A stretch of DNA of 64,000 nt from an uncultured Alphaproteobacteria bacterium (GTDB taxonomy: Bacteria > Pseudomonadota > Alphaproteobacteria > Rs-D84): the NCBI GenBank assembly GCA_905233975.1, contig CAJOGD010000001.1:162635-226634 (forward strand), in the 5' to 3' direction. This document shows, piece by piece, positions 1-64,000 of the stretch. Position 1 is the first letter of the stretch, and every line of letters starts with the position of its first letter. A program made the translations under genes and the position numbers. The notes under the pieces were generated by a model. It ran no database searches. It was not told the origin of the DNA and saw nothing but the letters and a program-made list of their open reading frames with translations.

Positions 1-313
1 CGGCTATTGCAACATCACAATCTGTTTCCCGCGCAAGTGCCGCATCAAGTTTTTTTCGCAATTCGGCATTTTCTTCTTCCAAAATGGATACCCGGTGAAT
101 ACGTTTTATTATCTTGCCGCCCGCGCGAAAAGGCCATGTCACCGCATCACCAATGGAATGAAACACCGGAAAAATCACATGGGCAACACCATTTGCAACC
201 CGAAAATCGGGCTTTGCCACAATAATATATATTGTTATCGCAACAACCAAAGCGCCAAAGGTTATGGCTTTCATTACGGTGCGCGCTCTGGAAGATGTCT
301 TTTTAGAACTCAT
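1..313 (-). CDS. Partial CDS (N-terminal ~104 aa, continues past the window start). Predicted membrane-anchored protein with a coiled-coil region; the N-terminus resembles MreC or a septum-formation protein.
   Basis: Reverse-strand translation from the ATG at 313 is open to position 1 (MSSKKTSSRARTVMKAITFGALVVAITIYIIV...LEEENAELRKKLDAALARE). It shows a TM helix followed by a coiled coil. There is no strong SD. Confidence 0.3.
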   Translation of the reverse strand, partial: MSSKKTSSRARTVMKAITFGALVVAITIYIIVAKPDFRVANGVAHVIFPVFHSIGDAVTWPFRAGGKIIKRIHRVSILEEENAELRKKLDAALARETDCDVAIA

Positions 314-452
314 GTCATGCGCAGTTTAAACACAAAAAAATTATTATTCAATAAAAACTTGATTTTTGCAGAAATTATGTCATAATCGCGTGGCAAACGG
401 TCCGAAATGGCAAAGGCATTGCCATCAGGATATAATAACAAAAGAGGTAAAA

Positions 453-656
453 ATGCCAAAATTAAAAACAAAATCTTACATGAAAAAACGTGCAAGACTG
501 ACCGCAACCGGTAAAATCAACGTTCGCCGGAATGCCCACAAGAAACTTCTGCGTAAAAAATCCGCGCGCGCAAATAACGCGGGGACCAAGCCGCAGTATT
601 TAAATGATAACATGGTGGCCCAGGCTAAAATCTTGGCACCGTATGGTTTGAAATAA
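453..656 (+). CDS. rpmI: 50S ribosomal protein L35
   Basis: MPKLKTKSYMKKRARLTATGKINVRRNAHKK is a typical L35 sequence. SD 'aaagagg' lies upstream. The internal start of the 366..656 ORF was chosen. Confidence 0.85.
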   Translation: MPKLKTKSYMKKRARLTATGKINVRRNAHKKLLRKKSARANNAGTKPQYLNDNMVAQAKILAPYGLK

Positions 657-668
657 AAGGGGGCAAAG

Positions 669-1034
669 ATGGCAAGGGTAAAACGTGGAACAACGGTTCG
701 TCAAAAACACAATAAAATTTTAGAGCGGGCAAAGGGATTCCTGGGCCGGCACAGCAGCACGTATCGTGCCGCACGTGAAAAATCTGAAAAGGCGGGTCAA
801 TATGCATATCGCGACCGTCGCGTCAAAAAACGTGATTTTCGGTCACTGTGGATTGTTCGTATCAATGCCGCGGTGCGTCCGGCCGGTATTACATACAGCC
901 AATTCATGAACGGCTTGCACAAGGCCGGAATTGAACTTGACCGCAAGGTCTTGGCGGAAATGGCATATGTTGGTGATGCGAATTTCGCAAAACTGATTGA
1001 AACCGCAAAACGATTTATTGCCGGGGATAAATAA
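669..1034 (+). CDS. rplT: 50S ribosomal protein L20
   Basis: [24 protein letters not shown]... is the L20 signature. It lies immediately downstream of rpmI. Confidence 0.9.
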
Positions 1035-1114
1035 AACCCTTGGCGGCGAATTGTTTTTTGTTTAAAATTATGGGGCCGCGACCGCGACCCCGTATTTATT
1101 AAAAAGGTAAAATT

Positions 1115-2071
1115 ATGACAAAGGAAGAAATAAAAAATACAAAGACACTGGCCGAATTACAGGAATTATATACGTCTGTATTCGGTAAAAACGGCACAAT
1201 GACCGCGCGATTAAAAGAAATGAAAAATTTGGATAATGACGCGCGTGCAAAGTTAAATCTTGAAAATACCGAATTGCGCGAATTGTTTAAATCGCGCCAG
1301 GCGGAAATTGAAACGGCGGAATTGAACGCCGCCCTTGCCGGCCAGCGGTTAGATGTGACGCTTGATGCCGAACCGGAAAATCGTGGGACATTGCACCCCG
1401 TAAGTCGGTCTTTCAAAGAAGCAATCAGAATTTTCGAATCTTTGGGATATACCCTTATGACCGGGCCCGAAATCGAAGACGATTGGCATAATTTTACCGC
1501 ACTTAATACACCCGCGCACCACCCCGCGCGCGATATGCAAGACACGTTCTTTTTGCCGAACGGCAATGTTATGCGCACACAAACATCGGCGATTCAAATT
1601 CGTGCGATGGAAAAACTTGGCGCGCCACTTAAAATATTTGCCATTGGTAATTGTTATCGCAAAGAACTTGACGCAACGCATTCTGCGATGTTTGATCAAC
1701 TTGAAGGTTTGCATGTTGATACTATTGAAAAAAATATCAACTTGTCGGATTTGTTGGGGACAATGCGTGTTTTTGCATCAAAGTTTTTTGAACGCGATGA
1801 TGTGGAATTGCGAATCCGTCCGTCTTACTTTCCGTTTACAGACCCATCAATCGAAGTAGATATGAAATGGGGCGACAAATGGCTTGAATTGCTGTGTGGT
1901 GGCATGGTCCATCCAAATGTCTTGCGCAATTGCGGCATTGACCCCGATAAATACCAAGGTTTTGCGTTCGGCTTTGGTTGGGACAGATTGGTAATGTTAA
2001 AATATGGACTGGGTGATATTCGTGCCTTTACGGATAGTGACGTTCGTTGGCTTAAAACATGTGGTTTCTAA
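1115..2071 (+). CDS. pheS: Phenylalanine--tRNA ligase alpha subunit
   Basis: Class II aaRS motifs are present (FPFTDPSIEVD, GFAFGFGWDRL). It follows rplT as in the canonical operon. Confidence 0.9.
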   Translation: MTKEEIKNTKTLAELQELYTSVFGKNGTMTARLKEMKNLDNDARAKLNLENTELRELFKSRQAEIETAELNAALAGQRLDVTLDAEPENRGTLHPVSRSFKEAIRIFESLGYTLMTGPEIEDDWHNFTALNTPAHHPARDMQDTFFLPNGNVMRTQTSAIQIRAMEKLGAPLKIFAIGNCYRKELDATHSAMFDQLEGLHVDTIEKNINLSDLLGTMRVFASKFFERDDVELRIRPSYFPFTDPSIEVDMKWGDKWLELLCGGMVHPNVLRNCGIDPDKYQGFAFGFGWDRLVMLKYGLGDIRAFTDSDVRWLKTCGF

Positions 2072-2087
2072 TAAAAAGGTGTGAAAG

Positions 2088-4394
2088 ATGAAATGGACAT
2101 TTGATTGGTTAAAAGATTATTTGAAAACAGATTTATCCGCCGCGGAAATTGCGGATAAACTAACGCACATTGGGTTAGAGGTCGAAGATTTATCTGCGCC
2201 GGTGCCCCCGATCGCGGCAAAAATCGTTGAATGCCGGCCCCATGAAAACAGCGACCACCTGCATGTTTTAAAGGTCGATGACGGCGGCGCCGATTTGCGC
2301 CAGGTTGTATGCGGTGCCCCCAACGTTCGTGTTGGCATGATTTCTGCGCTTGCGCGGCCGGGTTGCGTTATCCAAGGGCACGAAATACAAAGTGGCAAAC
2401 TGCGTGGCGTTGTTTCCGACGGTATGATGTGCAGTGGTGAAGAATTGGGCATAAATGACGACGACACCGGCATTATTGAATTGCCCGATGACACACAAAT
2501 AGGCACGCCCGTTGTCGATTGCCCAACGGTCTTTGACGCGGGTATCACACCGAACAGACCGGATTATTTGGCGGTGCGTGGTGTTGCACGTGATTTGTCG
2601 GCGGCGGGCGCGGGCGAATATATTGAACCGAACGATGACAAATTCATGGTATCTGGCGCGGTGCGCGGTGTAAAACTAAATACAGATAAATGTCGCGCGT
2701 ATAAACTTGCGGAAATTCATGACATAAAAATGGCGCCAAGTTCGGCAAAAATCGCGTCGCGTCTGCACGCAATCGGCATAAACCCAAAGAACGCGCCAAT
2801 CGACGCAACAAATTATATTTGCTATGACATGGCGCAACCGATGCACTGTTTTGACGCGGACGAAATCGTTGGCGATATTACTGTGCGCATGGCGAACAAT
2901 GGCGAAGAATTTACCGACCTGTTCGGAAATAAACATGAACTAAAAGAAAACGATATTGTTGTTGCCGATGACGCGGGTGTTCTTGCGCTGGCCGGTGTGG
3001 TTGGTGGCGCGCGCGGTATGACAAGTGATAACACAAAAAATATCATACTGGAAAGTGCGTATTTTGATCCGGTGTGCATTCGTAAAACATCAAAGCGTCT
3101 TGGTATATCAACCGATGCTTCGTATCGCTATGAACGCGGAATTGACCCAACAATAACCGGACGGGCATTAATGGCGACCGTAAAGATTATTACCGACGCG
3201 TGTGGTGGTAAAATCGCTGGCTTTGCGGCGGCGGGAACGGACGCACCGATAAATCCGGAAATCGAATTTTCACCGGCGGTTTTTGTGCAAAAAACGGGTG
3301 TTGAAATGCCGGCGGACGAGATGAAGACTATTTTAACAAAACTTGGCTATACGGGGGATTTCGGCGGTGTGCCATGGAAAGTGACCGCGCCAAGTATGCG
3401 CGTTGATGTCCAAATTCCGGAAACGATTGTCGCGGATTTAATTCGTATCTATGGATATGACAAGGTCGGTTTGAATTATACGCCTGAAAAAATAGTTCCG
3501 GCGGAACATAACGATTTGGATATTCCGTTAAAAGAAAAATTGGCGGCCCGCGGATTGAACGAGGCGATTACTTTCGGTTTTGGCAATTCCGAAATTGAAA
3601 AGATTTTGACCGATAAACCAAGTATCATGGTTGCAAATCCGATTGTCGTGGATATGGATACGGCGCGCAACGGATTGCTTGGGAATCTTTTGGTTGCCGT
3701 CGCGAACAATGAAAAGCGCGGATATCCCGATTTGAATCTATTTGAAATGGGAACGGTGTTTGATGGCGACATGCCCGGCGAACAGCATACCGAAATCACA
3801 ATTGTTCGCACCGGCGCAACATCGCCGAAACATTGGCAGAAACGCAACCGCGACGTCGATATATATGATGTTAAGGCGGATATTGTTTCGCTGTTAAACG
3901 GCCAGAATTTTACAATATCAACGGAAAATCCGCCGCTTTGGGCGCACCCGTATCGCTATGGTGCGATTACCCAGGGTAATAAAAAACTTGGCGAATTTGG
4001 CGAATTGCATCCGTCGGTTGCGCGTAAATTAAAGATAAAAACCAAGGTGGTTATCGGCATCGTTGGCAATATAAATAACCTGCCCCGTCGGGTTTTGCCA
4101 CGTGGCCCAATCGCGATGAGTGATTTTCAACCAATAACGCGCGACTTTGCATTCGTTGTGCCGTCTGATTTTCCGGCGGACCGGTTGGTTGCGGCGGCGC
4201 GCTATGCCACGAATCCGATATCGGGTGCGGTTGTGTTCGATTCGTTTGAAATGGGTGATGGTAAAAAGTCCGTTGCGTTCACGATTACGTTCACGCCACG
4301 CGAAAAAATGTCGGAATCCGACTTGGCAAAACTGCATGCCGATATAATCGCGGCGGTTGAAAAGAAATGCCCCGCGCACGTTCGGGACAAGTAA
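2088..4394 (+). CDS. pheT: Phenylalanine--tRNA ligase beta subunit
   Basis: The 768-aa product has a tRNA-binding N-terminal domain followed by B3/4 and FDX-ACB-like regions. It lies immediately after pheS. Confidence 0.9.
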   Translation: MKWTFDWLKDYLKTDLSAAEIADKLTHIGLEVEDLSAPVPPIAAKIVECRPHENSDHLHVLKVDDGGADLRQVVCGAPNVRVGMISALARPGCVIQGHEIQSGKLRGVVSDGMMCSGEELGINDDDTGIIELPDDTQIGTPVVDCPTVFDAGITPNRPDYLAVRGVARDLSAAGAGEYIEPNDDKFMVSGAVRGVKLNTDKCRAYKLAEIHDIKMAPSSAKIASRLHAIGINPKNAPIDATNYICYDMAQPMHCFDADEIVGDITVRMANNGEEFTDLFGNKHELKENDIVVADDAGVLALAGVVGGARGMTSDNTKNIILESAYFDPVCIRKTSKRLGISTDASYRYERGIDPTITGRALMATVKIITDACGGKIAGFAAAGTDAPINPEIEFSPAVFVQKTGVEMPADEMKTILTKLGYTGDFGGVPWKVTAPSMRVDVQIPETIVADLIRIYGYDKVGLNYTPEKIVPAEHNDLDIPLKEKLAARGLNEAITFGFGNSEIEKILTDKPSIMVANPIVVDMDTARNGLLGNLLVAVANNEKRGYPDLNLFEMGTVFDGDMPGEQHTEITIVRTGATSPKHWQKRNRDVDIYDVKADIVSLLNGQNFTISTENPPLWAHPYRYGAITQGNKKLGEFGELHPSVARKLKIKTKVVIGIVGNINNLPRRVLPRGPIAMSDFQPITRDFAFVVPSDFPADRLVAAARYATNPISGAVVFDSFEMGDGKKSVAFTITFTPREKMSESDLAKLHADIIAAVEKKCPAHVRDK

Positions 4395-4420
4395 AGTCGA
4401 CGTTTTTGAATGTTTTTATC

Positions 4421-4447
4421 GTTTGGGCCGGCATTGCCGGCCTTTTT
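4421..4447 (+). terminator. Rho-independent terminator after pheT
   Basis: Hairpin gggccggcattgccggcc followed by tttttt. Confidence 0.6.
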
Positions 4448-4581
4448 TGCAAAAAATGTTAAAAACCCCGGGAAATATACCCACCGGACCCCATTTTCCT
4501 TGTTAGAAAAAGGTTGGAAAAATGCCTTGACGTTTTTTTTTTTTGTTTAAGGTGTGCGTGTGAAACAAAAGGAGAAACCAC

Positions 4582-5979
4582 ATGGACACAAAAGACATTA
4601 TAACGGTTACACCGATTGCCGAAACAAATGTTCCCCCAACGATACTTGGAAAACACGCGGCGCGCACATGTTATTCGGCCGACGTTCCGGAATTGGACGC
4701 AGATGTTAATGAAAAAAACACATCGTTTGTTAAAAATACTTTGTTTAACACCGGACACCACACAACATTGGAACATAATTATTTCACATTTAATATCGAA
4801 GGTATCCCGGTGTCCAGTCTTGTTTTTGGACTTCATCTGACCGCGCCGTTTTATGATACAGACCAACGTTCCGGGCGTTTTTCCAAAATGTATGAAAATG
4901 CCAACACGAAAGAAATAAAGCGTATGTTGGAAACATATTATCCAAATGTTTCACCGTATAATATAGACCAGGCGTGCAGTTGGATTGCCCAGGGTTTAAA
5001 TCTGTATGCGGATAACAATGCGCGCATAACCGAACTTGCACGTGATGCGATACATCGCGAACGGCCAAACGCAAATGATGAATATGTTGAAAAACAGGCA
5101 CCGAAATTGGCCCAAGAACAATTACGCATGTTTATATCAATGATTGCACCAACGGCACTTGATTGGACGGCGGACCTTGTGACAATCGCGGCGCTTTATC
5201 GGACGGCATGGACACCGTTTATGCGTGATACCATGGATAAAATCGCAAATGGAATAACGGAAAAGCACCCTGATATTTCGTATATATTTGATGTGGAAAG
5301 AAATAACAATGATTGGAACCCGAAATTTCCAGAAGATTATGCCGGTGTAAAAACAAAGCCGGGCTTTGAATTGCTGGATTACAAATACGATGACAAAGCC
5401 TTTGTTTCTGATAATTCGCGCGATATGGTTGATACATTACAGTTTCGACCGGAAACCATGAATAATTCAATGGGCTATGTGCATTCGCGCATTCATGTTG
5501 ATGCGGGTGCAACAATGGGACAAGACCAACGCCACCGCAGTATCAGACGTTCGGAACCAGTGTTCACAGGATATTTCTATTTGCCACCATTGTTGAATGC
5601 GGCGGGGTTGAAAGATTCTGCGGATAAATTTATGCGTGATTACTATAATATATTGTCAAATCCAACGGTTCCGCGGGGTATGATGATGTCTATTGCGCCA
5701 TACGGTGCGATGGTGCAATATGAAAAACGTGCGGATTTAAACGCGCTGATGCATGAACAGGGTAAACGTACATGTTGGTGCGCCCAAGAAGCAATATATC
5801 ATATTTCGTGCGATTTGCGGCGCGATTTGGGACAATATATCGGCCAAAACGCACAACTTATGCAGTATATGACGCCGCCATGTTTGTCACGCGGGCATTG
5901 CCCCGAAGGCGCGCGCTGTTGCGGACGCAGTATCGTCGATGCTAAGCTCAAGGGCTTTTTTACCGAAAGACAAATATAA
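4582..5979 (+). CDS. Flavin-dependent thymidylate synthase ThyX-like protein (divergent, duplicated or two-lobed, 465 aa)
   Basis: GHHTTLEH resembles the ThyX GHE(S/T)PFEH motif, and QRSGRFSKMY resembles SGRYS. The second half carries RHRSIRRS, which is ThyX-motif-like. SD 'aaaaggagaaacca' precedes the ATG. Confidence 0.4.
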   Translation: MDTKDIITVTPIAETNVPPTILGKHAARTCYSADVPELDADVNEKNTSFVKNTLFNTGHHTTLEHNYFTFNIEGIPVSSLVFGLHLTAPFYDTDQRSGRFSKMYENANTKEIKRMLETYYPNVSPYNIDQACSWIAQGLNLYADNNARITELARDAIHRERPNANDEYVEKQAPKLAQEQLRMFISMIAPTALDWTADLVTIAALYRTAWTPFMRDTMDKIANGITEKHPDISYIFDVERNNNDWNPKFPEDYAGVKTKPGFELLDYKYDDKAFVSDNSRDMVDTLQFRPETMNNSMGYVHSRIHVDAGATMGQDQRHRSIRRSEPVFTGYFYLPPLLNAAGLKDSADKFMRDYYNILSNPTVPRGMMMSIAPYGAMVQYEKRADLNALMHEQGKRTCWCAQEAIYHISCDLRRDLGQYIGQNAQLMQYMTPPCLSRGHCPEGARCCGRSIVDAKLKGFFTERQI

Positions 5980-5981
5980 AT

Positions 5982-6383
5982 ATGAAAAAAGCAACAGATT
6001 TTCATACGAAACGTCGGGCGTTTATAATAATGCCCGATGTTGGATTATTGGTTGCGCCACAACAAATTGATATATCGCACGAACAGATGTTAAAAAACAT
6101 CGGTCTGAATGCGTCTGATGTTATAAAATTCTTGTCTTTAAATCCGCGCGGTTATTTTATGAATGGCGAACTTTGCGTCTATATGGGATACGATATGACG
6201 CCAGGTGCGAAATGGGAACTGACCGCGGCCGGCAAAAAAACAGTGCAAACATACATCGCAGATTTGCGCGCGGTGTTTAACATGAACGATGAAACGCCTG
6301 TTTATACCGGTGTTATCGTTGGGCAAATTGGCGCAGTGTGGCAAAAAATCAACCAAACAAAATTAAAATCGTGGGAAATATAA
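5982..6383 (+). CDS. Hypothetical protein (133 aa)
   Basis: The ORF lies 3 nt after the thyX-like stop and is probably co-transcribed. No recognisable motifs. Confidence 0.4.
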   Translation: MKKATDFHTKRRAFIIMPDVGLLVAPQQIDISHEQMLKNIGLNASDVIKFLSLNPRGYFMNGELCVYMGYDMTPGAKWELTAAGKKTVQTYIADLRAVFNMNDETPVYTGVIVGQIGAVWQKINQTKLKSWEI

Positions 6384-6447
6384 TCACAAAAATATTGTTT
6401 TCAAAAAAAATCAGAACTGATTATACTTATCTAACAAAGGAGAGAAT

Positions 6448-6894
6448 ATGAAAGCAATATTGGTTGAATCTTCTAACGGTTATATGGCCAAAAATGCAAC
6501 CGACCCTGTGGATTGGTCGCCATCACTGGACAAGAAAATATTCAACATGCTAACCACCGTTGGCGGTGTGTGCGTTTGTTCAAAATATACCTATGGGGTG
6601 TTGCCGCAAAAAATGTTAAATGACCCGGCGCGCCAATTTATTATTGCGGAAAGGACGGGCGATAAATCGTTGCAATCCCTAAATGTTATATATCCAAATG
6701 CATATTTAATCGGGGGGCCAACATTTTTAAAGGCGGCCTATGATGCGGGCGTGGTTGACATGATAATAATCAACACCATGCAAACACCGATTGAATCAAC
6801 GGACAGATATAAAAACCCGTTCCATGGAAACTTGCCGCAACCGATAAAAGAAATTCGCTTTGATGAATTGACGGTTCGGATTTATAAAATATAA
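6448..6894 (+). CDS. Dihydrofolate reductase-like protein (DHFR / RibD-C fold)
   Basis: Pattern match to DHFR: (N-terminal hydrophobic strand)...W..P.....F...T.G.....G..T......LP.R..I..S...LIGGP..LKAAY. SD 'aaaggagag' lies upstream. Confidence 0.45.
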   Translation: MKAILVESSNGYMAKNATDPVDWSPSLDKKIFNMLTTVGGVCVCSKYTYGVLPQKMLNDPARQFIIAERTGDKSLQSLNVIYPNAYLIGGPTFLKAAYDAGVVDMIIINTMQTPIESTDRYKNPFHGNLPQPIKEIRFDELTVRIYKI

Positions 6895-6961
6895 CACGTA
6901 AAAATAAACGCGGAAAACACTTGAAAAATGAAATATTGTCATGTAAAGTATATGTCACGAT

Positions 6962-7037
6962 GCCGGTGTAGCTCAGTTGGTAGAGCATCTCATTCGTAAT
7001 GAGGGGGTCGTAGGTTCAAGTCCTATCACCGGCACCA
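6962..7037 (+). tRNA. tRNA-Thr (anticodon CGT)
   Basis: Cloverleaf: acceptor GCCGGTG/CACCGGC, D-arm GCTC..GAGC, anticodon loop TTCGTAA, T-loop GGTTCAAGTCC, 3' CCA. Confidence 0.85.
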
Positions 7038-7047
7038 CAAATTTTCG

Positions 7048-7078
7048 TTAATAAAAAATCGCCATTCGGCGAATTTTT
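7048..7078 (+). terminator. Rho-independent terminator after tRNA-Thr
   Basis: Hairpin aatcgccattcggcgatt followed by ttttatt. Confidence 0.55.
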
Positions 7079-7129
7079 TATTTAAGAAAATTTAGCGAAG
7101 TCGCGGCGGAACGCAGTGGAGACGGGCAA

Positions 7130-7420
7130 CTATCTTTTTTTATGAAACTTTTGTCGCCGGACAGTCTGCATACATTCAACGAACTTCAATCCCTTGTTGT
7201 AAAGGTGCATCGGCAAATAACTAACATAACTATCACAAAATATCGTTAGGTTCTTATCCAGTGCTTTGCCAAATGGTTCCGGTTTCCTGTCTTGCCTTTT
7301 ATCGGTATGCCTTTCATGAACGACATATAACGACACCAAAAACGGTGCAAGAACAAGAACGGCCGGCTTTAAACAATAGCCTGTAATAAACAATGCCCTT
7401 GGCAATATATCGCGTTTCAT
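7130..7420 (-). CDS. Hypothetical small membrane protein (96 aa)
   Basis: The ORF has a hydrophobic segment. No similarity recognised. Confidence 0.25.
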   Translation of the reverse strand: MKRDILPRALFITGYCLKPAVLVLAPFLVSLYVVHERHTDKRQDRKPEPFGKALDKNLTIFCDSYVSYLPMHLYNKGLKFVECMQTVRRQKFHKKR

Positions 7421-7626
7421 ACATTAAACCTTTCGTTCTATTTTATATCAAATACGCACATTGTCAAAAAAATACTTGAAATATTGTTTTTTGTATAATA
7501 AACTATCGCGCATGATGAACAAAGAAACAATCATTATTATAAGATAAACAGGCTATGCGCTTTGGCGATGGCCCGGGCGCAGGTGCGCCCGTTTTTTTAT
7601 GATAATCGCAAACAGGAGCAAATAAA

Positions 7627-10600
7627 ATGGCATACCCAAAAACAGATACAAAAGTCGATTTTCCAAAGCTGGAACATGAAATAATGGAATTTTGGCGCGG
7701 CGATGATACTTTTCATAAAAGTCTGAATAAAACCAAAATGGGGCACCCTTTCACATTCTATGACGGGCCACCGTTTGCCAATGGTTTGCCACATTGGGGG
7801 CACCTTGGGGTTTCCGCGGTCAAAGATATGGTTGCGCGCTTTCAAACAATGAATGGAAAATATGTAGAACGTGCGTTGGGATGGGATTGCCATGGGTTGC
7901 CGGCAGAGGCGTCGGTTGAAAAAAAACAACATCGCACCGCCAAAGATATTGTTGCAAGCGACGGAATTGCGGCGTTTTGTGATTTGTGTCGCACCGATGT
8001 TATGACATATTCAAACGAATGGTTGCGGTTTATTGAACGTGTTGGACGTTGGGTTGATGGTGGCGATGAATACGGATATCGCACAATGGATAAAAACTTT
8101 ATGGAATCTGTGATATGGGCAATGAAAGCATTGTATGAAAAAGGATTGCTCTATAAAGATTTCAAAGTGAATCCGTATGATTGGAAATTGGGAACGGTGT
8201 TATCAAATTCCGAGGCGTCGTCTGAATATCAAGATATTGTAGATGATACTGTGACCGTTTGGTTCGAACTTGAAAATGGCGATCGTGCTATGGCATGGAC
8301 AACAACGCCATGGACGCTGCCTGCGAATTCGGCTTTGGCGGTTAATAATAACATGAAATATGTTCGTATGAAACATAACGATGGTCATGTTTATATCTTG
8401 GCGGAATCGAGACTTTCGGCATATGACAAGATATTTGCAACTTCCGAAAACCTTGGGACGGTTATGGGGGCCGACCTGGTCGGATTGCATTATAAACCGA
8501 TTTTCCCATACTATATGGATTTGGCAAAAGACGGTCATGGCCTGTACACCGTAATTTCCGGCGATTATGTGTCAGACAGTGACGGAACCGGTATTGTGCA
8601 TATCGCGCCGGCGTATGGTGAAGACGACTATATCGTGGCCAAGGCGATCGACCCGCAATTTCCGGTTATATTAAATGTTGATGATTTCGGCAACTTTGAT
8701 AATACGGTGACAGATTGGGCGGGTGAAAATATATTCGTTGCCAATCCAAAGGTTATCGATTGGTTGCGTTCGAATGGAATCCTGGTTAAAAAAGACCAGC
8801 ATAAACACAGTTATCCGTTCGGCCCGCGCAGTAAAGAAAAACTTATATATCGCGCAACGGACGCATGGTATGTTGATGTGCCAAAGATTCGTGAGCGTTT
8901 AATTGAAATAACCAAGAACGATACAACATGGACATCGGCGGGCAATCGATTCCTTTCGTGGATCGAAAACGCGCGCCCGTGGGGAATTTCGCGCAACCGT
9001 TTCTGGGGTGTGCCATTACCAATCTGGGAACGTGACGGCGAATATAAAATCTTTGGTTCAATCGCAGAAATGGAAGAATTCTTTGGTGTAAAAATCGAAG
9101 ACCTGCATCGTCCAACACTGGATGCATTGACCAAGGACGGGTGGAAACGCATACCAGATGTTTTGGATTGTTGGTTTGAATCGGGTTCTATGCCGTTTGC
9201 GGCACTGCACTATCCGTTTGAAAACAAAGATCTGTTCGAAAAAACTTTCCCGGCGGATTATATTATCGAAGGCCAAGATCAAACACGTGGTTGGTTTTAT
9301 CATTTGATGATAATGGCGGTTGCACTGTTTGATAAACCGGCGTTTCGTGTTGTTTCGGCAAATGGTATGGTTGTTGATGAAAACAAAAGAAAGTTTTCAA
9401 AATCGCTTGGCAATTTTGTAAATCCGGCTGAACAACTTGAAACATACGGCGCGGACGCGGTTCGTTTGTTTATATTGGGCAGTAATTTTATGAAGGCCGA
9501 ACCCGTACCGGTTGATAAAGAAGGCAAGGTTTTCGCCGAACCGATAAAGACGATTTTAACACCGCTTTGGAACGCCTATCATTTCTTTACGCTTTATGCA
9601 AACCCGGCGAACATAACCGCGCGCGACGTATGGGATACTCCCGCACGAAATGTTCTGGATAAATATATCTTGTCGGAAACAAGTGTGTTGGTTGATACGG
9701 TTGGCAACGCTTTGAACGAATATAAACCTGATATCGCGGTCAAAGAATTTGTTCGATTCTTGGATGTTTTGAACAATTGGTATATCCGTCGGTCACGCAC
9801 ACGTTTCTGGGACGAAGACACAACGGCGTTTAATACGCTCTATACGGTGCTTTGTATCGTATGTCGCTGTTTGGCACCGTTTGCGCCGTTTATATCGGAA
9901 TACATCTACAAGAATTTAACTGGCGATGAATCTGTGCATTTGACCGATTGGCCGGTGGCAAATTCTGTGGATATGAAAATCGTCGCCGATATGCGCCGCG
10001 TCCAAGAAATTGTTTCGGTCGGAAAGCAATTGCGCGAACGGTACAAAGTTCACAATCGTTTGCCACTGAATAAATTGACGGTTGCGGGCGGTGCGCCAAT
10101 GACCGAATACACAAACATCATACGTGATGAATTGAATGTAAAGTCGGTCGAATGGGTTGACAACACGTCAAAGGTCGCGGACAGTTTCATATACCTGATC
10201 ACGCCGAAAATCGGTGCGCGCCTTGGTGGGGCACTGCGTGAAATTGCGCCGGCCGTAAAACGTGGCGACTATGAATTGTCGGGTGATAAATTGGTTGTGG
10301 GCGAATATACGTTGAACGCGGACGAATTCGAAAACCGTTTGAATATTCGCGATGGTATAACCGGCATGCCGTTGCCGGATAATACCGCGGTTGTCATTTT
10401 GGATACAGAATTAAATTCCGAACTGATTGCCGAAGGTTTGGCGAACGACGCACTGCGCTTTATCCAAGACACGCGCAAGGCATTGGGACTCGATGTTTCC
10501 GACCGGATAAATCTTACCTATACGGCGGATTTGGCGTTGTCCGGGGCATTGGAACAACATAAAAAGATGATAATGTCCAATGCACTGGTTCGTGAAATGT

Positions 10601-10671
10601 CGCCGGGTGCGGCTGAACACTTTACGGAAATCGAAGGGTACAACTTTGGAATCTCTATACAAAAGGCGTAA
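7627..10671 (+). CDS. ileS: Isoleucine--tRNA ligase, type 2 (eukaryote-like)
   Basis: FPKLEHEIMEFW...FTFYDGPPFANGLPHWGHL is the type-2 IleRS N-terminus. The KMSKS-region sequence KFSKS is present. 1014 aa. Confidence 0.9.
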   Translation: MAYPKTDTKVDFPKLEHEIMEFWRGDDTFHKSLNKTKMGHPFTFYDGPPFANGLPHWGHLGVSAVKDMVARFQTMNGKYVERALGWDCHGLPAEASVEKKQHRTAKDIVASDGIAAFCDLCRTDVMTYSNEWLRFIERVGRWVDGGDEYGYRTMDKNFMESVIWAMKALYEKGLLYKDFKVNPYDWKLGTVLSNSEASSEYQDIVDDTVTVWFELENGDRAMAWTTTPWTLPANSALAVNNNMKYVRMKHNDGHVYILAESRLSAYDKIFATSENLGTVMGADLVGLHYKPIFPYYMDLAKDGHGLYTVISGDYVSDSDGTGIVHIAPAYGEDDYIVAKAIDPQFPVILNVDDFGNFDNTVTDWAGENIFVANPKVIDWLRSNGILVKKDQHKHSYPFGPRSKEKLIYRATDAWYVDVPKIRERLIEITKNDTTWTSAGNRFLSWIENARPWGISRNRFWGVPLPIWERDGEYKIFGSIAEMEEFFGVKIEDLHRPTLDALTKDGWKRIPDVLDCWFESGSMPFAALHYPFENKDLFEKTFPADYIIEGQDQTRGWFYHLMIMAVALFDKPAFRVVSANGMVVDENKRKFSKSLGNFVNPAEQLETYGADAVRLFILGSNFMKAEPVPVDKEGKVFAEPIKTILTPLWNAYHFFTLYANPANITARDVWDTPARNVLDKYILSETSVLVDTVGNALNEYKPDIAVKEFVRFLDVLNNWYIRRSRTRFWDEDTTAFNTLYTVLCIVCRCLAPFAPFISEYIYKNLTGDESVHLTDWPVANSVDMKIVADMRRVQEIVSVGKQLRERYKVHNRLPLNKLTVAGGAPMTEYTNIIRDELNVKSVEWVDNTSKVADSFIYLITPKIGARLGGALREIAPAVKRGDYELSGDKLVVGEYTLNADEFENRLNIRDGITGMPLPDNTAVVILDTELNSELIAEGLANDALRFIQDTRKALGLDVSDRINLTYTADLALSGALEQHKKMIMSNALVREMSPGAAEHFTEIEGYNFGISIQKA

Positions 10672-10674
10672 AAA

Positions 10675-11346
10675 ATGAAAGAAAACAAATTTTTGTTTTA
10701 CGGTTCGATTGTGGTCACGATTGCGTGCGCGATGTGGTTGCATTTCTTTATGTCGGACGATATAGAATTTGCCTATGAATCAGAAACCATTGAATCTTTG
10801 GATTCAATGGAATCTGATGGGCTGTCACCGGAAGAACCGAAATACACCGTTTCGCATAAATGTGAAACACCGCGCAAGATTCATCACATCATATACGAAC
10901 GCGGGAATATTATTACCGACGAATACGATACTTATAATGCCCAGTGTTTATGCATGGTGTCGATTGGAAATCAAAAGCCGGTGTGGTTTGATTTAAAGTA
11001 TGTTGATTCAACAATGTTTGAATCAAAAACCGCCGATGAAACAACCGCGCGTTGTAATGACAATTGTCAAACGGTATGCGAAACGGGTTTTAAAATGTTC
11101 CTTGATGATAATCCGGATTTTAAACCGTTTGCGGACGGTGAATTTACCGGATGTTCATCGCAATTTGAATTGCAAAGTTGGGCCCAAGAAACAAATGGCC
11201 AGTCAACCGAACGCTATTACGCAACAAATACAATAACGTGCAATTGCGCGTCGGGCGACAGGACCCAAGAATATCAATATTTCTCTGAATCGGACACGAT
11301 AGAAACCGATTGCAACGAACTGTGCCCGGAAATTTGCGCCGAATAA
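10675..11346 (+). CDS. Cysteine-rich membrane-anchored hypothetical protein (223 aa, 17 Cys)
   Basis: N-terminal TM helix, acidic repeat, and many CxC or CxxxC pairs. It starts 4 nt after the ileS stop and ends 2 nt before nth. Confidence 0.45.
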   Translation: MKENKFLFYGSIVVTIACAMWLHFFMSDDIEFAYESETIESLDSMESDGLSPEEPKYTVSHKCETPRKIHHIIYERGNIITDEYDTYNAQCLCMVSIGNQKPVWFDLKYVDSTMFESKTADETTARCNDNCQTVCETGFKMFLDDNPDFKPFADGEFTGCSSQFELQSWAQETNGQSTERYYATNTITCNCASGDRTQEYQYFSESDTIETDCNELCPEICAE

Positions 11347-11347
11347 T

Positions 11348-11998
11348 ATGATAACGCCGCGGGATTTTTTCGAAATTGTTCCAAAGAATCTGAATATGGA
11401 AATTCGTTCGGAATTATATTCGACGAACGAATTTACATTTGCGGTCGCGGTGATTTTGTCGGCCCAGGCGACGGATAAAAAGGTGAACGAGGTCACGCCC
11501 GCCCTATTCCGCGTTGCGCCAACCCCGCAAAAAATGTTGGAATTGGGAATTGATGGTTTAAAAGAACACATCAAAGTAATTTCTTTTTTTAATAACAAGG
11601 CAAAAAATATAATCGCCCTCGCAGAAAGGTTAAAAGACATTCCAACCGATAAGGATAATTTTGTTTTCCCCAAAAAATATCATAATCGCGATGAACTTAT
11701 CAAACTGCCGGGCATCGGGCAAAAGACCGCAAACGTCATCACAAATGTTTTATGGAATGCGCCGAATATCGGGGTTGATACGCATGTTTTCCGCCTTTCG
11801 CATCGTTATGGTTGGGTGACGGATTCCGCAAATACGCCCGAAAAGGTAGAGGCGGAATTGCTGAAAAAAATTCCAAAGAAATACCACGCGATAACAAATC
11901 ATGTAATGGTGCTGTTCGGCCGATATACTTGCACCGCCCTGCGTCCCAAATGCGCAACCTGTCCCCTTGCAAAAATTTGCGATTACCATAATAAATAA
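11348..11998 (+). CDS. nth: Endonuclease III
   Basis: HhH-GPD (LPGIGQKTANVI) and a C-terminal 4Fe-4S cluster CATCPLAKIC. Confidence 0.85.
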   Translation: MITPRDFFEIVPKNLNMEIRSELYSTNEFTFAVAVILSAQATDKKVNEVTPALFRVAPTPQKMLELGIDGLKEHIKVISFFNNKAKNIIALAERLKDIPTDKDNFVFPKKYHNRDELIKLPGIGQKTANVITNVLWNAPNIGVDTHVFRLSHRYGWVTDSANTPEKVEAELLKKIPKKYHAITNHVMVLFGRYTCTALRPKCATCPLAKICDYHNK

Positions 11999-12056
11999 TC
12001 TTGCAAGTTGCCTTTTTACATATATAATGAAATCGTATGGCAACCACCATACCATG

Positions 12057-12212
12057 ACAGAGGCCTAAGAACCCTCTATAGACGCGCCTTAGAAAGACGA
12101 TAAAGCCTTCTGCGCTATGTGCAGGAGGCCGACCGAATAATCAATAAGTCGGGCTATTGTTGTCTATAGTAGTTCTTACCTCCTGCCATCTTTTTTGAAA
12201 GATGGTTTTTTA
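12057..12212 (+). ncRNA. Candidate structured small RNA or long imperfect inverted repeat, ending in a terminator-like hairpin
   Basis: Arm 'aggcctaagaaccctctatagac' (12060-12082) pairs with arm 'gtctatagtagttcttacctcct' (12163-12185). The hairpin ccatcttttttgaaagatgg + ttttt follows at 12185-12210. Confidence 0.3.
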
Positions 12213-12231
12213 AATAAGCAAAGGGGTAAAA

Positions 12232-12411
12232 ATGACACACGAAAAAGATTGGTTAAAAGATGTTGCTGAAAAATCATTACAGGGTTGTTTGATGAATTTC
12301 TTTGATAAAAACCCAAAATATAAAATTGACCCGATAAGTTTTGTGGCGGCTTTGCAATTGATGATAAATGAATTCGCCAAACGTTTTCAAAATCCGTCAC
12401 AATACGAATAA
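12232..12411 (+). CDS. Small hypothetical protein (59 aa, below the ORF-track cutoff)
   Basis: ATG at 12232 with SD 'aaagggg' 8 nt upstream. Translation: MTHEKDWLKDVAEKSLQGCLMNFFDKNPKYKIDPISFVAALQLMINEFAKRFQNPSQYE. Confidence 0.3.
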   Translation: MTHEKDWLKDVAEKSLQGCLMNFFDKNPKYKIDPISFVAALQLMINEFAKRFQNPSQYE

Positions 12412-12451
12412 CCCCTGTTCCACGAAACCTTGGCGAAGTGGGGACCGCCCA

Positions 12452-14095
12452 CTAACACTTTAACTTTCGCAGCACCACCATAATCCCCGCGGGTGTCATG
12501 CCGGGGATTTTTTGCAATTCTGCAATATTTGCCGGGCGAACATGTTTCAATTTTTCGCAAAGTTCGTTTGTCAGCCCCGGCATATTATCATAGTCAAAAT
12601 CGGCCGGGATTTTTATTTCCTTGTCGCGCCGATACGATTCAATTTCCCGGTTGTTTCGCATAATATACCCGGCATAGAATTTATCATTTTCGGAAATTTT
12701 CCCGGCTTTTTTGTTCATTTTGTTCAAAAAGGCCGGCAAATCGATTAAACCCAAATCGACACCAATTTGCCCCAAACGCGCAATCGCATTATCGGCACGC
12801 AGGTTCAAACGATACTCCGACCGCGATGTGAACATACGATACGGTTCGTCCACACCAAGTGTCGTTATGTCATCAATCATAACACCAATCATAGAATTTG
12901 TTCGGTCAATATCCAATGTGGAAAGGTCAAGCGCGAAAGCGGCGGCATTTGCACCCGCAACCAAGCCCTGGGCCGCGGCCTCTTCATAACCCGATGTTCC
13001 GTTTATTTGCCCGGCAAAGAATAACCCCGGCGCGCCACGCGCCATCAAATGTTTATCAATCGCGCGTGCATCAATCGCATCGTATTCAATCGCATATCCA
13101 TACCGCGCAAAGCGTGCATTTTGTAAGCCCGGAATTGTGCGAATCCATTGGTCTTGGATATCGGCACCGAAACTTGTTGAAATACCATTTGGATAAATCA
13201 AATCGCTGTGTAATCCTTCGGGTTCCAAAAATACATGGTGCGAAGTATGATCGGGAAACCGCATAACTTTATCTTCTATCGATGGACAATATCGCGGCCC
13301 AATGCCGGTTATGTCACCGTTATACATCGGCGCGTTTTTTATATTTTGCCGAATTATTTCATGTGTTTCGCCCGTTGTGTGCGTGATAAAGCAAACCGCC
13401 GTATTATTATCCACATCGCAACCATCGGAAAACCAATCGTGCGGTGTGTCGGGCAATTGTTCTTCGCATACGGAAAAATCGATAGAATCGCGATAAATCC
13501 GCGCCGGCGTTCCGGTTTTAAGTCGAATTATATCAAAACCAAAATCGCGCAATGCGGCGGAAATCACCGTATCGGGCAATTGATATTCACCGCTATCCAT
13601 AATTCGTCCGGACGGAATTTTATCGCCGCCCATCGTCACAAGACCGCACAAAAAAGTCCCGGTCGTGAATACGACGGATTTCGCCGTATAGACGCCGTTT
13701 ATAATTTTGTTTTCTAAATCGATAGATTCAACCTGTTCAAATTTAATGGTCAGGTTTGTATATTCACGCAAAATTTCCACAATCGCGGAATGATACAGTT
13801 CGCGGTCAATCTGCGCGCGCAAGGCCTGCGTCGCCGGGCCATGCGACGCATTAAGGGTTCGAAAATGAATGCCCGCCATATCCGCGGCGCGCGGCATAAC
13901 ACCACCCAGTGCGTCCATTTCCGCAACCATTTGCGATTTGCCCGGGCCGCCAATCGACGGATTGCACGACATCGCACCCAAATCAGATTCGCGCATTGTA
14001 ATCAGCAGTGTCCTTGCACCACGCCGCGCCGCGGCCGCGGCCGCTTCGGTTCCGGCATGTCCACCACCAATAACAATGACATCAAAATTTTGCAT
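12452..14095 (-). CDS. mnmG: tRNA uridine 5-carboxymethylaminomethyl modification enzyme MnmG (GidA)
   Basis: N-terminal FAD fold IVIGGGHAGTEAA and C-terminal PGMTPAGI motif. The stop overlaps the fabG start. Confidence 0.85.
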   Translation of the reverse strand: MQNFDVIVIGGGHAGTEAAAAAARRGARTLLITMRESDLGAMSCNPSIGGPGKSQMVAEMDALGGVMPRAADMAGIHFRTLNASHGPATQALRAQIDRELYHSAIVEILREYTNLTIKFEQVESIDLENKIINGVYTAKSVVFTTGTFLCGLVTMGGDKIPSGRIMDSGEYQLPDTVISAALRDFGFDIIRLKTGTPARIYRDSIDFSVCEEQLPDTPHDWFSDGCDVDNNTAVCFITHTTGETHEIIRQNIKNAPMYNGDITGIGPRYCPSIEDKVMRFPDHTSHHVFLEPEGLHSDLIYPNGISTSFGADIQDQWIRTIPGLQNARFARYGYAIEYDAIDARAIDKHLMARGAPGLFFAGQINGTSGYEEAAAQGLVAGANAAAFALDLSTLDIDRTNSMIGVMIDDITTLGVDEPYRMFTSRSEYRLNLRADNAIARLGQIGVDLGLIDLPAFLNKMNKKAGKISENDKFYAGYIMRNNREIESYRRDKEIKIPADFDYDNMPGLTNELCEKLKHVRPANIAELQKIPGMTPAGIMVVLRKLKC

Positions 14096-14826
14096 TAAAA
14101 CCGCCCAAGCCCACCATTGATATGCAATGTTTGGCCATTGATATATGACGCCGCGTCACTTGCCAAGAACACGCACGCGTTCGCAATATCTTCGGGTTCG
14201 CCAAAGCGGCCCGCCGGAATTTGCGCCAAATAATTCTTTTTCAATTCGTCGGGCAAAACATCAGTCATCGGTGTTTTGATAAAGCCTGGCGCAATCGCAT
14301 TCGCGGTAATGCCGCGCGATGCAACCTCTGCCGCAATCGATTTTGTCATCGCAATCATGCCGCCCTTGCTGGCCGCATAGTTCGCCTGGCCCGCGCCACC
14401 GATTGCACCGATAATCGACGCCATATTTATAATGCGGCCAAAGCGTTGCTTCATCATCGGCATAATCGCCGCACGACACATTTTGAAACAAGACCGCAAA
14501 TTCGTATTGATAACATTATCGAACTGTTCGTCCGTCATGCGCATAAGCAACGTATCCGCCGTAATTCCCGCGTTGTTGATTAAAACATCTAACCGTCCGC
14601 ATTTTTCGATTGCGTCCATAACCAATTCAACCGCCGCGCCATCGCCCGCCAAGTCCGCCGGAATCTTTACATAAGAATCGTCGAATTCAGAATTAAGTTT
14701 CGCGATATTACGCCCCGACACAACAACCGTTGCACCCGCCTCTTTCATTTTGCGCGCGATTGCCCCGCCGATTCCGCCGGTCGCGCCAGTTATTAAAACA
14801 ACTTTGTCTTTCAAATCGAACATCAT
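14095..14826 (-). CDS. fabG: 3-oxoacyl-[ACP] reductase
   Basis: SDR glycine motif ITGATGGIGGAIA and the catalytic NAGI...YAASK motif. Confidence 0.85.
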   Translation of the reverse strand: MMFDLKDKVVLITGATGGIGGAIARKMKEAGATVVVSGRNIAKLNSEFDDSYVKIPADLAGDGAAVELVMDAIEKCGRLDVLINNAGITADTLLMRMTDEQFDNVINTNLRSCFKMCRAAIMPMMKQRFGRIINMASIIGAIGGAGQANYAASKGGMIAMTKSIAAEVASRGITANAIAPGFIKTPMTDVLPDELKKNYLAQIPAGRFGEPEDIANACVFLASDAASYINGQTLHINGGLGRF

Positions 14827-14841
14827 AAATTCCTTTATCGC

Positions 14842-15042
14842 CTAGTGTGATTTCACGACCTGAACTACTTTTTGTGTGCCAGCCGACACCATGGCGGGCG
14901 TAATCGTCACATTTTTGCCGTTAATTTTCACCGTTGTAGATTTGCCGCTTTTTTCCACAACACTCATAATCCCCATCACAAAATCATAAAGTTTCGATGG
15001 TCCTTCACTTGAAGAATATGTTAATTCTATTCCTTTTTTCAT
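14842..15042 (-). CDS. Small hypothetical protein (66 aa) between fabD and fabG. It is not ACP-like.
   Basis: SD 'ggaga' lies 8 nt upstream. There is no DSL phosphopantetheine motif. The position matches where acpP is often found. Confidence 0.35.
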   Translation of the reverse strand: MKKGIELTYSSSEGPSKLYDFVMGIMSVVEKSGKSTTVKINGKNVTITPAMVSAGTQKVVQVVKSH

Positions 15043-15043
15043 T

Positions 15044-15919
15044 TTATATCTCCATTTTTTTTCCTTCCATGTCTGGACAGATTCTTTTTGTTAAACCGGT
15101 CAAGACCGCACCCGGCCCGACCTCTATCGTTTCTGTAATTCCCAAATCGTGCATGGCCAAAACGCTTTCGCGCCAACGAACGCCATGTGTGATTTGGTAA
15201 ACCAAAGCTTCACGAATTTCATCGGGTTCGCTTATCGGCGTGCATGTTTTATTTGAAATCAGCGCGGCCGCCGGTTTTTTTATTTCCGTCTGCGCCAATG
15301 CCGCGCGCATCTCTTCTGCGGCGGGCGATTGAATCCGACAATGCACCGGTACCGAAAGCGCAAGTGGCATGGCGCGTTTTGCACCGGCCGCCCGCGCGTC
15401 TTCTAACGTTTTTTCAACAATTTCGCGTGCGCCCGAAATCACAACCTGGCCCGGGGAATTATCGTTCGCAACATCACAATCGTTCTTTGCACAAATGTCG
15501 CGCACCGCGTCAATATCCAAACCCAAAATAACGGCGGTAAGGCCCCGCCCCACCGGCACCGCGCGCTGCATCGCGTCCCCACGCAGGCGCAATAATTTCG
15601 CCGTATCCGCAACCGACAACGCGCCCGCCGCACAAAGCGCCGTATATTCGCCCAGTGAATGTCCCGCAACGTATTGCGTGAGTGGCACGTTCGCCGCACG
15701 CAACATCGCAATAGATGTCGCCATAATTGCCGGCTGAACATTTGTGGTTAATGTTAAATCTTCCATCGGCCCGTTAAAAATAATATCGGACAGTTTTTGA
15801 CCCAATGCGTCGTCAACCTCGTCAAACACCGCGCGCGCGGCCGCATTATTTTCGTACAGTTCGCGCCCCATGCCGACGGCCTGGGAACCCTGACCCGGAA
15901 AAACAAATATCGATGACAT
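15044..15919 (-). CDS. fabD: Malonyl-CoA-ACP transacylase
   Basis: FVFPGQGSQAVGMG...GHSLGEY motifs. The start was moved to the internal ATG at 15919 (SD 'aaggag'), because the long N-terminal extension in the ORF track has no homology. Confidence 0.85.
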   Translation of the reverse strand: MSSIFVFPGQGSQAVGMGRELYENNAAARAVFDEVDDALGQKLSDIIFNGPMEDLTLTTNVQPAIMATSIAMLRAANVPLTQYVAGHSLGEYTALCAAGALSVADTAKLLRLRGDAMQRAVPVGRGLTAVILGLDIDAVRDICAKNDCDVANDNSPGQVVISGAREIVEKTLEDARAAGAKRAMPLALSVPVHCRIQSPAAEEMRAALAQTEIKKPAAALISNKTCTPISEPDEIREALVYQITHGVRWRESVLAMHDLGITETIEVGPGAVLTGLTKRICPDMEGKKMEI

Positions 15920-15950
15920 ATCGTCACTCCTTTGATAAATCATATGCTGA

Positions 15951-16493
15951 TTATACTTTACGAATACTAAATTCGCAACCGCAATAATTTTGGCGGTAAA
16001 AATCGGATTCACGATTGATTTTTTGCCGCAAAGTTTCGTCCCATTTAATCGGCAAATATGTAATTTTCCCCGGCGCGGATTCTGCCGCCGCGTCAACCTG
16101 GGCCTGGTCTTTGTGGCGCGATACACCGAATACGGACGCAATTGCATTGTACCCATTTTCGCGTGCGAACTTTTTCGCATATTCAAACCGGTATGCAAAA
16201 CAAACGCTGCACCGCGCGCCGCGTTCAGGCTCGGCCTCTAACCCCCGTACCGCCGCGCGCCATGCGTCATGGTCATATTCACAGATTTTATATTTTACGC
16301 CCAATTTTTCACAGTATTTAACCTGCTCTTGCATGCGTTTTGTGTATTCGCTTTCCGGCCAAATATTTGGATTGAAAAAAAGGACGATAAAATCGTCTAT
16401 GCGTTGGATTTCGCCGCGGACAAGTTGTTGAATGGCACCGGCCGAACATGGCGCACAGCAAGACATCAAAACAAGTTTAATTTTATCGTTCAA
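15951..16493 (-). CDS. queH: Epoxyqueuosine reductase QueH (DUF208)
   Basis: SCCAPCS...C..C motifs typical of QueH. 180 aa. Confidence 0.6.
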   Translation of the reverse strand: MNDKIKLVLMSCCAPCSAGAIQQLVRGEIQRIDDFIVLFFNPNIWPESEYTKRMQEQVKYCEKLGVKYKICEYDHDAWRAAVRGLEAEPERGARCSVCFAYRFEYAKKFARENGYNAIASVFGVSRHKDQAQVDAAAESAPGKITYLPIKWDETLRQKINRESDFYRQNYCGCEFSIRKV

Positions 16494-16517
16494 CTGTGCG
16501 CCTTTGTTCTCTTGATA

Positions 16518-17021
16518 TTACCCGATACGTGTTTTTGCTCTGAATTCCGGACCGAAAAAATTGTGTAAGGCAGGTGAGTCAACTGTCACAAAATCTTGTT
16601 TTTTGCCTTTGGATGCTTTTTTCGAATCAAGATTTATTGTTGATTGGGGCCAGACAAGCCGTATATGGCCGTCTACTACATCAACAACGACGTGTCTATC
16701 TTTGTTGAGGAGAGCATATACCCCAGAAGGTTGCAGAATAACCCCGGAATTTTCAAATCTTGGTTCGAGATTTAATTTCGGTAGATTATGTTCTTGCCGC
16801 CAAATGTTTGCCTCTTTTTGGGTCAAAACATACGGATAACTAATGATTATCGATTTTTTGTTTTTGGGTTTGCCATCTTCTGTTTCTTCTTTTTCCAATA
16901 CGAAGAATCCCGTAGGGGCCTGCAAGTTGTTTTTTCGTTTTTCGATAACTTTTGGTAATTCTTTCAACGAAATTTGTCGTCTTTCACCATCGATAATTGT
17001 GTAATATTTTTCTTCTGTCAT
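16518..17021 (-). CDS. Hypothetical protein (167 aa)
   Basis: ORF packed between queH and metG, with SD 'aaggag' upstream. Confidence 0.4.
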   Translation of the reverse strand: MTEEKYYTIIDGERRQISLKELPKVIEKRKNNLQAPTGFFVLEKEETEDGKPKNKKSIIISYPYVLTQKEANIWRQEHNLPKLNLEPRFENSGVILQPSGVYALLNKDRHVVVDVVDGHIRLVWPQSTINLDSKKASKGKKQDFVTVDSPALHNFFGPEFRAKTRIG

Positions 17022-17032
17022 TTTTTTACTCC

Positions 17033-18652
17033 TTATTCATCTTTTAGTTCGATTCTGTTAAAAAGGTTTTCTGGCACAGTAAACTTTTCGCCCGCGCCAA
17101 TGCGGTGTTCATATTCGGTCGGCCAAGACAAATCATGTTCGCCGGCAAAAATATTTTGAATTTTTTCCGCCGCGTCCGGGATAATCGGCGCCGACACACG
17201 CGCGAACAAATCAATCAACCCGAAACATTCATTCAAAACCGCCGCCGCGCCCGCCATATCGCCGTTTTTTACCAACGCCCATGGTTCCCGCGCCGTCATA
17301 TATTCGTTTGCGATTCCGTAAATATCACGCAGTGCGACAATGGATTTCCGAAATTCGCACGCGTCCAATGCCGCGGTCAGTTCCGCAATCTTTGCATTAA
17401 CCCGGCCCGCCAATTCCGCGTCCGCCGCGTCCGCCGCCGGCACAGTGTCGCCAAAATTTTTCTGCGACAGTTTGCACACGCGCGACACAAAGTTGCCAAG
17501 CAAACCGTTCAAATCTTTATTCACAATTTCCGCAAACCGCGTCATTGTAAAGTCAGTATCGTCGCTTTCGGGTGCGGACGCCAACAACGCATAACGCCAA
17601 CAATCAGACGGTGCGATGGAAAGCGCCGCATCAAGGAAAATTCCGTTGCCGGTTGACTTTGAAATTTTTGCGCCGTTAAAGTTCAAAAAGTTTTGACCCT
17701 TTAACACATCGACGGTTTTCCAATTGTCGTCCATCGCCAATTCTTGGGCCGGGAAAAACACAGAATGGAAAGACACGTTATCTTTGGCCATAAATTGTGT
17801 ATAGTGGCAATCGGGATTTTTCCACCACGACGCCCAATCCGGATTTGCAATCTGTGAAATTGAAACATAGCCCCATGGCGCGTCAAACCATACATAGAAA
17901 ACCTTGTCTTCGTATCCCGGTTTGTTCACCGGAATTCCCCATTTCAAATCGCGCGTAATTGGGTTGTCGTGCAAACCTTCGTCCAACCATTTGTTCGCAA
18001 TGGTAATCGCCGTCTTTGGCCAACCCACACGCGAATTTATCCATGCGCGCAGTTTATCTTGCATTTTGCTTAATTTAAAATACAAATGTTTTGTTTCGCG
18101 CATTTCAACGGGCGACGAAGGGTCAATCGCGCTATGCGGATTAATCAGTTCGTCCGGGTCCAACGATGCGCCGCATTTTTCGCATTCGTTTCCATACGCG
18201 CGTTCATAACCGCACCGCGGACATGTCCCAATAACATACCGGTCGGCCAAGAACTTTTTTTCATTTACCGAATACGGCTGGCGCGAAGATTTTTCTTCTA
18301 TCATGTTTTGTTCTTCCAACCGATTGAATAATTCGTGAATAAGTTTTTCATGTTGGGGGGTATGTGTGCGGCCATACAAATCAAAAGACAAATTAAAATC
18401 ACGAACGGCGGCCAAATGATTTGCACGATATTTTTCAACATAATCTTCGACAGACATATTTTCGCGCGCCGCGCCAATCTCACTCGTTGTGCCATGTTCG
18501 TCAGACCCGCCGATATAGAGCACATCACGCCCCATCGCGCGACAAAACCGCGCATACACATCGGACGGCAGCAGGCAACCAACCAAATGCCCAATGTGCA
18601 GGTTATTATTAACGTAAGGTAGCGCAGATGTTATAAGATATTTTTTGCCCAT
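17033..18652 (-). CDS. metG: Methionine--tRNA ligase
   Basis: ALPYVNNNLHIGHL (HIGH), KISKS (KMSKS) and a CxxC...CxxC zinc knuckle. The start was set at MGKKYLITSALPY (SD 'aagga'). Confidence 0.9.
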   Translation of the reverse strand: MGKKYLITSALPYVNNNLHIGHLVGCLLPSDVYARFCRAMGRDVLYIGGSDEHGTTSEIGAARENMSVEDYVEKYRANHLAAVRDFNLSFDLYGRTHTPQHEKLIHELFNRLEEQNMIEEKSSRQPYSVNEKKFLADRYVIGTCPRCGYERAYGNECEKCGASLDPDELINPHSAIDPSSPVEMRETKHLYFKLSKMQDKLRAWINSRVGWPKTAITIANKWLDEGLHDNPITRDLKWGIPVNKPGYEDKVFYVWFDAPWGYVSISQIANPDWASWWKNPDCHYTQFMAKDNVSFHSVFFPAQELAMDDNWKTVDVLKGQNFLNFNGAKISKSTGNGIFLDAALSIAPSDCWRYALLASAPESDDTDFTMTRFAEIVNKDLNGLLGNFVSRVCKLSQKNFGDTVPAADAADAELAGRVNAKIAELTAALDACEFRKSIVALRDIYGIANEYMTAREPWALVKNGDMAGAAAVLNECFGLIDLFARVSAPIIPDAAEKIQNIFAGEHDLSWPTEYEHRIGAGEKFTVPENLFNRIELKDE

Positions 18653-18814
18653 TTTGTTATTCCTTTTCGTAAAAAATGACGCCAAACGGGGCGTCCATCC
18701 GAAACCCGTTTATGTTTTTCACAAAATTATATCTGCATTCGTTTCATTTTTAACTCTCCGGAATCTCGCCAAAAACTCGTGGACTGCCACCCGAAGCGTC
18801 ATAGACGCGAAAGA

Positions 18815-18891
18815 TGGTGGGTGGTATTGGACTCGAACCAACGACCTTTACGATGTCAACGTAACGCTCTAACCAACTGAGCTAACCACCC
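18815..18891 (-). tRNA. tRNA-Val (anticodon GAC)
   Basis: The reverse strand folds as GGGTGGT..GCTCAGTTGGTTAGAGC..anticodon loop TTGACAT..GGTTCGAGTCC..ACCACCCACCA. Confidence 0.8.
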
Positions 18892-18941
18892 AAAGCAAGG
18901 GGCATTATAACAGACAATTTCTCAAATGCAAGGATTTAGTA

Positions 18942-20060
18942 TTATTGTTCCTGGGGGATGTAAAGATTTGCGTTTATTTCCGGCCCCGCCCGAAACGTTC
19001 CCGATCCAGACGCTTTGAAATCGCGGCCGATTGTGTCATACATTCCAACATCGTTCCCATGTCTTGCCGGCACAAGGTTTTGAATAAGTTCCCCATTTCT
19101 GTACACCTTATAACTTTTAATGCTGCCGTTAAAATAATACCCGTAAGATCCGCCATAATACCGCGCAAACAAATAATTGTTTGCTGTATTTGTAAATGAA
19201 AACGGTGTGAAATTAACGGTGTTATTATCTATGCTAAGACGTCCCGATACAAAATCGTGAACAATTTTATGCCAATTTGTATCCACAGGTATATTGGTGT
19301 TGACTTTGGTGTTTGTTGAATCATAGGCGTAATATGTTTGATATGCATAAAACGCGCTGCTTTCCCCGGTTTCGTACACCCCATATATGGCACCATATCC
19401 TGTCGCAGAAGAATTTTTAAATTCCGTTTCAACGACATCTGTCCCGGCAAGTTTTATTTCTGTATCAATCCATTGTGTGCCGTCGGATTCAATCCATTCC
19501 AATGGTGTGTAACCGGTCGGTAAAAGTGTGTTATCCGTCGTTGGATTATGTATCGAATAAACCCAACAAAGGTCTGTATCGGGTTTAAATTCCTTACATT
19601 TAAATTCGTTATCAAGTCCGGTCTTTAATGCCGCATTAAATGTTTTCGCATCGATAAGGTTGTCCGCTTGTTCGGTGTATGTGCCGGTGGCCTGATAAAT
19701 CCCCTTTTGCCCTATTCCGCCCGGCTGTCCGGTATATGTGACGGCGGTGTGGTCGTTGACGGCGGCGATGTCGTCTTGTTTCTGATTTAATTTTGTATTA
19801 ACGCCACCAACCATGGGAAGTGATGTGTCGGTTGTGTCGCTGCCCAAATCGGATTTAACTGTGCGTTTCTGCACCGTTCCGGCCGAATCGGTGTATTCCA
19901 TGGCTTTATTCGTGTCCACGCCAAATTTGTTTTGTCGCGTACTAAGTTCATGTTCGACATATTTTAATGACGTCGCGGTTTTCCGGTCCGCCGCTTCTTC
20001 GGCAAACGCTGGCAGTACCGCCGCAATCAACCCGAACAATAAAAACTTTTTTAAATGCAT
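18942..20060 (-). CDS. Secreted variable-family protein, paralog 1 (conserved N-terminal domain, unique C-terminal domain, ends YIPQEQ)
   Basis: Sec signal MHLKKFLLFGLIAAVLPAFA|EE. About 170 aa are nearly identical to the ORFs at 38121, 45432 and 58487. SD 'aagggagag'. Confidence 0.8.
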   Translation of the reverse strand: MHLKKFLLFGLIAAVLPAFAEEAADRKTATSLKYVEHELSTRQNKFGVDTNKAMEYTDSAGTVQKRTVKSDLGSDTTDTSLPMVGGVNTKLNQKQDDIAAVNDHTAVTYTGQPGGIGQKGIYQATGTYTEQADNLIDAKTFNAALKTGLDNEFKCKEFKPDTDLCWVYSIHNPTTDNTLLPTGYTPLEWIESDGTQWIDTEIKLAGTDVVETEFKNSSATGYGAIYGVYETGESSAFYAYQTYYAYDSTNTKVNTNIPVDTNWHKIVHDFVSGRLSIDNNTVNFTPFSFTNTANNYLFARYYGGSYGYYFNGSIKSYKVYRNGELIQNLVPARHGNDVGMYDTIGRDFKASGSGTFRAGPEINANLYIPQEQ

Positions 20061-20456
20061 ATCGCTCTCCCTTTTTCGTTTTAATAACCACTAAAACAAA
20101 CACCGCAATGGAAACCAAGCGGTCGGGGTGTTAGCGTATCACTCAAAACCAAATGATTGTCGACTTTTGGCAAAGCCTGTTGTATAACCGACGCACCCCG
20201 AACCTTTTTATTCGGGGAAAACATAACGATGCAAAATTACAGAAAATTGTCGGATTACGATGTATTCTAATAATTCTGCACCGGGTTTGATAGAGCACGC
20301 TAATGCCCCGAACCAGATTCCCATCTAGTTCAACGCTATTCTATCAGAACACACCAAAACGGGTCAAGGATTTTTTAGTGGTATTTTGCAAACGGGCCGT
20401 CGGGACCGGCTTACTTTTCACTTTTCTTTTATATTTTTTACTATTATAATGCGGGC
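20061..20456 (-). promoter_or_regulatory. Type-A conserved 5' leader: extended -10 box plus a structured ~270-nt 5' UTR
   Basis: Box cTGATAGAATAG (rc of 20336-20347). It shares long blocks (gatgggaatctggttcg, catcgtaatcc, caccccgaccgcttggtttccattgcgg) with the leader at 46398-46800. It has the hairpin ccccgaataaaaggttcgggg. Confidence 0.55.
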
Positions 20457-21500
20457 ATGTTAAAAATGATAAAATCTTTGATGATGCCACGCGCAACGAA
20501 AGTGACCGCGGGCGAATTGGCGGAAATGTTCGGTTTGGAACTGCGCGGAAATCCGAACACCGTTATATCGGGCGTTGCGCCGATCGCGGACGCGCGTGCG
20601 GGTCAAATTGCGTTCTATTCGACGGAACAGAACAGCAATGCGTTCAAGATTTTACCCGTATCTGTTTTGGAAAATACGCGCGCAAGTGTGATTTTATTGC
20701 AACCGGAAATGGTGTCGCATGCGCCAAATGGTGCGACGCTGTTGGTGTGCAACAGCCCGCGCGGCGAAATCGTAAAAATTTTGGGTGTGGTCTATCGCGA
20801 ACCGCCGCGGCGCGGAATATCTTCCGACGCGGTTATCGAACGTGGCGTGTTCTTTCGCAATCGGCGCAGTGTTTATGTCGGTCAATTCGCAACAATCGAA
20901 TCCGGCGCGGTTATCGAACCGGATGTGAAAATTTACCCGAATGTATATATCGGTCGTAACGTCACGATTGGTCGCGGAACGGTCGTTCATTCGGGCGCAC
21001 ATATTGAAAACGCAACAATCGGCGCGGATTGCGTAATTCACAATGGCGCATCAATTGGCAAGGACGGATTCGGCTATACCCGCCAAGACGGCCACAATGT
21101 CTTTATTCCGCACGTTGGTCGCGTTGTTATCGGCAACCGCGTGTCAATCGGTGCAAATTCCTGTGTCGATAGGGGTGCGCTTACTGATACAATGATTGGC
21201 GACGGGACCAAGGTGGATAACCTTTGCCAAATCGCGCATGGTGTTGTGATTGGTCGCGAATGCTTTTTGGCGGCGGGCGTCGGAATCGCGGGCGGTGTTA
21301 AAATCGGCGACCGCGCATTGCTTGCCGGGCATGTCGGCGTTGCCAACGGGGTCAAGATAGGTAATGATACCGAGGTTGGCGCGAACAGCGGCGTTTTCCG
21401 CGATATTCCGGACGGCGGTCGCCATATGGGCTATCCGGCGATGCCCGGGACGGAATTCTTGCGCCACTATGCGTGGGTAAAAAAACATATGAACGATTAA
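20457..21500 (+). CDS. lpxD: UDP-3-O-acylglucosamine N-acyltransferase
   Basis: Left-handed beta-helix hexapeptide repeats and an LpxD-like N-terminus. The true start may be an internal Met a few codons downstream. Confidence 0.8.
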   Translation: MLKMIKSLMMPRATKVTAGELAEMFGLELRGNPNTVISGVAPIADARAGQIAFYSTEQNSNAFKILPVSVLENTRASVILLQPEMVSHAPNGATLLVCNSPRGEIVKILGVVYREPPRRGISSDAVIERGVFFRNRRSVYVGQFATIESGAVIEPDVKIYPNVYIGRNVTIGRGTVVHSGAHIENATIGADCVIHNGASIGKDGFGYTRQDGHNVFIPHVGRVVIGNRVSIGANSCVDRGALTDTMIGDGTKVDNLCQIAHGVVIGRECFLAAGVGIAGGVKIGDRALLAGHVGVANGVKIGNDTEVGANSGVFRDIPDGGRHMGYPAMPGTEFLRHYAWVKKHMND

Positions 21501-21515
21501 TCAAAAGGGAACAAA

Positions 21516-21956
21516 ATGATTGATGCAACGGGTATAGAACGTGTTATTCCACATCGCGGCCACATGCGACTGGTTGATGAAATTCGCGAATTTACGGATA
21601 AAACCGCGACGGGCATAAAGTATGTGCGCGACGACGAATTTTGGTGCGCGGGTCATTTCCCGGCAAAATCAATCATGCCCGGCGTGTTGATAGTAGAGGC
21701 ATTGGCCCAAACCGCGTGCTTTACGATACTGAATGCAATCGGAAACAACGGCGGCAAAGCATTGGGCTATTTCGTCACAATCGAAAACGCAAAGTTCACA
21801 CATATGGTCGTGCCGGGCGATGTGTTGGAATTAAAGATAGAAGAAGTTGGCGCAAAAATGAAGCTGCACAAATTCGTTGGAAACGCGTTTGTAAATGGCA
21901 AACGTGTCGCAACGGCAACCTTTTCCGCCATGTTGGACAACGACCCACAGATTTAA
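21516..21956 (+). CDS. fabZ: 3-hydroxyacyl-[ACP] dehydratase
   Basis: Hot-dog fold, HFPAKSIMPGVLIVEALAQ motif. It follows lpxD as in the lpxD-fabZ-lpxA cluster. Confidence 0.85.
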   Translation: MIDATGIERVIPHRGHMRLVDEIREFTDKTATGIKYVRDDEFWCAGHFPAKSIMPGVLIVEALAQTACFTILNAIGNNGGKALGYFVTIENAKFTHMVVPGDVLELKIEEVGAKMKLHKFVGNAFVNGKRVATATFSAMLDNDPQI

Positions 21957-22009
21957 ATCGTTATTCCCAAAAATACTTTTGCGCCTTCACCGATTAGAAA
22001 TGCGGCGAA
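21953..22009. repeat. 57-bp direct repeat, copy 1 (a duplicated 3' end of the VIT-family gene). Copy 2 is at 23632-23688.
   Basis: ttaaatcgttattcccaaaaa(t/c)acttttgcgccttc(a/g)ccgattagaaa(t/c)gcggcgaa. 54 of 57 positions are identical. The two copies flank the 22010-23631 cassette. Confidence 0.85.
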
Positions 22010-22038
22010 GCGTAAGCGAAGACGGACGCGCCTGCGTT

Positions 22039-23376
22039 TTATTGAGCATTGGATGATATTGTTTGTATAAAGTGAACCGGCAAATCTGAACAATTAATAG
22101 TCCCTCCTTCAGATATATTTGCAGTATACTCTGCATAATACATAGCGCAATTACTTATATTCGCACATAAATGTTCGTTTACGTATGCCTGGGGGGAAAT
22201 ACCATCTGGCATATTAACAGCATACTCTGTGTTAATAAAACCTGACTGAGTATTAATGTTTGTGACACTATGTCCCGCTTGCCGTTTGAGTATACTGAAC
22301 CTGTTGTTACCTTTTTCACATAAAGAGCACCATTTATCCGAAAAAGTTCCACCACAGAAATTCAAGGCAAAATCTACAATTTCGCTATCTGATGCATCCG
22401 TTTCATATGTATAATATTTTACAAGTTCACCATACCGAGAATTTAAGTTAATAAGGTTAAAATATGGTTCTTGTTGTGTGCCACCCCCCGGATTTGTTGC
22501 GAGAGAGGCAATGGCTTCTTGAACAGCGCCCGCAGTAATCAATTGGTCTTCGTCCTCCATGTTTTCTAAACTTGTTGCTATCATTGTTGGTCTTATACGA
22601 ACTTCTTTTGCATTAGATGAATTGGTGTGCAATTCTATATAATCGCTACCGATGGCAATAGGGGTCCACCCACCATTTGGGGCACCAAGACTTAACGTTG
22701 TTGATTGGTCTTGTTTTTCATTCAGGGCGTTTGTTACGATTTTATTTTGTACGGGGTGTGTACTGGTTGTGGATAGGTTTCCGTCAACGACAATAACATC
22801 GTCGCCACCAATTACAACGTCACCAACATGAACAACGACCAAATTACCGTTCGGGTCGGTCCAGGTCATATTTCCCCTATCGTCAAGTTGGGGCAATTTT
22901 TTGATTACACTCGATAGTAAATTATCTATTTCTTCCTTTGTGTATGTTTTGGATTCGACGCTAGATGTGATTTTATTATCAATATTTGATTCTGTTATGA
23001 CTGTGCTTTGTTCTGCCTTGGCATCGACGAGTTTAGCTTGTAATTCTTCAATTTGTGAATTGATTTCGGCAAGGTCTTGTTTGGCGGCTTCTTGGTCTTT
23101 TATTGGCTTGGATTTCGAACTTTTGAAAAGTTTGGCTATTGCCATACGCGCTTCGGTTGATTCGTTTTTAACGGGTGTGGCAACAGATGTTGCATTGGAC
23201 ACAGGCGTTGTTTTTAATGTTGGGGCGCGCAGTGTTCCGGCGCGCGCCGATGTGATTGCTTGGGGTGTTGAATTTGTATTGTTTCCTGTTTTGGGCACCC
23301 GCACCGATGCCGCACCAAACGCCGCGGTTGTTATTGTGACAAGTGCTGTCGTGGTGAAAAGTGTTTTGGCCTTCAT
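22039..23376 (-). CDS. Secreted Ser/Thr-rich coiled-coil protein (445 aa), cargo of the inserted cassette
   Basis: Signal peptide MKAKTLFTTTALVTITTAAFGAAS. A coiled coil (EINSQIEELQAKLVDAKAE) is followed by a beta-rich C-terminus (VVVHVGDVVIGGDDVIVVDG). It is preceded by the family -10 box. Confidence 0.7.
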   Translation of the reverse strand: MKAKTLFTTTALVTITTAAFGAASVRVPKTGNNTNSTPQAITSARAGTLRAPTLKTTPVSNATSVATPVKNESTEARMAIAKLFKSSKSKPIKDQEAAKQDLAEINSQIEELQAKLVDAKAEQSTVITESNIDNKITSSVESKTYTKEEIDNLLSSVIKKLPQLDDRGNMTWTDPNGNLVVVHVGDVVIGGDDVIVVDGNLSTTSTHPVQNKIVTNALNEKQDQSTTLSLGAPNGGWTPIAIGSDYIELHTNSSNAKEVRIRPTMIATSLENMEDEDQLITAGAVQEAIASLATNPGGGTQQEPYFNLINLNSRYGELVKYYTYETDASDSEIVDFALNFCGGTFSDKWCSLCEKGNNRFSILKRQAGHSVTNINTQSGFINTEYAVNMPDGISPQAYVNEHLCANISNCAMYYAEYTANISEGGTINCSDLPVHFIQTISSNAQ

Positions 23377-23631
23377 TTTTTCTCCTTGCCTTCGTGCTAG
23401 GTAAACAGGACATAAAACAGCCCCGAACCAGATTTCATGGATTCAACGTTATTGTATCACAAAAAATGGACAATGAAAAATATATAATTTTGGTTGCGTT
23501 TTTGAACACCGTCATACCGCGGAAACGCGGTATCGTGTCGAACTTTCTGTGAATTTGCTATACGGATGAAACCACCCACAAAAATGTTACACATTTTTGT
23601 GGGGCTCGGTACTGCGGTATGACGGTGATTC
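23377..23631 (-). promoter_or_regulatory. Short leader with the family -10 box, plus a MITE-like palindromic module at the cassette's right end
   Basis: Box TGATACAATAA (rc of 23451-23461). Palindromes gtcataccgcggaaacgcggtat and cccacaaaaatgttacacatttttgtggg, also found at 38008-38075. Confidence 0.5.
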
Positions 23632-24120
23632 TTAAATCGTTATTCCCAAAAACACTTTTGCGCCTTCGCCGATTAGAAACGCGGCGAATGTGACAAGAAA
23701 GCATACCGAAAGCATTTCAATAAATGCCGGCCAGAATCTCTGGGCGTTTAGTTTTGATTTAAGAAAATTGAAAAAGAATATTATCGCGACCGCCACAACA
23801 TAGGTCATGATTGTTGCGATAATTGTATTCGACGTGAAAACAAACGGAACCAGCAGCATGCCGGCCGTTGCAACATATGCGCCGCCCGTCATAAACCCGC
23901 GCGCGGCCGCAATGCGCACGTTGCCACCCGCCTTTTGCGACAGGTATTCCGACGCCGTCATTGAAAGCCCCGCCGACATTGCGGCGATTGTCCCGGTCAG
24001 CACGATGACATATTGCGTTGCGTCTGCGAATGCAAGTCCCACAACCAGCCCCAGCGTCGAAACCAACGCATCGTGCATGCCCAAAACCAATGATGACCAA
24101 AAAGAATCTTGCGAAGTCAT
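23632..24120 (-). CDS. VIT1/CCC1-family (DUF125) membrane protein, iron/manganese transporter-like
   Basis: Multi-TM pattern with conserved G and E residues typical of the VIT family. Its 3' end is the template for the duplicated 57-bp repeat. Confidence 0.5.
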   Translation of the reverse strand: MTSQDSFWSSLVLGMHDALVSTLGLVVGLAFADATQYVIVLTGTIAAMSAGLSMTASEYLSQKAGGNVRIAAARGFMTGGAYVATAGMLLVPFVFTSNTIIATIMTYVVAVAIIFFFNFLKSKLNAQRFWPAFIEMLSVCFLVTFAAFLIGEGAKVFLGITI

Positions 24121-24174
24121 GTAAAAAATTTACCCCATTTTCATGGGGCAAATATACAAGATTAAATTCATATT

Positions 24175-24792
24175 TTACCATGTTGGCGCATGGTCGCCTT
24201 CCTTTACAATCGGGCGTTCGTCTTCCCACACCGAAAGACCGGTTTTAATATCGGTAAGTGTCATTTGCAAATAATATTCTACGCGCGTATCAATCGATGA
24301 AAACCAACCAGATTGCAATTTCATATTACGCTGAATCATCTTTCCTGAAAGCGACATGTTCGGCGCAACCAACGTTCCCTTTTGTGCGATTGTTGATTGG
24401 TCATATTCGTCATCACCGCGCGCCGCACGCACCGCATATGTTGATGTGTCTTCGGAGTAATCGTTATTTTCAAACGCGGTTGAAACCTGCGCCCGACCAG
24501 AATTGATAAGCGTCATGCGAATTTTTTTAACCAAAATATCCGTATCGAACCGCTGCATAGTATCGTTTTTTATTTCACCGATTCCAATCACCGGATTTTT
24601 TACGCGTGCAAACGCGCCACTGGCCAGCATAGATTTAGTCATGGCTTCTGCGGTTTGTGTCCAATCGCGATATTCCAATTCCATTACATGTTGCATATCG
24701 GCAACTTCCTTTTCGTCGTTCAAATCAACAACGCGCACTTCGCCACAGCCAACCAATGCGGCACATAGCGCAAACGGTAAAAGTTTTTTCAT
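24175..24792 (-). CDS. Lipoprotein, LpoB-like (penicillin-binding-protein activator family)
   Basis: Lipobox ALVGC. Size and motif pattern resemble LpoB (COG3417). Confidence 0.4.
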   Translation of the reverse strand: MKKLLPFALCAALVGCGEVRVVDLNDEKEVADMQHVMELEYRDWTQTAEAMTKSMLASGAFARVKNPVIGIGEIKNDTMQRFDTDILVKKIRMTLINSGRAQVSTAFENNDYSEDTSTYAVRAARGDDEYDQSTIAQKGTLVAPNMSLSGKMIQRNMKLQSGWFSSIDTRVEYYLQMTLTDIKTGLSVWEDERPIVKEGDHAPTW

Positions 24793-24804
24793 GTTTTCTC
24801 CTTT

Positions 24805-26022
24805 TTATTTTGTTTTCATTATTTTTATATCTTGCCGGCCGTCCGCCAACCGAACATAGACCAAATAATTTCCGGGCGTTTCAATATTAACCTTTGCAAT
24901 AACATTACCATGCGATTTTAAATCAATCAAGCCATTGTTCTTCACGCGCAGCACCGAAATAGTTTTCGGCAGTGTCGCCCACGTCCGCACCTCTGCATTC
25001 GTTGTCGATTCAGAATAAATCAGTGACAACAACCCCAAGATTTGCGCCGCATCGGAATCAGAATTAAACATCGTTGCCTGTAATGCCGCACGTCCCGCCG
25101 CCGCGGCCACCGCACGCAGAACTTCATTTGTGTGATATTCGTTATATTCCGTCATAAACATTGCGTCAACATTCGCGATTTGTTCCGCGCCGTCAATCGT
25201 GACGTTTCCATTCAACAAAATCGGCTGCGATACTGCGACCGTCACCAACGACAACCCCTTGTCCACCACCAATGGCAAACTGGTGCGTCGTTCGGTCAGT
25301 TTCGGCGCGAACCCATCTTCGATAAAAATCCAAATGGTGTTTTTGGGTTTCTTTTTTGATTGCGCCAAATTTAAATCGTCCACAACGAACCCGTTTTCCG
25401 GCACCATGCCATGCGCACGCCCAAGGTATGTCACCGCATCATTAAAATCGCCCGCTGTTAGAAAGTAAATACCCGACAAATACATCAGCGCCGGATTCAT
25501 AATATCGCGATACGCGGCCCACCGTTCTATTTTGTCCGCGGTTTCTGTGTGTTCTGCGATTTCTTTCTGGTTGGATTCAACAAGTTTTTTATACGCGACC
25601 GACATGTTTTGTTGTCGCGCATAAGATTGATTGATAATCACACGTGCGTCGTTCCATCGCCCGTCCGCAATCGCCGCCCATAACTGATAATAAGACACAA
25701 ATAATGTGTCCATCATAAACGGCCGATAATCATTTGCGTTTGCGCCGAATGCAAAGTTCGTCGCTTCGCGCCAAAAATCGCCAGATGTGACGTCCGTATT
25801 TTTCCGATTGAATTCTTCGTACATTGCGTCCGCACCGGCAATGTCGCCGTCGTGAAACTTTTTGTCGGCATTGATTAACAGACCAAGGTTGCCGTCGCCC
25901 GCAAATTGTGATTCGCCCGCGGTCATATATGTTCCGCGCACTAAATCCAGGCGCGATTCGACCGCCGCACTGCACCCCGACAACAAAACCAATATCGCCA
26001 AGAAACGTGATAGTTTTAACAT
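24805..26022 (-). CDS. Lipoprotein (405 aa), probably co-operonic with the LpoB-like gene
   Basis: Lipobox LLSGCS. There is a 12-nt gap to the downstream gene. Confidence 0.5.
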   Translation of the reverse strand: MLKLSRFLAILVLLSGCSAAVESRLDLVRGTYMTAGESQFAGDGNLGLLINADKKFHDGDIAGADAMYEEFNRKNTDVTSGDFWREATNFAFGANANDYRPFMMDTLFVSYYQLWAAIADGRWNDARVIINQSYARQQNMSVAYKKLVESNQKEIAEHTETADKIERWAAYRDIMNPALMYLSGIYFLTAGDFNDAVTYLGRAHGMVPENGFVVDDLNLAQSKKKPKNTIWIFIEDGFAPKLTERRTSLPLVVDKGLSLVTVAVSQPILLNGNVTIDGAEQIANVDAMFMTEYNEYHTNEVLRAVAAAAGRAALQATMFNSDSDAAQILGLLSLIYSESTTNAEVRTWATLPKTISVLRVKNNGLIDLKSHGNVIAKVNIETPGNYLVYVRLADGRQDIKIMKTK

Positions 26023-26026
26023 ATTC

Positions 26027-28285
26027 CTATCTTACAACAGGTGCCAAATCTTTCAACTCATTTGTTTGCGGGTTGTAATAGCGCGGATTTCCATTATATT
26101 CCAAAATCGCATGATGCATAGGAATCAGAAATTCCGGCAACGGCGATGACCGCCCCATTTTCATGTATTCTGACATCTTCGGGTCGCTAAACGCCATGCG
26201 CATTTCTGCCTTGATTGGACGTTGATACCAACCTTCGTACAATATAACCGCTTCGGCCGGTTTTCCACCAACAGTGACTTTCAGTTTCATAAGGTCGAAC
26301 TCACTAAACACCGGTTCTTCCTTCTTTTCTTTCTGTTCTGTTTCCTTGCCGTCCGGGCCTTTGACCTTTTTCTTTTCGGTTGTTATCTTCATTGGCATCA
26401 TTTTTGCAAATCGCACAGCGGTATCGATATCGTTTTGGCGGAACACAATCTTTGCCGCCGTTGTTGACATAATCGTTGCCGCCGCATCCGCACCGTATCT
26501 CTCTTGAATCTGGTGAATGTCCTGACCGATGAACAGATACGATATCTGCTGACTACGACCGACATCGGGCCCTTGGATAACGGCCTGCATCTTTTGCATT
26601 TTTGGCATTTCATCAAGCAAGAATAACACCGGATACGGTCCCATTTTTTCGCCACTGCGCCCGACGTGATCCGGTGGATTGGCAAGCAAGAAATTCGACA
26701 TCGTTTCAATAAACATTGCGGTAATTGGATTTAACGCCTTGGCATCAACCATGTTGATGGACAGATACACCGTCACCGGCTTCATTTTTCCGTCGCGTGG
26801 GTCAACCATTCCGCGCATATCGGCAAAATGAAAGTCCGAATGCGACGTCCGATTACGAACGGCGGCGTTGCGGAATATGGCAAGTCCGGTCAATATTGTT
26901 GAAATAATTGACCCGCGTTCGGTTGCCGGTGTGTTGGCCAATTTAGTAAGTTCCGCCACCGCACGATTTGAATACGCGAACGCGCGACATTCGGCCACCG
27001 CACCTTCCAACCAATCTTTCATTGGGTCCGCCATCATAACCGTTTGATCACCCTGCTTTTGTCGTTCTGCTAAATTTGCCGCAACGGCAATTTGCGCTTC
27101 GGTAATCCAATCAAGCATCATGGAAAATGACGCCTCTTTTCCAAGCCACATTTGCGGTATGTTTGCCCACGTTCCGATATGCACGTAATTCATCGCGTTT
27201 AATTCGCCATTCTTCAACAGGCCCATCGCTGCAAAGGCATTTGGGTCATTTACCATTGAAAAATAGTAATCGGAAAGCACCGCCGCGTCTTCGGCATCAA
27301 ATGTTCCGGATTGAAGTCGGCCATAGAAATAATCGTCCGCCTTGGCACGTTCGATTTTCGAAACGATGAATTGAATAAACCCGGCAAGCCCCGCCCGCCC
27401 AGATTGTGTCCAGTGTGGGTCGGCACTGCTGCCCGTTGCATCGGGGACAAGTACATCGCAAATATAATCGACATACAATTCGCGTTGTTCAATGCTAAAC
27501 GGTATATGCCCCGGCGAAAGCGGATTCCACGACGGATAATAAATACCCTTTTCTGGTTCGTCTTGGCCCGCCCAATTCATAATGAATACCGGACCAACCC
27601 GTTCCGAACGAAAGCCACTGGACTTTTCGTCGATTTCCGGTTTTGGGTCGTTTATAATCATCGACACATTTTGGCATTCAAAAATCGTAGGCAACGCAAT
27701 AGCCTGGGTTTTACCGGTTCCCGGGGGCGCCAAGCACAAAACAGATAATGTTTTTGGTAGTTTCAATGGCTTTTTCTTAAAATACCCAAGTACCATCATG
27801 AAACCATCAAACAGGCCCATTTCTTTGACGTCTTTCTCGTTCGCTTCACGCCCAGATTTTTTGTCGAATTCGTCCTTTCCGTTCGGATTGAATTCTTTCT
27901 TTAACGTATCATCGACCAAAAGGTAATACGCCAACACCGGAATCAGTGGCACAATGCACGCAAAATCCGGGTGCATAAGACACCTTACAACCCAATATGG
28001 AATTTCCGCAACGACCGATAGGCCCGCGCTTTGAAACATGTTGGTTAAATAGATTTTCATCCAATTCGCGGTTGCCGGCGACCAACCATATCGCCACAAA
28101 TGTTCAAACAAAAACGAAAAGCAAAACACCAACGCGCATATCAACCACACGCCAATCGACCAACGCAGAGCCCAAAAAACCTGGGCCATGGGGGTTTGTT
28201 CGTGTTCTTTATATGCGCTGGATTTGAAAATATTCAAACCCTTGCTATCTTTGCCCGCAGATAAAATCTTGAACTTTTGAACCAT
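26027..28285 (-). CDS. virD4: Type IV secretion system coupling protein (VirD4/TraG/TraD family)
   Basis: N-terminal TM helices, Walker A LAPPGTGKTQAIALPT, and the family motif IINDPKPEI. 752 aa. Confidence 0.7.
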   Translation of the reverse strand: MVQKFKILSAGKDSKGLNIFKSSAYKEHEQTPMAQVFWALRWSIGVWLICALVFCFSFLFEHLWRYGWSPATANWMKIYLTNMFQSAGLSVVAEIPYWVVRCLMHPDFACIVPLIPVLAYYLLVDDTLKKEFNPNGKDEFDKKSGREANEKDVKEMGLFDGFMMVLGYFKKKPLKLPKTLSVLCLAPPGTGKTQAIALPTIFECQNVSMIINDPKPEIDEKSSGFRSERVGPVFIMNWAGQDEPEKGIYYPSWNPLSPGHIPFSIEQRELYVDYICDVLVPDATGSSADPHWTQSGRAGLAGFIQFIVSKIERAKADDYFYGRLQSGTFDAEDAAVLSDYYFSMVNDPNAFAAMGLLKNGELNAMNYVHIGTWANIPQMWLGKEASFSMMLDWITEAQIAVAANLAERQKQGDQTVMMADPMKDWLEGAVAECRAFAYSNRAVAELTKLANTPATERGSIISTILTGLAIFRNAAVRNRTSHSDFHFADMRGMVDPRDGKMKPVTVYLSINMVDAKALNPITAMFIETMSNFLLANPPDHVGRSGEKMGPYPVLFLLDEMPKMQKMQAVIQGPDVGRSQQISYLFIGQDIHQIQERYGADAAATIMSTTAAKIVFRQNDIDTAVRFAKMMPMKITTEKKKVKGPDGKETEQKEKKEEPVFSEFDLMKLKVTVGGKPAEAVILYEGWYQRPIKAEMRMAFSDPKMSEYMKMGRSSPLPEFLIPMHHAILEYNGNPRYYNPQTNELKDLAPVVR

Positions 28286-28342
28286 CGTGTTATGATTATA
28301 TCAGAAAAAAGAAAAACAATAAAGCATGGAAACGAATTTTAT

Positions 28343-29002
28343 ATGAAAAATATTCCGCGCATTTTTATCGACCATGAAATCAAAACCGGTGACAGTTTCC
28401 CGGTGGATAAATCGGTGTCGCACTATTTGTCGCACGTTATGCGTACCAATAAATGTATTGTTTTTGGGCGCGGCCACGAATTTAACGCCGAACTTGCGAC
28501 GGATGGAAAAACTATGACGGTTGGGGCGGATACCGGACACGCGGACGTCGTTTCCGATATAACACTTTATTTCGCGCCGATAAAGCGCACCGATGATTTG
28601 ATTGCGATGGCGACCCAGATGGGGATAAAAAAATTCGTGCCGGTGATAACCGAACACACCGTAAATCATCATGTTAATTGGGAACGTATGCGCAAGATTG
28701 CGATTGAATCCGCCGAACAATCAAATTGCAACAGTGTCCCTGAAATTGCCGCGCCGATAAAGTTTGATAAATTAAACCTGTCGTCGCTTTGCTTTGCGGA
28801 CGAACGTTTTGCATATGGCGACAAACCCGCACCGGAAAACCCAACGGACGCGAATGCGATTTTGGTCGGACCCGAAGGTGGTTTTTCTGAATCTGAATTT
28901 GCGGCATTGGACGCGGCGGGCGCGATTCCGATGTCACTTGGAAAAACAATTCTGCGTGCCGAAGTTGCCGCGGTCATAGCCATAGAAAAGATACGAAAAT
29001 GA
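28343..29002 (+). CDS. rsmE: 16S rRNA (uracil1498-N3)-methyltransferase RsmE
   Basis: PRIFID start typical of RsmE and a C-terminal SPOUT motif ILVGPEGGFSESE. The start was set at the internal Met (MKNIPRIF). Confidence 0.7.
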   Translation: MKNIPRIFIDHEIKTGDSFPVDKSVSHYLSHVMRTNKCIVFGRGHEFNAELATDGKTMTVGADTGHADVVSDITLYFAPIKRTDDLIAMATQMGIKKFVPVITEHTVNHHVNWERMRKIAIESAEQSNCNSVPEIAAPIKFDKLNLSSLCFADERFAYGDKPAPENPTDANAILVGPEGGFSESEFAALDAAGAIPMSLGKTILRAEVAAVIAIEKIRK

Positions 29003-29700
29003 AAATACGAATTGCAAAATTTATTGCCGACAGTGGTATAACATCGCGCCGCGGTGCGGAACAAATGATTGCCGACGGCAAAGTCATTGTGAACGGTGTG
29101 CCCGCGACAACGCCGGTAATGTTTGTTGATGACGCGGACGAAATAGTGGTGAACGGTAAAAAAATCGAACCGCGCACAGATACGGAACTTTACGCGTTTC
29201 ACAAACCAATCGGCACAATGACAACTACGCGTGACCCGCGCGGCCGCAACACTATCTATGATATTTTGCCGCGTGAATATCGCCATTTGCGTTATGTCGG
29301 GCGGTTGGATTTTAAAACAACCGGATTGTTGCTTATGACGAACGACGGATTGCTTGCGCGGAAACTGACCGCGCCGAACGCGAATATTCCACGTGTCTAT
29401 ATTGTTGATGTCGCGGGAAACAACATGTCGAAATTGGACAAGGCACGCAAAGGTATCACCATTGACGGAATAAAATATCGCCCGATGAAAATTGAAATAT
29501 TGCGCGATAAAAAATTACGCGTCACCGTCACCGAAGGTAAAAAGAATGAAATCCGCATTGTGTTAAAGCATTGTGGGTTGCCAGTGCGAACACTGCACCG
29601 CGTTATGTATGGCCCGATAAGCATAAAAGATATCCCGACGGGAAAAATTGTTAAATTAGATGAAAAAACAATTGACGACTTTATAAAAACTTATCTATAA
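28999..29700 (+). CDS. rRNA pseudouridine synthase (RsuA/RluB family)
   Basis: S4 domain (RIAKFIADSGITSRRGAEQMIADGKV) and the catalytic motif YVGRLDFKTTGLLLMTNDG. Confidence 0.75.
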   Translation: MKIRIAKFIADSGITSRRGAEQMIADGKVIVNGVPATTPVMFVDDADEIVVNGKKIEPRTDTELYAFHKPIGTMTTTRDPRGRNTIYDILPREYRHLRYVGRLDFKTTGLLLMTNDGLLARKLTAPNANIPRVYIVDVAGNNMSKLDKARKGITIDGIKYRPMKIEILRDKKLRVTVTEGKKNEIRIVLKHCGLPVRTLHRVMYGPISIKDIPTGKIVKLDEKTIDDFIKTYL

Positions 29701-29727
29701 TCACGACATAAGGAAGGGAGATTTTGC

Positions 29728-30711
29728 ATGAAAAAGAAAACTACAAAACAATCCAAACCCAAAGCCGCCGCTTCGCGCAAGGTTAATGTAAAGGTCGCAC
29801 GTCGCACGAATAATGTTTCGTCGTGGTCGATGTCGATTTATGTTTATTGGTTTATAATCTTGTTCTTTATCGCCGCAACGTTTTTCATACTGGGGCGCAG
29901 TCAGTTTTCGGCCACGCCACGCGGTGGATTAAAGAACGGAATCTCCGAAGAAGTTTTGATGCGCGCAAATGATTACTATAATCGCGGCAAAGAAGAAATC
30001 TTGGCCGGTAATTTGGAAGGTGCCATCGCCGATTTAACGTCCGCAATAACAACCGATAAAGATATGACGGACGCATATATCCTGCGGGGCGAGGCATATA
30101 TGCAGGCCGGCGATTACAGCGCGGCATTAAATGATTTTGATGCGGCAATCGAAATGGATTCACAAAATTCTGTGGCGTATTATGACCGTTCCTTGTTGAA
30201 CACGCGGTTGGAAGATTTTAATGCCGCGATGAACGATATTAACAACGCACTTGCCACATATGCGGCGAATCCGAATGAATTTTTACAGTTGCGTGATTTG
30301 TATGCGAAACGCGGTCAATTAAACCTTTGGCAAAAAAATTGGGAAGGCGCGATTGCGGATTATACCAATTCGCTTGCGCGGCCCGAAGGTATAATAAGTC
30401 CGTCGGTTTATGCCGAACGTGCCGAAGCATATACCGCGGTTGGAAATTATGCCGAAGCGGTTAATGATTATACGGCGGCGATTCGCGTGATTTCTGAACA
30501 GATTCAGGGTGCAACGACCATAGAACAGAAAGAAGATCTTTCTATGCGTGCGATGAATTATTTTGAAAAATCCGCGGCGTTGAATTTAAGTTTGGGTAAT
30601 TCTGTATCTGCGCGGTCTGATTTGGAATCGGCATATCAAATCGCAACGTCATTGAATGACCCAGAAACCGTCGAAAGATTCCAAAGATTATTGGAAGAAT
30701 TAGAAAAGTAA
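29728..30711 (+). CDS. Tetratricopeptide-repeat protein with an N-terminal TM helix
   Basis: Multiple TPR-like A-x-x-x-Y/A-x-x-A repeats with a TM segment at residues 30-55. Confidence 0.6.
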   Translation: MKKKTTKQSKPKAAASRKVNVKVARRTNNVSSWSMSIYVYWFIILFFIAATFFILGRSQFSATPRGGLKNGISEEVLMRANDYYNRGKEEILAGNLEGAIADLTSAITTDKDMTDAYILRGEAYMQAGDYSAALNDFDAAIEMDSQNSVAYYDRSLLNTRLEDFNAAMNDINNALATYAANPNEFLQLRDLYAKRGQLNLWQKNWEGAIADYTNSLARPEGIISPSVYAERAEAYTAVGNYAEAVNDYTAAIRVISEQIQGATTIEQKEDLSMRAMNYFEKSAALNLSLGNSVSARSDLESAYQIATSLNDPETVERFQRLLEELEK

Positions 30712-30756
30712 GTTTTGTCCAAAACATAAAAGACCACCGTTTCGGTGGTTTTTTCT

Positions 30757-31788
30757 TTAGAACGTTGCGCGCAGACCCGCAGCGACAAATGGTTCGCGGC
30801 GCGACATACCAATCGATGTCCATGCGTCGATATAGCGATTGTATTTATACCGAAATGACGCAACGGTTGTGTGGTCGGCATAATCCGGCGCCCATTCGTG
30901 CCATATACCCGTTTCTGAAAATAAATACGAAAGCGATAGGGTATAATTCAAAATATCATAACTGATACCCGCGCCGGCAACAATACCATCGGACACTGTG
31001 CCGATTGGGTTTTTATCATACACCGCGCGCCCGGTCAGTGCGAAAATCCAACTGTTGTATTGCACATTCGCGCCGATTCCAACCTGTGCCCGCCAATCTG
31101 CGGTGACGATTGGACTAAATGTATCGGTTTCATATCCGTCGGGCGAATCAATAAACGACGCTCCCAGTGAAAACGCATATTTCGTTTTTGATGCAGAATG
31201 TTTTATTTTTATTCCCGTATCGATATTCATTTTATAGTCACCGGTAATACCGGCAACCGAAACACCATATTGCAAATTTGGATTATGTGCCGCAACGATA
31301 TTCATGCGCAGCGCTTCGGATCCAACTGTTATTTCGGGGTTTGCGATAACGGGCCCGTCGGTTCCGACCTTGCGATAAAGCAAAGAATCATGATTTAATC
31401 GCAACCCACCAACGTCCGGCAACCCCAATCCCAATTTGTGCGCAACCGAATCCGTAAGACCAAATTCCACGCGCCCAACACCGCGCCATTGCCAAAAACC
31501 GAATGCTTCATGCCAATATTTATCTTCATTGATTGCGATTTCATCAATCATATACACCGCGCCAAAAGTGTGGTCTTTAACACCTTCGTACGTAATCTGT
31601 GTGCGAACGCGAAAATCGCCAAGAAAATCCGGCTTGTTAAAATCCGGTTCTATAATTCCGGCGGTGCCATAACCGGTAAGTGCGAAATTAAAATCGCCGG
31701 CACGATAAGATATTGCGTTTGCGCACGACGGTGCCGCGGCGACGGTCAAAATCGCAAGTATTGAAATTGTTTTAATTTTGTTTGTCAT
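30757..31788 (-). CDS. Outer-membrane beta-barrel protein (C-terminal Phe)
   Basis: Signal peptide MTNKIKTISILAILTVAAAPSCANA. Alternating amphipathic strands, and the protein ends ...AAGLRATF. The chosen start overlaps the rpoH stop by 17 nt; the ORF-track start at 31917 is less likely. Confidence 0.55.
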   Translation of the reverse strand: MTNKIKTISILAILTVAAAPSCANAISYRAGDFNFALTGYGTAGIIEPDFNKPDFLGDFRVRTQITYEGVKDHTFGAVYMIDEIAINEDKYWHEAFGFWQWRGVGRVEFGLTDSVAHKLGLGLPDVGGLRLNHDSLLYRKVGTDGPVIANPEITVGSEALRMNIVAAHNPNLQYGVSVAGITGDYKMNIDTGIKIKHSASKTKYAFSLGASFIDSPDGYETDTFSPIVTADWRAQVGIGANVQYNSWIFALTGRAVYDKNPIGTVSDGIVAGAGISYDILNYTLSLSYLFSETGIWHEWAPDYADHTTVASFRYKYNRYIDAWTSIGMSRREPFVAAGLRATF

Positions 31789-32698
31789 CTGGGTTTTCCG
31801 TATCGTTAATGATTGCTTCGCGTAATTTGTTATATGCGCGTTCTTCGATTTGACGCACGCGTTCGCGGGAAACGTTATACTTTTTTGCCAACGCGTCCAA
31901 TGTGAGTGCCGGTTCACTCAGTCGCCGCGCGCGCAAGATTTCGCGGTCGCGTTCCGGGAGTGCCGCCAAATGTTTTTTAAGCAACGCCCCACCCCGTCGC
32001 ATAAATTCAGACCGTTCGACATTTTCTACAATATCTGTTTTCGCGTCGGCCATATTTGATAACATGTCGGCGCCGTCTTGTTCGGCACTGCGTGCCGGCG
32101 CATTAAGCGATAAATCGCGCGCAACAATTCGTGTGGACATGCGTTTAACATCTTCGGCGGGCACATTCAGGTAATTTGCAATTTTTTCCGCCTGGGTTTC
32201 AGACAAATTGCCGTCCATAATCCCCAACGCCCGTTTTGCGCGGGCCAGGTTAAAGAACACGCGCTTTTGATTCGCCGAAGTTCCGATTTTCACAATGGAC
32301 CAATTATTCAAAATGGTTTCATAAATTTCGGCGCGAATCCAAAACATGGCATATGTCGAAAACCGAAAACCTTTTTCAGGGTCGAATTTTTGCAACGCCT
32401 GCATAAGGCCCATGTTACCACTTGCCACCAATTCTTGAACCGGAATGCCATAGTTTCGAAAATCATACGCAACGGACACAACAAGTCGTAAATGACTTAC
32501 CAACAATTTTTCTGCGGCGTCATTATCATGATTTTGCACCCACCGCGTGGCATAGTCATATTCTTGTTCGGCGGATAAAATCGGAAATTTAGCAATCGTT
32601 CGAATATAGTTCGCAAAACCCGCGTCATCGCCGGCGCCAATCGTCGCGATATTGGTGCCTGATTTTATTGGTAAAGCTTCCTTGATTTGTTCCGTCAT
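31772..32698 (-). CDS. rpoH: RNA polymerase sigma-32 factor RpoH
   Basis: Sigma-70 regions 2 and 4, and the RpoH box QKRVFFNLARAKR. Confidence 0.85.
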   Translation of the reverse strand: MTEQIKEALPIKSGTNIATIGAGDDAGFANYIRTIAKFPILSAEQEYDYATRWVQNHDNDAAEKLLVSHLRLVVSVAYDFRNYGIPVQELVASGNMGLMQALQKFDPEKGFRFSTYAMFWIRAEIYETILNNWSIVKIGTSANQKRVFFNLARAKRALGIMDGNLSETQAEKIANYLNVPAEDVKRMSTRIVARDLSLNAPARSAEQDGADMLSNMADAKTDIVENVERSEFMRRGGALLKKHLAALPERDREILRARRLSEPALTLDALAKKYNVSRERVRQIEERAYNKLREAIINDTENPDDKQN

Positions 32699-32762
32699 TA
32701 TGTTTATAGTATAGCAATAAAATAGAATTTATCAAGGTGTCATAAAAATACAGGAGATTTAA

Positions 32763-33413
32763 ATGGCAAATATGTTGGAAAGAAATAAAAAAGTCAAAGC
32801 CCCACAAAAAACAATGCAAGAACACGCCGAAGACGCACTTTATCGCGAAGTATGGGAAGATGTGAATAATGAAAAAACTCAACAGTTCCTTAAAAAATAT
32901 GGGCGTTATTTGATTGCGGGCGCAATTGCCATTATGATTGTTGTGACGGGTATTCAAATTGGTATTCGTTCGCATAATGCCGCGCGTATGGCGGTTGCCG
33001 CAAATTATGAAACGGCAATTGAAAATTCTGATGCGAATGCGTTGGTCGGCATATCACAAAACACATCGGGCGCAACATCTGATTTGGCATTATTCCAAGC
33101 ATATGTTTTGGATAAAGATGTAAAAAAACTTGAAGAATTGGTTGCCAATGGTAAAACGGCGGAATTTCGTGACCTTGCGCGGTTGCATATAATTGCGCTG
33201 CGTGGTGATGAAATGGATGCGGACGCGGTTGCGGAATATTTGGCGCCATTGGATACAAAAAAATCGCCGTTCTATTACACCGCGGCGTTGACGGTTGCCC
33301 GTAAATATATTGCGTCGGAAAATAGGACAGCGGCCAATAAGTGGCTTGATAAAATACTTGACGATGCCGATGCACCGGCGGTAATTCGTGCGGACGCGGA
33401 AACATTAAGATAG
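32763..33413 (+). CDS. YfgM-like membrane-anchored TPR-like protein (ancillary SecYEG or chaperone factor)
   Basis: N-terminal cytoplasmic tail, one TM helix (YLIAGAIAIMIVVTG), and a helical periplasmic domain. It lies upstream of a BamB-like gene, as yfgM-bamB-der do in E. coli. Confidence 0.45.
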   Translation: MANMLERNKKVKAPQKTMQEHAEDALYREVWEDVNNEKTQQFLKKYGRYLIAGAIAIMIVVTGIQIGIRSHNAARMAVAANYETAIENSDANALVGISQNTSGATSDLALFQAYVLDKDVKKLEELVANGKTAEFRDLARLHIIALRGDEMDADAVAEYLAPLDTKKSPFYYTAALTVARKYIASENRTAANKWLDKILDDADAPAVIRADAETLR

Positions 33414-33425
33414 GAATAAACGCAA

Positions 33426-34154
33426 ATGAAGAAAACCGCGCTTTTTATGATTGGTTTTGTTGCACTGTGCGCGTGTGATAAACATGACCCGATTTTGCCG
33501 GGCGAACGAACCAATATTTTTGCAACTGAAAAAGTGCGCGTTTTAAATACAGCGGTTCCAGATGTGGCGGAAAATATCGAAGAAAGTGCGGTCAATGATT
33601 GTCCGTATCGGTTGGACACGCAAAATACAATCTGGGACGGCGATAAGAAAATATTTGCCGGATTCCCAACCAATAATTATGTTCGTGGGCAAAAAAATCC
33701 GGTGTGCGATGGTGGATTCGTTTATGCGGGGCTGTCCACCGGTGAATTGATAAAGGTGAATCCACAAAATCGCCAAATTGCATGGATTGCAGATGTGTAT
33801 CGCCAAAGCAATATGACCGGTGGCGCGTCCGTTTTGGACATTATTGCGCCGATTCAAATTTATAAAAAATATGTGTATGCGGGCGGCCTGGGGGGCGCGT
33901 TCTGCAAGATTTCTGATGCGACCGGTGCGACCGCATGGTGCGCCGATATTGGTGTGGAACATGCCTTTATAATTACAAATGATACCGCGTATGTTTTGGA
34001 TACGGATAATAATTTAAATGCGGTTCGTTTGCGCGACGGCGCGTTTTATTGGCGTACACCGGTTAAAAAATCCGCCGCGCCACAATACAAAAATAAAACG
34101 ATTATCGTCGCCAACGAAAAATTCGACGCCGAAAGTGGAAAGTTGATTAAATAA
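33426..34154 (+). CDS. Lipoprotein with PQQ/beta-propeller-like repeats (BamB-like, short)
   Basis: Lipobox VALCAC. Repeats such as YAGGLGGAFCKISDATGATAW and AYVLDTDNNLNAV. Confidence 0.4.
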   Translation: MKKTALFMIGFVALCACDKHDPILPGERTNIFATEKVRVLNTAVPDVAENIEESAVNDCPYRLDTQNTIWDGDKKIFAGFPTNNYVRGQKNPVCDGGFVYAGLSTGELIKVNPQNRQIAWIADVYRQSNMTGGASVLDIIAPIQIYKKYVYAGGLGGAFCKISDATGATAWCADIGVEHAFIITNDTAYVLDTDNNLNAVRLRDGAFYWRTPVKKSAAPQYKNKTIIVANEKFDAESGKLIK

Positions 34155-34197
34155 GTGGGAAAACAACTCTCACTAACCACTTACACTAACCACTAAA

Positions 34198-35316
<1,119 letters not shown>

Positions 35317-35368
35317 TTAAAAAACGTTTTTTATTTGACTTTGATTATATTTTGCTATTATTAGCACC

Positions 35369-35749
35369 ATGCGAGATACAATAAAATCACATGCAGATTT
35401 CCATACGACCGACAATGACCCGTCGGCCAAGGCATTGTTCTTTTTCATTCGGGCAAAGCCGGCGCGTTTCCCGCAAAATCCGCGCATTGGGTTTATGGCG
35501 ACCAAGCATACGTTCAAATTGGCGGTTGAACGCAATCGTGCAAAGAGGCTTTTGCGTGATTGGGTGCAATATCACCATCGGTTAATGGCGCCTGAATTTG
35601 ATTATATTTTCATCGCACGCCATATGATTTTGGACGCGACGCGACCGGCGGGCCGCATTGCGATGGAAAAGGCCCTGACGCACATTGCGCACAAATACCT
35701 TCCGAAATATCTTCCCAAAAAAGCAAAGAAAAATGGAAAAAATTCGTAA
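35369..35749 (+). CDS. rnpA: Ribonuclease P protein component
   Basis: RNR motif region KLAVERNRAKRLLRD. It overlaps the yidD start as in the canonical operon. No rpmH was seen upstream. Confidence 0.7.
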   Translation: MRDTIKSHADFHTTDNDPSAKALFFFIRAKPARFPQNPRIGFMATKHTFKLAVERNRAKRLLRDWVQYHHRLMAPEFDYIFIARHMILDATRPAGRIAMEKALTHIAHKYLPKYLPKKAKKNGKNS

Positions 35750-35969
35750 GATTCCAACCTATATCGGCCTTGGCCTGATTTGGGTGTACCAACATTTTAT
35801 ATCGCCGGCCTTTGGCGGCCGCGCCGCGTGTCGCTTTACCCCCACGTGCAGTGAATATACAAAAACGGCAATTTTGCGATACGGACTTATTCGCGGTTGC
35901 ATAATGGGAATGCGCAGAATTTCGCGCTGTCGCCCCGGTGGCGGGTTCGGGTTTGACCCTGTGCCTTGA
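35733..35969 (+). CDS. yidD: Membrane protein insertion efficiency factor YidD
   Basis: LIWVYQHFISP...C.F.PTCSEY motif. The start was set at the internal Met (MEKIRKIP). Confidence 0.8.
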   Translation: MEKIRKIPTYIGLGLIWVYQHFISPAFGGRAACRFTPTCSEYTKTAILRYGLIRGCIMGMRRISRCRPGGGFGFDPVP

Positions 35970-36033
35970 CAATCAATGGTTTTAAGATTAAAATTTATGG
36001 GACATAAAAGAATTTTTAAAAAAGGATAAAGAA

Positions 36034-36480
36034 ATGTCATTTCGTTCAACCGTAGAATCCATGTCAAAAATTATGGACGATATGGGGATAACAGAACTTG
36101 ATTTGGAACGTCAGTTTTTATTTGGCGTTTATCGCAAACATATTCATCTTTCAAAGCAATCGGGCGCGACGGTCGCAATGCCTGCGTTGCCAACGTCCGA
36201 TGTGGCAAAGCATACAACCAGTGAACCGGCCGATGAAACCACGTCTGGCTATGCGTTGAAATCGCCAATGGTCGGTGTTGCATACCTTGCACCGGAACCG
36301 GGGGCAAAGCCATTTACCAAGGTTGGTGCGTCGATCAAGGCCGGCGATACGGTGATTTTGGTAGAGGCAATGAAGACATTCAACCCGATTAAATCTGATA
36401 AAGACGGTGTTGTCAAAGAAATCTTGGTGGCGGACGGTGCGGCCGTTGAATTTGACCAACCATTAATAATTATTGAATAA
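36034..36480 (+). CDS. accB: Biotin carboxyl carrier protein of acetyl-CoA carboxylase
   Basis: Biotinyl-lysine motif EAMKTFN. Confidence 0.85.
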   Translation: MSFRSTVESMSKIMDDMGITELDLERQFLFGVYRKHIHLSKQSGATVAMPALPTSDVAKHTTSEPADETTSGYALKSPMVGVAYLAPEPGAKPFTKVGASIKAGDTVILVEAMKTFNPIKSDKDGVVKEILVADGAAVEFDQPLIIIE

Positions 36481-36488
36481 GAAAAATC

Positions 36489-37847
36489 ATGCCAAAAATA
36501 AAAAAAGTTTTAATTGCCAATCGTGGCGAAATTGCGTTGCGAATAATTCGCGCGTGCCGCGATATGGGCATTCGAACGGTCGCGGTGTATTCTACGGTCG
36601 ATAGGAACGCCATGCATGTGCAATTGGCGGACGAATCTGTGTGCATTGGGCCGGGACCATCAAAGGATTCTTACCTTAACGAATCCGCGATATTGACGGC
36701 GGCGTTGTTGACCAATGCGGACGCAATTCACCCCGGATACGGGTTTTTATCCGAACGTGCGGACTTTGTGCAAAAGGTTGAACAGCATGGCCTTATATGG
36801 ATTGGACCCGACGCGGCGATGATAAATAAAATGGGGGACAAGGTTAACGCCAAAAAAACCGCGATTGAATGCGGTCTGCCGGTTGTGCCGGGATCCGATG
36901 GTGCGGTCGATACGGTCGAAGATGCATTAAAATGGGCGGAAAAAATCGGATACCCCGTAATGTTAAAGGCCGCGGCCGGTGGCGGTGGTCGTGGTATGCG
37001 TCCCGTTATGTCGGCCGACGAAATGACCGAGGCGTTTGAGATTACCAAGAACGAGGCCCGCAGTGGTTTCGGCGACGATACGCTTTATATGGAAAAATTA
37101 TTATTGCACCCGCGGCATATTGAGTTCCAGGTCTTGGGCGACAAACATGGCGACGTTGTAATCTTTGGCGAACGCGATTGTTCGTTGCAACGCAAGAATC
37201 AAAAGGTTATGGAGGAATGCCCCGCCGCCGCACTGACACAAAAACAGCGCGACGATATGATTGAAATTTGCAAAAATGCGGCAAAGAAAATGGGCTATAC
37301 GAACGCCGGCACGTTTGAATTTATGTACGAAGATGGCAAGTTTTATTTCTTGGAAATGAACACGCGGCTTCAGGTTGAACACCCCGTAACGGAAATGGTT
37401 TACGGTGTCGATTTGGTGCGCGAACAAATTCGCGTTGCGGCGGGCGAAAAATTGGGCTATACCCAGGCAAACGTTATCCCGCATGGTCACGCGATTGAAT
37501 TTCGAATCAATGCCGAAGACCCAACGGACTTTGTGCCCTGCCCCGGCAAAATCACGCTTTATGCGCCGTCGGGCGGCCTTGGCGTTCGCGTGGACAGTGC
37601 GGTCTATACCGGATACACAATTCCACCAACGTATGATTCGATGATTGCAAAGTTAATCGTGCATGCGCAAACGCGGTCTGCGTGTATAATGCGTGCGGAA
37701 CGCGCACTGGACGAATTTGTTATCGAAGGCGTAAAAACAACCATTCCGTTGCAAAAGAAATTGCTTAATAATCGCGACGTCCGCACATTGAACTTTGATA
37801 ACCATTGGTTGGAAGGTTATCTAAAGAAAGAAAATAAGAAGAAGTGA
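36489..37847 (+). CDS. accC: Biotin carboxylase
   Basis: ATP-grasp fold, 452 aa. It lies immediately after accB. Confidence 0.9.
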   Translation: MPKIKKVLIANRGEIALRIIRACRDMGIRTVAVYSTVDRNAMHVQLADESVCIGPGPSKDSYLNESAILTAALLTNADAIHPGYGFLSERADFVQKVEQHGLIWIGPDAAMINKMGDKVNAKKTAIECGLPVVPGSDGAVDTVEDALKWAEKIGYPVMLKAAAGGGGRGMRPVMSADEMTEAFEITKNEARSGFGDDTLYMEKLLLHPRHIEFQVLGDKHGDVVIFGERDCSLQRKNQKVMEECPAAALTQKQRDDMIEICKNAAKKMGYTNAGTFEFMYEDGKFYFLEMNTRLQVEHPVTEMVYGVDLVREQIRVAAGEKLGYTQANVIPHGHAIEFRINAEDPTDFVPCPGKITLYAPSGGLGVRVDSAVYTGYTIPPTYDSMIAKLIVHAQTRSACIMRAERALDEFVIEGVKTTIPLQKKLLNNRDVRTLNFDNHWLEGYLKKENKKK

Positions 37848-38126
37848 GTGGCGAGTGTTAGTGCTAGTGATTGGTGCGCGGGGCAACAAAGCCCCGCTTT
37901 TTTATTTCCGTCATATCGCGCTATCGGGCCCCGCAAAAAATGCCGTCATACCGCTGTAAAGCGGTATCTCGTCGGAACCGTCGCGGGGTAATTCTCAGAA
38001 AAGCCTAAGGAGATACCGCGTCAGGCGCGGTATGACGGCTTGAAATCACCCACAAAAAACGCTATGCGTTTTTTGCGGGGGCCGATACCGCGGGGTGACG
38101 TCACTAATACTTCCCACTAATTATTG
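37848..38126. mobile_element. MITE-like composite repeat (~280 bp). TTAGTG-type terminal arms enclose nested palindromes.
   Basis: Left arm gtggcgagtgttagtgctagtgattggtg. Right arm gtcactaatacttcccactaattattg. Internal: gcggggcaacaaagccccgctttttt (the accC terminator), gtcataccgctgtaaagcggtat, ataccgcgtcaggcgcggtatgacgg and cccacaaaaaacg..cgttttttgcggggg. Confidence 0.6.
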
Positions 38127-39128
38127 ATTCTGGGGGATATAAATTGTTTCTCCGTTCCAATCTTCTTCCACCGGCGTGGCAAGTGGATAATACACCGTCA
38201 CCGGTGTTCCTGCGGCGTATTGCCCGGCAAGATAGGCTTCAAAATCGGCAATTGTTGGATAATTAACACGCGACACATTCACCGTAAATGAACCAACACC
38301 ATCTATACGGGCATAGCGCAAAGCCGACGTTATTGCATCTGCGTTATACTGGTAATTTCCCTGTCTTGGAAAGTTTGAATAATAACCACTAGTTGCCCAA
38401 TTTAACCACTCTTCTGTTCCGTCCAAAACCTTTACCCCAACGCGTCGTGTGATTTTGTGGGTTGTGGCGTCGTATGAATCGGCATAGTCGCCAACGCGAC
38501 GCAGAATTAGGTTATCTTGTTGATAAAAAACGGGATAAATCGGATTTTCTGGCGTCGGTGTGCCGTCTTGTGTGACGGTGCCGGTCGCCGAAACGTATTC
38601 GGTGTTATTATGTATCGTATAGAGCCAACAAAGGTTGGACACCGGATCGCGGTTATCTTCCCTACATACAAATTCACTATCAAGACCATTCTTTAATGCC
38701 GCGTTGAACGTTTTGGCGTCAATCAGGTTGTCGGATTGGGTGGCATACGATTCGCTTGTTTGATAAATTCCTTTCCGCCCTATTCCACCCGGTTGGCCTG
38801 TATATGTGACGGCGGTGTGATCGTTAACCGGGCCAATGTCATCTTGCTTTTGATTTAATTTTGTATTCACACCACCAACCATGGGCAGTGATGTGTCGGA
38901 CGTATCGCTACCCAAATCGGATTTAACTGTGCGTTTCTGCACATCGCCGGCCGAATTAGTGTATTCCATGGCCTTGTCCGCTTCCGCGGTAAATTTATTT
39001 TGTCGTGTACTAAGTTCATGTTCGACATATTTTAATGACGTCGCCGTCTTGCGGTCCGCGGCTTCTTCCGCCACCGCCGGCAACACCGCCGCAATTAATC
39101 CGAACAACAAAAACTTTTTCAAAAACAT
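38121..39128 (-). CDS. Secreted variable-family protein, paralog 2 (ends YIPQNQ)
   Basis: Start set at MFLKKFLLFGLIAAVLPAVA (SD 'aaggggagg'). The N-terminal 170 aa are conserved. The C-terminus is unique. Confidence 0.8.
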   Translation of the reverse strand: MFLKKFLLFGLIAAVLPAVAEEAADRKTATSLKYVEHELSTRQNKFTAEADKAMEYTNSAGDVQKRTVKSDLGSDTSDTSLPMVGGVNTKLNQKQDDIGPVNDHTAVTYTGQPGGIGRKGIYQTSESYATQSDNLIDAKTFNAALKNGLDSEFVCREDNRDPVSNLCWLYTIHNNTEYVSATGTVTQDGTPTPENPIYPVFYQQDNLILRRVGDYADSYDATTHKITRRVGVKVLDGTEEWLNWATSGYYSNFPRQGNYQYNADAITSALRYARIDGVGSFTVNVSRVNYPTIADFEAYLAGQYAAGTPVTVYYPLATPVEEDWNGETIYIPQNQ

Positions 39129-39385
39129 TTTCCTCCCCTTTGTTCTTTGCACTAACACTAAGTAAAAAACCACAGAAAACGTGTGGTTGGAGGTTAACGA
39201 CTATAATGTTCGGAAAATAGTGGGCTTATTCGATATATTCACCGCCCTCCAACCAAATTAGGTTGGAGGTGTTTTATGTCCCCGCGGACACCGAACATTA
39301 TAAAGGGTCGTTACACCACATCGGCGGAACACCCACCGACAGACCTATTCTATCAAAAAACGGAAATAAAAAACAAGAGAAAAAA
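39129..39385 (-). promoter_or_regulatory. Type-B conserved 5' leader: extended -10 box, a conserved hairpin, and a terminator-like hairpin 35 nt before the start codon
   Basis: Box TTTTGATAGAATAG (rc of 39346-39357). Hairpin cctccaacc-N7-ggttggagg (39245-39269). Hairpin aaccacag-aaaacg-tgtggtt plus a U-run (39163-39189). About 200 nt are almost identical to 58157-58320. Confidence 0.6.
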
Positions 39386-39538
39386 GTGGTTAGTGTTAGT
39401 GATTAGTGTAAGTGGTTTGTGTTCCGCCTTCGCTGTCGCTGCGCCGCGACTGCGCCAGGGTTTCGCCCCGGCTTGGTGTAAAAGAAACGGGCGCAAATGC
39501 GCCCGCACTAATCACTTACACTAACACTTTTCACTATC
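39386..39538. mobile_element. MITE-like repeat with TTAGTG or CACTAA inverted arms (~150 bp)
   Basis: Left arm gtggttagtgttagtgattagtgtaagtggtttgtg. Right arm cactaatcacttacactaacacttttcactatcc. GC-rich palindromes lie inside. Confidence 0.6.
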
Positions 39539-40132
39539 CTATATCAAACAAGACAATGCGGCGCTGGTGTTCTTTAATAAAAACCATCCGATATGATAAT
39601 TTGTTAAATACACCGTTATCATAAATATCGCAAAGATACCAACAACAACCGTCACCGCCGCACGCCGGCCGCGCATGCAATACAGTGCGATATTGTAAAA
39701 CAAAAACAGCACATATAAATCGCCAACGATACTGATTATCCACATGGAAAGGCAATTAAACGCGGCCGCATTCAACGCCAATATTACGGGATATATAAAA
39801 AATATCGACGCCAAACCCTTTATCGCAATTTCCCAATCGCGTTCGCCACCCGTTATTTCGGAAACCAACATCAACAGGCCCCCGCCGACAAACAACAATG
39901 CGACCGCAACGACCGGAACGATTATAACCGCCGTAAAGACAGAATTTATTGTTATCGTCGCGCCCCCCAGCAATTTCATTCCTAAAACCAGCAGGCCGCC
40001 CAACAATCCATATATAAACGCCTTTAACATAGATTCTTCGATATCGCCGTCGGCAACAATTTTTGAAAAGAATCTGCGCGGGTTCACAATAATATCTTTG
40101 ATAGACCGAAACCAATTTTTTATTTTTTTCAT
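39539..40132 (-). CDS. Yip1-domain family membrane protein
   Basis: Five predicted TM helices and an N-terminal soluble region. 197 aa. Confidence 0.45.
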   Translation of the reverse strand: MKKIKNWFRSIKDIIVNPRRFFSKIVADGDIEESMLKAFIYGLLGGLLVLGMKLLGGATITINSVFTAVIIVPVVAVALLFVGGGLLMLVSEITGGERDWEIAIKGLASIFFIYPVILALNAAAFNCLSMWIISIVGDLYVLFLFYNIALYCMRGRRAAVTVVVGIFAIFMITVYLTNYHIGWFLLKNTSAALSCLI

Positions 40133-40209
40133 AATGCGCCCCTTTTGCTTCCTTTATTTGATTATTTATATTTTTGCTTTATAATTACAAAAAATCAATG
40201 GAAAAACGC

Positions 40210-41541
40210 ATGAAGAAAATTGCCATCGCCGGACGGCCAAACACCGGCAAATCGACACTGTTTAACGCCCTGACGGGGACGCGGGACGCGTTGGTGCACG
40301 ACCGCCCCGGGGTCACGCGCGACACAATTTGTGGAACAATGACGTTTCGGGCGGATTGCACATTGTGCGATACGGCGGGGTTGGAAAACGCGCGCGCGGG
40401 TATTGCCGCCGATTCAACAAACATGGCGATTGATGCGATTTCTGGGGCCGATGCGATTCTGTTTGTCGTTGATGGGCGCGCCGGATTATTGCCCGAAGAT
40501 ATGAACTGGGCGCGCGCCGTTCGTCGCAAAACTAAATCGCCAATATTGTTGTTGGTGAATAAATCGGAATCAGTGCGGCGACTGGGCGATGTGCATGAGT
40601 TTTATAAGTTGGGCTTTGGCGAACCGGTTTTGATTTCGGCGGAACATAAACGCGGATTTGATGAAATTTTCGAATTTATAAATCGTGTTGCGCCGGAAAC
40701 GGATTCCATGGCGGCAAAACCTGAAGAAAGTCGCATAAAGATTGCAATTTTGGGACAACCGAATGTCGGAAAATCAACCCTGGTTAATCGTGTGTTGGGT
40801 GAAAACCGCCAAATTGTAAAGGACGAACCCGGTGTGACACGTGATACGGTTAAAATCCCGGCGCGGTTTTATGGACGCGAAATATTATTGATGGATACGG
40901 CGGGATTGCGGCGTAAATCCAATGTGCGCGACGATGTTGAAACGCTATCTGCGCTAAAATCGATTGACGCCATAGACAAGGCGAACGTCGTTATCTTGGT
41001 CGTTGACGCCACGCGCGATATTGAAAACCAGGCGTTGGGCATTGCCGCGCGTGTTTACGACGCCGGAAAAATTCTGTGCGTTGCGTTGAATAAATGGGAC
41101 CTGGTGCCGGCGGAAGAACGCGATGAAAAACTGTTGAAACTTAAACACCATTTTGCGAATTCGTATCATCAGATAATAAAGCCGATGATGTTGGCGATTT
41201 CTGCGGAAACCGGAACCGGCGTTCAAAATATGTTTAAACGCATTTACGAACAATGGGACATTTCGACTGCAACCGCACCAACAAGTTTGATAAATAAAAT
41301 CATCGCGGAATTGGTTGAAAAGCGGCAACCGCCTATGTCGCGCCTTAAACGCCCGATGAAGATAAAGTTCGCGTCACAGACCGGCCGGCACCCAATGCGC
41401 ATTACGATAAATGTTGGTGGCGCGTCGGACATACCGGAATCATATACGCGATACCTGCGCCGCGGAATTGCGAACGCGTTGCATTGGGAACATTTGCCGA
41501 TAGTTATCGAATATAAAAAATCAGAAAACCCGTTTGACTAA
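40210..41541 (+). CDS. der: Ribosome-biogenesis GTPase Der (EngA), tandem GTPase domains
   Basis: Two G1 motifs, GRPNTGKST and GQPNVGKST, and a C-terminal KH-like domain. The start was set at MKKIAIAG. Confidence 0.9.
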   Translation: MKKIAIAGRPNTGKSTLFNALTGTRDALVHDRPGVTRDTICGTMTFRADCTLCDTAGLENARAGIAADSTNMAIDAISGADAILFVVDGRAGLLPEDMNWARAVRRKTKSPILLLVNKSESVRRLGDVHEFYKLGFGEPVLISAEHKRGFDEIFEFINRVAPETDSMAAKPEESRIKIAILGQPNVGKSTLVNRVLGENRQIVKDEPGVTRDTVKIPARFYGREILLMDTAGLRRKSNVRDDVETLSALKSIDAIDKANVVILVVDATRDIENQALGIAARVYDAGKILCVALNKWDLVPAEERDEKLLKLKHHFANSYHQIIKPMMLAISAETGTGVQNMFKRIYEQWDISTATAPTSLINKIIAELVEKRQPPMSRLKRPMKIKFASQTGRHPMRITINVGGASDIPESYTRYLRRGIANALHWEHLPIVIEYKKSENPFD

Positions 41542-41594
41542 ATCCTTGAATTTTAATAATGGTCTGCTATGCTGATGTGCAAAAGGAAGACGGT

Positions 41595-43121
41595 ATGGAT
41601 ACCAATTACACTGTTTTGGCGCGAAAGTATCGCAGTCAGGATTTTCAATCTCTTATTGGCCAAGATGTTTTGGTTAAAACACTAACGACCGCAATTAAAA
41701 CCGGCCGCATTGCACACGCATATATTTTCACCGGAATTCGTGGAACCGGAAAAACCAGTACTGCACGTATTCTGGCCAAGGCGTTAAATTGCCTGTCGTC
41801 TGATGGACCGACGGCAACGCCATGTGGAACGTGTGAAAATTGTCGTGCAATTGCCGCGGGGCAACATATCGACGTGTTGGAAATCGACGCGGCGTCGCAT
41901 ACGGGCGTTGATAACATGCGCGAAATTTTGGACGCGGCACAGTATCGTCCAACCAATGGCCGGTACAAGGTTTATATTATCGACGAAGTTCATATGCTTT
42001 CGTCCAGTGCGTTTAACGCGTTGCTTAAAACATTGGAAGAACCGCCGGCACATGTGATATTCATACTTGCCACCACCGAAATACGCAAGGTTCCCGTCAC
42101 GATTCTTTCGCGGTGTCAACGTTTTGACCTGGTGCGCGTTCCGGTTGATACATTGAAAAAACATTTCGCATGGATTGCGGACCAAGAAAAGGTCGAATTA
42201 AGTGACGCGGCAAATGAATTACTCGCGCGGGCGGCGGACGGTTCTGTGCGTGACGGGCTTTCGTTGCTTGACCAGGCGATTGCGCAAACCGGCGGACACG
42301 TTGATGAAAAATCCGTTATGGATATGTTAAAGCGCGCGGATCGCGGTGTTGTCGTTGACTTTATGCAAACGATTTTATCTGGGAATGTCGCGGCGGCACT
42401 TGCCAAAACGGACGAGATTTATACGAATGGCGCGGACCTGACGATGTTGCTGACCGACATGATGGAATGGGTTCATTGGGCAACGCGTATGCATCCCGTT
42501 CTGCGCGCGGGCGATAGCAATCATGTCCCATATACCGCGGACCAGCGCGAACGTATAAATGAAATAAATAAACATGTGTCGTTGAATACCCTATCACGAA
42601 TATGGCAGGTTTTGGTCGCGTCTGTGTCCGAAATGGCGGCGGCGACGAATCAAAAGCAATGTTTTGATATGTTGGTAATTCGGTTAATGCATGTTGCGGA
42701 TATGCCGTCTTTGCCGGAAATATTGAAACAGGAAAAAACCGACGCACCGCGGCCGGCACCAAAAATCGAAGAACCGAAAAAATTAGAAATTCGTTCTGCG
42801 TCAGAATTGGCGGACGCATTGGAACGTGCGCGCGAAATGTTGCTCTATTCATATTTCACGAAAAATATAGAGGTTTCAGATTTTTCCGGCACGCATATAT
42901 CTTACTTTGACCGCGGCAATGATTCTGATTTCCAAAAGAAATTGGTCGCGTGGTTAAACAGTAAGACCGGCGCAAATTGGGTCGTGGAAAAAATTGAAAA
43001 ATCCGCACTTAACCAAACTGTCGGTGAACAAGAAAAGGCCGCGGCCGAATCTGATCCGATGGTTGCGGATGCGATGTCATTGTTCGAAGGTGCGGAAATC
43101 GTCGGTATTGCAAAACAATAA
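41595..43121 (+). CDS. dnaX: DNA polymerase III subunit gamma/tau
   Basis: AAA+ GIRGTGKTSTARILA, zinc module CGTCENC, SRC motif. The start was set at MDTNYTVLARKY (SD 'aaggaag'). Confidence 0.85.
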   Translation: MDTNYTVLARKYRSQDFQSLIGQDVLVKTLTTAIKTGRIAHAYIFTGIRGTGKTSTARILAKALNCLSSDGPTATPCGTCENCRAIAAGQHIDVLEIDAASHTGVDNMREILDAAQYRPTNGRYKVYIIDEVHMLSSSAFNALLKTLEEPPAHVIFILATTEIRKVPVTILSRCQRFDLVRVPVDTLKKHFAWIADQEKVELSDAANELLARAADGSVRDGLSLLDQAIAQTGGHVDEKSVMDMLKRADRGVVVDFMQTILSGNVAAALAKTDEIYTNGADLTMLLTDMMEWVHWATRMHPVLRAGDSNHVPYTADQRERINEINKHVSLNTLSRIWQVLVASVSEMAAATNQKQCFDMLVIRLMHVADMPSLPEILKQEKTDAPRPAPKIEEPKKLEIRSASELADALERAREMLLYSYFTKNIEVSDFSGTHISYFDRGNDSDFQKKLVAWLNSKTGANWVVEKIEKSALNQTVGEQEKAAAESDPMVADAMSLFEGAEIVGIAKQ

Positions 43122-43140
43122 TTGTTATATGGGGGGAAAT

Positions 43141-43596
43141 ATGAAAACCGAATCAGGACGTTCTTTGATTGAAATCATTGGGGTTGTGGCCGTCACCGGG
43201 GTAATGACGGCGGGCGCGATTGCGATATATAATTCAATACGACATAATCAACGGAATACTATTGCCGCCGCCGAATTGCGTCAACTTGCCAAGGATATAA
43301 ACATGCTGATGGGAATGCGTGGTGATTACACCGGCATATCTGTCGATTATTTGGTCAAGGCGGGCGCATTACAAAACCCCAACGCGCCGATTGGCAAAAC
43401 ATGGACCATTGATGTTGGGATTGATAAAACAACATTTGTGATAAATATATACGGCATGTCGCGCGGCGAATGTGAATTCTTTGCGTCTGCGGCACCGGCA
43501 TGGGCAACAGGCATGTATATCAATGGATACCGGGCCGAAGAAGTTGTGAATTGTTTTGACGGTACCGAAAACAATATTTCTTTTACGGGTATGTAG
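43141..43596 (+). CDS. Type IV pilin-like or pseudopilin-like protein with an atypical prepilin N-terminus
   Basis: MKTESG|RSLIEIIGVVAVTGVMTAGAIAIY. Gly(-1), Glu(+5) and a hydrophobic helix are present. Arg replaces Phe or Met at +1. A C-terminal Cys pair is present. SD 'ggggg'. Confidence 0.5.
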   Translation: MKTESGRSLIEIIGVVAVTGVMTAGAIAIYNSIRHNQRNTIAAAELRQLAKDINMLMGMRGDYTGISVDYLVKAGALQNPNAPIGKTWTIDVGIDKTTFVINIYGMSRGECEFFASAAPAWATGMYINGYRAEEVVNCFDGTENNISFTGM

Positions 43597-43597
43597 T

Positions 43598-44275
43598 ATG
43601 CATCGGTTAATGGTTGCGACTTTTGCATTGTTATTTGTGTCCGGCTGTATGTCGTACAGAAGCCCGGACCGTTCCACATGGTCAACCTATTTGTATGGTG
43701 CAAGTTTTACCGACATGACCGAAACCGCACGAATTGCGAAAAAACCGATTTACCAAGGCCGGGGCGGAAAAACGGTGGCCGAAGTTTCTGACCAAAACCC
43801 GGGCATGGAATATGGCGATAAAAATCAAAACGAATCGGCGATGTATGTTGAATATATGTCTGAATTGGAAAGCGCGTTATATGACGCGTTGCGCCGTCCC
43901 GGCCTTTCGGTCCAACGTGCCGGCACAGACGTCGTGGTCATATTGGTTCGCGATGCGATTATGGAATTGAACGCCCCGGAAATATCGGCGGACGGCGACG
44001 ACAACCTTGGCACTATTGCAAAAATTTTAAAGAAATATGACGCGACGTTTGTTGAAATTGCGGGCTATACCGATTCTATGCGTGACACAAATGCGGCGCG
44101 TGCATTTTCATTGGACATGGCGGAACGCGTCGGTGTTTATTTGTCGCGTTATGGTGTAAAGACCGCACGCATGTTTATCGTTGGTCGCGGGTCCGCACGC
44201 CCGATTGCCGCCCAAGATGAATGGGGCCGCCTTACCAATCGGCGCGTTGAATTAAGAATATCGCCCGTTCGATAA
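43598..44275 (+). CDS. OmpA-family lipoprotein (peptidoglycan-binding)
   Basis: Lipobox LFVSGC. C-terminal OmpA-domain motifs TDSMRDTNAARAFSLDMAERV...NRRVELRI. Confidence 0.7.
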   Translation: MHRLMVATFALLFVSGCMSYRSPDRSTWSTYLYGASFTDMTETARIAKKPIYQGRGGKTVAEVSDQNPGMEYGDKNQNESAMYVEYMSELESALYDALRRPGLSVQRAGTDVVVILVRDAIMELNAPEISADGDDNLGTIAKILKKYDATFVEIAGYTDSMRDTNAARAFSLDMAERVGVYLSRYGVKTARMFIVGRGSARPIAAQDEWGRLTNRRVELRISPVR

Positions 44276-44352
44276 AAAAATAATAAAATTGTCTTTTATT
44301 TTTTATTTTTTGTTGTTATAGTCACACCGTCAACAAAACAAAAGGAAGAAAA

Positions 44353-45021
44353 ATGGTAAAAACAAAAACTCAAGCCGGGGAGACGGCAACAAAAAAATAT
44401 GTTAAATTTGGTATCGTGGCGGCTATCGTAATCGCGGTTGCGGTTATTGGCCTGTTCGCTGTCAGGGCTTTTTCGGGCAGAACGGTTAGCGCCGAAACGG
44501 CGATTGACGGCATTACACCTGACGCGGTATCTGGTGGCGATTTGCGTGTTGCGGTTGTGCGTATGGACGCGATTCAGTCCGAGGCCAAGGCCCTGCAGGA
44601 TTTGCGCAAACAACGTGAAAACTATGAAAGCAAACTGCGTGATGAATTGACCAAGGAACAAAAAGAATTGGAAAAAGAAAAAGAAGAAATCGAAAAATCC
44701 CAAGACGTCTTGTCCCAGGAAGCATTGCAACGTCGCGTTGTTGAATACCAAGGCAAGGTGACAAAATTGCAACGTGATTTGACCGAACGTGCCCAGGCTG
44801 TGGACGCCGCGTTCCAAAAGGCGTTGGTCGAAATCCAAGAAAAGCACCTTGATCCGATTATCGAAGCGGTTATTGCGAAAAAGAATTTGTCTTTGGTAAT
44901 TGATGGTCGTTTTGCGCGTGTTGCACCAAACATTGAAAACCTGGATATCACCAACGATGTTATCAAGGCGTTGGATAAAAAGGTTTCGAATGTAAAAATG
45001 GAAACACCGAAAGGGTTTTAA
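44353..45021 (+). CDS. skp: Skp/OmpH-family periplasmic chaperone
   Basis: N-terminal TM or signal segment, then a long coiled coil rich in K, E and Q (LQDLRKQRENYESKLRDELTKEQKELEKEKEE). SD 'aaaggaag'. Confidence 0.6.
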   Translation: MVKTKTQAGETATKKYVKFGIVAAIVIAVAVIGLFAVRAFSGRTVSAETAIDGITPDAVSGGDLRVAVVRMDAIQSEAKALQDLRKQRENYESKLRDELTKEQKELEKEKEEIEKSQDVLSQEALQRRVVEYQGKVTKLQRDLTERAQAVDAAFQKALVEIQEKHLDPIIEAVIAKKNLSLVIDGRFARVAPNIENLDITNDVIKALDKKVSNVKMETPKGF

Positions 45022-45122
45022 TGGAAAGTGTTTAGTGTTAGTGAAACCGGCGCACCCGCGCCGGTTTTTTACTACCCCGAAATACAATGGACAAACGTGC
45101 CGCGTTTGCGTAGAATGCATGC

Positions 45123-45428
45123 ATGGCATCAAGTAAAGATTTTTTGGAATTTGTATTGGACGGGCTATGCGAATTGCCCGACATAACATATCGCGCGATG
45201 ATGGGCGAATATGTCATTTACTATCGCGGCAAAGTTGTTGCGGGAATCTATGACAATCGTTTTTTGGTAAAACCAACGCCGGGCGTATTACGAATTGTTC
45301 CAAATGCGCCAATGGAAATACCATATGACGGCGGCCGCCCAATGATTATGATAGAAGACGCGGAAAACCGCGCATTGTTGCGTGAACTGTTCGACGCGAT
45401 ATATAACGATTTGCCAAAGAAAAAATAA
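45123..45428 (+). CDS. TfoX/Sxy N-terminal-domain protein (101 aa)
   Basis: RAMMGEYVIYYRGKVVAGIYDNRFLVKP matches the TfoX_N pattern (R.MFGG..lY..G..fa.v.d..LylK). Confidence 0.45.
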   Translation: MASSKDFLEFVLDGLCELPDITYRAMMGEYVIYYRGKVVAGIYDNRFLVKPTPGVLRIVPNAPMEIPYDGGRPMIMIEDAENRALLRELFDAIYNDLPKKK

Positions 45429-45431
45429 TTA

Positions 45432-46397
45432 TTATTGGTTTTGCGGGATATACACGTTTTTGTATGGTTCGTATTCTGTAATAACGTCACCTTGTTCCAA
45501 CTGCAAACCGTTCGCAAGTTGTATAAGCTGGTTTTGTGAAAATGAACCGAAACTTGAAATATTTATATATGCCGCATTATCTTGGAAAGTCCAACGCCTG
45601 CCTAGCCATATATGGTCGTTATTGGCACTGGTGGTATGCGCTGAAATTATCCGACCGTTTGCATCATAAACATATAAATTAAACTGTGTTGTAATATTAC
45701 AATTGGTAGAACCATTATAACTCAATATATACGTTTCACCGCCAATAATCGGAATAGGTGAACCGTTTGCCAATTTACCAGCGTTAGGTGCTTGGGTCGT
45801 ATACGTGGCGCCCCCATAGCTAGCCCAATCATTAAAACCAATATTGTTTTTATTAAATAAATTTTTGGTGTGTTCTTCGGTTGGGTTGTGTATCGAATAC
45901 ACCCAACAAAGGTCTGTTCCGGGTTTAAATTCCTTACATTTGAATTCTCTATCAAGTCCCTTCTTTAATGCGGCGTTAAAGGTTTTGGCGTCGATTAAAT
46001 TATCCGATTGTTCGGCGTATGTGCCGGTTGTCTGATAAATTCCTTTCTGCCCTATTCCGCCGGAATCACCGGTATATGTGACGGCGGTATGGTCGTTCAC
46101 CGCGGCGATGTCGTCCTGTTTTGTATCAAGTTTTGTATTCACGCCACCAACCATAGGCAGTGAATCTGTCCCGCCATTATCTAAATCCGATGTGACCGCA
46201 CGTTTTTGCACCGTTCCGGCCGCATTAGTATATTCCATCGCCTTGTTTGCTTCCGCGGTAAATTTATTTTGACGTGTATCAAGTTCATGTTCGACATAGT
46301 TAAGTGACGTTGCTGTTTTGCGGTCCGCGGCTTCCTCCGCCACCGCCGGCAATATTGCCGCCATCAACCCGAACAACAAAAACTTTTTCAACTGCAT
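45432..46397 (-). CDS. Secreted variable-family protein, paralog 3 (ends YIPQNQ)
   Basis: Start at MQLKKFLLFGLMAAILPAVA (SD 'aaggaga'). The N-terminus is conserved. The unique C-terminus contains a QLEQGDVITEYEPY jelly-roll-like terminal strand. Confidence 0.8.
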   Translation of the reverse strand: MQLKKFLLFGLMAAILPAVAEEAADRKTATSLNYVEHELDTRQNKFTAEANKAMEYTNAAGTVQKRAVTSDLDNGGTDSLPMVGGVNTKLDTKQDDIAAVNDHTAVTYTGDSGGIGQKGIYQTTGTYAEQSDNLIDAKTFNAALKKGLDREFKCKEFKPGTDLCWVYSIHNPTEEHTKNLFNKNNIGFNDWASYGGATYTTQAPNAGKLANGSPIPIIGGETYILSYNGSTNCNITTQFNLYVYDANGRIISAHTTSANNDHIWLGRRWTFQDNAAYINISSFGSFSQNQLIQLANGLQLEQGDVITEYEPYKNVYIPQNQ

Positions 46398-46800
46398 ATC
46401 GCTCTCCTTTTCTTTTTTCCCCGTCATCCCGCGCTTGACGCGGGATCTCCCCGTTATTGTCGCGGTTTTGCCCCTCGACGGCTCCGACGGGATTCCGGCT
46501 TTCGCCGGAATGACGGCTTTATGTAAGTCTCACTAGCCACTAACACTTACACCAAAATAAGTGCCGCAATGGAAACCAAGCGGTCGGGGTGTTCGAAAAT
46601 CATTTATGTCATTGATTCCCATGGCCTTTTGCAAAAGCATTATAGCCATAGGCACCCCAACATTGGGGTAAAATCTATAACGGTGCAAAACACGAATGGA
46701 GATTACGTGGATTACGATGCTTTGCACCGGACATAAACAGGCTTTCGACAGCCACGAACCAGATTCCCATCTGACTCACATTCATTATATCAAAAACCTT
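46398..46800 (-). promoter_or_regulatory. Type-A conserved 5' leader (second copy) with an upstream palindromic repeat module
   Basis: Box TGATATAAT (rc of ~46784-46793), a perfect extended -10. The covarying hairpin ccccaatgttgggg stands in for ccccgaataaaaggttcgggg of copy 1. It shares caccccgaccgcttggtttccattgcgg. Confidence 0.55.
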
Positions 46801-46817
46801 GGAAATGCGTCAAGACG

Positions 46818-46842
46818 AAAAAACGGCGCATACGCGCCGTTG
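46818..46842 (-). terminator. Rho-independent terminator after the sspB-like gene
   Basis: Hairpin aacggcgcatacgcgccgtt followed by a T-run on the reverse strand. Confidence 0.55.
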
Positions 46843-46843
46843 A

Positions 46844-47314
46844 TTAATCATTTTTTTTGCGCTTTCTAAATTCGTCCAGTGAAACAACCCGGCCGTCGTC
46901 GGGGATTGTGTCGCCCGTCCCGTCCAACGGCAATTCAATGTCATTATCCGGCGCGTTGCGTTCCGGGCCTTTGTGGAAAGACAACATGAAATCAACCGAC
47001 GGGTCTTTGAATTCAACAAGTGCCGAAAACGGAACACGAATAAAGAACGGTCGCCCATCAAATGTTAACTGAACACCGAATTCTTTGTCCGACACGTGCA
47101 AATTATTATACGAATATTGCAACACAATCGTCATCACGTCGGGATAGCGTATGCGCAGGAAATCCGGCAACACAACACCAAAATCATGCGTGCGAAAAGT
47201 GATAAAAAAATGCATGCCATCGCCAAGCCCGTTTATCTGGGCATGGATTAATGCTTCGCGCACAACGTTTTTTAATGCATTGTCTAATAATGATTGATAA
47301 TCGATTCTTGCCAT
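46844..47314 (-). CDS. ClpXP adaptor SspB-like protein (stringent starvation protein B family)
   Basis: The N-terminal fold pattern resembles SspB (LLDNALKNVVREAL...GMHFFITF...). The acidic C-terminal tail ends in ...EFRKRKKND. Confidence 0.45.
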   Translation of the reverse strand: MARIDYQSLLDNALKNVVREALIHAQINGLGDGMHFFITFRTHDFGVVLPDFLRIRYPDVMTIVLQYSYNNLHVSDKEFGVQLTFDGRPFFIRVPFSALVEFKDPSVDFMLSFHKGPERNAPDNDIELPLDGTGDTIPDDGRVVSLDEFRKRKKND

Positions 47315-47333
47315 TTCTTCCTCTTTGCGATAC

Positions 47334-48401
47334 CTAGATTATATTACTTACTTTATCTTTTGTGCAAGTGACAAATGCGGCGTCCGAAACATCGGCAAAA
47401 ACATCGGCGTCAATGCCGGTTGCCCAAACCTGGGCCGATGCGTCGCGCAGTTCGTCGAATAATTTTTTGCGTGCGTTCTTATCCAAATGCGCCGCGGCTT
47501 CATCAAGCAATATAATCGGATTCGCGCCCGTTTTTGTGTGAACAAGTTTCGCGTGCGCCAATATCATTTTTAACAATAATGTTTTTTGCTGGCCGGTGCT
47601 GGTAAGGTTCGCCGGCAAATTTAGTTCGTGATTAAACACGCCAAAGTCAGATTTATTCACGCCGTCCAAAACCATTTTGTCATTCACCAATTCACGATTG
47701 TTTTTTAGATAATCCAAATATTTTCTTTCTGCCACGCCGGCGCCGGATTCCATAATCATTGATTCAACCATACCGTCCACAGAAACCGCCGCGTTATCCA
47801 AGAAATAATTTATTTCGCCGGCATATTGAATACGCGCGGCGGCGATTGCAACGGCGGTCGCGGCGATTTGCGTGTCCAACGCGTCAATCCATTTCGCATT
47901 TGCACCCGCCTTTAACGCGCCCGCCCTTTCGGACAAAAGTTTTGCATGACGCGCCACGCGTCCGGCGTGTGCCGAATCAAAACTTGCGGCAAGCCGGTCA
48001 AAGAACGCGCGTCGCTCTGACGCGGCATCGATAAAGATTCTGTCTTCGCGCGGTGTAATCCAAACAATGCGTAAACGCCCCGCCAAATCGGAAAGTGTCG
48101 CCACGTCACCGTCAATCCGCGCATGTCGATTCGAATCACCGTTGTTAAAGTAAATGCAAATTTCCGTATCGTCGCAAAGTTCCGCAATTACCGAAAAACC
48201 GCCGTCGCCATCAAATCGCGCAATATCGGTCATGGGCGCGCCACGCATTCCACGATCGCCGGCAAGCATCGATACGGCCTCTATAATTGCGGTCTTGCCG
48301 GTTCCGTTTGCGCCGGTGATGATAACGTTCCTATGATCGCCGACAGAAAAGCGGCATGAAATATGGTTTCTAAAATTCGCAAGCGCAAGGTTTTTAATCA
48401 T
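47334..48401 (-). CDS. recF: DNA replication and repair protein RecF
   Basis: Walker A GANGTGKT and SMC-like signature regions. Confidence 0.85.
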   Translation of the reverse strand: MIKNLALANFRNHISCRFSVGDHRNVIITGANGTGKTAIIEAVSMLAGDRGMRGAPMTDIARFDGDGGFSVIAELCDDTEICIYFNNGDSNRHARIDGDVATLSDLAGRLRIVWITPREDRIFIDAASERRAFFDRLAASFDSAHAGRVARHAKLLSERAGALKAGANAKWIDALDTQIAATAVAIAAARIQYAGEINYFLDNAAVSVDGMVESMIMESGAGVAERKYLDYLKNNRELVNDKMVLDGVNKSDFGVFNHELNLPANLTSTGQQKTLLLKMILAHAKLVHTKTGANPIILLDEAAAHLDKNARKKLFDELRDASAQVWATGIDADVFADVSDAAFVTCTKDKVSNII

Positions 48402-48510
48402 ATTTTAACCAATAATTCAAGGTTCAGATTAAAGAGTTTTTCGCCATTTTGCAAGTGTAAAAGAAACCCAAAAAACAAAGAAAAAAGCGACAATTGTCGC
48501 CTTTTGAATT

Positions 48511-48584
48511 TGGAGGCTTGGGTCGGAATCGAACCGGCATACAAGGATTTGCAGTCCTCTGCATAACCACTCTGCCACCAAGCC
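48511..48584 (-). tRNA. tRNA-Cys (anticodon GCA)
   Basis: Reverse strand GGCTTGGTGGCAGAGTGGTTATGCAGAGGACTGCAAATCCTTGTATGCCGGTTCGATTCCGACCCAAGCCTCCA, with anticodon loop CTGCAAA. Confidence 0.8.
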
Positions 48585-48672
48585 ATTAAACAGCGTTTGG
48601 ATAATAACCAAAAAAAAATTGTTTTTCAACATAAAAAAATATACAATAAGTATTATCCCAAAGAGATGAAAA

Positions 48673-49998
48673 ATGACACGTTGGCAAATTGTTGCACTCT
48701 TTTGTTTTGTTCCTTTGTTCGCGCATGGGGCGAATAATGATTGTTTGTCGCGCAAAAATGCGCCAGACGGTGTTCTTGATTTGCAAACTGTTATTGAACT
48801 TGGATTATGTCGCAATCCTGAAACTATGTCGGCGTATTATTCGATGGAATCTGCGCGGTATAACAAAAACGCCGGATACGCCGGTTATTTGCCCGCGGTA
48901 AACGGCAACGCCAATATGACCAAGGGCTATCAAAATCATAATTGGGGGCCATGGGAATATGGCGCATCGATTTCCGCGTCTTATTTGATTTTTGACTTTG
49001 GCAAACGTTTGGCGGATTTGAATCAGTTGTCGTCCACGTGGCGCGCCATGGGATTTGATTATGATGATCGTGTGCAAAACTATGTCTATGGTGTAATCGG
49101 TGCGTATTACGCATTGCTGAATGCAGATGCCGATGTTGAAAGCGCGCGGTCACTGCGCACCGTTGCGCAAACCGCACTTGATACCGCAAACAAAAAATAT
49201 AGGGCCGGTGTCGTTGCGCGTGCCGATGTGTTAAAGGCCGAAACAACATTGGCAAGTCGGAACCTGGATTTGGAACGCGCAAAAAATAATCGTGAAATTG
49301 CCAAGGGAACATTACTAACCAAACTTTCGTTTCCGGCGGACGACGAAATAACTATTGCGGATATGTCTGGCGATTTCGGTTCGCCGCGCGAAAATCGCAG
49401 TATTGAAGAATTGATATCCGTTGCGCGTGAAAAACGCCCTGACCTGTTGCGGGCGGCGGCAAACAAAGACGCCGCGTGGCATCGGCGCAATTCTATGTTC
49501 CTGAAAAATTTGCCAAGTATAAGTGCGACCGGCACATTGTCTTGGAATGATAATGGAAACGAATATTTTTATAATGACAATTCACATATGGGTGGCAGTA
49601 TCGGTATCCGCGCGTCAATGCCGATATTTGCGGGCTTTGCAAATATGTATGGTGTCAAAAGTGCGCAGGCGTCTTATGAAGGCGCGGCGGAAAACCTGCG
49701 CAATGCAAATGATAATGCGATGCTTGATGTGTTTACCGCATATCAAAACTATAAAACCGCACAGACAGTTTTAATGCAAACCGAAACATTATTAAAATCT
49801 GCGACCGAATCAGAACATGTGACCGCGGGCATGTATAGGGTTGGACGTGCAACTATGCTTGATTGGCAAACGGCACAATCTGAATTGGTGTCTGCGCAGA
49901 AACAAAATAACGCGGCAAAATACGATTTGTTTATAAGACGTGCCGCGGTCGCATTGGCCATTGGTGATATTAAATCAGAAATTGAAAAGGAAGAATAA
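48673..49998 (+). CDS. TolC-family outer-membrane efflux protein
   Basis: Signal peptide and two repeated coiled-coil/beta segments typical of outer-membrane factors. 441 aa. Confidence 0.7.
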   Translation: MTRWQIVALFCFVPLFAHGANNDCLSRKNAPDGVLDLQTVIELGLCRNPETMSAYYSMESARYNKNAGYAGYLPAVNGNANMTKGYQNHNWGPWEYGASISASYLIFDFGKRLADLNQLSSTWRAMGFDYDDRVQNYVYGVIGAYYALLNADADVESARSLRTVAQTALDTANKKYRAGVVARADVLKAETTLASRNLDLERAKNNREIAKGTLLTKLSFPADDEITIADMSGDFGSPRENRSIEELISVAREKRPDLLRAAANKDAAWHRRNSMFLKNLPSISATGTLSWNDNGNEYFYNDNSHMGGSIGIRASMPIFAGFANMYGVKSAQASYEGAAENLRNANDNAMLDVFTAYQNYKTAQTVLMQTETLLKSATESEHVTAGMYRVGRATMLDWQTAQSELVSAQKQNNAAKYDLFIRRAAVALAIGDIKSEIEKEE

Positions 49999-50000
49999 CG

Positions 50001-51182
50001 GTGAAAGAAAAAAAGCGTTCTTTTATTCGTCGATTTTTTGCCTGGGTTTGGCGGCATAAATGGTGGTCGCTTTGTGCGGTAATTCTTTTGTTGGCGGGTG
50101 GTGTGTGGTGGATTATCGCAAGCATCGGCGACAAAGTTGAATACGTGACCGTTGGCGTCACGCGTGGCGATATACGACATGTTGTCACCGCAACCGGCGA
50201 AATAAATCCGGTGAATACGGTAAGCGTCGGTTCGCAAGTGTCGGGCACAATCGCGGATATTTACGTCGATTACAATTCGCATGTTACAAAAGGGCAATTG
50301 TTGTTGGAAATCGAACCGTCTGTATTACAGGCCACCGTTGACGAAGCACGCGCCGCATTGGATTCGGCGAAATCACAATTAAACCTTGCGCGGAATGATT
50401 ACGAACGGAATAAAACGCTTTATGATTCCGGATATATTGCGCGCGCAGAAATGGAACAATCGCAAACGAATTACGAACAGGCGTTGCAAAGTGTAAAACG
50501 TATGGAATCGCAATACGAACGCGCGGTGACGAACCTTTCGTATGCAACGATAACTTCGCCGGTTGATGGCACCGTTATTTCGCGCAAGGTTGATAAAGGT
50601 CAAACAGTTGCGGCGTCTTTCCAAACACCGGATTTATTCGAAATCGCCGAAGATTTATCGAAAATGCAAATTGAAACCGCGGTATCAGAGGCCGATATTG
50701 GTGTTATCAAAGAAGGTCAAAATGTGACATTTACCGTTGACGCATATCCGCGCAAAACATTCAACGGTATTGTGAAACAGGTTCGTCTGTCGCCGACAAC
50801 AACATCTAATGTCGTCGTTTACACCGTTGTAATAGATGTCGATAACGCGGATTTAAGCCTTATGCCCGGAATGACCGCATTTGTGACGATAATGATAGAT
50901 GCGGCAAATGATGTTTTGAAAACGCAAAATGCCGCGTTTCTTGTTCGCAATTTTAAAAACATTATCACAGATACGCCTGATAACGTAAGCCCAACCGAAT
51001 ACATTGCCGTTTTGCGTGATGATAAACCGGTTTTTATCAAATATCACAAAGGCATTATTACCGCAACCGAAACACAAATTGTATCCGACGAATTAAAACC
51101 CGATGACCGAATTATCGTTGGTCGTGTCGGTCAATCAACAAGTTCCGCCGCCACCCAGGCGCGTCGCAGGGGACCATTTTAA
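50001..51182 (+). CDS. Efflux transporter periplasmic adaptor (HlyD/MacA family)
   Basis: N-terminal TM, then coiled-coil, lipoyl and beta-barrel domains. Confidence 0.75.
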   Translation: MKEKKRSFIRRFFAWVWRHKWWSLCAVILLLAGGVWWIIASIGDKVEYVTVGVTRGDIRHVVTATGEINPVNTVSVGSQVSGTIADIYVDYNSHVTKGQLLLEIEPSVLQATVDEARAALDSAKSQLNLARNDYERNKTLYDSGYIARAEMEQSQTNYEQALQSVKRMESQYERAVTNLSYATITSPVDGTVISRKVDKGQTVAASFQTPDLFEIAEDLSKMQIETAVSEADIGVIKEGQNVTFTVDAYPRKTFNGIVKQVRLSPTTTSNVVVYTVVIDVDNADLSLMPGMTAFVTIMIDAANDVLKTQNAAFLVRNFKNIITDTPDNVSPTEYIAVLRDDKPVFIKYHKGIITATETQIVSDELKPDDRIIVGRVGQSTSSAATQARRRGPF

Positions 51183-51187
51183 AGCCA

Positions 51188-51922
51188 ATGAAAAAGACAC
51201 AAAACATAATTTCAATGAACAAAATTTGTAAAAGTTTCCCACTTGAAATCGGTGGTGTGCAACAGGTTTTATTCGACATAAATTTTGATATTTCCGCGGG
51301 TGAATTTGTTGCGATTATGGGGCCATCGGGGTCGGGAAAATCAACATGCATGAATATCATCGGTGCGCTTGATACGCCGACATCCGGCGTGTACGAACTT
51401 TATGGGAAAAATATAACGAATATGACGCCGGACGAACTGGCAATAATTCGCAACGAATATATCGGATTTGTTTTTCAAAATTTTAATTTACTGTCAAAGC
51501 GAAATGTGTTGGACAATGTTATGTTGCCATTGATGTATCGTGGAATATCGCCGGCTGAGCGAATCCGCCGTTCGCGCGAAATGTTGCGACGTGTCGGACT
51601 TGAAAATTTTGAAACATATTTGCCAACGCAACTTTCGGGTGGAATGAAGCAACGTGTTGCGATCGCGCGCGCATTGGCTGGTGACCCAAAATTAATTTTG
51701 GCAGACGAACCAACGGGTGCACTGGATTCCAAAATGGGGAACGAGATTTTGCGATTTTTCAAAAAACTAAATGATGAAATGGGAATAACAATAGTAATGA
51801 TAACGCATGAATTTGATACAGCGCAATATGCAAAACGTCTTATACACATTTATGACGGACGGATAAATTATGATGGCGCGGTTCCAAAAAGCGAAGACGC
51901 ACTAAACCGGAAAACAAAATGA
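51188..51922 (+). CDS. ABC transporter ATP-binding protein (MacB/LolD type)
   Basis: Walker A GPSGSGKST, ABC signature LSGGMKQR, Walker B ILADEPT. Confidence 0.85.
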   Translation: MKKTQNIISMNKICKSFPLEIGGVQQVLFDINFDISAGEFVAIMGPSGSGKSTCMNIIGALDTPTSGVYELYGKNITNMTPDELAIIRNEYIGFVFQNFNLLSKRNVLDNVMLPLMYRGISPAERIRRSREMLRRVGLENFETYLPTQLSGGMKQRVAIARALAGDPKLILADEPTGALDSKMGNEILRFFKKLNDEMGITIVMITHEFDTAQYAKRLIHIYDGRINYDGAVPKSEDALNRKTK

Positions 51923-53136
51923 CATTTAATGACATAATAAAAGAATCGTGGCTTTCAATAAGCGCCAATAAAATCCGTTCGTTTTTAACGGTGCTGGGCA
52001 TAATTATTGGCGTGTTGGCGGTTGTGATAATGGTTGCGGTTGGCGAAACGGTGCAAACCGAAATAACGGATCAGTTTTCATCACTTGGCACAAATACAAT
52101 TGTGATACGCGCGGGCGCGGCACGAATTGGCGGTGTGCGCAGTGGAAATCTGCAAACACTTACGACGGATGATGCGGCGATAATTGCAAGGTTGCCCGAT
52201 GTTGCGGCAATCACCCCGGTTCAGGCATCGGCCGCACATGTTGTTTATGGAAACAAAAACTGGGCAACATCAATGATTGGTGTGTATCCGGATTATACAA
52301 CGGTGCAAAGTGTTGATATTGAATATGGCGCATTCTTTGACGACAGTGCCGTTCGTAATGCATCAACATACGCGGTAATCGGTCCCAAGACGGCCACTGA
52401 ACTCGGCATGGATAAAAACCCTGTGGGCGAAGTAATTCGTATTCAAAATGTGCCATTTGTTATTGTGGGCGTTGCTAAAGAACGCGGCGATACCGCGATG
52501 GGTTCCCAAGATGATATGGTCATGATACCGATTACAACATTAAAAAAACGACTCCAGGGAAGTAAATTTCCAAATTCGGTCAGTATGATTGCACTTAAAC
52601 TTTTCCAAGACGCCGATAATTCCGTTGTGATTGACCAGATTTCCGCCCTGCTCCGCGATCGCCACAGATTGAAAGACGGCGACGAAGATGACTTTCAAAT
52701 TATGGACATGCGACAAATAATGGAAACTATGACAACCGTTACGGGTTATTTGAAATTGTTATTAATAGCGATTGCGGCGGTATCTCTGCTCGTCGGCGCG
52801 ATTGGCATTATGAACATGATGTTGGTGTCGGTCGCAGAACGCACACGCGAAATCGGTATTCGCAAGGCAATCGGCGCGCGCGAACGCCACATAATAACGC
52901 AATTTTTGGCCGAATCCATTATGATATCTTTTATCGGTTCAATGATTGGTCTTGTCCTGGGCGTCGGCCTATCCCAAGGTGTCGGGCGTTTTATGCTTGG
53001 TTATAATGTCCCGTTTAGTTTATGGCCCGTAGTGCTTTCGATAACCGTCGCGGTTGTCGTTGGCCTTGCGTCCGGCGTGGTCCCGGCAATAAAAGCCGCA
53101 AAACTAAACCCAATTGACAGTCTGCGATATGAATAA
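51919..53136 (+). CDS. ABC transporter permease (FtsX/MacB family)
   Basis: N-terminal TM, a large periplasmic domain, and a C-terminal FtsX-type TM bundle. The start overlaps the ATPase stop. Confidence 0.75.
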   Translation: MTFNDIIKESWLSISANKIRSFLTVLGIIIGVLAVVIMVAVGETVQTEITDQFSSLGTNTIVIRAGAARIGGVRSGNLQTLTTDDAAIIARLPDVAAITPVQASAAHVVYGNKNWATSMIGVYPDYTTVQSVDIEYGAFFDDSAVRNASTYAVIGPKTATELGMDKNPVGEVIRIQNVPFVIVGVAKERGDTAMGSQDDMVMIPITTLKKRLQGSKFPNSVSMIALKLFQDADNSVVIDQISALLRDRHRLKDGDEDDFQIMDMRQIMETMTTVTGYLKLLLIAIAAVSLLVGAIGIMNMMLVSVAERTREIGIRKAIGARERHIITQFLAESIMISFIGSMIGLVLGVGLSQGVGRFMLGYNVPFSLWPVVLSITVAVVVGLASGVVPAIKAAKLNPIDSLRYE

Positions 53137-53137
53137 T

Positions 53138-54004
53138 TTATTTTGATAATTTTTCATACATTGCCGATAGAAATGGAATATCGACCCTAACCTCGTTCGC
53201 CTTGGTGACAAGTGCGGCAAGTGCTGATAATCCTTCGACGGTGCCAATGGGCTTTTCGCCCTTTGCAAGCGCAACACCCGCAGAAAAATTACGGCTTGTT
53301 GTCGATGTGGCGGTCAGCAATAAATCACCAAGCCCACAAAAATCAAGAAATGTTTTCTCCAGGGCGCCCAATTTTAACCCCAATCGAACAACATCGTTCC
53401 ACGTGGTCGTCATGGAAAGCGCGGATTCGTTTTCCCCCCTGCCCTTGACTTTAACATAACCACTAATCACAGAAACCGCATTTTTACCAACGCCACAAAG
53501 AATAGTTCCAATGACATCGTCAGTATAGCTTAGGTATAATTGGTTAAACACCTTTTCGCCGATATTGTGAATCTTGTCACTGCCTGCAAGTGTTGAACCC
53601 GTTGGGACGCCATGTGCAACCTCGCCCGCGAATTGCGGCCCCGATAAAACACCAATGTTTTGCTTGGCGGGTTTGATTGTTTCATACAAAACCTCGGTCA
53701 TGAATTTACCGGTTTTCGGTTCCGCGCCCTTGGTGCAAATAATAATCGGTTGACCGGCATAAAAATCTTTGGCCTTTGCCATGGTATCACGAAAGAAAGC
53801 CGCCGGTGTGACCGCAATCCATGTATCACAGTCTTGCAAATCGCCCATATTCATCGTCACAATCACGCGTTGTGGTAAATCGATACCATCAAAATGTTCA
53901 TAGTTTCCTTCGAACGACCACAAAACAACATCGTTTCCGCCACGCGCAACAGTATGTGCAAGCGCACTGCCCCATGCTCCTGCGCCTATGATTCCTACTT
54001 TCAT
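53138..54004 (-). CDS. gpsA: Glycerol-3-phosphate dehydrogenase [NAD(P)+]
   Basis: Rossmann motif KVGIIGAGAWGSALA and GpsA-like catalytic region. Confidence 0.7.
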   Translation of the reverse strand: MKVGIIGAGAWGSALAHTVARGGNDVVLWSFEGNYEHFDGIDLPQRVIVTMNMGDLQDCDTWIAVTPAAFFRDTMAKAKDFYAGQPIIICTKGAEPKTGKFMTEVLYETIKPAKQNIGVLSGPQFAGEVAHGVPTGSTLAGSDKIHNIGEKVFNQLYLSYTDDVIGTILCGVGKNAVSVISGYVKVKGRGENESALSMTTTWNDVVRLGLKLGALEKTFLDFCGLGDLLLTATSTTSRNFSAGVALAKGEKPIGTVEGLSALAALVTKANEVRVDIPFLSAMYEKLSK

Positions 54005-55611
54005 TTTATTTTCCTTATTTTTTTCTGTATATTTGGCACGACAACCAAACCATCTTCGGACAATTCAATTGCCCGATTATACGCCTCTCGTGCAAGGCCC
54101 GGCTTGCCCGCGGCCACATATGCGTCACCCAAATGTTCAAACAGCGATGAACACGAATTTGCGGTTCCTGCAATCTTTTCAAGTATATCCAATGCCTCGT
54201 CATTCCCTTCGCGGACCGATACAACAACCGCAACGGTATCCCACGCAAATATGTCCATAGGGTCGAGTTTAACCATTGCCATGGCATAGGTATAGGCCTC
54301 TTCTATTTCGCGTTCCTGGGCGGCCCAGATTCGTGCCTGAATAGCCAATATTTCTGGGTCCGGTATTTGGGCTTTTGCAATTTCTCGAATATCGCTTTGG
54401 GCGCGCTCATAATCGCCGAACATCATATAAACAAATGCGCGTTTCTTCATCAGGTATGCACGCCCCGATTCAGAAAGATTTTCATTATCCAACGTGCGAT
54501 TTATCACGCGCAAGGCATGTGATTTGTCCCCTGCCCTGATATGTGCCGCAACGATTTTGTTAAGCGCGGGAATAAACAACTGGTGCGCCCGCAAAATCTT
54601 TTCAATTTCAATAATGGAATCTGTGGTTTTCATTTTTGCGAACAGATAGAACGGACTATCCGCCGAAATAGAATTAAAATAATGTGCATAATTTCCATGT
54701 GTGTTCGCAAAAAACTGTCCGGTGTAGTAATTTATCATGTCTTGAAAGAATTGCGAATCTTGACCGATTATTTGCGCAAAACGCAACATTAACACCGAAA
54801 GATCGGAATAAAGCATTACTTGCGAATGCGAAACATTTTGAATCACATTAAAGGCCAATTCGTTCTTGGTGCCCGCAAAGGTCGTTTTCCAATCCGGAAT
54901 ATCGTCATAGTAAGACAAAAACATTCCGCCCGGTGTTGCGGAAAAACTTTGTTTCAAAATCTCTGCGTTTTCATTCATGCCATGTGTGCGATAAAACGAC
55001 ATGATATAGATATAATCGTTCATGTTCATAAAATCCGTACGAACATTGGCAAACGCGCCAGCGGCCTTTTCGAAATCGCCAGATTCTGCATATATTTGGC
55101 CGCGCACGAACATTTTCCACGACGGATTAGATTCTAACTTTTCTATATATTTTAAAACGTCCTTTGTGTGCCCTGCCCCGACGCCGGACCAAATACGAAA
55201 AGGCGCATATATCGTAAGCTTGTCGGCGTGGTGCCGTTTGTACAGGTCGGCCCAACGATTGTTTTTGGCCAGGTACGCGTCGTATATAATTTTTGCCGCA
55301 ATGCCCTTTTCGTCGGCAAGTTTTTTCACGTCCTTTGGAATGTCGCCAGACAGGAAATCGACCAATGCACGCGTATCTTGGACAACGCCATATTCGACAT
55401 CGTTAACACCGTCCATAAATTCTTTAGCTTTATCAAAATCATTCGCGTAAACCGCATGCTGGGCGGCCAAGAAATCGCCGTATTTGCAAGATTCGGTTTC
55501 GTTTGTATCCGGTAATTTTTCCGCCGAAAAAATATGCAGGGACGCGACGTAGATTAAAACTCCGACTATTGTGAATAACCCGCAAAAAAATAACGTTTTT
55601 AATTTTGTCAT
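54001..55611 (-). CDS. Membrane-anchored TPR-repeat protein (536 aa)
   Basis: N-terminal TM followed by many TPR-like repeats. Confidence 0.55.
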   Translation of the reverse strand: MTKLKTLFFCGLFTIVGVLIYVASLHIFSAEKLPDTNETESCKYGDFLAAQHAVYANDFDKAKEFMDGVNDVEYGVVQDTRALVDFLSGDIPKDVKKLADEKGIAAKIIYDAYLAKNNRWADLYKRHHADKLTIYAPFRIWSGVGAGHTKDVLKYIEKLESNPSWKMFVRGQIYAESGDFEKAAGAFANVRTDFMNMNDYIYIMSFYRTHGMNENAEILKQSFSATPGGMFLSYYDDIPDWKTTFAGTKNELAFNVIQNVSHSQVMLYSDLSVLMLRFAQIIGQDSQFFQDMINYYTGQFFANTHGNYAHYFNSISADSPFYLFAKMKTTDSIIEIEKILRAHQLFIPALNKIVAAHIRAGDKSHALRVINRTLDNENLSESGRAYLMKKRAFVYMMFGDYERAQSDIREIAKAQIPDPEILAIQARIWAAQEREIEEAYTYAMAMVKLDPMDIFAWDTVAVVVSVREGNDEALDILEKIAGTANSCSSLFEHLGDAYVAAGKPGLAREAYNRAIELSEDGLVVVPNIQKKIRKIK

Positions 55612-55637
55612 TTGTGAAAATATGCTACAATAATAAT

Positions 55638-56210
55638 ATGAATAGTAAAGAAAAATTTATACGCTATGCGGAAATTCTGCGCGATTGGAATTCGCGAATG
55701 AATCTTGTTGCGCGCGGCACGTTGGACGATATTGAAAACCGGCATTTTGCGGATTCGGCGCAGCTTGCGGACGTTTTGCCAACGGGCGTCCATGTTATCG
55801 ATTTTGGGTCTGGGGCCGGGTTCCCGGGTGTGGTTTTGGCGATTTTGGGCTGGCACGTGACATGTATCGAATCGATTGGCAAAAAAGTATCTTTTCTAAA
55901 TGAATTAAAAACGAAACTTGAACTTGAAAATCTAACAATTTATCATGGGCGGGTTGAAGACTTTTTGCCGGGCTTTTTGAACAAAAATGCAAAAAAAGCC
56001 GGGGATTTTGTTATAACCGCACGTGCTTTCGCGTCACTTGTAAAGATTTTAGATTATGTTCGGGGGATAAATTGCCGGCTTTTTTTGCTAAAAGGCCGGG
56101 AAATAGAAAGTGAAATTGCTGACGCAAAAAAGAAATATCGGTTTGATTATGAATTGACGCCATCGAAAACGGGCGACGGTTTTGTAATAAGTGTGCGATT
56201 CGGATTATAA
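55638..56210 (+). CDS. rsmG: 16S rRNA (guanine527-N7)-methyltransferase RsmG (GidB)
   Basis: SAM motif VIDFGSGAGFPG. It lies upstream of parA-parB. The start was set at MNSKEKFIRY. Confidence 0.8.
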   Translation: MNSKEKFIRYAEILRDWNSRMNLVARGTLDDIENRHFADSAQLADVLPTGVHVIDFGSGAGFPGVVLAILGWHVTCIESIGKKVSFLNELKTKLELENLTIYHGRVEDFLPGFLNKNAKKAGDFVITARAFASLVKILDYVRGINCRLFLLKGREIESEIADAKKKYRFDYELTPSKTGDGFVISVRFGL

Positions 56211-56329
56211 TTTCATGTGAAATAACGATTAGCGTATTGATTTTACGGCATTTTTTAATTTTGTTTTTTATTTCTTGATTCTGGGGCGGTTCGTTTATAT
56301 ACTGCAACAAAAAGAACGAAGGAAAGGAT

Positions 56330-57103
56330 ATGACGGAAATAATCGCGTTTGCAAATCAAAAAGGTGGCGTTGGCAAAACCACGACGGCAATAAATTTGGG
56401 TGCTTCGCTTGCGGCGATAAAAAAACGGGTTTTGTTGATAGATTTGGATTCCCAGGGTAATGCCGGGACGGGTCTTGGGTTTGTGCGTTCTTCACACACG
56501 CAAAGTGTCTATGATGTAATTATGGGTGTGTCGGGCGTTGCGGAAAATATACTTTCGACCGCGGTCCCGGGCATGCACATCTTGCCATCGACCCAGGCAC
56601 TTGCCGGGGCCGAGGTTGAATTGCTGGACATGGAAAACAAAGAATATCGTCTGCGTGATGCGTTGCAACCGATAATGGAACACTATGATTATATTTTGTT
56701 GGATTGCCCACCAAATTTGGGGTATATAACGCTTAATGCGCTGACTACGGCAAATCATGTGATTATACCGCTGCAGTGCGAGTTCTTTGCTCTGGAGGGG
56801 GTTTTGCACCTTATAAATACAATCAAAGGTATTCGGGAAAAGTGGAATCCAAATTTAGATGTGTTGGGCGTTTTGCTGACCATGTACGATCGGCGGTATG
56901 GCATGACGCGTGATGTCGAAGACAATGTTCGCGAAACGTTCGGTGATTTGGTGTTCAAAACGGTTGTCCCGCGCAATGTCCGCGTGGCCGAGGCGCCAAG
57001 TCATGGCAAACCGGCACTGTTTTACGATTTTAATTCAAGCGGCGCCCAGGCGTATTTGCGCTTTGCGACCGAGGTTATTCAGAAAATAGAAAAGGGGGAA
57101 TAA
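56330..57103 (+). CDS. parA: Chromosome partitioning ATPase ParA
   Basis: Deviant Walker A NQKGGVGKTTT. Confidence 0.9.
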   Translation: MTEIIAFANQKGGVGKTTTAINLGASLAAIKKRVLLIDLDSQGNAGTGLGFVRSSHTQSVYDVIMGVSGVAENILSTAVPGMHILPSTQALAGAEVELLDMENKEYRLRDALQPIMEHYDYILLDCPPNLGYITLNALTTANHVIIPLQCEFFALEGVLHLINTIKGIREKWNPNLDVLGVLLTMYDRRYGMTRDVEDNVRETFGDLVFKTVVPRNVRVAEAPSHGKPALFYDFNSSGAQAYLRFATEVIQKIEKGE

Positions 57104-57104
57104 T

Positions 57105-57989
57105 ATGGGAAAATTTGGCCTTGGACGGAATTTAACGGATTTACAGACTGAAATGGGCGTGGCGCCGGAAATATCGATATTAAACGGCGCCGAACGTGTT
57201 GTTGTGCGGCAAATCCCGATGGCGCAAATCGGTGTGAACCCTGACCAACCGCGCAAGACATTTACTCCCGAAGATTTGGCGGATTTGTCGGCGTCTATAA
57301 AAGAGAAGGGCGTGTTGCAGCCGATTCTGTTGCGTTCGGTTAAAAATCGGCCGTATATGTATGAAATTGTCGCGGGCGAACGCCGCTATCGCGCAAGTAA
57401 AATGGCGGGCCTCTCCGAAATTCCGGCGTTGGTAAAGAATTTGGCGGACAATAATGCGATGGAAATCGCGCTGATCGAAAACGTGCAACGCGAAAACCTG
57501 AACCCGATAGAGGAGGCCGCGGCGTATGTGAACCTTATGAACAAATGTGAATACAGCATGGCGGACGTGTCTAATTTGATTGGGAAATCCGAAAGTTATA
57601 TCCGGAATTTGGTGCGCCTTAACGGTTTGCCGGTGTCGGTCAAAAAAATGGTAGAGCAGGGCGCACTTTCCGCATCGCACGCGCGTGCGATTGCCGTCGC
57701 CGAAGACCCGGAAAAAATGGCGCGCGAAATTGTAGCGCAAAAATTATCGGTCGCGGACACCGAAAAACGCATGAAAAACGTGGCGCGTTCCGGCCAAAAC
57801 CGCAAGTTTGCAAATAAAACCATGGACACAAAAACCGTCAAAGAATTGACGGCGCGTGCGGGGCGCGCCCTGGGTGCAACGGTCAAAATTACCGAAAAAC
57901 GCGGCGGCGCTGGCGTGATAACAATAAACTTTGACACGCGTAATCAGTTGAACGAAATCATCGACAAAATTGCCGGCCGAATCGCATAA
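57105..57989 (+). CDS. parB: Chromosome partitioning protein ParB
   Basis: ParB box GERRYRA and an HTH region. Confidence 0.9.
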   Translation: MGKFGLGRNLTDLQTEMGVAPEISILNGAERVVVRQIPMAQIGVNPDQPRKTFTPEDLADLSASIKEKGVLQPILLRSVKNRPYMYEIVAGERRYRASKMAGLSEIPALVKNLADNNAMEIALIENVQRENLNPIEEAAAYVNLMNKCEYSMADVSNLIGKSESYIRNLVRLNGLPVSVKKMVEQGALSASHARAIAVAEDPEKMAREIVAQKLSVADTEKRMKNVARSGQNRKFANKTMDTKTVKELTARAGRALGATVKITEKRGGAGVITINFDTRNQLNEIIDKIAGRIA

Positions 57990-58010
57990 AAATATCAAAA
58001 AACCCGGGAA

Positions 58011-58126
58011 GTGCAGTGTAAGTGTTAGTGGTTAGTGATAGTGACGTCATACCGCCCTTCGGCGGTATGACGCGGTTCAGGCAGAACTTACACTAATTAC
58101 TAATACTAATCACTAACACTAACCAC
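58011..58126. mobile_element. MITE-like element (~116 bp). TTAGTG and CACTAA inverted terminal arms surround a perfect hairpin.
   Basis: Left arm gtgcagtgtaagtgttagtggttagtgatagtg. Central hairpin acgtcataccgcccttcggcggtatgacg. Right arm ttacactaattactaatactaatcactaacactaaccac. Confidence 0.65.
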
Positions 58127-58130
58127 TTTT

Positions 58131-58486
58131 TTCACTTGTTTTTTGTTTCTGTTTTTTGATAGAATAGGGGTGTCGGTGGGTGTTCCGCCGGCGGGGTGTC
58201 AAGACCCTTGGGTTCCGGGTGTCCGCGGGGACATAAAATACCTCCAACCAAAAAGTGGTTGGAGGGCGGTGAATATATCGAATAAGCCCACTATTTTCTC
58301 GGAACATAGTCTTGAACCTCCAACCACTAGAAGATTTTCGGTGGTTTCGTTTATTTGTGTGCAAATAAACGAAACAGCAGAGAACCGTCATTCCGGCGAA
58401 TCCGCCGCGGATTGGGTCTCTGCAACACTTAGGAGATACCGCGTCAAGCGCGGTATGACGAGAAAAAAGGAAACAAGGGGAGAAAA
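58131..58486 (+). promoter_or_regulatory. Type-B conserved 5' leader (second copy): extended -10 box plus a ~310-nt structured 5' UTR
   Basis: Box TTTTGATAGAATAG (58157-58168). Hairpin cctccaacc-aaaaagt-ggttggagg (58241-58265). Terminator-like hairpin aaccac..gtggtt plus a U-rich run (58311-58345). Palindromes ccgtcattccggcgaa.. and gagataccgcgtcaagcgcggtatgacg come before SD 'aaggggag'. Confidence 0.6.
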
Positions 58487-59437
58487 ATGCAATTGAAAAA
58501 GTTTTTGATGTTCGGGTTGATGGCGGCGGTGTTGCCGGCGGTGGCGGAAGAGGCCGCAGACCGGAAAACGGCGACGTCATTAAAATACGTCGAACATGAA
58601 CTTGATACGCGTCAGAATAAATTTACCGCGGAACAAAACAAAGCCATGGAATACACCGATTCGGCCGGCGTGGTGCAAAAACGTGCCGTCACGTCGGACC
58701 TGGATAATGGTGGAACCGATTCGTTGCCCATGGTTGGTGGTGTGAATACAAAACTAAACCAAAAACAGGACGACATCGCCGCGGTCAACGACCATACCGC
58801 CGTCACATATACCGGGCAGCCCGGCGGAATAGGGCGGAAAGGAATATATCAGGCCACCGAATCGTATGCCAACCAATCTGATAACCTTATCGACGCCAAA
58901 ACGTTCAACGCGGCACTTAAAAACGGACTTGATAGCGAATTTAAATGCAGGGAAGATAACCGCGATCCAGTGTCCGGACTTTGTTGGCTCTATACGATAC
59001 ATAACACCAGTCCGAATTTGTTTGATAAAAATAATTTAACACGCATATATGGTTATTTCCCATCTAGCGGTTCAGATTGGACGTATGTAACCGCAGGATA
59101 TTCAATAAGAATACCATGTCAGCCAAGCACAACATATACGGCGCGTTATAATGGCAATAGTTCCCAAGTTGTATTATCCTTTGCGTCCACAGGCAGTGAT
59201 GAAATACCATTGGGTGGATCGCGTGTTGCATGCACTAACAGTATTCGGCAAAACAACCCAACAATCGATACGCCAATAACATTCACTACTGGTCCAAATG
59301 ACAAATGGCTAATTGTTCAATACAATGTTAACGAACCACAAAATACCGACATGGCAAACAATCTACAGGTTGAAATTGGTTCAACCGCAACACCGTACGT
59401 TCCATACGGCAGCGTTTACATTCCACAGAACCAATAA
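58487..59437 (+). CDS. Secreted variable-family protein, paralog 4 (ends YIPQNQ)
   Basis: MQLKKFLMFGLMAAVLPAVA signal. The N-terminus is a mosaic of paralogs 2 and 3. The unique C-terminus carries LQVEIGSTATPYVPY, a jelly-roll-like terminal strand. Confidence 0.8.
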   Translation: MQLKKFLMFGLMAAVLPAVAEEAADRKTATSLKYVEHELDTRQNKFTAEQNKAMEYTDSAGVVQKRAVTSDLDNGGTDSLPMVGGVNTKLNQKQDDIAAVNDHTAVTYTGQPGGIGRKGIYQATESYANQSDNLIDAKTFNAALKNGLDSEFKCREDNRDPVSGLCWLYTIHNTSPNLFDKNNLTRIYGYFPSSGSDWTYVTAGYSIRIPCQPSTTYTARYNGNSSQVVLSFASTGSDEIPLGGSRVACTNSIRQNNPTIDTPITFTTGPNDKWLIVQYNVNEPQNTDMANNLQVEIGSTATPYVPYGSVYIPQNQ

Positions 59438-59618
59438 CGTCATACCGCCGAAAATTTGTATGTGAGAACGAGCGTAAGCGAAGTTCAAACAACTACAAAT
59501 TTGCGCGCAGGCTGTAAGCCGAGCGAAATGCGGTATCTTGTCAGTGTTGCAGAGAGTAAAGTCCCCTTCGCTGGCGAAGGGGTGGCGGAAAAAAACACCG
59601 GCGGGTTGCCGGTGCAAG

Positions 59619-59646
59619 AAAAAACGCCCCGACCGGGGCGTTTTTA
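59619..59646. terminator. Bidirectional Rho-independent terminator between paralog 4 and pal
   Basis: aaaaaacgccccgaccggggcgtttttatt. Confidence 0.6.
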
Positions 59647-60063
59647 TTATTTAACGGTCGTTGTGGCGTTACGGTTAAATTTCCAAACCTTTTCGCCTGT
59701 GCCCTTGACCAACGGGCGTTCTTTACCATAAGAAATGGTAGAAATACGTTTCGCGTTAACGCCTTCGTTAACAATAACCTGTTTCGCAGCGTTTGCACGA
59801 CGTGCACCCAGAGCCAAGTTATATTCCCTGGTTCCGCGTTCGTCGCAGTTACCGGCAATTTGAACCTTTACATTGTCGTGTGATTTCAAATATGCCGCCT
59901 GACCCAACAAGTTATCATGCGCCGCATCGGAAATTTCCGAAGAGTTAAACGCAAAGAAAACGCGTTGATTTTCGATTGTTTCCGGCTCAACAATTGTTGA
60001 ACCACCGCACGCCGCCAGAACACCGGCCGCGCCAGCCAATAAAGCAAAGTTTTTTATTTTCAT
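59647..60063 (-). CDS. pal: Peptidoglycan-associated lipoprotein Pal (OmpA family)
   Basis: Lipobox LAACGG. OmpA-like domain NLALGARRANAAKQ. Confidence 0.75.
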   Translation of the reverse strand: MKIKNFALLAGAAGVLAACGGSTIVEPETIENQRVFFAFNSSEISDAAHDNLLGQAAYLKSHDNVKVQIAGNCDERGTREYNLALGARRANAAKQVIVNEGVNAKRISTISYGKERPLVKGTGEKVWKFNRNATTTVK

Positions 60064-60147
60064 GAAAATACTCCCTTGAGTTTATGTTGCTCATGTTATA
60101 GTGTATATTAAAGTTTTGATAAAATCAAGACAAAAGGAATATATTCG

Positions 60148-60888
60148 ATGAATAATGATATGTTAAAAGATTTGGTCATGGCGGGTGTAAAATGGGAACT
60201 GGGCGACGAAACCGTTGGATTTGTTGCGCAATCCGCGCCCCAGCCCCAGCCACGCGTGCGAACGATTCCAAATGTTGTGCCACCGATTTCACCGGTGCTA
60301 ACTGTTTCGATTGAAACGGCACGCGCCATGGCCGAAAGGCCGACAACAACCGCCGTTTTGGCACGCATGATAGATGAATTTAATCACCCGCTGCGTGCGT
60401 CGGTATCAAATGTTGTCGTGCCGCATATTGCGCCGAATCCAAATGGCGTTTTGGTGATTACCGATATCCCGTCCAGTGAAGATGACGCAAATGGTAGGAT
60501 TCTGTCGGGCGCGGCGGGCGAATTGTTTGATAAAATGATTGGTGCAATTGGTATGTCGCGCGAAAGCGTTTCGATTTCTCCGATTCTGTTTTGGCGCACG
60601 CCGGGCGGGCGCACGCCGTCGCGGGTGGAACTGGATTTGGGGCGGCCGTTTGTGAATCGGTTAATCGAACTGCTGGAACCGCGGATAATTATAACACTGG
60701 GGACATTGGCGGCGGCGGAAATCGCGGGCGTTGATTTAATGCGGGGGCATGGTGCCGAAACGGTTTTGCAGAACGACATTCACGTGTTTTCGATTTATCA
60801 TCCGAATTATTTGATTCTTAAAAGTGCGGCGAAACAAGATGTTTGGACGGTGCTGCAAAATGTGCAAAAAATGTTGAAAACTGTGTAA
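60148..60888 (+). CDS. Uracil-DNA glycosylase superfamily protein (family 4/5-like)
   Basis: The UDG-fold motif positions are ITDIPSSEDD...GAAGELFDKM and a C-terminal HPNYL (HPSP-like) motif. Confidence 0.45.
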   Translation: MNNDMLKDLVMAGVKWELGDETVGFVAQSAPQPQPRVRTIPNVVPPISPVLTVSIETARAMAERPTTTAVLARMIDEFNHPLRASVSNVVVPHIAPNPNGVLVITDIPSSEDDANGRILSGAAGELFDKMIGAIGMSRESVSISPILFWRTPGGRTPSRVELDLGRPFVNRLIELLEPRIIITLGTLAAAEIAGVDLMRGHGAETVLQNDIHVFSIYHPNYLILKSAAKQDVWTVLQNVQKMLKTV

Positions 60889-60931
60889 AATCGTGTATAA
60901 TTCGCGCGTAAACACTTAAAAGGAGCCTACA

Positions 60932-61489
60932 ATTAAACCGCAAAATAATCGTGATAATCGGCGTGATATGGGACCACGCACAAACAATAGAATAATCGCA
61001 AAGTCTGTTCAGGTTATCGGTGCAGACGGCCAAAATCTGGGTGTTATGCCAACGGCGGACGCATTACAGATTGCAATGGATTTGGGACTTGATTTGGTGG
61101 AATTAAATGCAAATTCTGTGCCGCCTGTTGCGAAAATAATGGATTTTGGAAAATTCAAATACGAACAGAAAAAACGCGCAAACGAAGCCAAGAAAAAACA
61201 AAAAATCACCGAATTGAAAGAGGTTTGGATAAAACCTTTTATCGAAGAAAACGATTTGCAAATCAAATTGCGCAAGGTTCTTGAATTCCTTGATGCCGGT
61301 GACAAGGTTAAAATATCGGTCATGACCAAGGGAAATCGTCGCGTGCTGGCCATTGGACGTGATTCTGTGCCGGCGTTGTTCGAACATGTCATCGAATTAA
61401 TCGGCGAACATGGAACACTGGAAAGTCGTTCCAAACCGGACGAGCGAACAAAGTCAATTATTGTTGCGCCGGCAAAACCGGCAAAGTAA
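60932..61489 (+). CDS. infC: Translation initiation factor IF-3, probably starting at a non-canonical AUU
   Basis: IF-3 N- and C-domain motifs (VQVIGADGQNLGVM, PPVAKIMDFGK). An in-frame ATT at 60932 lies 6 nt after SD 'aaaggag', which fits the classic autoregulated AUU start. The ORF-track ATG at 60968 would give a truncated N-terminus. Confidence 0.75.
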   Translation: MKPQNNRDNRRDMGPRTNNRIIAKSVQVIGADGQNLGVMPTADALQIAMDLGLDLVELNANSVPPVAKIMDFGKFKYEQKKRANEAKKKQKITELKEVWIKPFIEENDLQIKLRKVLEFLDAGDKVKISVMTKGNRRVLAIGRDSVPALFEHVIELIGEHGTLESRSKPDERTKSIIVAPAKPAK

Positions 61490-61557
61490 AAAAATCCGCC
61501 GTCTGGCGGATTTTTTAGCGGTTAGTGTAAGTGTTAGTGGTTAATGCGGGCGCGGTC

Positions 61558-62655
61558 TTATTTGCGTTTTCCCCCACGAAACAATCCGCTTAAAAATCCA
61601 TTGCGACATTTTGTTGATTCGTTTTGTGTTTGTAACGCTGTAAAATATTTAGCTTCGGCCGCCTTGGTTGCGGTGACCAAATCCGCGCGAATATCGACAA
61701 GTGGCCGCGGATTTCCGTCTGAACCACGCCATGGAACGGTTATCTTTTCACCTTCGGCGGCACCAAGTGTGACATTTCCAAACGAATCAAACGCAACAAG
61801 AACTTCGTTGTTCGGACAGAGAATTGTGAATTGCGGCGTTGGGTTGTGAAATGCATACGGAATGTTTGTGGCGCGGCCATTACTGGAAACATACGGGGCA
61901 GAGCTGTATTCCAGTGCCAATCGGCCATTCACGAGGACCACAGAGTCGTTTTTAACTTCTTGGGTTTTGGGGTCAATAAGTTGTCCCCATTCGGCCGATA
62001 TGCCGGCATTGCGTAATTTGTTCAACAATTCGTCAAACATTAGTCTATCAAAATCGAAAGAAGACACGCGGACAGCGTACGTTGCGCCATTGATTTTTTG
62101 TTGTGATAACCTTTTAAGGACTTCGAAATCACGTTCCATGCAATTGTTATGAAAACGATCTAATGATAATTGTATTTCAAAAGGATAATGCGTACGTGCG
62201 TTTTTAGATGTTATAACTTTTGGCCTTTGTCGCAGCATTAGGTTGTGAATGTCGTTAAAAACTGTATCGCAAAATGGTTGGTCAACAAAGTATGCATTGG
62301 TGTTGGCGGCAACAAGAACTTTGCGGTTTAGCGCATATTCAATAATATTTGTGAAATAATGTCTGCGTGCATTAGGCGCGTCTAGAAATTCATAGGCGGA
62401 CGTTGGTTCGCCACCGGTCACGATAAAGTTTTTTGAAAAAAGAGGATCTTGTAAGGCCTGGTCTATATAACCGGTAATAACTTTTTCTGGGATAAAGTTT
62501 TTGGGTTGGTCGGGGCCAGAATTTTCAAAACAGTGCGCGCATTTATCAGGGCAAAAATGTGTGGTTTTGACCACCAGTGCGTATGGTTGGTTCGCGACAA
62601 GGTTCGAAATGGTGCCGTTTTCACAGAATAGAAAAAATTCTGGTGCTGGCTGCAT
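61558..62655 (-). CDS. Radical SAM domain protein of unknown function (365 aa)
   Basis: CPDKCAHC is a CX3CX2C motif at residues ~35-42. A glycine-rich SAM-binding region GGEPT follows. Confidence 0.6.
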   Translation of the reverse strand: MQPAPEFFLFCENGTISNLVANQPYALVVKTTHFCPDKCAHCFENSGPDQPKNFIPEKVITGYIDQALQDPLFSKNFIVTGGEPTSAYEFLDAPNARRHYFTNIIEYALNRKVLVAANTNAYFVDQPFCDTVFNDIHNLMLRQRPKVITSKNARTHYPFEIQLSLDRFHNNCMERDFEVLKRLSQQKINGATYAVRVSSFDFDRLMFDELLNKLRNAGISAEWGQLIDPKTQEVKNDSVVLVNGRLALEYSSAPYVSSNGRATNIPYAFHNPTPQFTILCPNNEVLVAFDSFGNVTLGAAEGEKITVPWRGSDGNPRPLVDIRADLVTATKAAEAKYFTALQTQNESTKCRNGFLSGLFRGGKRK

Positions 62656-62791
62656 ATAAGAGCTCCTTTTGTTATGGCTTGTATTTTATGTTAACACAAA
62701 ATAATCGATTGTCAATAATTTTAGCGGGATTTATCATTTGATTTTTGGATAATCTTTTTGTATCTTTGACCCGTACTACAAGGGGTTTTAA

Positions 62792-62995
62792 ATGGATAAC
62801 GATAAATTAACGTTTGAAGAGGCGTATAAACAACTGACCGAACTGGTCAAAAAAATGGAATCGGGTGAAATGCCACTTGCGGATTCGGTCGCCGCGTATG
62901 AACAGGGAATAAAGTTAAAGGCCTATTGCGAACAGTTGCTGAAAGAGGCCGAATTGAAAATCGAAACGCTTAAGATTACAAGCCCGAACGAATAA
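62792..62995 (+). CDS. xseB: Exodeoxyribonuclease VII small subunit
   Basis: The 67-aa helical protein starts with an XseB-like LTFEEAYKQLTELVKKMESGEMPLADSVAAYEQG. Confidence 0.75.
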   Translation: MDNDKLTFEEAYKQLTELVKKMESGEMPLADSVAAYEQGIKLKAYCEQLLKEAELKIETLKITSPNE

Positions 62996-63006
62996 CGGAT
63001 TTGGCG

Positions 63007-64000
63007 ATGGCCGATAAAAGTAAATTGACACCGGTAATGCAACAGTATGTGGATTTCAAAGCTGAAAATCCCGATGCTTTGCTTATGTTTCGGCTTGGTG
63101 ATTTTTATGAATCTTTCTTTGAAGACGCAAAAACAATAAGTTCTAAATTGGGTTTGGTTCTGACGTCGCGCGGGACGGACGGCGATGGTGCGGATATTCC
63201 GATGTGTGGTATTCCATGGCATGCGGCCGAGGGGTATTTCGGTCGCCTGGTGCGGGCTGGATATAAACTTGCGTTGGTTGAGCAAATGGAAACCCCGGCC
63301 CAGGCAAAAGAGCGCGGACATAAATACATCGAACGAAAAATCACGCGTGTTTTGACGCCGGGGACACTTACCGATGAAAATTTATTGTCGCCAAAAAGTT
63401 CAAATTTCTTGGTGGCGATTGTGCGCGTGGGCGGCGAAAGTTTTGACTTTGCGGGGTGTGATATTTCGACGGGTGAATTCTTTGTTGGCCGCACAGACGA
63501 CATTATTGACGACATGGTTCGTATTTCGCCGGCGGAAATAATTTATCCGGCATCGGACGCGGAACATGAAACAATTTTGCATGTTCGCGATATGTTCAAG
63601 GCAACGCCGGTGTTTGACAAGATTTATCGTCGTGGCGACATAGACACGATAATTGGTGCGGTCTTTTCCGGCGTGCGTGCCGAAGAACGACAAGAAAACA
63701 TTGCGATTGGGTTGCTTGCCGCGTATTTGTTTAATACGCAACGTGGCGCGTCGCTAACCTTTCGGGCACCGTATAAATTTAATGCCGGGGCGCAATTGTT
63801 GGTTGATTCTGCAACATGGAAAAGTTTGGAAATTGATTCCGCGCTAAACGACGGCGGGCGTTGTTTGTTGGACGTGTTGGACAATACGAAAACCGCCGCG
63901 GGTGGACGAAAGTTGCGCGCGTATTTGCGTAATCCGGTGGCGGATGCGGTCGAAATCAAAAATCGTCAGGACCACATTGAACACATGGTTTTAAATTCGG
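63007..64000 (+). CDS. mutS: DNA mismatch repair protein MutS (N-terminal part; continues beyond the window)
   Basis: Mismatch-binding domain LTPVMQQYVDFKAENPDALLMFRLGDFYESFFEDA with the conserved Phe-x-Glu. Confidence 0.85.
   Translation, partial: MADKSKLTPVMQQYVDFKAENPDALLMFRLGDFYESFFEDAKTISSKLGLVLTSRGTDGDGADIPMCGIPWHAAEGYFGRLVRAGYKLALVEQMETPAQAKERGHKYIERKITRVLTPGTLTDENLLSPKSSNFLVAIVRVGGESFDFAGCDISTGEFFVGRTDDIIDDMVRISPAEIIYPASDAEHETILHVRDMFKATPVFDKIYRRGDIDTIIGAVFSGVRAEERQENIAIGLLAAYLFNTQRGASLTFRAPYKFNAGAQLLVDSATWKSLEIDSALNDGGRCLLDVLDNTKTAAGGRKLRAYLRNPVADAVEIKNRQDHIEHMVLNS

Follow-up and report, generated by a model that had tools for sequence, protein, structure and literature searches.

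Candidate transcription-attenuating leader RNAs upstream of a secreted-protein gene family in an uncultured alphaproteobacterium

Regarding the 64-kb stretch of uncultured alphaproteobacterial DNA analyzed here (64,000 nt, hereafter the window), the question is what lies between a promoter-like motif near position 58131 and the start codon of a secreted-protein gene at 58487. An initial annotation regarded the interval 58131–58486 as a structured 5′ leader and attributed such leaders to five related cassette genes. A tblastn search with the product of 58487–59437 revealed four paralogous secreted-protein genes in the window, not five, each downstream of a leader of one of two sequence types, A and B. 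The genes, all located by tblastn, and one ribosome-binding site are as follows.

58487–59437, + strand: family gene downstream of a type-B leader, preceded by the SD AAGGGGAG at 58475–58482 (+)
39128–38121, − strand: family gene with its start codon side at 39128, type-B leader
46397–45432, − strand: family gene with its start at 46397, type-A leader
20060–18942, − strand: family gene with its start at 20060, type-A leader

All four paralogs carry a signal peptide and are conserved over approximately 175 N-terminal amino acids. Their C-terminal parts are mutually unrelated, yet each terminates in YIPQ(N/E)Q; the product of 58487–59437 carries a variable C-terminal β-sandwich and ends in YIPQNQ. 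Searches of the four proteins against Pfam and PHROGs gave no significant match. An AlphaFold model of a family protein is confident for the C-terminal domain only (pLDDT above 90), and the PDB entries most similar to this β-sandwich, at weak E-values near 1e-3, are CBM16/CBM6-type carbohydrate-binding modules and a phage tailspike domain. Judged from the model, the family proteins resemble secreted lectin-like or glycan-binding-like proteins. The family has 190 database relatives, many of which are paralogs sharing a few long metagenomic contigs. Where relatives are named, they are MAGs from the rumen with the label Alphaproteobacteria or uncultured proteobacterium, and the JGI matches are likewise metagenomic; the habitat of the host is probably the rumen. 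Viral contigs contained no relatives of the family protein. A scan of GTDB genome contigs returned distant family relatives only, mostly cut at contig ends.

The five genes of the initial annotation were each said to follow an extended −10 promoter. Such a motif indeed precedes all four genes, but it is not specific to the family. The sequence TTTTGATAnAATAG has four matches with at most one mismatch in the window, compared with 0.25 expected; it is exact at 58154(+) and 39358(−) and has one mismatch at 20349(−). These three matches and the variant TTTTGATATAATGA at 46795(−) stand before the four genes, and the remaining TTTTGATAnAATAG match, at 3328, sits within an ORF. Because the core TTYTGATAnAAT is found additionally at 60114(+), 28306(−) and 13538(−), it is best read as the general extended −10 promoter of this genome instead of a family-specific signal. 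The promoters of the four units are placed as follows.

58136–58165, + strand: promoter of the type-B leader, with a weak −35 TTGTTT at 58136–58141, an 18-nt spacer and an extended −10
58157–58158 and 58160–58165, + strand: TG and TAGAAT of this extended −10, read from the sequence
39358–39345, − strand: segment containing the −10 of the 39-kb type-B promoter
46813–46784, − strand: type-A promoter TTGACG-18-TATAAT with TG, from the promoter scan
20367–20338, − strand: type-A promoter TTGACC-18-TAGAAT with TG, from the promoter scan

The arrangement of −35, spacer and extended −10 in the 58-kb promoter is common to all type-B copies. The type-B −35 is poorer (TTGTTT or TTGATT), and for this reason a consensus promoter scan misses the type-B promoters; that of the 58-kb copy, which matches the −35 consensus at three of six positions, is skipped. 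The promoter section of the flagged interval is 58131–58167, and the structured RNA begins right after it. Within the rest of the interval, 58168–58356 is conserved and structured, as had been proposed for the whole, whereas 58346–58470 consists of a palindrome and REP-like filler. The features of the type-B units are listed below.

58010–58128: MITE-like TAGTG-rich inverted repeat, upstream of the promoter
58168–58356, + strand: conserved structured RNA with terminator
58172–58192, + strand: P1 hairpin (GUCGGUGG / CCGCCGGC) of the MFE fold, at the predicted 5′ end of the transcript
58193–58219, + strand: 5′ strand of P2, comprising P2a GGGGU, P2b UCAAGAC and P2c GUUCCGGG
58220–58233, + strand: P3 hairpin UGUCC-GCGG-GGACA
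58241–58265, + strand: P4 hairpin CCUCCAACC(A)-loop-(U)GGUUGGAGG
58266–58292, + strand: P5 element with conserved GAAUA...AAUAAG, from the alignment and consensus fold
58298–58320, + strand: 3′ strand of P2 (CUCGGAAC, GUCUUGA, ACCUC), pairing with 58193–58219
58317–58325, + strand: duplicate of CCUCCAACC straddling the 3′ end of P2 and the beginning of the terminator stem
58322–58346, + strand: terminator-like hairpin (AACCACU...GGUGGUU), from folding
up to 58356, + strand: interrupted U-run UUUCGUUUAUUU after this hairpin
58346–58470, + strand: filler of approximately 125 nt between terminator and SD, outside the conserved RNA
58348–58371, + strand: small palindrome in the filler
58386–58462, + strand: REP-like dispersed repeats in the filler, recurring elsewhere in the window
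39158–39389, − strand: second type-B unit, with promoter, structured RNA and terminator (gene start 39128)
39188–39168, − strand: terminator of the 39-kb copy, from the terminator scan

The two type-B leaders are alike, as the initial annotation held: 58090–58360 aligns with 39422–39155 at 83% identity over 279 nt. The 58-kb leader folds with an MFE of −75.3 kcal/mol (z = −4.2). Its opposite strand folds nearly as well (z = −4.1), so that folding energy does not choose the strand; G–U pairs and gene linkage, described below, do. When folded singly, all eight type-B sequences adopt the same layout of P1, P2, four-way junction and terminator. In their MAFFT alignment (n = 8), the alignable helices are 94.7% paired, compared with 34–53% when partners are slid, and six pairs are changed on both sides. 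P1 is 96% paired, with two pairs changed on both sides, and the terminator helix is 100% paired, with one compensatory pair. P2b covaries (UCAAGAC/GUCUUGA versus UAACGAC/GUCGUUA). The position of P3 is occupied in other copies by different hairpins (UGUCGAA/UUCGACA, GGUCC/GGACC), and the arms of P4 are unchanged in seven of the eight copies. P5 lacks an apical hairpin in the 58-kb copy and bears variable apical hairpins in loci L047, L056, L072, L073 and L074. The clearest evidence for the type-B structure comes from inner P2 (P2c), though it is too variable for MAFFT. Its arms lie approximately 80–120 nt apart, and the seven type-B copies compared contain six different complementary pairs: GUUCCG / CGGAAC, UAUAAUGUUCGG / CCGAACAUUAUA, UUUGACGA / UCGUCAAA, UUUAAGGA / UCCUUAAA, UCAUAGGU / ACCUAUGA and UUCAGUCU / AGACUGAA. 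Matched arms average −10.6 kcal/mol, compared with −2.5 for mismatched arms. A type-B covariance model scores 113–232 bits for all nine type-B copies, including 175.9 bits over 39158–39349 for the 39-kb copy. Two overlapping ORFs, 58143–58496(+) and 58119–58580(−), were judged spurious on the grounds that indels among the copies are not multiples of three and that the changes are paired and compensatory.

The type-A units of the window have the following positions.

46551–46813, − strand: type-A unit with promoter, structured RNA 46782–46551, gene start 46397
20090–20367, − strand: type-A unit with promoter, structured RNA 20335–20090, gene start 20060

The similarity claimed for these two leaders is confirmed by a single type-A profile that matches both 46782–46551(−) and 20335–20090(−). 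In the 20-kb unit, only approximately 30 nt separate the terminator from the gene start at 20060. RNAalifold analysis of 15 type-A copies found compensatory changes in 25 of 47 pairs and recovered the long-range helix independently. P1 is a 9-bp hairpin with a GGGA loop in this fold. In P2, which is interrupted, GGGG/UGAGAAG/... just after P1 pairs with .../UUUCUCA/CCCC approximately 190 nt downstream, enclosing the three helices P3, P4 and P5.

Pairing was then counted over the fold and the terminator hairpin in 20 type-A copies, with partners slid by 1–3 columns as a control. Across 57 pairs, 91.9% of the cells are paired, compared with 38–49% after sliding. Changes on both sides are present in 31 of the 57 pairs, across 159 cells, a count that exceeds the number of independent evolutionary events, the copies being derived from a handful of closely related genomes and their paralogs. 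The covariation score is 0.422, against 0.06–0.12 for slid partners and 0.205 ± 0.010 for shuffled alignments, and none of 500 shuffles reached 0.422. Double changes occur in 12 of the 16 inner pairs of P2, several of which show three or four pair types, and the terminator helix is 87% paired with three compensatory pairs. The pair 40:225 is G–U in 19 of 20 sequences, and 169:203 is U–G or G–U in 13; such frequent G–U pairs fit the gene-sense strand only and thus support it. Several broken P2 pairs are found in a single type-A sequence, L051, which lies on a 3.7-kb contig. Its leader takes the 5′ half from one paralog and the 3′ half from another, and this mosaic is either an assembly chimera or a recombinant. 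Type A also offers CGGUG two competing partners, CAUCG and the distal UGCACCG, and each of the two helices covaries. The proposal of a structured RNA with covariation, originally drawn from a single hairpin change, is therefore well supported by abundant compensatory changes on the gene-sense strand in both types (type A, n = 20; type B, n = 8).

The hairpins quoted in the initial annotation are present, namely CCTCCAACC-N7-GGTTGGAGG at 58241–58265 in type B and the change CCCCAATGTTGGGG versus CCCCGAATAAAAAGGTTCGGGG in type A, and both correspond to P4, each in its own type. As for the division into two leader classes, two sequence classes do exist, but types A and B are better described as variants of one architecture. 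This architecture comprises the 5′ hairpin P1, an interrupted helix P2 of approximately 20 bp, a four-way junction with P3, P4 and P5, and an adjoining terminator, within a structured leader of approximately 185–235 nt. Its dominant feature is the long-range helix P2 and not the local hairpins. Regarding homology between the types, nhmmer profiles gave no cross-matches even at E ≤ 10. The type-B covariance model found type-A leaders with a best score of 15.5 bits (E 0.04) and one full-length match of 12.1 bits. On these scores and the common layout, descent from one ancestor is no more than plausible.

Family loci were collected from JGI metagenomes, GTDB genomes and ENA contigs, approximately 620 kb in total, and they supplied the alignments of 20 different type-A and eight different type-B sequences. 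Profile searches located a type-A or type-B leader before 38 family genes, orthologous duplicates counted. In all 38 pairs the leader lies on the strand of the gene and ends 23–227 nt before the start codon. The sole copy beyond these pairs lies at the end of a locus and is cut off. The 64-kb window contains no type-A or type-B copies beyond the four. A search of viral contigs for the P4 palindrome pattern gave 15 stretches, none of which matched either leader profile at E ≤ 1e-3. Overall, the structured RNA is almost certainly real.

The repeats surrounding the leader behave differently from the RNA itself. The filler of the 58-kb copy is missing from the 39-kb type-B copy, and other repeats take its place in other copies. 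In a related strain (L001), the orthologous ParB–leader–gene locus has a near-identical structured part, and the downstream part differs by inserted REP-like repeats. Thus, repeats vary in presence and position across the copies and the structured RNA does not. The structured RNA is found only before family genes and lies outside the MITE-like repeat; the dispersed repeats form elements of their own.

With respect to known RNA families, a scan of the whole window against Rfam 15 at gathering thresholds returned three tRNAs only. Permissive Rfam scans of both leader types gave nothing above 23.6 bits. The c-di-GMP-I, c-di-GMP-II, T-box, cobalamin, SAM-I and yybP-ykoY families were absent even at E ≤ 10 in scans of 200–570 nt with lax filters, in agreement with the earlier remark that the leader matches no familiar riboswitch class. 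The only Rfam family weakly matching both classes at the equivalent place is sRNA-Xcc1 (RF02221), with 23.6 bits in type B (58257–58333) and 20.1 bits in type A (46661–46575) against a gathering score of 53. Its model encloses two hairpins in a closing stem, an arrangement that looks like the alternative (antiterminator) fold of the leader described below; no sequence motif is common to both, and the likeness is one of shape only. The leader RNA is undescribed in Rfam 15, and a literature search found no description of a motif of this kind.

The adjoining hairpin bears on whether the RNA could control transcription. A stem plus U-run upstream of the SD had been noted from the start, and a hairpin followed by a U-run is present in all four copies of the window. 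At 39188–39168 of the 39-kb copy, a G+C-rich stem followed by a U-run forms a putative intrinsic terminator. The 58-kb hairpin is missed by a simple terminator scan, its U-run being interrupted and its inner loop too long. The 3′ arm of P4 (58257–58265) is complementary to the second copy of CCUCCAACC (58317–58325) as well as to its own 5′ arm, and this second copy is invariant in all eight type-B copies. The type-A equivalents are the P4 3′ arm (U/G)UCGGGGUG and the duplicated partner CACCCCGA(C). The segment 58317–58325 is, accordingly to its complementarity, a possible antiterminator partner of 58257–58265. The corresponding helix of type A is paired in all 20 sequences, with six of its eight pairs invariant and two varying on one side only. 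As the helix is invariant, covariation neither supports nor refutes it. Forcing this alternative helix costs 11.5 kcal/mol in the 58-kb copy and 7.5–21 kcal/mol relative to the MFE across single sequences, implying that an antiterminator fold would require either a strong effector or a kinetic path. Consensus folding yields the alternative fold with the 20 type-A sequences and the junction fold with 15, which indicates competition between the two; on energetic grounds, the junction fold with the terminator is predicted to be the ground state. For a second candidate antiterminator, duplex energies between the 5′ arm of P1 and the 5′ half of the terminator beat shuffles in L052a, L013, L073b and L010, and did not beat them in the window copies or in most type-B copies. 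Kissing between the loops of P1 and the terminator was considered and rejected, since pairing within the supposed terminator loop (UGG/CCA or GUGG/CCAC) explains the apparent covariation between the two loops.

The layout of a riboswitch or attenuator, as first suggested, is recovered in that a structured sense RNA backed by compensatory changes follows a promoter, ends in a terminator-like hairpin and stands consistently upstream of the genes (38 of 38); control of read-through is the part that we infer. With moderate confidence, we propose that the leader attenuates transcription in cis, in either a riboswitch-like or a protein-dependent manner, and represents an RNA family that had not been described. 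Each family gene would be transcribed from its own extended −10 promoter. The first 185–235 nt of the transcript are predicted to fold into P1 and the long interrupted P2, which closes the P3/P4/P5 four-way junction, and a short G+C-rich hairpin with a U-run would form 1–2 nt past the 3′ strand of P2, 23–227 nt before the start codon. The gene would then be expressed only by read-through of this putative terminator. This expectation is based on the shortest-spaced copies, in which the 23–50 nt between terminator and start codon contain no promoter-like site and leave no room for a second promoter. The default state would be OFF, given that the junction fold with the terminator is lowest in folding energy. 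Pairing of the P4 3′ arm with the duplicated arm at the boundary of P2 and terminator would abolish the terminator, and an effector at the junction, either a small molecule (riboswitch) or a protein (antiterminator), may shift the balance between the two folds. Because types A and B differ in their junction sequences, the two classes could answer different signals through the same architecture. A single gene family is associated with the leaders, and it gives no metabolic clue to a ligand.

A first alternative, to which we assign a low probability, is a stand-alone small RNA of approximately 190–230 nt with a trans-acting or protein-binding role; the gene downstream would receive leaky read-through only or be expressed otherwise. 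The unit does have a complete promoter, a terminator and a strong structure, and in many copies 100–227 nt of unrelated repeat filler intervene before the gene. However, the RNA is never found away from a family gene and always lies on the strand of that gene, and dozens of divergent copies per genome would be unusual for a trans-acting RNA. The several copies with a gap of 23–50 nt mentioned above also argue that the gene depends on the leader promoter. A second alternative, similarly improbable in our estimation, is a constitutive structural 5′ UTR that serves mRNA stability, processing, translation or secretion targeting of the signal-peptide protein, in which case the hairpin and U-run would be a weak pause site or leaky terminator without a switch. 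The far greater stability of the ground-state fold, the lack of covariation in the alternative helix and the imperfect U-runs of some copies agree with this account. Against it, known stabilising 5′ stem-loops are simpler than a four-way junction that has conserved unpaired nucleotides and leads directly into a terminator, and structure alone leaves unexplained why both A and B retain an exact copy of the P4 arm where P2 meets the terminator. That the leaders have no RNA function and reflect recent duplication, gene conversion or a mobile promoter cassette, possibly with the neighbouring MITE-like repeats, is very improbable: paralogs clearly exchange segments, as in the L051 mosaic, and TAGTG-rich repeats flank the leaders, but drift in one arm of a helix is balanced by changes in the other, as far as 190 nt away, controls with slid partners drop to background even though they preserve relatedness, broken P2 pairs are confined to the mosaic contig, and the repeats come and go where the RNA stays.

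The attenuation element proposed here can be compared with several established systems. Terminator-coupled riboswitches with a four-way-junction aptamer include SAM-I (RF00162), cobalamin (RF00174), yybP-ykoY/Mn2+ (RF00080) and NiCo (RF02683). The leader resembles them as a sense-strand 5′ leader with a closing helix around a four-way junction, a terminator directly after it, conserved unpaired junction nucleotides and peripheral hairpins of variable length. In contrast to them, it has an unusually long closing helix (approximately 20 bp, interrupted) and an extra P1 outside the junction, its genes encode secreted lectin-like proteins instead of metabolic or transport functions, and it shows no sequence or covariance-model similarity to these families. 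The c-di-GMP-I riboswitch (GEMM, RF01051) occurs in many copies per genome, often before adhesin, pilus and surface-protein genes, and consists of two hairpins joined by a tetraloop-receptor contact. The leader likewise is present in multiple copies per genome, each before a surface or secreted protein gene, suggesting a global signal and not a pathway metabolite; its architecture differs from that of GEMM-I. A protein-dependent precedent is LoaP of Bacillus velezensis, which acts on leader structure and a terminator in the dfn leader, with all determinants within the leader (PMC12691694). By analogy, both systems would combine a long 5′ leader, a specific RNA structure and an intrinsic terminator whose read-through decides expression, although the LoaP element is a small UNCG hairpin compared with the 190-nt junction domain here (PMC12691694). 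The two also differ in that the present leader belongs to Alphaproteobacteria and not Bacillota, and neither a NusG paralogue nor any other candidate protein emerged from the present analysis.

Should the leader prove to be a regulated attenuator, it would constitute a new structured RNA class, whose four-way junction domain of approximately 190–230 nt has the size to accommodate a specific binding pocket. An entire multigene family encoding secreted, glycan-binding-like proteins would be under its control in an uncultured lineage of the gut or rumen, and it would represent an orphan riboswitch or antiterminator target that governs cell-surface variation and not metabolism, a list that is short. 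The many natural copies make for abundant covariation data, and the modest length of the RNA permits direct biochemistry without culturing the host.

Invertible promoters (invertons) control surface-protein families, for example in Bacteroides. In sister lineages with the same protein family, a segment of approximately 120 bp between inverted repeats replaces the RNA leader, and both of its orientations are seen in different contigs; judged from these features, it looks like an invertible promoter. An inverton switches at the DNA level and needs a recombinase, whereas the leader has RNA structure and no promoter bounded by inverted repeats. These observations suggest that individual family members are switched on or off, through inversion of DNA in some lineages; that an RNA leader has this role here is our speculation. 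As a tentative and rather unlikely extension, the leader might be an RNA-level on/off switch for variegated or signal-dependent expression of individual lectin-like surface proteins, a counterpart of the sister-lineage invertible promoters in which A and B sense different effectors via a new four-way-junction aptamer fold. The same gene family under an RNA leader in one lineage and apparently under DNA inversion in others offers a natural comparison. L013, a locus of the inverton-bearing subfamily, has a type-A leader instead.

In related tandem family genes, the upstream position of the RNA leader is occupied by a segment of ~120 bp lying between the inverted repeats AAAAAACCAAGGTTTTT and AAAAACCTTGGTTTTT. 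It was located in the following family loci, which were collected from JGI metagenomes, GTDB genomes and ENA contigs (coordinates within each locus):

L008:2540-2900, inverted-repeat-flanked segment
L020:2600-2950, inverted-repeat-flanked segment
L012, L017 and L023, also with this segment

The tandem arrangement at these loci comprises a short plus a long family gene. The segment in L020 is oriented opposite to that in L008 and L017, resembling an invertible promoter. L013, a member of the same subfamily as the tandem-gene loci, has a type-A leader instead of the inverted-repeat segment. Upstream of the gene in more distant family members, there are two palindromic boxes spaced 110-130 bp apart:

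L004:2500-2990, palindromic box pair
L026:1-250, palindromic box pair
L027:2500-2990, palindromic box pair
L024:2600-3000, palindromic box pair

These boxes, with the sequence GGACATAAACGAACGTTTATGTCC (TACCACAAACGAACGTTTTTGGTA in L024), could be operators or another inversion system.

Dispersed repeats and a terminator lie beside leader units. The MITE-like inverted repeats of the window are made up of TAGTG/TAAGTG units, and its REP-like palindromic repeats include CGTCATTCCGG... and CGCGTCAAGCGCG:

58010-58128, also 39400-39530, 46530-46560, 61524-61546 and 12458, MITE-like inverted repeats
58386-58462, 46420-46520, 38005-38037, 30860 and 50876, REP-like palindromic repeats
46841-46822, (-) strand, strong terminator (AACGGCGCGTATGCGCCGTT plus a T-run) immediately upstream of the type-A promoter

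Many leader copies have TAGTG/TAAGTG-like runs immediately 3′ of the leader terminator and immediately 5′ of the leader promoter. REP-like repeats have often been inserted downstream of the leader terminator but ahead of the Shine-Dalgarno sequence; therefore, they would be part of the transcript on read-through. The strong terminator insulates the 46-kb type-A unit from the sspB-like gene that precedes it.

At L056:1-9650, phage genes (capsid, terminase, portal and Bbp19-like) stand immediately upstream of one family gene that carries a type-B leader, suggesting a prophage setting for this copy. The leader at L051:199-428 is a mosaic of two paralogs, with a 5′ half like L052:2770 and a 3′ half identical to the window's 46-kb copy; several pairs of the long-range helix P2 are broken, and this leader arose either through chimeric assembly or through recent recombination. 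Among the GTDB MAG contigs L036-L046, the majority start within the conserved N-terminal part of a family gene. Assembly breaks evidently fall at the repeated gene start and leader, and the family and its leaders are therefore under-represented in reference MAGs.

Regarding the family protein, the variable C-terminal domain of the 58-kb copy (59020-59437; residues ~180-316) was modelled with high confidence as a β-sandwich that is similar to CBM16/CBM6 carbohydrate-binding modules and to a domain of a phage tailspike; the model of the conserved N-terminal half is poor. Three mechanically called ORFs were rejected as artefacts: the GTG-started 350-aa ORF 38121-39173(-) over-extends the 39-kb gene, whose true start is the ATG at 39128, and 58143-58496(+) and 58119-58580(-) run across the 58-kb leader, overlapping the structured RNA.
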